Shown here: positions 1 through 17,922 of the stretch, one piece after another
Layout of the letters: every line of letters begins with the position of its first letter
Position numbering within the stretch: position 1 is the stretch's first letter
From: a virus
UHGV virus genome: UHGV-0157346
Direction: 5' to 3' (one strand)
DNA: 17,922 nucleotides
The notes under the pieces: model-generated
Databases searched by the model: none
Told to the model about the DNA's origin: nothing
What the model saw: only the letters and a program-made list of their open reading frames with translations
Position numbers and translations under genes: made by a program

Positions 1-9238: not shown

Positions 9239-9269
9239 GGCTCTTAAAAATTAAGCCCTGAAGAAGGGC
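9239..9269 (+). promoter_or_regulatory. nutL (boxA and boxB)
   Basis: GCTCTTAAAAATTAAGCCCTGAAGAAGGGC, which is the lambda nutL boxA plus boxB hairpin, upstream of N. Confidence 0.88.
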
Positions 9270-9441
9270 AGCATTCAAAGCAGAAGGCTTTGGGGTGTGG
9301 TGAAGGGTTCATGGATGGGAATATGTCGCACGTAAAGCGGCGAGGCCTGCGGAACTATTGCCGAATTGAAGTCGGCCGAAGCAGGTCGAAATGGGTCTCC
9401 CACCTACCACACCACCAAAGCTAACTGACAGGAGAATCCAG

Positions 9442-9774
9442 ATGGATGCACAAACACGCCGCCGCGAACGTCGCGCAGAGAAACAGGCTCAATGGAAAGC
9501 AGCAAATCCCCTGTTGGTTGGGGTAAGCGCAAAACCAGTTAACCGCCCTACTCTCTCGCTGAATCGCAAACCGAAATCACGAGTAGAAAGCGCACTGAAT
9601 CCGATAGACCTTACGGTGCTGGCTGAATACCACGAACAGATTGAAAGCAACCTGCAACGTATTGAGCGCAAGAATCAGCGCACATGGTACAGCAAGCCAC
9701 GCAGTGAAATGGGTGTGACTTGTGTTGGTCGCCAGAAGCAACGCGGAAAATCAATTCCAGCTTATTACGATTGA
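9442..9774 (+). CDS. N: Antitermination protein N, lambda type
   Basis: MDAQTRRRERRAEKQAQWKAANPLLVGVSAKPVN... with the arginine-rich motif; ribosome-binding site GGAG upstream of ATG 9442; matches lambda N through most of its length. Confidence 0.92.
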   Translation: MDAQTRRRERRAEKQAQWKAANPLLVGVSAKPVNRPTLSLNRKPKSRVESALNPIDLTVLAEYHEQIESNLQRIERKNQRTWYSKPRSEMGVTCVGRQKQRGKSIPAYYD

Positions 9775-9782
9775 GGTGATCC

Positions 9783-9920
9783 ATGCTCAAGAAAGTCAAA
9801 CGCCGACTTTACAAAGAAGGTAGATATTCATGCCATTTGCCAAAATGCGACACAGCAAAATGGAGTGTCGACGATTGGTGTAACTGGATAGATAGATACG
9901 GAACTTGGTGGGATAAATAA
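9783..9920 (+). CDS. Hypothetical 45-aa Cys/His/Trp-rich peptide
   Basis: GAGGTGA ribosome-binding site then ATG 9783; MLKKVKRRLYKEGRYSCHLPKCDTAKWSVDDWCNWIDRYGTWWDK; below the track's size cutoff. Confidence 0.4.
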   Translation: MLKKVKRRLYKEGRYSCHLPKCDTAKWSVDDWCNWIDRYGTWWDK

Positions 9921-9974
9921 CAGGTAACTTAAGCGGATTTATTTTCGCAGCAAACCACTTATTTGAGGTGAGAT

Positions 9975-10424
9975 ATGGAAGAACAAGCAAACAAGATTCT
10001 CGTAGAACTACTGCAAAAAGCCAGTAATGGAATAGACGCGGCTGTTTCATTTAGCCAGGCACAGACTCCTGATGTTGTTCATCAGTTGCTGCTATGGAAT
10101 ATGGTTGACAGTCTGATTAAAACATTAATGGCCATTCTAACAATCCCACTGGTTTTCTGGTTTATGAAGAAGCAGTGCCAAAGAGTTGAGACAGGTAAAA
10201 TCGGTGATGAAGGATATTCATGGGAGAAAGGAAATCCCAAATACAGGCCGACAATGGTTTGGGATAGCAAAGGTGATATTAATCTTCTTATCATGCCATT
10301 GGTTGTAGTTTTGACTCTGTGGGGGATTTTTATTATTGGTGTAGTAACCAATATGACTTGGTTAAAAATTTGGCTGGCCCCAAAGCTTTACCTTATCGAA
10401 TATGCAGCATCATTGGTTAAGTAA
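9975..10424 (+). CDS. Hypothetical membrane protein (149 aa, two predicted transmembrane helices)
   Basis: Hydrophobic segments LIKTLMAILTIPLVFWFM and LLIMPLVVVLTLWGIFIIGVVT; AT-rich; preceded by a 19-bp leader repeated before the next gene; occupies the lambda sieB/ral position. Confidence 0.65.
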   Translation: MEEQANKILVELLQKASNGIDAAVSFSQAQTPDVVHQLLLWNMVDSLIKTLMAILTIPLVFWFMKKQCQRVETGKIGDEGYSWEKGNPKYRPTMVWDSKGDINLLIMPLVVVLTLWGIFIIGVVTNMTWLKIWLAPKLYLIEYAASLVK

Positions 10425-10429
10425 TTTCA

Positions 10430-10456
10430 GGCCGCATAGTCGGCCTTTATTTTTTG
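10430..10456 (+). terminator. Intrinsic terminator after the membrane-protein gene
   Basis: ggccg-catagt-cggcc followed by tttatttttt. Confidence 0.6.
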
Positions 10457-10502
10457 CATAAACAACAGAATAAACACTGCACTGAATTATTTGAGGTGAG
10501 AT

Positions 10503-10973
10503 ATGACAAAATCATGGAGCGTACCTTTTCCTGAATCAGAAACTGAACATGATGGAATGCCTGTTTTCTGGAGATTCCAGGCGACAGTTGAAGAAGATGG
10601 AATCAAAATATTCGCACTTCAATATATAGCTTTTCATCAGACAGAGCATTATGCATGGTTGGTTCCTGCGCATTGGATTGTTAATTTTAAACCAGCACCA
10701 AATCAGTGGTTACAGGAATGGAAACAAAAGAGAAATAGATATGCAATTAAGAAAGTAGCAAAAAATGCAGAAAGATCTTTTGCATTCCCAACGAAGAAAC
10801 TTGCCATTGAGAGTTTATTGCGCCGGAAGAAATACCATTTAATGAGAATTAAACAAGATTTGGCTGTTGTATCAACTCTTGTTGATGGGATGAAGAATAT
10901 TGATACATCAACACCAGATATTGAATATAACTTTGGACACAACCAAGAAACAGAAAACTGGGTATTTTATTAG
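10503..10973 (+). CDS. Hypothetical protein (156 aa), second gene of the AT-rich cassette
   Basis: ORF with the same ttatttgaggtgagatATG leader as the preceding gene; no family recognised. Confidence 0.6.
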   Translation: MTKSWSVPFPESETEHDGMPVFWRFQATVEEDGIKIFALQYIAFHQTEHYAWLVPAHWIVNFKPAPNQWLQEWKQKRNRYAIKKVAKNAERSFAFPTKKLAIESLLRRKKYHLMRIKQDLAVVSTLVDGMKNIDTSTPDIEYNFGHNQETENWVFY

Positions 10974-11077
10974 TACAAATAAGCACTGTGTATTCATTCC
11001 AACGAGTGAATACACGGAGCAATGTCGCTCGTAACTAAACAGGAGCCGACTTGTTCTGATTATTGGAAATCTTCTTT

Positions 11078-11102
11078 GCCCTCCAGTGTGAGGGCCTTTT
11101 TA
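11078..11102 (+). terminator. Intrinsic terminator after the AT-rich cassette
   Basis: gccctc-cagtgt-gagggc followed by cttttta. Confidence 0.65.
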
Positions 11103-11163
11103 TATGCATACCAATAACGCTTCACTCGAGGCGTTTTCGTTATGTATAAATAAGGAGCACACC

Positions 11164-11289
11164 ATGCAATATGCCATTGCAGGGTGGCCTGTTGCTGGCT
11201 GCCCTTCCGAATCTTTACTTGAACGAATCACCCGTAAATTACGTGACGGATGGAAAAGAGTTGAGGTCTTATTATGCGCAATGAAATAG
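11164..11289 (+). CDS. cIII: cIII-like FtsH inhibitor with a divergent, shortened C-terminus
   Basis: AAGGAG ribosome-binding site; MQYAIAGWPVAGCPSESLLERITRKLRDGWKR matches lambda CIII residues 1-32 as recalled, then diverges (VEVLLCAMK) and stops at 41 aa. Confidence 0.8.
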   Translation: MQYAIAGWPVAGCPSESLLERITRKLRDGWKRVEVLLCAMK

Positions 11290-11426
11290 CCATAAATCAT
11301 CAGATGCTTCGTGCTGCACAAAACAAAGCAGTAATAGCCAGATTTATTGGTGATTCCAAAATGTGGTTTGAAGCAAATAAAGCGATGAAATCAGCTATCA
11401 ACCTTCCGTGGTATCGCAGGAAATGA
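11274..11426 (+). CDS. kil: Kil-like host-killing (cell-division inhibitor) peptide
   Basis: 50 aa; the segment IARFIGDSKMWFEANKAMKSAI resembles lambda Kil (IATFIGDEKMFREAVDAYKK) as recalled; overlaps the cIII 3' end as kil does in lambda. Confidence 0.6.
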   Translation: MRNEIAINHQMLRAAQNKAVIARFIGDSKMWFEANKAMKSAINLPWYRRK

Positions 11427-11581
11427 GTTTTACAGATAACTGGTCAGACGAAGAATTCATTCGTCAGATGAAAGATTTAATCGGTAACGAAGGAGATATT
11501 CATGTCACTTGCAACCACAGTGAAGGAGAGCAAGTTACAGAGACGCATGTACACGCAGAAAGCTCTCTGGTATCGCCATAA
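11423..11581 (+). CDS. Hypothetical 52-aa acidic peptide
   Basis: ATG overlaps the kil TGA (ATGA); weak ribosome-binding site; overlaps the next ORF in another frame. Confidence 0.3.
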   Translation: MSFTDNWSDEEFIRQMKDLIGNEGDIHVTCNHSEGEQVTETHVHAESSLVSP

Positions 11582-11672
11582 TGGCGACCGCGAAGGAATG
11601 CGGGTATGCCTTAATTTGTCACGAGTCGAAGTATTAAATCAGCGTTATTTCCTTGGGCCGTGTCCATTCTGA
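11502..11672 (+). CDS. Hypothetical 56-aa protein
   Basis: Strong AAGGAG ribosome-binding site 7 nt upstream of ATG 11502; MSLATTVKESKLQRRMYTQKALWYRHNGDREGMRVCLNLSRVEVLNQRYFLGPCPF. Confidence 0.4.
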   Translation: MSLATTVKESKLQRRMYTQKALWYRHNGDREGMRVCLNLSRVEVLNQRYFLGPCPF

Positions 11673-11682
11673 GAACAATCAT

Positions 11683-12288
11683 ATGAGCAAAGAATTTTAC
11701 GCAAGACTGGCAGCTATTCAGGAGAATCTGAACGCGCCAAAGAATCAGTACAACTCATTCGGCAAATATAAATACAGAAGCTGCGAAGACATTCTTGAAG
11801 GCGTTAAGCCGTTACTGAATGGTCTGTTTTTATCAATCAGCGATGAAGTTGTGTTGATTGGTGATCGGTATTACGTGAAAGCCACGGCAACTATTACTGA
11901 TGGCGAAAACAGTCATACGGCAACCGCTCTTGCACGAGAGGAAGAAAGCAAGAAAGGAATGGATTCTGCACAAGTTACGGGAGCTACAAGCTCTTATGCA
12001 CGCAAGTATTGCCTCAATGGTTTGTTCGGCATTGATGATGCGAAAGATGCAGATACAGACGAACATAAACATCAGCAGAACGCAGCAGCAAAGCAATCAA
12101 AACCATCACCTACATCTGAACAGGTTCTAAAAGCATTCACTGACGCAGCAATGCAGAAAAACACCGTAGAAGAGCTTAAACAGGCGTTCGCCAAAGCGTG
12201 GAAGATGCTCGAAGGCACACCGGAGCAGCACAAAGCGCAGGACGTTTACAACATCAGACGAGACGAATTAGAAGGAGCTGCTGCTTAA
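11683..12288 (+). CDS. erf: Erf-family single-strand annealing recombinase, P22 type
   Basis: MSKEFYARLAAIQENLNAPKNQYNSFGKYKYRSCEDILEGVKPLL... matches P22 Erf as recalled; start at ATG 11683, not the track's upstream TTG extension. Confidence 0.85.
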   Translation: MSKEFYARLAAIQENLNAPKNQYNSFGKYKYRSCEDILEGVKPLLNGLFLSISDEVVLIGDRYYVKATATITDGENSHTATALAREEESKKGMDSAQVTGATSSYARKYCLNGLFGIDDAKDADTDEHKHQQNAAAKQSKPSPTSEQVLKAFTDAAMQKNTVEELKQAFAKAWKMLEGTPEQHKAQDVYNIRRDELEGAAA

Positions 12289-12671
12289 TGGCACATTCGA
12301 TTACTGTAAGACTAAACAAGCCCGCAAGAGAGTTTCAGGCCGGGGAAAATATCGGATTCAACATCCGTGCTGGCGTTCAGTATTACGATCGCCAGACAAA
12401 AAAGAAAGAATGGACAAACTACAGCGCCGTTGTATTTGCCAAGCCGGGAGCGCAAGCGGATTACTACCGTAGTGTTCTTGTTGAAGGTGGAATTGTGGAA
12501 ATTACCGGAGAAAACATCAGGGTTGATGTTTATCAGGGGCAAAATGGTCAATCAATCACTCTTGAATTACTGAATGCAAAGATTGGATTTGCAACTTCAG
12601 GAAACAGCCAACAGCAGCAAAGTAGCAATCATCAAAATCATCCTGAATACGACGATTCAATTCCCTTCTAA
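12288..12671 (+). CDS. SSB-like single-stranded DNA-binding protein with a C-terminal DDSIPF tail
   Basis: 127 aa; ATG overlaps the erf TAA (TAATG); Gly/Gln-rich linker and terminal ...EYDDSIPF resembling the bacterial SSB C-terminal DDDIPF motif. Confidence 0.65.
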   Translation: MAHSITVRLNKPAREFQAGENIGFNIRAGVQYYDRQTKKKEWTNYSAVVFAKPGAQADYYRSVLVEGGIVEITGENIRVDVYQGQNGQSITLELLNAKIGFATSGNSQQQQSSNHQNHPEYDDSIPF

Positions 12672-12694
12672 AGTAGCAAAATAAGGATTCCATT

Positions 12695-12991
12695 ATGCCA
12701 GCGCCTCTGTATGGTGCGGATGACCCGCGCAACTGCTCCGGTAGCTCCAAGGCGGAGGTGCTGGAAAATATCAAAAACAATTTCGACACGTTTATCGATC
12801 TGCCACCAGAAACAAAAGCAGAACGGATGTACCGACGCGATATACAACTCGCGTTAAAAGATGAGAAGGACCGAACAAACGAAACAGCAATGAGACCGTT
12901 GCGAAAAGCGACAATAGACAAATTCCCTGAATATATCGACCCGCGCCTGCGTAATTACCGCTCACGCTATGGCGCTATCAGTAATGACTGA
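12695..12991 (+). CDS. Hypothetical 98-aa protein; position compatible with an accessory recombination or anti-RecBCD function (speculative)
   Basis: ORF with AAGGA ribosome-binding site; function inferred only from position downstream of erf/ssb. Confidence 0.45.
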
Positions 12992-13001
12992 GGAATTTAC
13001 C

Positions 13002-13166
13002 ATGAGAGGACTTGCATACAATCCCGGCATTCTTCCGGCAGAAATGATTATTCGCCAACGCGTAAAGCCAATGCCATCGAGAGAGGAATTGCTTAAAAGA
13101 AATTCTTTTCCATCAGTGAATCAAAACAAATATCTGAATGCGATGTTGCGGAGTGGGAAAAAATGA
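13002..13166 (+). CDS. Hypothetical 54-aa protein
   Basis: GAGGAA ribosome-binding site 8 nt upstream of ATG 13002; stop overlaps the next start. Confidence 0.35.
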
Positions 13167-13744
13167 AACAAATGTCACTAATTGAGATGGATGGATTTCT
13201 GAAAGGTAAATGCATCCCACGAGATTTAAAGGTTAACGAAACAAACGCTGAATATCTTGTCCGTAAGTTCGGCGAACTTGAATCAAAACTGGAAACGGCG
13301 TTGCGGGAGTGTCGTTCTGCTGGAATCACGATTGATAACCTTGAGGCCAAGTGCGCGGCGCTGGCAGCGGAGAGTTCGGGGATGAAGAAGTTCTGCAAAG
13401 ACGCTGCATTCGATGCCGATTACGAAGCAGAGCTAGGTATGGAGCGTGGTGGATTCAGTGATGCACTTAACGATATCGAAACCCCAGCCACCGACGCTTT
13501 CTTGGCTGAAGTGAAGACTGAAGCACGCAAGGAGGGCGCTTACTTTGTGGCGAACAGAATGCTGGCTGCCTGGGAAGCTGGTTTTATTGATGATACTGCG
13601 AAGAACGCCGCGGATATTGCCAGGATGATTCTTACCTCTACTGAGTTTATGGCTAATGCGCCGGAAGGCGATTTTGACCGCTCAGTCTCTGATGGCGTTC
13701 TAGAAGATATCGCCGACCAGCTTCGCAAAGGAGGCAACCAGTGA
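13163..13744 (+). CDS. Hypothetical acidic protein, 193 aa
   Basis: ORF translationally coupled to its neighbours; no family recognised. Confidence 0.5.
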
Positions 13745-14214
13745 GCAAGATTGACTATCAGGCACTGCGTGAGGCGGCGGAGAGAGCAGAATCCGATAGT
13801 TGGGGTTATGATCGCGATGAATTCAATGAGGCTCTAACCCCGTCCACCGTGCTGGCACTGCTGGATGAGCTGGAAGCCGCAGAGAAGCGCAACGCAAAAT
13901 TACAAAGCGAGAATGCATACATCCGCAACCGGTTCAAAGAACTGGACCTATTAATCGGGAAAAACATTCTGGTCATGCAGGCTGCGATTATCGAATGGCA
14001 GGCAACTGGCGACGCTAAGAGCGGACTGGCATGGATTTATAACACACTGTTTTGCCCAGGCGAATTGCCGGACGAATCTGAGAAAGATGCTCAGGCCTAC
14101 TTTGACCGCAAATATGCACCGATTGACGAAGAGCTTATGGCGCTTAACAAGTGGTTTTGGGAACAAAGTGAAGCCGAACGTGCCGCCGCTGGCATTGGCG
14201 TGAAGGGGGAGTGA
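13741..14214 (+). CDS. Ead/Ea22-like prophage protein
   Basis: 157 aa; N-terminal [24 protein letters not shown] is typical of the Ead/Ea22-like family common near int in E. coli prophages (from memory). Confidence 0.6.
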   Translation: MSKIDYQALREAAERAESDSWGYDRDEFNEALTPSTVLALLDELEAAEKRNAKLQSENAYIRNRFKELDLLIGKNILVMQAAIIEWQATGDAKSGLAWIYNTLFCPGELPDESEKDAQAYFDRKYAPIDEELMALNKWFWEQSEAERAAAGIGVKGE

Positions 14215-14215
14215 G

Positions 14216-14488
14216 ATGAAAAAATACCTCAGTAATTTAGCGAGCATGTTGCAGGGTATTGCAGGTGTCATTTCAGACGGCGAGCGGGTGCAGAAAGAGT
14301 GCCCTGCGCACTTAAAGTCAGCACTACTCGAGGCTTCTCACGCGCTAGATGGTCAATCGGTCAGGGTCAATTATCCGCCTAATGGAAAGCCTGAAATTGT
14401 TAATGCCCGCGGACACCATCGACCGCTTACCTTCCGGGAACGAGTGGCAATCCGCTTACTTGGTGGCAGGACGGAGATTCGCCCATGA
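14216..14488 (+). CDS. Hypothetical 90-aa protein
   Basis: ORF directly following the previous stop and overlapping the next start. Confidence 0.45.
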   Translation: MKKYLSNLASMLQGIAGVISDGERVQKECPAHLKSALLEASHALDGQSVRVNYPPNGKPEIVNARGHHRPLTFRERVAIRLLGGRTEIRP

Positions 14489-15390
14489 GCACTATTACCA
14501 GAGAACTGGCAAAGCTGTTCAGAAAAATTACGAATTCTGAAATTGATGCGGAGGGTAACGCTCATGTTGTTTTATCTCCTGCTGATAGCCTCCTGATTAA
14601 TAATGCGCGTATAGCACTGGCATCGCTCGAAGCAGAGCCTGTGGCGTATATGGTTGGCACGCAACTTCTGGAAAACATGACACAGGCGATTGCGTACAAA
14701 GCGGATACAGCCTTGCAAATTAAGCCGCTTTACACCGCCCCGTCAGCGCCGGTAGCTGTGCCTGAGTGTTTCAAGCGCCTTCTCCACCATGCTTACGGCA
14801 TGACAATGGGGCATGACTGGAACAAAGGGACTATGGCTGGACATCACCGCGCCAAGCTGTGTCAGGCTGTTGATGAGTGCCGGGCAGCCATGCTTCAGGG
14901 TGCAGATGGTACCCTCACCAATGAAGGTACCATGCAGTTGTCCGGTAATTCCGAACAAATCGAACCCGTAAGTAATCGTGATGAGTTGCCGTTGGACTAT
15001 CTGCAAGGTCACAAAGACGGCCTTGAATGGGCTGCACAATTGGCAGAAGCCAATCATCCGCAAACAGGTGACTGGTTGTACGACGACCCAATCGATCTTG
15101 CCAGGGCGATTCGCAAAGGTCCGGATATGCCTACTGTTCAGGGTGGCAACTCTCCGGTAATTCCAGATGGTTGGATAAGCTGTAGTGAGCGAATGCCTGA
15201 AAAGGGCCAGAACGTGCTTATTTCGGTGAATTTCGATAGCTCTCTGGTTGAACCGCTAATATGCTCCGCACGCTATACCGGAAGCACCTTTCGGCGCGGA
15301 GATGCAACGATTAAGCCTGGTAATGATATTGAGCAGGCAACTCACTGGATGCCGCTACCGGAACCGCCGCAGGAGGTAAACCGTGGCTAA
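14485..15390 (+). CDS. Hypothetical protein with a DUF551-like C-terminal domain
   Basis: 301 aa; C-terminal region ...DGWISCSERMPEKGQNVLISV...ATHWMPLPEPP resembles the DUF551 domain frequent in lambdoid early regions (from memory). Confidence 0.55.
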   Translation: MSTITRELAKLFRKITNSEIDAEGNAHVVLSPADSLLINNARIALASLEAEPVAYMVGTQLLENMTQAIAYKADTALQIKPLYTAPSAPVAVPECFKRLLHHAYGMTMGHDWNKGTMAGHHRAKLCQAVDECRAAMLQGADGTLTNEGTMQLSGNSEQIEPVSNRDELPLDYLQGHKDGLEWAAQLAEANHPQTGDWLYDDPIDLARAIRKGPDMPTVQGGNSPVIPDGWISCSERMPEKGQNVLISVNFDSSLVEPLICSARYTGSTFRRGDATIKPGNDIEQATHWMPLPEPPQEVNRG

Positions 15391-15490
15391 CCTGCAACTT
15401 GCCGTTAAAGGTGAATAACAATCCTCGAACTCGCGGGGATTTCTTTTATCTGAACTCGCTACGGCGAGTTTTGTTTTATGGAGATGATAA

Positions 15491-15658
15491 ATGCACTTCC
15501 GAGTCACAGGTGAATGGAATGGAGAACCATTCAACAGGGTTATCGAAGCAGAGGACTTCAACGACTGCTATGACCACTGGATGATATGGGCGCAGATAGC
15601 ACATGCAGACGTAACCAATATTCGAATTGAAGAACTGAAAGAACACAAAACCGCCTGA
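15491..15658 (+). CDS. Hypothetical 55-aa protein
   Basis: GGAG ribosome-binding site then ATG 15491; stop codon lies in the loop of the terminator at 15647-15672. Confidence 0.4.
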   Translation: MHFRVTGEWNGEPFNRVIEAEDFNDCYDHWMIWAQIAHADVTNIRIEELKEHKTA

Positions 15659-15672
15659 TGGCGGTTTTTTCT
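15647..15672 (+). terminator. Intrinsic terminator upstream of xis
   Basis: aaaaccgcc-tgat-ggcggtttttt. Confidence 0.6.
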
Positions 15673-15697
15673 TGCGTGTAATTGCGGAGACTTTGCG

Positions 15698-15916
15698 ATG
15701 TACTTGACACTTCAGGAGTGGAACGCACGCCAGCGACGCCCAAGAAGCCTTGAAACAGTTCGTCGATGGGTACGCGAGTGCAGGATATTCCCTCCTCCGG
15801 TTAAGGATGGAAGAGAGTATCTGTTCCACGAATCAGCGGTAAAGGTTGACTTAAATCGACCAGTAACAGGTAGCCTTTTGAAGAGGATCAGAAATGGGAA
15901 GAAGGCGAAGTCATGA
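15698..15916 (+). CDS. xis: Excisionase Xis, lambda type
   Basis: 72 aa, MYLTLQEWNARQRRPRSLETVRRWVRECRIFPPPVKDGREYLFHESAVKVDLNRPVTGSLLKRIRNGKKAKS, matching lambda Xis as recalled. Confidence 0.95.
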   Translation: MYLTLQEWNARQRRPRSLETVRRWVRECRIFPPPVKDGREYLFHESAVKVDLNRPVTGSLLKRIRNGKKAKS

Positions 15917-16964
15917 GCGCCGGGATTTACCCCCTAATCTTTATATAAGAAACAATGGATATTACTGCTACAGGGACCCAAGGACGGGTAAAGAGTTCGG
16001 ATTAGGCAGAGACAGAAGGATAGCAATCACTGAAGCTATACAGGCCAACATTGAGTTATTTTCAGGACACAAACACAAGCCTCTGACAGCGAGAATCAAC
16101 AGTGATAATTCCGTTACGTTACATTCATGGCTTGATCGCTACGAAAAAATCCTCGCCAGCAGAGGAATCAAGCAGAAGACACTCATAAATTACATGAGCA
16201 AAATTAAAGCAATAAGGAGGGGGCTGCCTGATGCTCCACTTGAAGACATCACCACAAAAGAAATTGCGGCAATGCTCAATGGATACATAGACGAGGGCAA
16301 GGCGGCGTCAGCCAAGTTAATCAGATCAACACTGAGCGATGCATTCCGAGAGGCAATAGCTGAAGGCCATATAACAACAAACCCTGTCGCTGCCACTCGC
16401 GCAGCAAAATCAGAGGTAAGGAGATCAAGACTTACGGCTGACGAATACCTGAAAATTTATCAAGCAGCAGAATCATCACCATGTTGGCTCAGACTTGCAA
16501 TGGAACTGGCTGTTGTTACCGGGCAACGAGTTGGTGATTTATGCGAAATGAAGTGGTCTGATATCGTAGATGGATATCTTTATGTCGAGCAAAGCAAAAC
16601 AGGCGTAAAAATTGCCATCCCAACAACATTGCATGTTGATGCTCTCGGGATATCAATGAAGGAAACACTTGATAAATGCAAAGAGATTCTTGGCGGAGAA
16701 ACCATAATTGCATCTACTCGTCGTGAACCGCTTTCATCCGGCACAGTATCAAGGTATTTTATGCGCGCACGAAAAGCATCAGGTCTTTCCTTCGAAGGGG
16801 ATCCGCCTACCTTTCACGAGTTGCGCAGTTTGTCTGCAAGACTCTATGAGAAGCAGATAAGCGATAAGTTTGCTCAACATCTTCTCGGGCATAAGTCGGA
16901 CACCATGGCATCACAGTATCGTGATGACAGAGGCAGGGAGTGGGACAAAATTGAAATCAAATAA
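15894..16964 (+). CDS. int: Tyrosine integrase Int, lambda type
   Basis: 356 aa, MGRRRSHERRDLPPNLYIRNNGYYCYRDPRTGKEFGLGRDRRIAITEAIQAN..., matching lambda Int; overlaps the xis 3' end as in lambda. Confidence 0.95.
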   Translation: MGRRRSHERRDLPPNLYIRNNGYYCYRDPRTGKEFGLGRDRRIAITEAIQANIELFSGHKHKPLTARINSDNSVTLHSWLDRYEKILASRGIKQKTLINYMSKIKAIRRGLPDAPLEDITTKEIAAMLNGYIDEGKAASAKLIRSTLSDAFREAIAEGHITTNPVAATRAAKSEVRRSRLTADEYLKIYQAAESSPCWLRLAMELAVVTGQRVGDLCEMKWSDIVDGYLYVEQSKTGVKIAIPTTLHVDALGISMKETLDKCKEILGGETIIASTRREPLSSGTVSRYFMRARKASGLSFEGDPPTFHELRSLSARLYEKQISDKFAQHLLGHKSDTMASQYRDDRGREWDKIEIK

Positions 16965-17065
16965 TGATTTTATTTTGACTGATAGTGACCTGTTCGTTGC
17001 AACAAATTGATAAGCAATGCTTTTTTATAAGTCCTACTTAGTATAAAAAAGCAGGCTTCAACGGA
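16955..17065. other. attL (P' arm, 15-bp core, B arm) at the lambda attachment site
   Basis: Core ttagtataaaaaagc (17038-17052) is the reverse complement of GCTTTTTTATACTAA; the P' arm at 16965-17037 matches lambda; after the core, aggcttcaacgg matches the E. coli attB arm. Confidence 0.88.
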
Positions 17066-17098
17066 TTCATTTTTCTATTTCATAGCCCGGAGCAACCT

Positions 17099-17922: not shown

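What the first reader, a model, noticed from the sequence alone, without database searches (positions are those of the whole stretch)
9783..9920. Cys/His/Trp-rich 45-aa peptide encoded immediately after N
The ORF begins 8 nt after the N stop with a GAGGTGA ribosome-binding site and encodes a basic N-terminus followed by C-H-C...C and five Trp residues. Small proteins at this position in lambdoid phages often modulate host functions. It is too short for the ORF track and easily missed by annotation.
Basis: inference. Interest (0 to 1): 0.28.

Follow-up and report, generated by a model that had tools for sequence, protein, structure and literature searches.

The report
Small conserved early phage protein after N
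The 45-codon reading frame right after the lambda-type N gene is a real small phage gene, already catalogued as a family of unknown function (DUF5484, phage T4 gp55.4, phage Sf6 gene 36); it is held together by tryptophans rather than a metal site, and what it does is still unknown.

Summary
It has five Trp, three Cys and one His.

It is a real gene and not a new one. It scores 44.5 bits against Pfam DUF5484 (cut-off 27) and E 1e-21 against phrog_1871. It is 43/45 identical to the annotated Sf6 gene 36 and 50% identical to the gp55.4 homologue of T4-like phage SP18. tblastn finds relatives in 1057 phage records.

The Cys/His emphasis does not hold. Across 53 diverse relatives, Cys22 and Cys33 are rare, and His18 is Gln in most lambdoid alleles. 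The conserved residues are K6, Y15, P20, W27, W32, D37, G40 and W42, which AlphaFold places in a small two-helix, two-strand fold (pLDDT 85).

Published supplements class T4 gp55.4 as early RNA and early protein, and its knockdown has no fitness cost in a lab host.

In lambdoid phages the gene is an optional module between N and a conserved linker that precedes at least eight different genes.

My best reading is an early accessory protein that binds a host or replication/transcription component. The target is unknown. Leads are a C-terminal fusion to a DNA polymerase in N4-like Cbunavirus phages and a weak fold resemblance to Rpb6/omega.

The parts
9783..9920 (+). 45-codon gene (stop included) for a DUF5484 / phrog_1871 protein. 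It is an allele of Sf6 gene 36 and a homologue of T4 gp55.4.
   Evidence: ORF listing. Pfam PF17583 at 44.5 bits against a cut-off of 27. phrog_1871 at E 1e-21. 43/45 identical to Sf6 gp36. 50% identical to the gp55.4 homologue of T4-like phage SP18, E 8e-15. AlphaFold model with pLDDT 85.
9773..9781 (+). Shine-Dalgarno sequence GAGGTGATC, overlapping the N stop codon and ending 1 nt before the ATG (the GAGG core ends 6 nt before it).
   Evidence: Read directly from the sequence. GAGGTG is kept upstream of the ORF in nearly all of the 74 related loci.
9442..9774 (+). Lambda-type antitermination gene N (110 aa). Its 3' end is physically linked to the small gene in all relatives examined.
   Evidence: Pfam N36 at 91.9 bits and phrog_271. 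The upstream flank ...IPAYYD-stop is conserved in nearly all of the 74 loci. Phages N7 and mEpX1 share only the last ~95 nt of N plus the ORF.
9127..9194 (+). Three 434-type operators (OL) that mark the pL promoter, which would drive N and the small gene.
   Evidence: ACAANNNNNNTTGT gives 5 matches in the window against 0.47 expected. Sf6 annotates the equivalent OL/PL.
9255..9269 (+). nutL boxB hairpin GCCCTGAAGAAGGGC.
   Evidence: Sequence. It is identical to lambda boxB (established knowledge). The equivalent nutL is annotated in Sf6.
9921..9974 (+). Conserved ~54-nt linker (CAGGTAACTTAAGCG.ATTTA.TTTCGCAGCAAACCACTTATTTGAGGTGAGAT) that ends in the ribosome-binding site of whichever gene follows. 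It acts as a mosaic boundary.
   Evidence: The same linker follows the ORF in the 74 loci and precedes at least 8 different genes. Its core TTATTTGAGGTGA occurs again in the window at 10487-10499.
10429..10446 (+). First intrinsic-terminator-like hairpin downstream of pL on the + strand. N, the small gene and the 149-aa membrane ORF lie upstream of it.
   Evidence: Terminator scan: no + strand site between 9135 and 10429.

Best explanation
Identity and expression (about 0.9 confidence). Bases 9783-9920 encode a real 45-residue protein of the DUF5484 / phrog_1871 family, which includes T4 gp55.4 and Sf6 gp36. The gene lies in the pL operon. It would be silent in the repressed prophage and transcribed with N in the first minutes after induction or infection, upstream of the first intrinsic terminator. 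It is translated from its own strong Shine-Dalgarno sequence, which overlaps the N stop codon, so ribosomes finishing N could reinitiate on it.

Fold (shown by alignment and model). The protein folds as a tiny helix-strand-loop-helix-strand domain. The conserved residues are aromatic and a few others: Y15, W27, W32, aromatic 35, I36, W42, plus P20, G40, K6 and D37. Conserved cysteines or histidines are not part of it.

Mechanism (inferred, about 0.55 confidence). It acts as a stand-alone protein-binding module. It would use the conserved DW(I)xW(I)DxxGxW face to bind a cellular or replication/transcription component that is common to gamma-proteobacterial hosts. That would make it a conditionally useful host-takeover or counter-defence accessory, not a core phage function. 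The target is not identified.
For: Homology:
- Family membership.
- 60 representative homologues at E <= 1e-3 among 1.84 billion proteins.
- 1057 phage records hold a tblastn match.

Conservation:
- K6, Y15, P20, W27, W32, D37 and W42 are at least 90% conserved, and G40 is invariant.
- AlphaFold pLDDT is 85, with H3-12, E15-17, H29-39 and E40-42.
- 72 of 74 lambdoid loci keep the frame, and 9 of 15 variable sites fall at codon position 3.

Early position in at least five unrelated phage groups:
- Lambdoid pL operon.
- T4-like 55.x cluster.
- N4-like Gamaleyavirus, directly after the RNAPII large subunit.
- phiKMV-like Pseudomonas phage, 3.4 kb from the left end.
- Erwinia and Serratia jumbo phages, ~4.5 kb from the record start.

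Experimental data on the T4 homologue:
- Classed 'early-RNA_early-Protein' (PMC9697503 supplement).
- dCas13d knockdown scored 'Not Fit', score -0.35, p 0.68 (PMC11879866 supplement). The gene is therefore dispensable in a lab host, as accessory genes are.

Optional, modular distribution:
- About 11 of 163 phage records that match the queried N-to-ORF stretch carry it.
- 146 of 5426 E. coli genomes carry it.
- It is flanked by a mosaic linker.

Behaves as a portable domain:
- Net charge varies from -5 to +7, which argues against a conserved nucleic-acid-binding surface.
- It is fused to Cys-rich N-terminal stretches that look like zinc ribbons (read from the sequences), to other unknown domains, and to a DNA polymerase.
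Against: - No binding partner, phenotype or structure exists for any family member. Literature searches for DUF5484, PF17583, phrog_1871 and gp55.4 found nothing functional.
- Among the near-identical lambdoid alleles, purifying selection is only weakly visible: 7 synonymous against 8 non-synonymous variable sites.
- Expression of the lambdoid copy itself has not been measured. Timing is inferred from operon position and from T4.
- Rho-dependent termination between N and the ORF cannot be excluded.
Confidence: 0.6

Rival explanations
1. Replisome- or DNA-associated accessory. The domain docks onto a replication component or onto DNA, and the free-standing versions do the same in trans.
For: - In Cbunavirus (N4-like) phages Kosakonia Kc283, Pectobacterium CB3 and Arno152, among others, the 903-aa family-A DNA polymerase ends in a clear DUF5484 domain (...AELGKYTCPKPAVDTSKWKPKDWVKYVDAHGTWTGA). 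It is in frame and scores 20.5 bits against Pfam.
- 20 records cover at least 80% of that polymerase tail.
- Related Schitoviridae polymerases stop about 45 residues earlier.
Against: - This is a single fusion event in one genus.
- Elsewhere the neighbours are not replication genes.
- Variable net charge argues against direct DNA binding.
- Lambda-type phages depend on the host replisome, so an inhibitor of it would be harmful to them.
Confidence: 0.12
2. RNA-polymerase-binding factor that resembles part of the omega/Rpb6/RpoK subunit. It would tune host RNAP early in infection, possibly together with N.
For: - A short LPxxxxxxWSV[DE][DE] match to the Rpb6 C-terminus exists.
- Several gene neighbours are transcription genes: lambda N, the N4-like RNAPII large subunit and the T4 gene 55 region.
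Against: - hhalign gives only 15 aligned columns with P 0.09.
- No Pfam Rpb6 signal in any of the 53 members.
- Early phage regions are full of transcription genes anyway.
Confidence: 0.07
3. Small zinc-binding (Cys/His) regulatory peptide, as the C-H-C...C pattern suggested to the first reader.
For: This allele has C17, H18, C22 and C33. Cys17 is fairly common in the family, at 32 of 53.
Against: - Cys22 is present in 4 of 53 and Cys33 in 5 of 53. His18 is not among the four commonest residues at its column.
- His18 is Gln in the commonest lambdoid alleles.
- The gp55.4 homologue of T4-like phage SP18 has no Cys at all.
- The model folds confidently around aromatic residues.
Confidence: 0.03
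4. Not a functional protein. The frame is kept because the DNA or RNA serves another role (N 3' region, terminator, recombination linker), or it acts only as a coupling or leader ORF for downstream expression.
For: - The segment sits at a mosaic junction.
- It starts only 8 nt after the N stop.
- Among close alleles, non-synonymous changes are as frequent as synonymous ones.
Against: - Protein-level homology of 40-55% identity spans unrelated phage groups with entirely different flanks.
- There is no Rfam match, and the RNA fold is unremarkable at z -1.8.
- There is no terminator-like site within or next to the ORF.
- The T4 homologue is classed as an early protein in a proteome study.
- ORFs on the other strand and in other frames have no family.
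Confidence: 0.02

Closest known systems
Shigella phage Sf6 gene 36 protein (NP_958212) and SfI_0044
   Same: 43/45 identical. Same position directly after N, same Shine-Dalgarno sequence, and the same downstream linker.
   Different: Two substitutions (H18Q, A25T). In Sf6 the following genes are ral and gene 34. Here they are a 149-aa membrane ORF and a 156-aa ORF. No function is known for either protein.
Bacteriophage T4 gp55.4 (T4p069, UniProt P07080), Pfam DUF5484 and phrog_1871
   Same: Same family. The window protein scores 44.5 bits against Pfam DUF5484, and the conserved K, Y, P, W, W, D, G and W positions are shared with the SP18 gp55.4 homologue (50% identity). Both are early genes in a string of small genes. 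T4 gp55.4 is classed as an early protein and is dispensable in a lab host.
   Different: The SP18 homologue that was read has no cysteines and no basic N-terminus. It belongs to a virulent phage and sits among the nrd and gene 55 region, with no link to an antiterminator.
Small host-modulating proteins of the lambda pL operon (Kil, CIII, Ral, Gam)
   Same: Same operon, same early timing, similar size, optional and mosaic distribution. This is the functional analogy behind the proposed mechanism.
   Different: No sequence or fold relationship. Their targets are known from the literature (my own knowledge: FtsZ, FtsH, EcoKI and RecBCD respectively), whereas no target is known here.
RNA polymerase subunit Rpb6 / RpoK / omega
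   Different: Not significant by any sequence method, and Foldseek finds no match. The protein is less than half the length of bacterial omega. Treat this as a lead only.

Membership tests
Pfam DUF5484 (PF17583) / phrog_1871 (T4 gp55.4 family) | Scores above the curated Pfam gathering threshold over nearly the whole model. | tested here: met
   44.5 bits against a cut-off of 27, residues 5-42 on model positions 3-41 of 43. phrog_1871 at E 1e-21 over 1-43.
Pfam DUF5484 (PF17583) / phrog_1871 (T4 gp55.4 family) | Carries the family's conserved residues (K, Y, P, W, W, D, G, W in the K..LY..G.Y...P...T..W...DWI.WID..G.W pattern). | tested here: met
   K6, Y15, P20, W27, W32, D37, G40 and W42 are all present. 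They are at least 90% conserved across 53 representatives.
Pfam DUF5484 (PF17583) / phrog_1871 (T4 gp55.4 family) | Small (about 40-50 aa) phage-encoded protein located among early genes. | tested here: met
   45 aa, first gene after N in the pL operon. The same holds in Sf6, SfI, T4-like, N4-like and phiKMV-like phages.
Zinc-finger / zinc-ribbon small proteins | Four conserved Cys/His metal ligands. | tested here: not met
   Cys17 in 32 of 53, Cys22 in 4 of 53, Cys33 in 5 of 53, and His18 not among the four commonest residues at its column. Q18 in the commonest lambdoid alleles. The SP18 gp55.4 homologue has no Cys.
RNA polymerase Rpb6 / RpoK / omega (Pfam PF01192) | Significant sequence or profile match to the family. 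| tested here: not met
   No Pfam hit other than DUF5484 at E <= 10 for any of 53 members. hhalign against the yeast Rpb6 C-terminal half gives 15 columns, probability 0.6%, P 0.09.
RNA polymerase Rpb6 / RpoK / omega (Pfam PF01192) | Shared fold. | tested here: inconclusive
RNA polymerase Rpb6 / RpoK / omega (Pfam PF01192) | Binds the largest RNAP subunit (beta' / Rpb1). | not testable with these tools
   Needs co-purification or complex prediction. No complex predictor was available.
Lambda pL-operon host modulators (functional class, not a homology family) | Transcribed from pL early after induction. | tested here: inconclusive
   The position fits: OL at 9127-9194, nutL at 9255-9269, and no intrinsic terminator before 10429. 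No expression data exist for this phage.
Lambda pL-operon host modulators (functional class, not a homology family) | Binds and alters a defined host protein. | not testable with these tools
   No partner is known for any DUF5484 protein.

The most novel reading that the evidence does not exclude
DUF5484 is a portable docking domain for a central nucleic-acid machine, either the host RNA polymerase at the omega/beta' site or a replisome component. Phages as different as T4, lambda-like, N4-like and phiKMV-like would all deploy it early. The lambdoid copy, made together with N, would then be an unrecognised second RNAP-directed factor of the pL operon. The Cbunavirus polymerase fusion would use the same contact to tether replication.
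Probability: 0.08. Interest if true: 0.7.

Novelty: already known. Interest (0 to 1): 0.22.

Why it matters
As a finding in this window it is ordinary. The gene is an allele of an annotated Sf6 gene and a member of a catalogued family.

The family itself is a worthwhile target. It is one of the smallest conserved phage domains (about 40 residues). It is shared by at least five unrelated phage groups, including the two best-studied coliphage types. The T4 member is made early and is dispensable in the lab host, and no member has been characterised. RefSeq annotation left the gene out of every E. coli prophage copy listed. Identifying its partner would add a function to T4 and lambdoid early biology and would explain the DNA polymerase fusion.

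Tried and rejected
- Zinc-finger reading: rejected, because the ligands are not conserved.
- Nucleic-acid binding through the basic N-terminus: rejected as a family property, because net charge ranges from -5 to +7.
- Sequence search of PDB with the family profile: no hit at E <= 10.
- Foldseek against PDB: nothing.
- BFVD: only family members, all uncharacterised.
- The afdb_sample library was unavailable.
- Domains fused to DUF5484 in longer homologues: no Pfam, PHROG or PDB identity. There were only marginal DnaJ-like hits at E 0.004-0.06, which I regard as zinc-ribbon or chance matches.
- NCBIfam: no family.
- Gene-neighbourhood look-ups of distant homologues: no recurrent partner.
- RNA-element explanation: no Rfam match and an ordinary fold energy.
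- Overlapping ORFs on the other strand and in other frames: no family.
- The search for related loci could not be used, because the protein is too short and the alignments too variable. A degenerate DNA pattern was used instead.
- Literature: no paper mentions DUF5484, PF17583 or phrog_1871, and gp55.4 appears only in a transcript list. One search was wasted on accession-like strings.

Full report
**1. The observation**

The window carries the immunity and early-left region of a lambdoid prophage, read so that pL points rightwards.
- A 434-type repressor gene lies at 8044-8676.
- Five ACAANNNNNNTTGT operators are present against 0.47 expected. Three of them, at 9127-9194, mark OL/pL.
- The lambda boxB hairpin GCCCTGAAGAAGGGC is at 9255-9269.
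- A lambda-type N gene is at 9442-9774: Pfam N36 at 91.9 bits and phrog_271.

The N stop is TGA at 9772-9774. Eight bases later, ATG 9783 opens a 45-codon frame that ends with TAA at 9918-9920. GAGGTGA at 9773-9779 overlaps the N stop. The product is MLKKVKRRLYKEGRYSCHLPKCDTAKWSVDDWCNWIDRYGTWWDK. It has five Trp, three Cys, one His and a net charge of +5.

The coordinates, spacing, ribosome-binding site and Trp count are all as reported. 'His-rich' is not accurate. An open frame of this size is also not remarkable: 62 ORFs of at least 20 aa overlap 8500-11500.

**2. Is it a gene?**

Yes.
- It scores 44.5 bits on Pfam DUF5484 (cut-off 27) and E 1e-21 on phrog_1871.
SfI annotates it as SfI_0044. 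Sf6 gp36 is 43/45 identical.
- tblastn finds relatives in 1057 of 50,697 phage records. Most are T4-like phages of Escherichia, Klebsiella, Shigella, Yersinia and Enterobacter, at about 50% identity. The pairwise E-value against the gp55.4 homologue of T4-like phage SP18 is 8e-15.
- An exhaustive HMMER scan of 1.84 billion representatives gives 60 hits at E <= 1e-3. Three of these (P0009, P0028, P0051) are long repetitive proteins that I set aside as spurious.
- All 53 aligned representatives hit DUF5484 and no other Pfam family consistently.
- Among 74 IMG/VR contigs recovered with a degenerate DNA pattern, 72 keep an intact frame. 63 are 45 aa. Nine are 54 aa, because a 23-nt deletion removes the stop. 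Two are disrupted.
- Among 22 distinct alleles, 9 of 15 variable sites are third codon positions, with 7 synonymous and 8 non-synonymous sites. That is only a mild sign of constraint at this shallow depth. The deep protein conservation is the decisive argument.
- Overlapping ORFs on the other strand and in other frames have no family.
- No Rfam family matches 8900-10700, and the RNA fold is ordinary at z -1.8.

**3. What the conserved features are**

In the alignment of 53 representatives, G40 is invariant. K6, Y15, P20, W27, W32, D37 and W42 are at least 90% conserved. L9, Y/F10, G13, T24, I33, aromatic 35 and I36 are the majority residues.

His18 is not among the four commonest residues at its column, and it is Gln in the commonest lambdoid alleles. 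The SP18 gp55.4 homologue has no cysteine. Net charge of the domain ranges from -5 to +7, so the basic N-terminus is a lineage trait.

AlphaFold, given this alignment, produces a confident small fold with mean pLDDT 85: helix 3-12, strand 15-17, a long loop carrying P20, T24 and W27, helix 29-39 and strand 40-42. The protein is therefore a metal-independent mini-domain with an aromatic core. Nearly every residue of helix 2 is conserved (DWIxWID), and that helix is the obvious candidate interaction face (inference).

**4. Context in lambdoid phages**

- In nearly all of the 74 loci the ORF follows the same N 3' end (...IPAYYD-stop) with the GAGGTG site.
- Phages N7 and mEpX1 share only the last ~95 nt of N plus the ORF. 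Many phages match only the 5' part of the same N and then diverge, so they do not carry this ORF module.
- About 11 of the 163 phage records that match the queried N-to-ORF stretch, and 146 of 5426 complete E. coli genomes, carry the ORF. It is always single-copy and chromosomal in those genomes.
- Downstream there is a conserved ~54-nt linker ending in TTATTTGAGGTGAGAT-ATG. At least eight different genes follow it in different phages.
- The linker core recurs in this window at 10487, bracketing the 149-aa membrane ORF. The Sf6 record annotates 'boundary sequences' of this kind elsewhere in the same region.

The ORF is therefore an optional cassette at the N-proximal edge of the hypervariable ral region. 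The scan finds no intrinsic terminator on the + strand between pL and 10429-10446. N, the small gene and the 149-aa ORF are thus predicted to share the first leftward transcript. This is an inference, and Rho-dependent sites are not excluded.

**5. Context elsewhere**

The family sits among early genes in several unrelated phage groups:
- T4-like phages, between 55.5 and 55.3 and tightly packed.
- Gamaleyavirus and related Klebsiella N4-like phages, overlapping the end of the RNAPII large-subunit gene.
- A phiKMV-like Pseudomonas phage, 3.4 kb from the left end.
- An Aeromonas autographivirus.
- Erwinia and Serratia jumbo phages.
- Uncultured phage contigs among strings of small ORFs.

There is no recurrent neighbour.

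Some homologues carry extra domains. These include N-terminal stretches with CxxC...CxxC patterns that look like zinc ribbons (read from the sequences), and unknown N- or C-terminal extensions. None has a recognisable family.

The most informative fusion is in Cbunavirus (N4-like) phages. The 903-aa family-A DNA polymerase of Kosakonia Kc283 ends, in frame, with a clear DUF5484 domain. The tail is shared by about 20 records, including Pectobacterium phages CB3 and Arno152. Related Schitoviridae polymerases stop about 45 residues earlier.

**6. Experimental information on the T4 homologue**

- In the time-resolved T4 study, gene 55.4 (T4p069, P07080) is classed 'early-RNA_early-Protein' (PMC9697503 supplementary files 4 and 6).
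- In the dCas13d knockdown screen, 55.4 (listed as phrog_1871) is 'Not Fit', with score -0.35 and p 0.68. Knockdown therefore had no measurable cost on the laboratory host (PMC11879866 supplementary file 15).
- A 2026 preprint only lists T2 gp55.4 among early-to-middle transcripts.
- No paper in the library mentions DUF5484, PF17583 or phrog_1871.

**7. Fold comparisons**

- The family profile finds no PDB sequence at E <= 10.
- Foldseek against PDB finds nothing (best E 7.6).
- BFVD returns only uncharacterised family members.

**8. Most likely mechanism**

Shown:
- It is a real, conserved, small protein with an aromatic core.
- It sits in early operons.
- It is optional and modular.
- The T4 member is made early and is dispensable in the lab host.

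Inferred: it is a protein-binding module that acts early on a component common to gamma-proteobacterial hosts, as a host-takeover or counter-defence accessory. This is analogous to the other small pL-operon proteins (Kil, CIII, Ral, Gam). In this prophage it would be silent under repression and made together with N on induction. Translation may be helped by ribosomes terminating at the N stop inside its Shine-Dalgarno sequence.

Confidence is about 0.9 that it is an expressed DUF5484 gene and about 0.55 for the binder or accessory mechanism. The target is unknown.

Rivals are a replisome or DNA-associated role (0.12, from the polymerase fusion), an RNAP omega/Rpb6-like factor (0.07), a zinc peptide (0.03) and a non-protein role (0.02).

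**9. Novelty and verdict**

The feature is already known as a gene (Sf6 gene 36, SfI_0044, T4 gp55.4, Pfam DUF5484). It is also present in public protein databases as 'hypothetical protein' on hundreds of contigs. RefSeq/PGAP nevertheless leaves it unannotated in every E. coli complete genome listed.

Its emphasis on Cys/His is wrong. Its guess of a host-modulating role is reasonable but untested.

Interest is low to moderate. The window feature is ordinary, but the family is a small, widespread and wholly uncharacterised early phage domain with one suggestive fusion.

Noticed in passing
L081:891-3602 (Kosakonia phage Kc283, NC_070861.1 22388-25099): The family-A DNA polymerase of Cbunavirus (N4-like) phages carries a DUF5484 domain as its last ~40 residues, after a linker. 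About 20 records share the tail. Related Schitoviridae polymerases end about 45 residues earlier.
   Followed up: partly
window 9921-9974 and 10478-10502: A conserved linker ending in TTATTTGAGGTGAGAT-ATG occurs twice in the window and brackets the 149-aa ORF. In 74 related contigs the same linker follows the small gene and precedes at least eight different genes, so it looks like a recombination boundary that doubles as a ribosome-binding site.
   Followed up: partly
window 9975-10424 (+), terminator 10429-10446: A 149-aa ORF with hydrophobic stretches that look like membrane segments (phrog_3054, no Pfam or NCBIfam family) is followed at once by a strong intrinsic terminator. It is a moron-like cassette in the position where lambda-type phages carry exclusion genes.
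   Followed up: no
window 8601-8999 (+): An ORF directly after the 434-type repressor gene, in the rexAB position (phrog_2651; the equivalent of Sf6 gene 38). An internal start gives a signal-peptide-like [20 protein letters not shown]. It is a candidate prophage-expressed secreted or exclusion protein.
   Followed up: no
L080 9001-9138 (E. coli 04-00955, NZ_CP035498.1 3565832-3565969): An identical copy of the ORF is unannotated by PGAP. Locus-tag numbering jumps from EQO00_RS17670 to RS17680 exactly there, which suggests that a gene call was made and later dropped. N itself is labelled only 'hypothetical protein' in that record.
   Followed up: no
L008, L011 and other IMG/VR loci (9 of 74); E. 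coli hits H152-H158: A 23-nt deletion removes the stop codon and part of the linker. The result is a 54-aa variant ending WWERIYFR..., and it recurs in many genomes.
   Followed up: partly
L084:2489-2629 (Escherichia phage IME11): In Gamaleyavirus and related Klebsiella N4-like phages, the DUF5484 gene overlaps the last 14 nt of the RNAPII large-subunit gene in another frame. In one record (24-32N) it is not annotated at all.
   Followed up: partly
window 11104-11289 (+): The 61-aa ORF contains, from an internal ATG, a sequence that I recognise from memory as lambda CIII-like (MQYAIAGWPVAGCPSESLLERITRKLRDGWKR...). No ral homologue was seen between N and this ORF in this window, unlike in Sf6 and SfI.
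   Followed up: no
P0001 (65 aa) versus window 9722-9823: Some database entries start the protein at an upstream GTG inside the end of N (MLVARSNAENQFQLITIEVV-MLKK...). This works only in alleles whose N-to-ATG spacer is one base shorter. The extension is not conserved and looks like an annotation artefact.
   Followed up: partly

What the first reader, a model, noticed from the sequence alone, without database searches (positions are those of the whole stretch)
9959..11102. AT-rich two-gene cassette between N and cIII, each gene with an identical 19-bp leader and its own terminator
Two ORFs (9975-10424, a 149-aa protein with two predicted transmembrane helices; 10503-10973, 156 aa) are visibly more AT-rich than the flanking lambda-like DNA. 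Each is preceded by the same 19-bp string ttatttgaggtgagatATG (9959-9977 and 10487-10505) and followed by its own hairpin plus T-run terminator. They occupy the position where lambda has sieB and ral, genes that act against other phages or host restriction. Neither protein resembles a family I recognise. The duplicated leader suggests a shared translational control or a modular insertion.
Basis: partly seen in the sequence, partly recalled or inferred. Interest (0 to 1): 0.72.

Follow-up and report, generated by a model that had tools for sequence, protein, structure and literature searches.

The report
Two swappable accessory genes after N
The two AT-rich genes are real but unrelated, independently shuffled accessory genes in a well-known variable spot of lambda-like phages. 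Their identical 19-bp leader is the generic ribosome-binding junction of that spot, not a special control element, and what either protein does is still unknown.

Summary
The 19-mer is exact at 9959-9977 and 10487-10505. Both ORFs are real and conserved, and they are AT-rich (GC 0.40 and 0.36, against 0.47 for the window).

The "two-gene cassette" reading does not hold. ORF1 (Sf6 gp34 family, PHROG 3054) occupies exactly the slot that holds orf28-ral in lambda. ORF2 (HK97 gp45 = 933W L0079 = H-19B, PHROG 1636) is a 499-bp insertion into the lambda post-ral spacer, flanked by CACTG repeats.

- **Leader:** it is the generic 5' boundary of this slot, a strong Shine-Dalgarno region homologous to the lambda orf28 leader. 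In IMG/VR contigs the exact 19-mer precedes at least 17 unrelated ORFs.
- **Terminators:** the ORF1 terminator and spacer is the generic 3' boundary and follows at least 12 unrelated cargo genes, including Ral. ORF2's "own" terminator is backbone lambda tL2a, inside the Sf6 "bsq4 boundary sequence".
- **Co-occurrence:** the two genes are adjacent in only 3 of 5426 complete E. coli genomes. ORF1 alone is in 130 and ORF2 alone in 593.

Neither protein matches Pfam, NCBIfam, PADLOC or PDB. Both sit downstream of nutL on the pL strand, so they are most likely early lytic genes. I infer that ORF1 is a two-TM envelope-acting protein and ORF2 a basic cytoplasmic counter-defence or host-takeover protein. 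Both functions are untested.

The parts
9255..9269 (+). nutL boxB (GCCCTGAAGAAGGGC), preceded by a boxA-like GCTCTTAAAAATTAA. It marks the region as the N-antiterminated pL operon.
   Evidence: Exact string located. It was flagged as a minus-strand hairpin. N is 98.6% identical to lambda N. That this string is the lambda nutL boxB sequence is from my own knowledge.
9391..9774 (+). Antiterminator N
   Evidence: Pfam N36, E 2.2e-26. 98.6% DNA identity to lambda 35394-35104.
9783..9920 (+). 45-aa DUF5484 ORF. Its Shine-Dalgarno sequence (ATTGAGGTGATCCATG, 9770-9785) contains the N stop codon. Its leader is related to the 19-mer.
   Evidence: Pfam DUF5484, E 1.2e-11. phrog_1871. Sequence.
9947..9977 (+). 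5' slot boundary, copy 1: GCAGCAAACCAC plus the 19-mer TTATTTGAGGTGAGATATG (9959-9977). The Shine-Dalgarno sequence GAGGTGA lies at -10 to -4.
   Evidence: Identical to the sequence in front of L0079 in 933W. Homologous to the lambda orf28 leader plus its first three codons. The exact 19-mer precedes at least 17 unrelated ORFs in 120 IMG/VR hits.
9975..10424 (+). ORF1: 149 aa, two TM segments (about 43-61 and 106-124), with conserved N- and C-terminal helices. Sf6 gp34 / PHROG 3054 family.
   Evidence: phrog_3054, E 1e-63. 1526 protein clusters, none named. Phage homologues. Model and hydropathy.
10429..10455 (+). Intrinsic-terminator-like hairpin AGGCCGcatagtCGGCCT plus T-run. This is the start of the generic 3' slot boundary.
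   Evidence: dG -10.5 kcal/mol, z -2.8. The same hairpin and T-run follows ORF2, a 207-aa Nmad5 protein, DUF7167 and others elsewhere.
10456..10484 (+). Post-ral spacer GCATAAACAACAGAATAAACACTGCACTG (backbone)
   Evidence: 93.9% identical to lambda 34087-34040, which lies directly after the ral stop codon.
10485..10983 (+). 499-bp ORF2 insertion unit: leader AATTATTTGAGGTGAGAT, ORF2, and tail TACAAATAAG. It is flanked by CACTG at 10480-10484 and 10984-10988, and by the imperfect repeat AATAARCACTG.
   Evidence: Lambda, Sf6, Gally, HF4s and EH2086 read ...aataaacactgcactg|tgtattcattcc... without the unit. Coordinates.
10487..10505 (+). 19-mer leader, copy 2
   Evidence: The same spacer-leader-ORF2 junction occurs in phage phi367, downstream of ral.
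10503..10973 (+). ORF2: 156 aa, pI 9.05, with a basic core at residues 61-125. HK97 gp45 / 933W L0079 / H-19B family, PHROG 1636.
   Evidence: phrog_1636, E 5e-112. tblastn. Alignment. Wider family. Charge distribution.
10983..11101 (+). Backbone "boundary sequence" (Sf6 bsq4). It contains a 14-bp perfect hairpin (10986-11017, no U-run) and the lambda tL2a terminator hairpin (11078-11095, plus T-run).
   Evidence: 98.3% identical to Sf6 L007 3478-3596, which is annotated bsq4 and tL2A. 97.6% identical to lambda 34045-33923. Folds.
11164..11289 (+). cIII-like gene with its thermoregulator RNA (11151-11209). Lambda ea10 is absent; the junction is at 11105/11106.
   Evidence: Pfam Lambda_CIII. 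Rfam RF01804, 88.5 bits. Lambda coordinates.

Best explanation
The region is a stretch of the variable accessory-gene array that lambdoid phages carry between N and cIII in the early-left (pL) operon. It holds two unrelated cargo genes in adjacent slots, and they are acquired independently.

**Slot structure.** Each slot has two conserved boundaries.
- The 5' boundary is an unstructured translation-initiation region, (GCAGCAAACCAC)TTATTTGAGGTGAGAT-ATG, a relative of the lambda orf28-ral leader.
- The 3' boundary is a terminator hairpin, a T-run and the spacer GGCATAAACAACAGA...

The same boundaries flank many different genes in different phages. Homologous recombination at the boundaries, or microhomology-mediated insertion in the case of the ORF2 unit, swaps or stacks cargo.

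**This window.** ORF1 has replaced orf28-ral. The ORF2 unit, with its own copy of the leader, sits in the post-ral spacer upstream of the bsq4/tL2a backbone. That is why the 19-mer appears twice.

**Expression (inferred).** Both genes are transcribed from pL early in infection or induction. ORF1 lies before the first intrinsic terminator. ORF2 lies after it and therefore needs N antitermination.

**Function (inferred, low confidence).** ORF1 is an inner-membrane protein whose conserved termini probably face the periplasm, and it probably acts at the envelope (superinfection exclusion or envelope-level takeover). ORF2 is a basic cytoplasmic early protein, probably a counter-defence or host-takeover factor like its slot-mates Ral and Nmad5.
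For: **Shown**
- Window-to-lambda homology blocks place ORF1 exactly between the orf28 leader (lambda 34381-34346) and the post-ral spacer (34087-34040). They place the ORF2 unit at lambda 34040/34041. tL2a and cIII are retained and ea10 is missing.
- The exact 19-mer precedes at least 17 unrelated ORFs in 120 IMG/VR hits: 51 ORF2-type, 31 orf28-ral, then 83-aa, 107-aa and other ORFs.
- The 3' boundary follows at least 12 unrelated cargo genes, including Ral, ORF1, ORF2, Nmad5 and DUF7167. After it comes either bsq4 or another Shine-Dalgarno sequence and ORF.
- ORF2 occurs in three different contexts: 933W/HK97, phi367 and this window, and Bas106.
- ORF1 occurs behind at least 7 leader variants. 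It is followed by bsq4 in 48 loci, by another cassette in 21 and by ORF2 in 4 of 73.
- The Sf6 GenBank record annotates the homologous downstream sequence as "boundary sequence bsq4" and "tL2A".
[quoted passage not shown] 2001, as cited in PMC3029335).
- nutL boxB and a lambda-type N lie upstream on the same strand.
- No + strand terminator lies between N and ORF1, and no promoter-like site lies near either gene.
- The leaders are unstructured.

**Basis for the function inference**
- ORF1 has two TM segments, and K/R residues are enriched in the inter-TM loop (7.4, against 2.2 in the N-terminal and 3.2 in the C-terminal segment).
- ORF1 homologues lie in early regions of virulent phages: phi92, an N4-like phage and Vibrio phages.
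- ORF2 has a basic core.
- ORF2 is the first gene after N, or the first gene of an early operon, in HK97, 933W, Vibrio phage PvVp04 and Salmonella phage NX263.
- The only annotated alternative cargo genes are Ral and Nmad5.
Against: - Both structure models are only moderate (pLDDT 73 and 66).
- The ORF1 topology rests on the positive-inside rule alone.
- The promoter scan is crude and did not flag pL itself, so lysogenic expression is not excluded.
- Rho-dependent termination between N and ORF1 cannot be predicted.
- The origin of the ORF2 unit is ambiguous. The left junction of the 19-mer differs between contexts (CCAC versus TGAA), so it could have arisen by microhomology-mediated insertion rather than boundary recombination.
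- "Guilt by location" rests on only two annotated slot-mates.
Confidence: 0.72

Rival explanations
1. A linked two-gene system, such as a toxin-antitoxin or a two-component defence or counter-defence pair. The identical leaders would set a coordinated translation ratio.
For: - The genes are adjacent, on the same strand, with identical 19-bp leaders.
- Both are AT-rich.
- One is a membrane protein and the other a soluble basic protein.
Against: - The genes are adjacent in only 3 of 5426 complete E. coli genomes, while ORF1 is in 130 and ORF2 in 593.
- They are adjacent in 4 of 73 ORF1 loci.
- HK97, 933W and H-19B carry ORF2 alone. Sf6, Gally and HF4s carry ORF1 alone.
- A terminator separates the two genes.
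- The leader is shared with many unrelated genes.
Confidence: 0.04
2. Prophage-encoded defence genes expressed in the lysogen. They would be functional analogues of lambda sieB/rex or HK97 gp15, protecting the host from other phages.
For: - The position is near where lambda has sieB.
- The composition is AT-rich and moron-like.
- ORF1 is a small membrane protein, as many superinfection-exclusion proteins are.
- ORF1 has a hypervariable core with conserved ends.
Against: - No sigma-70-like promoter lies on the + strand near either gene (a crude scan).
- Both genes lie downstream of nutL/N inside the repressed pL operon.
- There are no PADLOC hits and no similarity to SieB.
- Both families also occur in virulent phages, which have no lysogenic state.
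- An early-expressed exclusion function, like T4 Imm, remains compatible with the main explanation.
Confidence: 0.13
3. The 19-mer is a specific cis-regulatory element, such as a binding site for a translational repressor, an sRNA or an RNase. It would be conserved for regulation rather than as a recombination joint.
For: - Sequence conservation is very high in front of many different genes.
- Conservation extends upstream to GCAGCAAACCAC.
- Selection on more than a Shine-Dalgarno sequence is conceivable.
Against: - No significant RNA structure is predicted (z -0.96 and -0.12), and there is no Rfam hit.
- Functional variants exist in front of the same genes: GAGGTGATAT, TATTTAAGGTGATAT and the N-coupled TTATTACGATTGAGGTGAGAT.
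- The conserved core is simply an extended Shine-Dalgarno sequence (GAGGTGA) at optimal spacing.
Confidence: 0.1

Closest known systems
Lambdoid mosaic "boundary sequences" (Clark et al. 2001, HK620; Casjens et al. 2004, Sf6, bsq1-4)
   Same: Short conserved intergenic sequences are shared by phages that carry different genes on either side, and are proposed as sites of homologous recombination. Window 10983-11101 is 98.3% identical to the annotated Sf6 bsq4/tL2A. The 5' leader and the 3' terminator-spacer behave the same way.
   Different: Here the 5' boundary is the translation-initiation region itself and reaches 3 codons into lambda orf28. It is present twice in one genome because two slots are filled. 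I could not read the original papers to check whether this particular leader was listed.
Morons (Juhala et al. 2000; Hendrix et al., HK97/HK022)
   Same: ORF2 is an extra gene inserted between sequences that are adjacent in related phages (lambda 34041/34040). It has an atypical, AT-rich composition.
   Different: No promoter of its own is detected, and ORF2 has no terminator of its own. Expression appears to depend on pL and N rather than on autonomous expression from the prophage.
Lambda orf28-ral (anti-restriction) cassette
   Same: ORF1 sits in exactly the same slot, with a homologous leader, the same first codons (ATG GAA GAA) and a homologous T-run and spacer downstream.
   Different: There is no sequence similarity to Ral (PF11058 is hit only by the alternative cargo). 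ORF1 is a two-TM membrane protein.
Lambda/P22 SieB and small membrane superinfection-exclusion proteins (T4 Imm, HK97 gp15)
   Same: ORF1 is a small phage-encoded membrane protein in the early region near N.
   Different: There are no Pfam SieB or Imm hits. BLASTP against lambda SieB gives E = 28. Lambda sieB is annotated on the opposite strand. No exclusion phenotype is known for this family.
HK97 gp45 / 933W L0079 / H-19B ORF (PHROG 1636) and Sf6 gp34 (PHROG 3054)
   Same: ORF2 is 98.7-100% identical to these proteins. ORF1 is 49% identical to Sf6 gp34, and near-identical at both ends.
   Different: None of these proteins has a described function. Literature searches for L0079, HK97 gp45 and Sf6 gp34 found nothing relevant.

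Membership tests
Boundary-sequence-flanked mosaic module (lambdoid phages) | The same short intergenic sequence is found next to different, unrelated genes in different phages. | tested here: met
   The 5' 19-mer precedes at least 17 unrelated ORFs. The 3' terminator-spacer follows at least 12 unrelated ORFs. The downstream block equals Sf6 bsq4.
Boundary-sequence-flanked mosaic module (lambdoid phages) | The same cargo gene is found in different flanking contexts. | tested here: met
   ORF2 occurs in three contexts. ORF1 occurs behind at least 7 leader variants and in front of three kinds of downstream sequence.
Moron | Inserted between sequences that are adjacent in a related phage. | tested here: met
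   The ORF2 unit (10485-10983) interrupts lambda 34041/34040. Sf6, Gally and HF4s lack it.
Moron | Nucleotide composition differs from the neighbouring DNA. | tested here: met
   GC is 0.359 for ORF2 and 0.396 for ORF1, against 0.474 for the window.
Moron | Own promoter, allowing expression from the repressed prophage. | tested here: inconclusive
   No + strand promoter-like site was found in 8900-11500. The scan is a simple consensus match and did not report pL either.
Moron | Own factor-independent terminator. | tested here: inconclusive
   ORF1 has one (10429-10446 plus T-run). ORF2 does not: its nearest hairpin lacks a T-run, and the next terminator is backbone tL2a.
SieB superinfection exclusion (Pfam PF14163) | Sequence similarity to lambda or P22 SieB. 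| tested here: not met
   No Pfam hit at E <= 0.1 or at E <= 1 for 9 family members. BLASTP against lambda SieB gives E = 28 for ORF1 and 0.21 for ORF2.
Ral anti-restriction (Pfam PF11058) | Sequence similarity to Ral. | tested here: not met
   Neither ORF gives a Pfam hit. True Ral at the same slot in other phages scores E = 6e-47.
Two-gene operonic system (TA or defence pair) | The two genes co-occur consistently. | tested here: not met
   Adjacent in 3 of 5426 genomes, against 130 and 593 for the genes singly. Adjacent in 4 of 73 ORF1 loci.
Known anti-phage defence systems (PADLOC-DB 2.0) | HMM match to a defence protein. | tested here: not met
   ORF1 has no hit. ORF2 has only a 13-bit match to Cas1_II (E 0.0097), which I take as noise.
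Class II holin / lysis membrane protein | Small two-TM protein encoded in the lysis cassette, with a holin family match. | tested here: not met
   Two TM segments are present. However, the gene lies in the early-left operon next to N, and there is no holin Pfam hit.
PHROG 3054 (ORF1) and PHROG 1636 (ORF2) | Full-length HMM match. | tested here: met
   E = 1e-63 over 1-149 and E = 5.4e-112 over 1-156. Both families are annotated "unknown function".

The most novel reading that the evidence does not exclude
At least one of the two proteins founds a new functional class.
- **ORF1:** this family has more than 1500 protein clusters. It occurs in temperate lambdoid and P22-like phages and in virulent phi92-like, N4-like and Vibrio phages. 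Its termini are near-invariant and probably periplasmic, and its TM-loop-TM core is hypervariable. It would be a new, widespread early-expressed envelope protein that blocks superinfection or disarms a membrane-based abortive-infection system.
- **ORF2:** this protein is conserved as the first gene after N in HK97, H-19B, 933W and most Stx phages. It would be a new counter-defence protein.
Probability: 0.25. Interest if true: 0.6.

Novelty: new member of a known kind. Interest (0 to 1): 0.3.

Why it matters
The architecture matters mostly as a clean, quantified example of how lambdoid phages shuffle early accessory genes. A conserved ribosome-binding leader and a terminator-spacer act as universal joints for dozens of unrelated cargo genes.

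The practical value lies in the cargo.
- ORF2 is in about 11% of complete E. coli genomes. It is the first gene after N in the medically important Stx phages 933W and H-19B and in the model phage HK97, yet it has no known function.
- ORF1 belongs to a very large membrane-protein family found in both temperate and virulent phages.

Because Ral shares the slot, these are reasonable candidates for screens of counter-defence or superinfection-exclusion genes. Nothing here is surprising to a lambdoid-phage specialist.

Tried and rejected
- **Family libraries:** Pfam, NCBIfam and PADLOC gave nothing for either protein. Pfam on 64 ORF2 relatives and on 9 diverse ORF1 relatives gave only scattered noise.
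- **PDB sequence profiles:** nothing for either family.
- **Structure, ORF1:** AF2 model at pLDDT 66. BFVD gave no hit.
- **AFDB50 Foldseek:** the library was not available.
- **Exhaustive profile search for ORF2:** it widened the family to PHROGs 13631, 25384 and 28215, all of unknown function.
- **Literature:** searches for L0079/933W, HK97 gp45 and Sf6 gp34 found nothing relevant. The supplements of the accessory-gene screen PMC12373910 do not contain either protein sequence.
- **Conserved partner of ORF1 in distant phages:** rejected. The downstream neighbours in Sf6, an N4-like phage and phi92 are unrelated: an unknown protein, a YadA-anchor/collagen protein and an AAA ATPase.
- **Relatedness of ORF1 and ORF2:** rejected (hhalign probability 0.3%).
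- **Regulatory RNA structure in the leader:** rejected. Rfam finds only the cIII thermoregulator.
Full report

Yes, for the most part.
- The string TTATTTGAGGTGAGATATG occurs exactly twice in the window, at 9959-9977 and 10487-10505. No other copy appears even with three mismatches allowed, and none appeared in 200 shuffles.
- Each copy ends in the ATG of an ORF: 9975-10424 (149 aa) and 10503-10973 (156 aa).
- GC is 0.396 for ORF1 and 0.359 for ORF2, against 0.474 for the window and 0.51 for N. These are the 5th and 0.6th percentiles of 450-nt windows.
- On the + strand the context is: a cI-like repressor (8044-8676), nutL boxB (9255-9269), N (9391-9774), a 45-aa DUF5484 ORF (9783-9920), ORF1, ORF2, cIII and its thermoregulator RNA, then kil.
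- ORF1 has two hydrophobic segments.
- A GC-rich hairpin plus T-run follows ORF1 at 10429-10446.

One statement fails. ORF2 does not have its own terminator. The hairpin directly after it (10986-11017) has no T-run. The hairpin plus T-run at 11078-11095 lies 105 nt downstream and belongs to the backbone (see section 2).

**2. Anatomy relative to lambda and other phages**

BLAST of the window against lambda 33000-35700 gives five blocks.

| Window | Lambda | Identity | What it is |
|---|---|---|---|
| 9408-9698 | 35394-35104 | 98.6% | N |
| 9950-9986 | 34381-34346 | 86.5% | leader and first three codons (ATG GAA GAA) of orf28, the small ORF in front of ral |
| 10436-10484 | 34087-34040 | 93.9% | T-run and spacer directly after the ral stop codon |
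| 10983-11105 | 34045-33923 | 97.6% | spacer continuing to tL2a |
| 11106-11256 | 33522-33371 | 99.3% | cIII region |

Three things follow.
- ORF1 replaces orf28-ral exactly, between a conserved leader and a conserved terminator-spacer.
- ORF2 is a 499-bp unit inserted into the lambda sequence ...AATAAACACTGCACTG|TGTATTCATTCC... The unit (10485-10983) consists of an 18-bp leader, the ORF and a 10-bp tail. It is flanked by CACTG at 10480-10484 and 10984-10988, and by the imperfect repeat AATAARCACTG.
- Lambda ea10 is missing.

The block downstream of ORF2 is 98.3% identical to the stretch of Sf6 that its GenBank record annotates as "bsq4; boundary sequence" and "tL2A". Phages that carry ORF1 but not ORF2 (Sf6, Gally, HF4s, Stx2_EH2086) run straight from the spacer into this block.

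**3. What the 19-mer and the terminators are**

In 933W the 31-bp sequence GCAGCAAACCACTTATTTGAGGTGAGATATG stands in front of L0079, which is ORF2, directly after N. In this window the same 31 bp stands in front of ORF1.

The ORFs that follow the 19-mer fall into at least 17 unrelated groups:
- the ORF2 family (51 hits);
- lambda-type orf28, followed by ral (31 hits);
- an 83-aa protein (13 hits);
- a 107-aa protein (8 hits);
- many rarer ORFs of 52 to 147 aa.

*The 3' boundary.* A scan for the T-run and spacer (CCTTTATTTTTGGCATAAACAACAGA) also hit its limit.
- It follows at least 12 unrelated cargo genes: Ral (PF11058), ORF1, ORF2, a 207-aa Nmad5 protein (PF18757), a DUF7167 protein and others.
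- After it comes either the bsq4 backbone or another Shine-Dalgarno sequence and ORF.
- Several unrelated cargo genes even share their last three codons (K-A-A) and stop codon. These form the 5' arm and loop of the ral-type terminator hairpin.

*Variation among ORF1 loci.* In 73 ORF1 loci from IMG/VR, ORF1 sits behind at least seven leader variants.
- Sixteen loci differ from the window's leader by one base.
- Nine loci have the lambda form.
- Four loci are coupled to the N stop codon.
- Two loci have the "spacer" form seen in front of ORF2 here.
- ORF1 is followed by bsq4 in 48 loci, by another cassette in 21 and by ORF2 in 4.
- In two of the four tandem loci the two leaders differ by a base.

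The leader folds no better than shuffled sequence (z -0.96 and -0.12). Its core, GAGGTGA at -10 to -4, is an extended Shine-Dalgarno sequence at good spacing. The DUF5484 ORF uses a related leader, TTATTACGATTGAGGTGA, in which the N stop codon is embedded.

I conclude that the leader and the terminators are generic slot boundaries of an accessory-gene array. They are not features specific to these two genes. [quoted passage not shown] 2001, as cited in PMC3029335).

**4. Are the two genes a unit?**

No.
- In 5426 complete E. coli genomes, ORF1 is present in 130 (at 80% coverage or more), ORF2 in 593, and the tandem in 3.
- HK97, 933W and H-19B carry only ORF2. Sf6, Gally and HF4s carry only ORF1.
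- The two proteins are unrelated.

**5. The proteins**

*ORF1.*
- It matches PHROG 3054 (E 1e-63, unknown function). A profile search finds 1526 protein clusters, none with a name or Pfam domain.
- Homologues occur in lambdoid and P22-like phages: Sf6 gp34, HK639, CUS-3 and HK633.
- Homologues also occur in virulent phages: phi92 gp220, N4-like FSL SP-058, many Vibrio phages, and Pseudomonas and Rheinheimera phages. They always lie in early regions and have no conserved neighbour.
- The N-terminal 41 and C-terminal about 22 residues are nearly invariant. The TM1-loop-TM2 core is variable.
- Against Sf6 gene 34, DNA identity is 96% over codons 1-41 and 88% over codons 129-149. There is no detectable DNA similarity in between, so the gene is itself mosaic.
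- K/R counts are 7.4 in the loop, 2.2 in the N-terminal tail and 3.2 in the C-terminal tail. By the positive-inside rule this puts the loop in the cytoplasm and both conserved termini outside. This is an inference only.
- The AF2 model is weak (pLDDT 66) and finds nothing in BFVD.

*ORF2.*
- It matches PHROG 1636 (E 5e-112). It is 100% identical to the H-19B ORF, 99.4% to the 933W, BP-4795 and Min27 proteins, and 98.7% to HK97 gp45.
- An exhaustive profile search adds about 60 distant relatives of 130-155 aa. All belong to PHROGs of unknown function.
- The protein has pI 9.05. Its core (residues 61-125) is strongly basic, with 17 K/R against 4 D/E, and both ends are acidic.
- The AF2 model (pLDDT 73) shows a three-stranded sheet, short helices, a fourth strand and a long C-terminal helix.
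- Where context is visible, ORF2 is the first gene after N, or the first gene of an early operon.

**6. How it most likely works**

*Shown.* Both genes lie on the pL strand, downstream of a lambda-type nutL and N. They have strong Shine-Dalgarno sequences, and the consensus scan finds no promoter near them.

*Inferred.*
- Both are early lytic genes.
- ORF1 lies before the first intrinsic terminator, so it would be co-transcribed with N.
- ORF2 lies beyond that terminator, so it would need N antitermination, like lambda ral and cIII.

*Function, from position and physical properties only.*
- The only annotated alternative cargo genes at this slot are Ral (anti-restriction) and Nmad5 (associated with nucleotide modification). 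This points weakly to a counter-defence theme.
- ORF2 would fit that theme as a basic cytoplasmic protein.
- ORF1 is an early membrane protein with conserved, probably periplasmic termini and a hypervariable core, and it also occurs in virulent phages. It fits an envelope-level role such as superinfection exclusion.

I put about 0.85 on the architecture and about 0.25-0.3 on each functional guess.

**7. Comparison with what is known, and novelty**

- The architecture is a member of a known kind: boundary-sequence-flanked cargo in the lambdoid early-left operon. The ORF2 unit is also moron-like in being an AT-rich insertion, but it lacks a detectable promoter and has no terminator of its own.
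- Membership in SieB, Ral, holin, PADLOC defence families or a two-gene system was tested and not met.
- Both proteins are already in databases as hypothetical proteins of well-known phages. What is unusual here is only the rare stacking of both in one genome, which creates the duplicated leader.
- Interest is modest. It is a tidy illustration of cargo shuffling, plus two widespread candidates for functional screens.

Noticed in passing
window 9770-9920: A 45-aa DUF5484 ORF (phrog_1871) lies between N and ORF1. It resembles Sf6 gene 36, which is annotated as similar to T4 orf55.4. Its Shine-Dalgarno sequence, ATTGAGGTGATCCATG, contains the N stop codon, which suggests translational coupling to N. 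Its leader (TTATTACGATTGAGGTGA) looks like a longer relative of the 19-mer.
   Followed up: partly
window 10986-11017: A perfect 14-bp hairpin (dG -20.4 kcal/mol, z -7.2) without a U-run lies directly downstream of ORF2, inside the bsq4 block. It is conserved in lambda (about 34043-34012) and in Sf6. It might be an RNase III site, an mRNA stabiliser or a recombination feature. I found no annotation for it.
   Followed up: partly
window 9975-10424 versus L007 (Sf6) 3001-3423: ORF1 is internally mosaic. Both ends are near-identical to Sf6 gene 34 at the DNA level (96% and 88%). The TM1-loop-TM2 middle shows no DNA similarity, as if a specificity core were swapped within a constant frame.
   Followed up: partly
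window 11151-11209: There is a full-length Rfam match to the lambda cIII thermoregulator (RF01804, 88.5 bits). The cIII-like ORF probably starts at 11164, not at 11104. Its C-terminus diverges from lambda after 11256.
   Followed up: partly
window 11105/11106: Relative to lambda, the ea10 gene (lambda about 33922-33523) is cleanly absent. tL2a is joined directly to the cIII leader.
   Followed up: partly
window 8601-8999: A 132-aa ORF (phrog_2651, unknown function; the match starts at residue 39) overlaps the 3' end of the cI-like repressor gene. It sits where lambda has rexAB. It may be a lysogen-expressed gene and is therefore a better a priori candidate for a prophage defence function than ORF1 or ORF2.
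   Followed up: no
L049 and other IMG/VR loci (alternative cargo at the same slot): A 207-aa Nmad5 protein (PF18757, E 7e-72) and a family of 78-118-aa proteins sharing the motif LIAAAPELLEAL...AI(S/A)KA(L/I)GEE recur as cassettes in the same array. Several unrelated cargo genes share their last codons, K-A-A plus the stop codon, with the terminator hairpin.
   Followed up: partly
L009 3427-4413 (Salmonella phage FSL SP-058): In this N4-like virulent phage, the ORF1 homologue is followed by a protein with collagen repeats and a YadA-like outer-membrane anchor. It is an early-region gene for an envelope protein.
   Followed up: no

What the first reader, a model, noticed from the sequence alone, without database searches (positions are those of the whole stretch)
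11423..11672. Two overlapping small ORFs between kil and erf with conflicting signals
ORF 11423-11581 starts on the kil stop (ATGA coupling) but has a weak ribosome-binding site; ORF 11502-11672 has a strong AAGGAG site. They overlap by 80 nt in different frames. P22 has a small arf gene before erf, and one of these may be its counterpart; which one is real cannot be decided from sequence alone.
Basis: inference. Interest (0 to 1): 0.22.

Follow-up and report, generated by a model that had tools for sequence, protein, structure and literature searches.

The report
Overlapping arf-like and hkaM-like phage genes
The gap between kil and erf in this lambdoid prophage holds two real, overlapping small genes, a shortened relative of phage P22's recombination helper Arf and a member of the uncharacterised HkaM family, so the case is ordinary apart from a modest point about how Arf is built.

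Summary
ORF1 (11423-11581, 52 aa) starts on the kil stop codon (ATGA). ORF2 (11502-11672, 56 aa) has an AAGGAG site 6 nt upstream of its ATG. They overlap by 80 nt, with ORF2 in the +1 frame.

Comparative data show that both are genes.
- **ORF2:** it is under purifying selection along its whole length (dN/dS 0.08-0.24). It belongs to the HkaM family of phage HK620 (phrog_1723). It is predicted to be a basic helical hairpin ending in an invariant FLGxxPF. It always sits directly upstream of the strand-annealing gene, whatever type that gene is.
- **ORF1:** only its first ~24 codons are under selection (dN/dS about 0.2, against about 1 in the other two frames). This N-terminal helix is homologous to the N-terminus of P22 Arf. 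The link is made by 52-aa proteins that have an ORF1-like N-terminus and pass Pfam Phage_Arf. The ORF1 tail, which is read through ORF2, shows no sequence constraint (dN/dS above 1).

The 250-bp pair moves as one mosaic cassette whose edges are the ORF1 ATG and the ORF2 stop. The fused form annotated as HK97 gp42.1, and similar fusions in databases, are rare indel alleles or sequencing errors, not programmed frameshifting. The molecular functions of both proteins remain unknown. Interest is low to moderate.

The parts
11274..11426 (+). The kil gene. This is context: its TGA stop overlaps the ORF1 ATG, so it is the translational coupling partner.
   Evidence: Pfam PF06301 Lambda_Kil, 68.8 bits. 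phrog_2055, E 2e-35.
11423..11581 (+). ORF1, an arf-like gene of 52 aa. It has no usable Shine-Dalgarno site and starts by ATGA overlap with the kil stop.
   Evidence: phrog_2123, E 1e-41. An ATGA or GTGA junction is kept in about 80 loci with more than 10 different upstream contexts.
11423..11497 (+). Conserved N-domain of ORF1 (codons 1-25, MSFTDNWSDEEFIRQMKDLIGNEGD). This is the Arf N-terminal helix.
   Evidence: dN/dS is 0.21 in the ORF1 frame against 0.93 and 1.16 in the other two frames, in loci ascertained through ORF2. The only indel seen here is 3 nt, so it keeps the frame. hhalign to the extended Arf family gives 97% probability and E 6e-11 over columns 1-24. AF2 predicts a helix at residues 9-21.
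11498..11581 (+). ORF1 tail, read in the -1 frame of ORF2. It is acidic and its sequence is not conserved.
   Evidence: dN/dS in the ORF1 frame is 1.5-1.9 in the overlap. The stop position varies, giving an overlap of 68-91 nt. The tail sequences differ between lineages.
11490..11495 (+). Shine-Dalgarno site AAGGAG of ORF2, 6 nt upstream of its ATG. It lies inside ORF1 codons 23-25.
   Evidence: Read directly from the sequence. GGAG-type sites are present upstream of the ORF2 ATG in most of the lineages examined.
11502..11672 (+). ORF2, an hkaM-family gene of 56 aa. The product is a basic helical hairpin with an invariant C-terminal YFLGxxPF.
   Evidence: phrog_1723, E 9e-36, the same family as HK620 HkaM. 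hhalign to HkaM gives 92% probability and E 7e-7. dN/dS is 0.08-0.24. AF2 gives pLDDT 91 with helices at 7-27 and 30-51. It stands alone, without ORF1, in HK620, Salmonella and Erwinia phages.
11683..12288 (+). The erf gene (single-strand annealing protein). This is context: it is the first gene after the cassette.
   Evidence: Pfam PF04404 ERF, 152 bits.

Best explanation
The 250 bp between kil and erf is a two-gene cassette at the head of the phage recombination (Rec) module.

ORF1 is a shortened arf. Ribosomes finishing kil most likely re-initiate at the overlapping ATGA and make a small acidic protein. Its functional part is the ~24-residue N-terminal amphipathic helix that it shares with P22 Arf. 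The rest is whatever the -1 frame of ORF2 happens to encode, up to the first stop codon.

ORF2 is translated independently from its own strong Shine-Dalgarno site. Its product is a 56-aa basic helical hairpin of the HkaM family with an invariant C-terminal FLGxxPF.

Both are inferred to be non-essential accessory factors of phage-directed homologous recombination. For ORF1 the inference rests on homology to Arf, which aids Erf-dependent recombination in P22. For ORF2 it rests on the gene's fixed position immediately upstream of every type of strand-annealing gene.

Shown here: both reading frames are under selection, both family assignments hold, and the pair behaves as one cassette. Inferred: the mode of translation and the role in recombination. 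Unknown: the molecular targets.
For: Selection:
- Two reciprocal tests avoid ascertainment bias. Loci found through ORF2 give dN/dS 0.21 for the ORF1 frame in the ORF1-only part, against about 1 for the other two frames.
- Loci found through the ORF1 N-terminal motif give dN/dS 0.24 (overlap) and 0.10 (downstream part) for the ORF2 frame, and 1.9 for the ORF1 frame in the overlap.
- In seven closely related Enterobacter-type loci the ORF2 protein is almost invariant, while the ORF1 tails differ at many residues.

ORF1 and Arf:
- Loci L188-L201 encode 52-aa proteins with an ORF1-like N-terminus and an Arf-like C-terminus.
- These proteins score 40-49 bits on PF17585, whose cutoff is 27, and 1e-19 on phrog_2445.
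- The ORF1 family matches the extended Arf family at 97% probability, E 6e-11.
- One source (nr) already names an ORF1 homologue 'accessory recombination function protein'.

ORF2 and HkaM.

Cassette behaviour: homology to other loci begins exactly at 11423 in 32 loci and ends at 11672/3 in 41 loci. All four combinations of flanking genes occur.

Position: ORF2 precedes Erf (57 loci), a second 241-aa annealing protein (48 loci), Sak4-like ATPases (7 loci) and other types. Full-length Arf occupies the same slot in front of three different annealing-protein types.

Literature: Arf aids recombination but is not essential for it, and its mechanism is unknown (PMC12315714, PMC9836394). HkaM is of unknown function (PMC5928155).
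Against: - There is no direct evidence here that either protein is made. No ribosome-profiling or proteomic data were available.
- ORF1 itself does not reach the Pfam Phage_Arf threshold and lacks the Arf C-terminal motif. Against P22-type Arf alone the match is weak (hhalign P 0.0014; phrog_2445 E 0.011).
- Part of the conservation at ORF1 codons 23-25 is explained by the ORF2 Shine-Dalgarno site.
- One of 83 IMG/VR loci has a stop at ORF1 codon 8, and another locus has a stop after codon 8 (L163). ORF1 is therefore dispensable in at least some prophages.
- In HK620, sak4 plus ssb give full oligonucleotide recombineering without hkaM (PMC5928155). A role for ORF2 in recombination is therefore unproven.
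- The unbiased ORF1 test rests on four lineages and 24 codons.
Confidence: 0.82

Rival explanations
1. Only ORF2 is a gene. ORF1 would be a non-functional open frame. Its 5' part would be conserved at the nucleotide level because it carries the ORF2 ribosome-binding site, a translational-coupling leader, or a mosaic 'linker' used for recombination between phages.
For: ORF1 has no usable Shine-Dalgarno site. Its tail is unconstrained. The ORF2 SD lies inside ORF1. ORF2 occurs without ORF1 in several phages. Rare loci carry early stops in ORF1. RefSeq/PGAP usually annotates nothing here.
Against: Substitutions in codons 2-25 are mostly synonymous in the ORF1 frame only (dN/dS 0.21 against 0.93 and 1.16). 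The only indel is 3 nt. The same peptide heads bona fide Arf proteins, and 35-39-aa ORFs in RecT-type modules that have no ORF2 downstream. The start-on-stop junction ATGA or GTGA is kept in more than 10 different upstream contexts.
Confidence: 0.08
2. The true product is a fusion, ORF1 N-part plus ORF2 C-part, made by programmed +1 ribosomal frameshifting in the overlap. This is what the HK97 gp42.1 annotation and the 81-82-aa database proteins would suggest.
For: HK97 is annotated with a fused gp42.1. At least eight fusion clusters exist in the protein database (P0001, P0002, P0005, P0021, P0023, P0024, P0027, P0031), and one of them is on 36 contigs. ORF2 is +1 relative to ORF1 in both deeply divergent ORF2 clades that overlap an ORF1.
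Against: The HK97 two-base insertion is absent from all 971 copies in 833 complete E. coli genomes. The fusion breakpoints are scattered across the overlap and are DNA indels. No slippery site is conserved. The ORF1 stop position and tail sequence vary. ORF2 has its own conserved ATG and SD, and it stands alone in HK620, Salmonella and Erwinia phages.
Confidence: 0.03
3. Only ORF1 (arf) is real, and ORF2 is a chance ORF with a fortuitous AAGGAG.
For: ORF2 has no Pfam family.
Against: dN/dS is 0.08-0.24 in the ORF2 frame. ORF2 homologues down to 38% identity keep their length, the hairpin and the C-terminal FLGxxPF. They also occur without any ORF1. AF2 gives pLDDT 91.
Confidence: 0.01

Closest known systems
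P22 Arf (accessory recombination function; Pfam PF17585 Phage_Arf; phrog_2445)
   Same: It is a small acidic protein. Its gene lies between kil and the strand-annealing gene, at or overlapping the end of the upstream gene. The N-terminal motif is the same: [FW]-[SD]-D-[DE]-[EA]-F-[IV] followed by a hydrophobic helix. Intermediate 52-aa proteins join the two families.
   Different: ORF1 lacks the Arf C-terminal motif NLAAERQNPxIxWxEFAG and does not reach the Pfam threshold. Its C-terminal half is an unconstrained read-through of the next gene. P22 has no ORF2/hkaM gene.
HK620 HkaM (NP_112046; phrog_1723), originally annotated 'arf' by position and later renamed
   Same: ORF2 falls in the same PHROG (E 9e-36 for ORF2, 4e-33 for HkaM). 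hhalign gives 92% probability. It has the same position directly upstream of the annealing-protein gene, a similar length, the predicted helical hairpin and a C-terminal ...FL..PF.
   Different: Identity is only about 33-38%. In HK620, hkaM is coupled directly to kil by ATGA, there is no arf-like ORF, and the downstream recombinase is Sak4 rather than Erf. The window-type tail is GPCPF, whereas HkaM ends in SELPF.
Kapi1_014 / HK140 / SEN22 35-aa ORFs (phrog_17766) in RecT/RecE-type modules
   Same: The first 16 codons are identical (MSFTDNWSDEEFIRQM), and the ATGA coupling to the upstream gene is the same.
   Different: After codon 16 a mosaic junction (window 11472) leads to an acidic tail, NKMLNQHKEQEKDDDSDSE. 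The following genes are a 102-aa protein and RecT, and there is no hkaM homologue.
HK97 gp42.1 / gp42 (AF069529)
   Same: It is the same locus, with 97% DNA identity.
   Different: The record has two extra bases (after window 11550 and after 11556) and a T-to-G change that creates an ATG. As a result the two ORFs are annotated as one frame. This allele is not found in any complete E. coli genome.

Membership tests
P22 Arf (Pfam PF17585 Phage_Arf) | Scores above the Pfam gathering threshold (27 bits) | tested here: not met
   No Pfam hit for ORF1 or for any of 19 ORF1-family members at E up to 10. P22 Arf scores 121 bits and the bridging proteins 40-49 bits.
P22 Arf (Pfam PF17585 Phage_Arf) | N-terminal motif [FW][SD]D[DE][EA]F[IV] followed by a helix | tested here: met
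   ORF1 has NWSDEEFIRQM and P22 has EFSDEEFIALI. hhalign of the ORF1 family against the extended Arf family gives 97% probability and E 6e-11 over columns 1-24. Against P22-type Arf alone, P is 0.0014.
P22 Arf (Pfam PF17585 Phage_Arf) | C-terminal motif NLAAERQNPxIxWxEFAGxxx | tested here: not met
   The ORF1 tail (IHVTCNHSEGEQVTETHVHAESSLVSP) does not align with this motif.
P22 Arf (Pfam PF17585 Phage_Arf) | A small ORF between kil (or its equivalent) and the strand-annealing gene, whose start overlaps the end of the upstream gene | tested here: met
   Window: ATGA at 11423-26. P22: arf lies between kil and erf, overlaps the end of kil by 11 nt and is ATGA-coupled to erf. Arf-type loci L188, L192 and L194 are ATGA-coupled on both sides.
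P22 Arf (Pfam PF17585 Phage_Arf) | Stimulates Erf-dependent recombination and phage growth | not testable with these tools
   This is known only from genetics in P22 (Poteete et al. 1991, cited in PMC12315714).
HkaM family (HK620 hkaM; phrog_1723) | Sequence membership in the family profile | tested here: met
   ORF2 hits phrog_1723 at E 9.4e-36 and HkaM at 3.6e-33. hhalign gives 92% probability and E 6.8e-7.
HkaM family (HK620 hkaM; phrog_1723) | Gene lies immediately upstream of the Rec-module strand-annealing gene | tested here: met
   In 117 loci, 116 have a strand-annealing gene (five types) next downstream. The one exception has an HNH gene inserted before erf. In HK620, hkaM lies directly upstream of sak4.
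HkaM family (HK620 hkaM; phrog_1723) | A protein of about 56-62 aa forming a two-helix hairpin with an invariant C-terminal F-[LI]-[GAS]-x(2-5)-P-F | tested here: met
   AF2 gives helices at 7-27 and 30-51 with pLDDT 91. F50, P55 and F56 are invariant in 20 diverse members.
Programmed ribosomal frameshift gene pairs (prfB, dnaX, lambda G/GT type) | A conserved slippery or shift site, and a conserved trans-frame product | tested here: not met
   No shift site is conserved across lineages, and the ORF1 stop position varies. All fusion proteins trace to DNA indels at scattered positions. The HK97 allele is unique.
SSB C-terminal tip (DDDIPF) mimics | A free C-terminal Pro-Phe preceded by acidic residues on a flexible tail | tested here: inconclusive
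   The terminal P-F is invariant and the tail has low pLDDT. The HK620/S.Kent clade ends in [DS]ELPF. The window clade ends in G[PEG]CPF, with no acidic run. Binding to a partner is not testable here.

The most novel reading that the evidence does not exclude
ORF1 and ORF2 may form a two-part accessory factor. The acidic Arf N-helix (net charge about -9) and the basic HkaM hairpin (about +6) are co-inherited as one cassette. The hairpin's invariant free C-terminal ...PF would act like the SSB C-terminal tip (DDDIPF), docking onto an SSB-interacting host protein or onto the shared C-terminal domain of the phage annealing proteins. This would steer ssDNA intermediates to the phage recombinase. 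The acidic ORF1 tail, kept open by the overlap, could contribute as a DNA or SSB-tail mimic.
Probability: 0.1. Interest if true: 0.55.

Novelty: new variant of a known kind. Interest (0 to 1): 0.24.

Why it matters
The result settles an annotation ambiguity that recurs in about 15% of complete E. coli genomes and in many lambdoid phages. In that interval PGAP usually annotates nothing, PHROGs labels both families 'recombinase', and HK97 carries a fused ORF.

It also shows that Arf is modular. A ~24-residue N-terminal helix is the conserved unit and it is joined to interchangeable tails. This narrows where to look for the still-unknown activity of Arf.

Finally, it groups Arf and HkaM as alternative or combined occupants of one fixed slot at the head of Rec modules. 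This gives a concrete pair of small proteins to test for roles in phage recombination. None of it is surprising to a phage genomics specialist.

Tried and rejected
1. **Is the ORF2 C-terminal half homologous to the Arf C-terminal half?** This would make arf a fusion of ORF1-N and ORF2-C. By eye, NLAAERQN..EFAG resembles SLARNERIN..EFLA, but hhalign finds nothing (E 0.61). Rejected.
2. **Programmed +1 frameshift.** Rejected; see the rival explanations.
3. **An RNA structure that hides the ORF2 ribosome-binding site until ORF1 is translated.** The fold of 11400-11560 has z = -1.7, and 11 of 200 shuffles fold as well or better. Not pursued.
4. **Fold searches with the ORF2 model.** Searches of PDB and BFVD gave nothing at E 0.001 or better. 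A two-helix hairpin is too generic a fold.
5. **AF2 model of a natural ORF1-N::ORF2 fusion (P0001), to see whether the Arf helix docks on the hairpin.** The N-terminal part has pLDDT 53-72 and no PAE was available. Inconclusive.
6. **Pfam search of both ORFs.** No hits.
7. **Exhaustive HMM search of 1.84 billion representative proteins with the ORF2 profile.** Only 22 hits, and no link to any larger family.
8. **dN/dS on 49 unique ORF1 N-terminal sequences.** The result agrees (0.25), but the loci were found with peptide patterns in that same frame. It is therefore circular and is not used as primary evidence.
9. **The longer GTG-started ORF1 (11408).** Rejected, because homology to other contexts begins exactly at 11423.
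10. **Similarity of Erwinia phage gp44 (C-terminus ...DFDFIRALYEMV) to the Arf helix.** Not supported by PHROGs.

Full report
**1. Observation**

- The kil gene occupies 11274-11426 (Pfam Lambda_Kil) and ends in TGA at 11424-26.
- ORF1 begins with ATG at 11423 (ATGA overlap) and ends with TAA at 11579-81. It encodes 52 aa. The only purine-rich stretch upstream is AGGA, 1 nt from the ATG, so there is effectively no Shine-Dalgarno site.
- ORF2 begins with ATG at 11502, has AAGGAG at 11490-95 (6-nt spacer) and ends with TGA at 11670-72. It encodes 56 aa.
- The overlap is 80 nt, with ORF2 in the +1 frame relative to ORF1. The erf gene (Pfam ERF) starts at 11683.

The surroundings are a lambdoid early-left operon.
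- The N gene is at 9391-9774.
- The cIII gene is at 11165-11289, with its Rfam thermoregulator at 11151-11209.
- Then come kil, ORF1, ORF2 and erf.
- The ssb gene is at 12288-12671.
- The abc2 gene is at 12695-12991.

**2. The locus is common and already sequenced many times**

The region is 94-98% identical to HK97, HK022, HK106, CUS-3, Sf101, mEp506 and Stx phages. An 81-nt probe from the overlap finds 971 copies in 833 of 5426 complete E. coli genomes.

Annotators disagree about it.
- CUS-3 and mEp506 call both ORFs.
- HK97 calls a fused gp42.1 and an internal gp42.
- RefSeq/PGAP mostly annotates nothing.
- PHROGs has a family for each ORF, phrog_2123 for ORF1 and phrog_1723 for ORF2. Both are labelled 'recombinase', and nothing found here supports that label.

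**3. Which frame is selected?**

I used two reciprocal samples so that the way the loci were found cannot create the signal.

(a) Four diverged lineages were found through ORF2: the window, L105, Enterobacter phage L004 and Pseudocitrobacter L019. Their ORF2 identity to the window is 63-77%. In ORF1 codons 2-25 they give dN/dS 0.21 in the ORF1 frame, against 0.93 and 1.16 in the other two frames. In the overlap, the ORF2 frame gives 0.23 and the ORF1 frame 1.5. Downstream of the overlap, the ORF2 frame gives 0.08.

(b) Thirteen loci were found through the ORF1 N-terminal motif. They give 0.24 (overlap) and 0.10 (downstream) for the ORF2 frame, and 1.9 for the ORF1 frame in the overlap.

In seven closely related Enterobacter-type loci the ORF2 protein is almost invariant, while the ORF1 tails differ at many positions. 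The only indel in the ORF1-only part is 3 nt, and the L019 start is GTGA instead of ATGA.

The conclusion is that ORF2 is constrained throughout. ORF1 is constrained only in its first ~24-25 codons. The ORF1 tail has no sequence constraint. Part of the conservation at ORF1 codons 23-25 must come from the embedded ORF2 Shine-Dalgarno site.

**4. ORF1 is an Arf N-domain**

P22 Arf is MQHEFSDEEFIALISPEIEEEVEQQINLAAERQNPIIGWDEFAGYYS. ORF1 shares the stretch xWSDEEFIRQM.

The direct statistics are weak. phrog_2445 gives E 0.011. hhalign against P22-type Arf gives P 0.0014. There is no Pfam hit.

A search of IMG/VR with the ORF1 N-terminal motif recovered 52-aa proteins such as MSVAERWDDDAFIRLMADVIGDVESEDDEPVNLDAERQNPIISMPEFAGDFT.
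- Their N-terminus is plainly the ORF1 type.
- Their C-terminus is plainly the Arf type.
- They pass Pfam Phage_Arf at 40-49 bits, against a cutoff of 27.
- With them included in the Arf alignment, the ORF1 family matches Arf at 97% probability, E 6e-11, over columns 1-24.

The same N-helix is joined to at least five kinds of tail:
- the Arf type;
- an MTHELAEQEAIADY... type;
- two acidic types (35 and 39 aa) in RecT modules;
- the ORF2-overlapping type, which occurs in two ORF2 clades that are only about 38% identical.

A mosaic junction at window 11472, after codon 16, separates the helix from the tail in the RecT-type phages. In virtually all of these loci the start codon overlaps the stop of whatever gene lies upstream, as ATGA, GTGA or TAGTG, across more than ten different upstream contexts. 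This is the best available evidence that the start is real and is served by termination-reinitiation. AF2 predicts residues 9-21 as a helix.

**5. ORF2 is HkaM**

HK620 hkaM (NP_112046) translates to MIPVELAKTPELSRLKREYHIAEARYWRKAGDKSKKQLCLWQAQRERMNEREFLSVPSELPF. It falls in phrog_1723 like ORF2 and matches the ORF2 profile at 92% probability, E 7e-7.

Hutinet et al. 2018 (PMC5928155) renamed it from 'arf' because it has no homology to P22 Arf. I confirm that lack of homology. They list it as of unknown function. In their assay, sak4 plus ssb alone reproduced the recombineering activity of the whole module.

The family is small. An exhaustive HMM search of 1.84 billion representatives gave 22 hits.

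AF2 gives a confident two-helix hairpin (pLDDT 91) with a floppy tail. Across 20 members, S10, A21, E43, F50, P55 and F56 are invariant, so the free C-terminal ...FLGxxPF is the most conserved feature. The protein is basic (about +6) and ORF1 is acidic (about -9).

ORF2 occurs without ORF1 in several places:
- HK620 and S.Kent, where it is ATGA-coupled directly to kil;
- Salmonella phage ABTNLsp11242;
- Erwinia phage EhrS_59;
- L101 and L119-121.

**6. Cassette and slot**

BLAST of window 11274-11700 against 99 loci shows that homology starts exactly at 11423 in 32 loci and ends at 11672/3 in 41 loci. All combinations of flanking genes occur. ORF1 and ORF2 therefore reassort as one unit whose edges are the ORF1 ATG and the ORF2 stop.

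Downstream of ORF2 come five strand-annealing/ATPase types: P22-type Erf (57 loci), a 241-aa annealing protein (48 loci), Sak4-like ATPases (7 loci), a second Erf type and a second ATPase type. In one further locus an HNH gene sits between ORF2 and erf. Full-length Arf occupies the same slot in front of three of these types. The head of the Rec module is thus a fixed slot that can be filled by arf, by hkaM, or by arf-N overlapping hkaM.

**7. Fusions**

HK97 differs from the window by +C after 11550, +G after 11556 and a T-to-G change that creates an in-frame ATG. Together these fuse the frames. None of the 971 E. coli copies has this allele.

The protein database holds at least eight fusion clusters, with the frame switch at different points. 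Most are singletons from assemblies of raw sequencing runs. One of them, P0021, is on 36 contigs. It carries a 1-nt deletion at 11553 plus a G-to-T change at 11555.

These are indel alleles or errors that gene callers favour because they give the longest ORF. They are not evidence for programmed frameshifting. No shift site is conserved, and the ORF1 stop moves between lineages (overlap 68-91 nt).

**8. A weak loose end**

In the window-type clade the -1 frame of ORF2 is open for at least 26 codons and is net acidic in 7 of 7 ORF1-bearing lineages. Among ORF1-less lineages, only 3 of 8 are open that far, and their mean charge is positive. The lineages are not independent, so this is only a hint that tail length or acidity matters even though the sequence does not.

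**9. Function**

Arf aids recombination in P22 but is not essential for it, and its mechanism is unknown (PMC12315714). Its acidity has prompted the suggestion that it is a DNA mimic (PMC9836394). HkaM is uncharacterised.

My committed reading is that both proteins are accessory Rec-module factors. ORF1 would be made by coupling to kil and would act through its N-helix. ORF2 would be made from its own ribosome-binding site and would act through its hairpin and C-terminal Pro-Phe. The gene calls and family assignments are well supported. The role in recombination is inferred from homology and position. The targets are unknown.

The most novel reading that the evidence does not exclude is an acid-base ORF1-ORF2 pair in which the ORF2 tail mimics the SSB C-terminal tip (DDDIPF; PMC5872125, PMC10164576). 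The invariant terminal P-F and the [DS]ELPF ending in the HK620 clade fit this reading. The window clade's GPCPF lacks the acidic run, so the test is inconclusive.

**10. Verdict**

The finding is real and is now explained. Both ORFs are genes, ORF1 is the arf counterpart (N-domain only) and ORF2 is hkaM. This is a useful annotation correction and a modest insight into the modular build of Arf. It is not a new kind of system.

Noticed in passing
window 11151-11209 (+): There is a full-length match to Rfam RF01804, the lambda cIII thermoregulator RNA (88.5 bits, gathering score 50). It spans the cIII start at 11165.
   Followed up: no
L001 (HK97, AF069529) 1837-2088; window equivalents 11500, 11550/51, 11556/57: The HK97 GenBank record has two extra bases and a T-to-G change. 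These turn the two overlapping ORFs into one annotated frame (gp42.1/gp42). No copy in 833 complete E. coli genomes shares this allele, so a 1990s sequencing error or a private mutation is likely.
   Followed up: yes
L205/L206 401-649; window 11553 and 11555: A natural fusion allele (P0021, 82 aa, on 36 contigs) has its 1-nt deletion and a G-to-T change within 5 nt of the HK97 discrepancies. Either the short CATGTACACGCAG stretch is indel-prone or these are patches from other alleles.
   Followed up: partly
proteins P0036 and P0037 (Salmonella Chester, E. coli); window equivalent about 11456-11476: There are in-frame tandem duplications of 21 nt inside the ORF1 helix. They give one or two extra copies of EFIRQMK (two and three copies in all), and one variant is seen on 7 contigs.
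   Followed up: no
downstream of ORF2 in L102, L115, L119, L120 and L004; window 12130-12288: Strand-annealing proteins with unrelated cores (two Erf types, a 241-aa type, Sak4-like ATPases) share a C-terminal domain of about 50 aa (...ELK..F...W..L.G......VY..R..EL) that ends in AA. This is the 'Erf domain swap' known from the literature (PMC2629481). It is a candidate common partner for ORF2 or Arf.
   Followed up: partly
E. coli genome hits H111-H122: RefSeq/PGAP leaves the ORF1/ORF2 interval unannotated in 10 of the 12 listed complete genomes. PHROGs labels both families (phrog_2123, phrog_1723) 'recombinase', which nothing found here supports. One phage record calls ORF2 'cIII protein'.
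   Followed up: partly
L005 1055-1204 (Erwinia phage vB_EhrS_59 gp44): The 49-aa gene that is ATGA-coupled upstream of the ORF2 homologue ends in ...KDFDFIRALYEMVSPGVKR. This recalls the Arf N-helix (SDEEFIRQMKDLIG) but at the C-terminus of the protein. There was no PHROG or profile support.
   Followed up: partly
window 11078-11095 and 11116-11135 (+): Two terminator-like hairpins followed by T-runs lie between the 156-aa ORF (10503-10973) and cIII. HK97 and HK620 annotate putative tL2-type terminators at the same place.
   Followed up: no
ORF2 -1 frame in ORF1-bearing versus ORF1-less lineages: The -1 frame of ORF2 stays open for at least 26 codons and is net acidic in all 7 ORF1-bearing lineages of the window clade. 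It does so in only 3 of 8 ORF1-less lineages. This may mean selection on ORF1 tail length or charge despite dN/dS above 1. The comparison is not corrected for phylogeny.
   Followed up: partly
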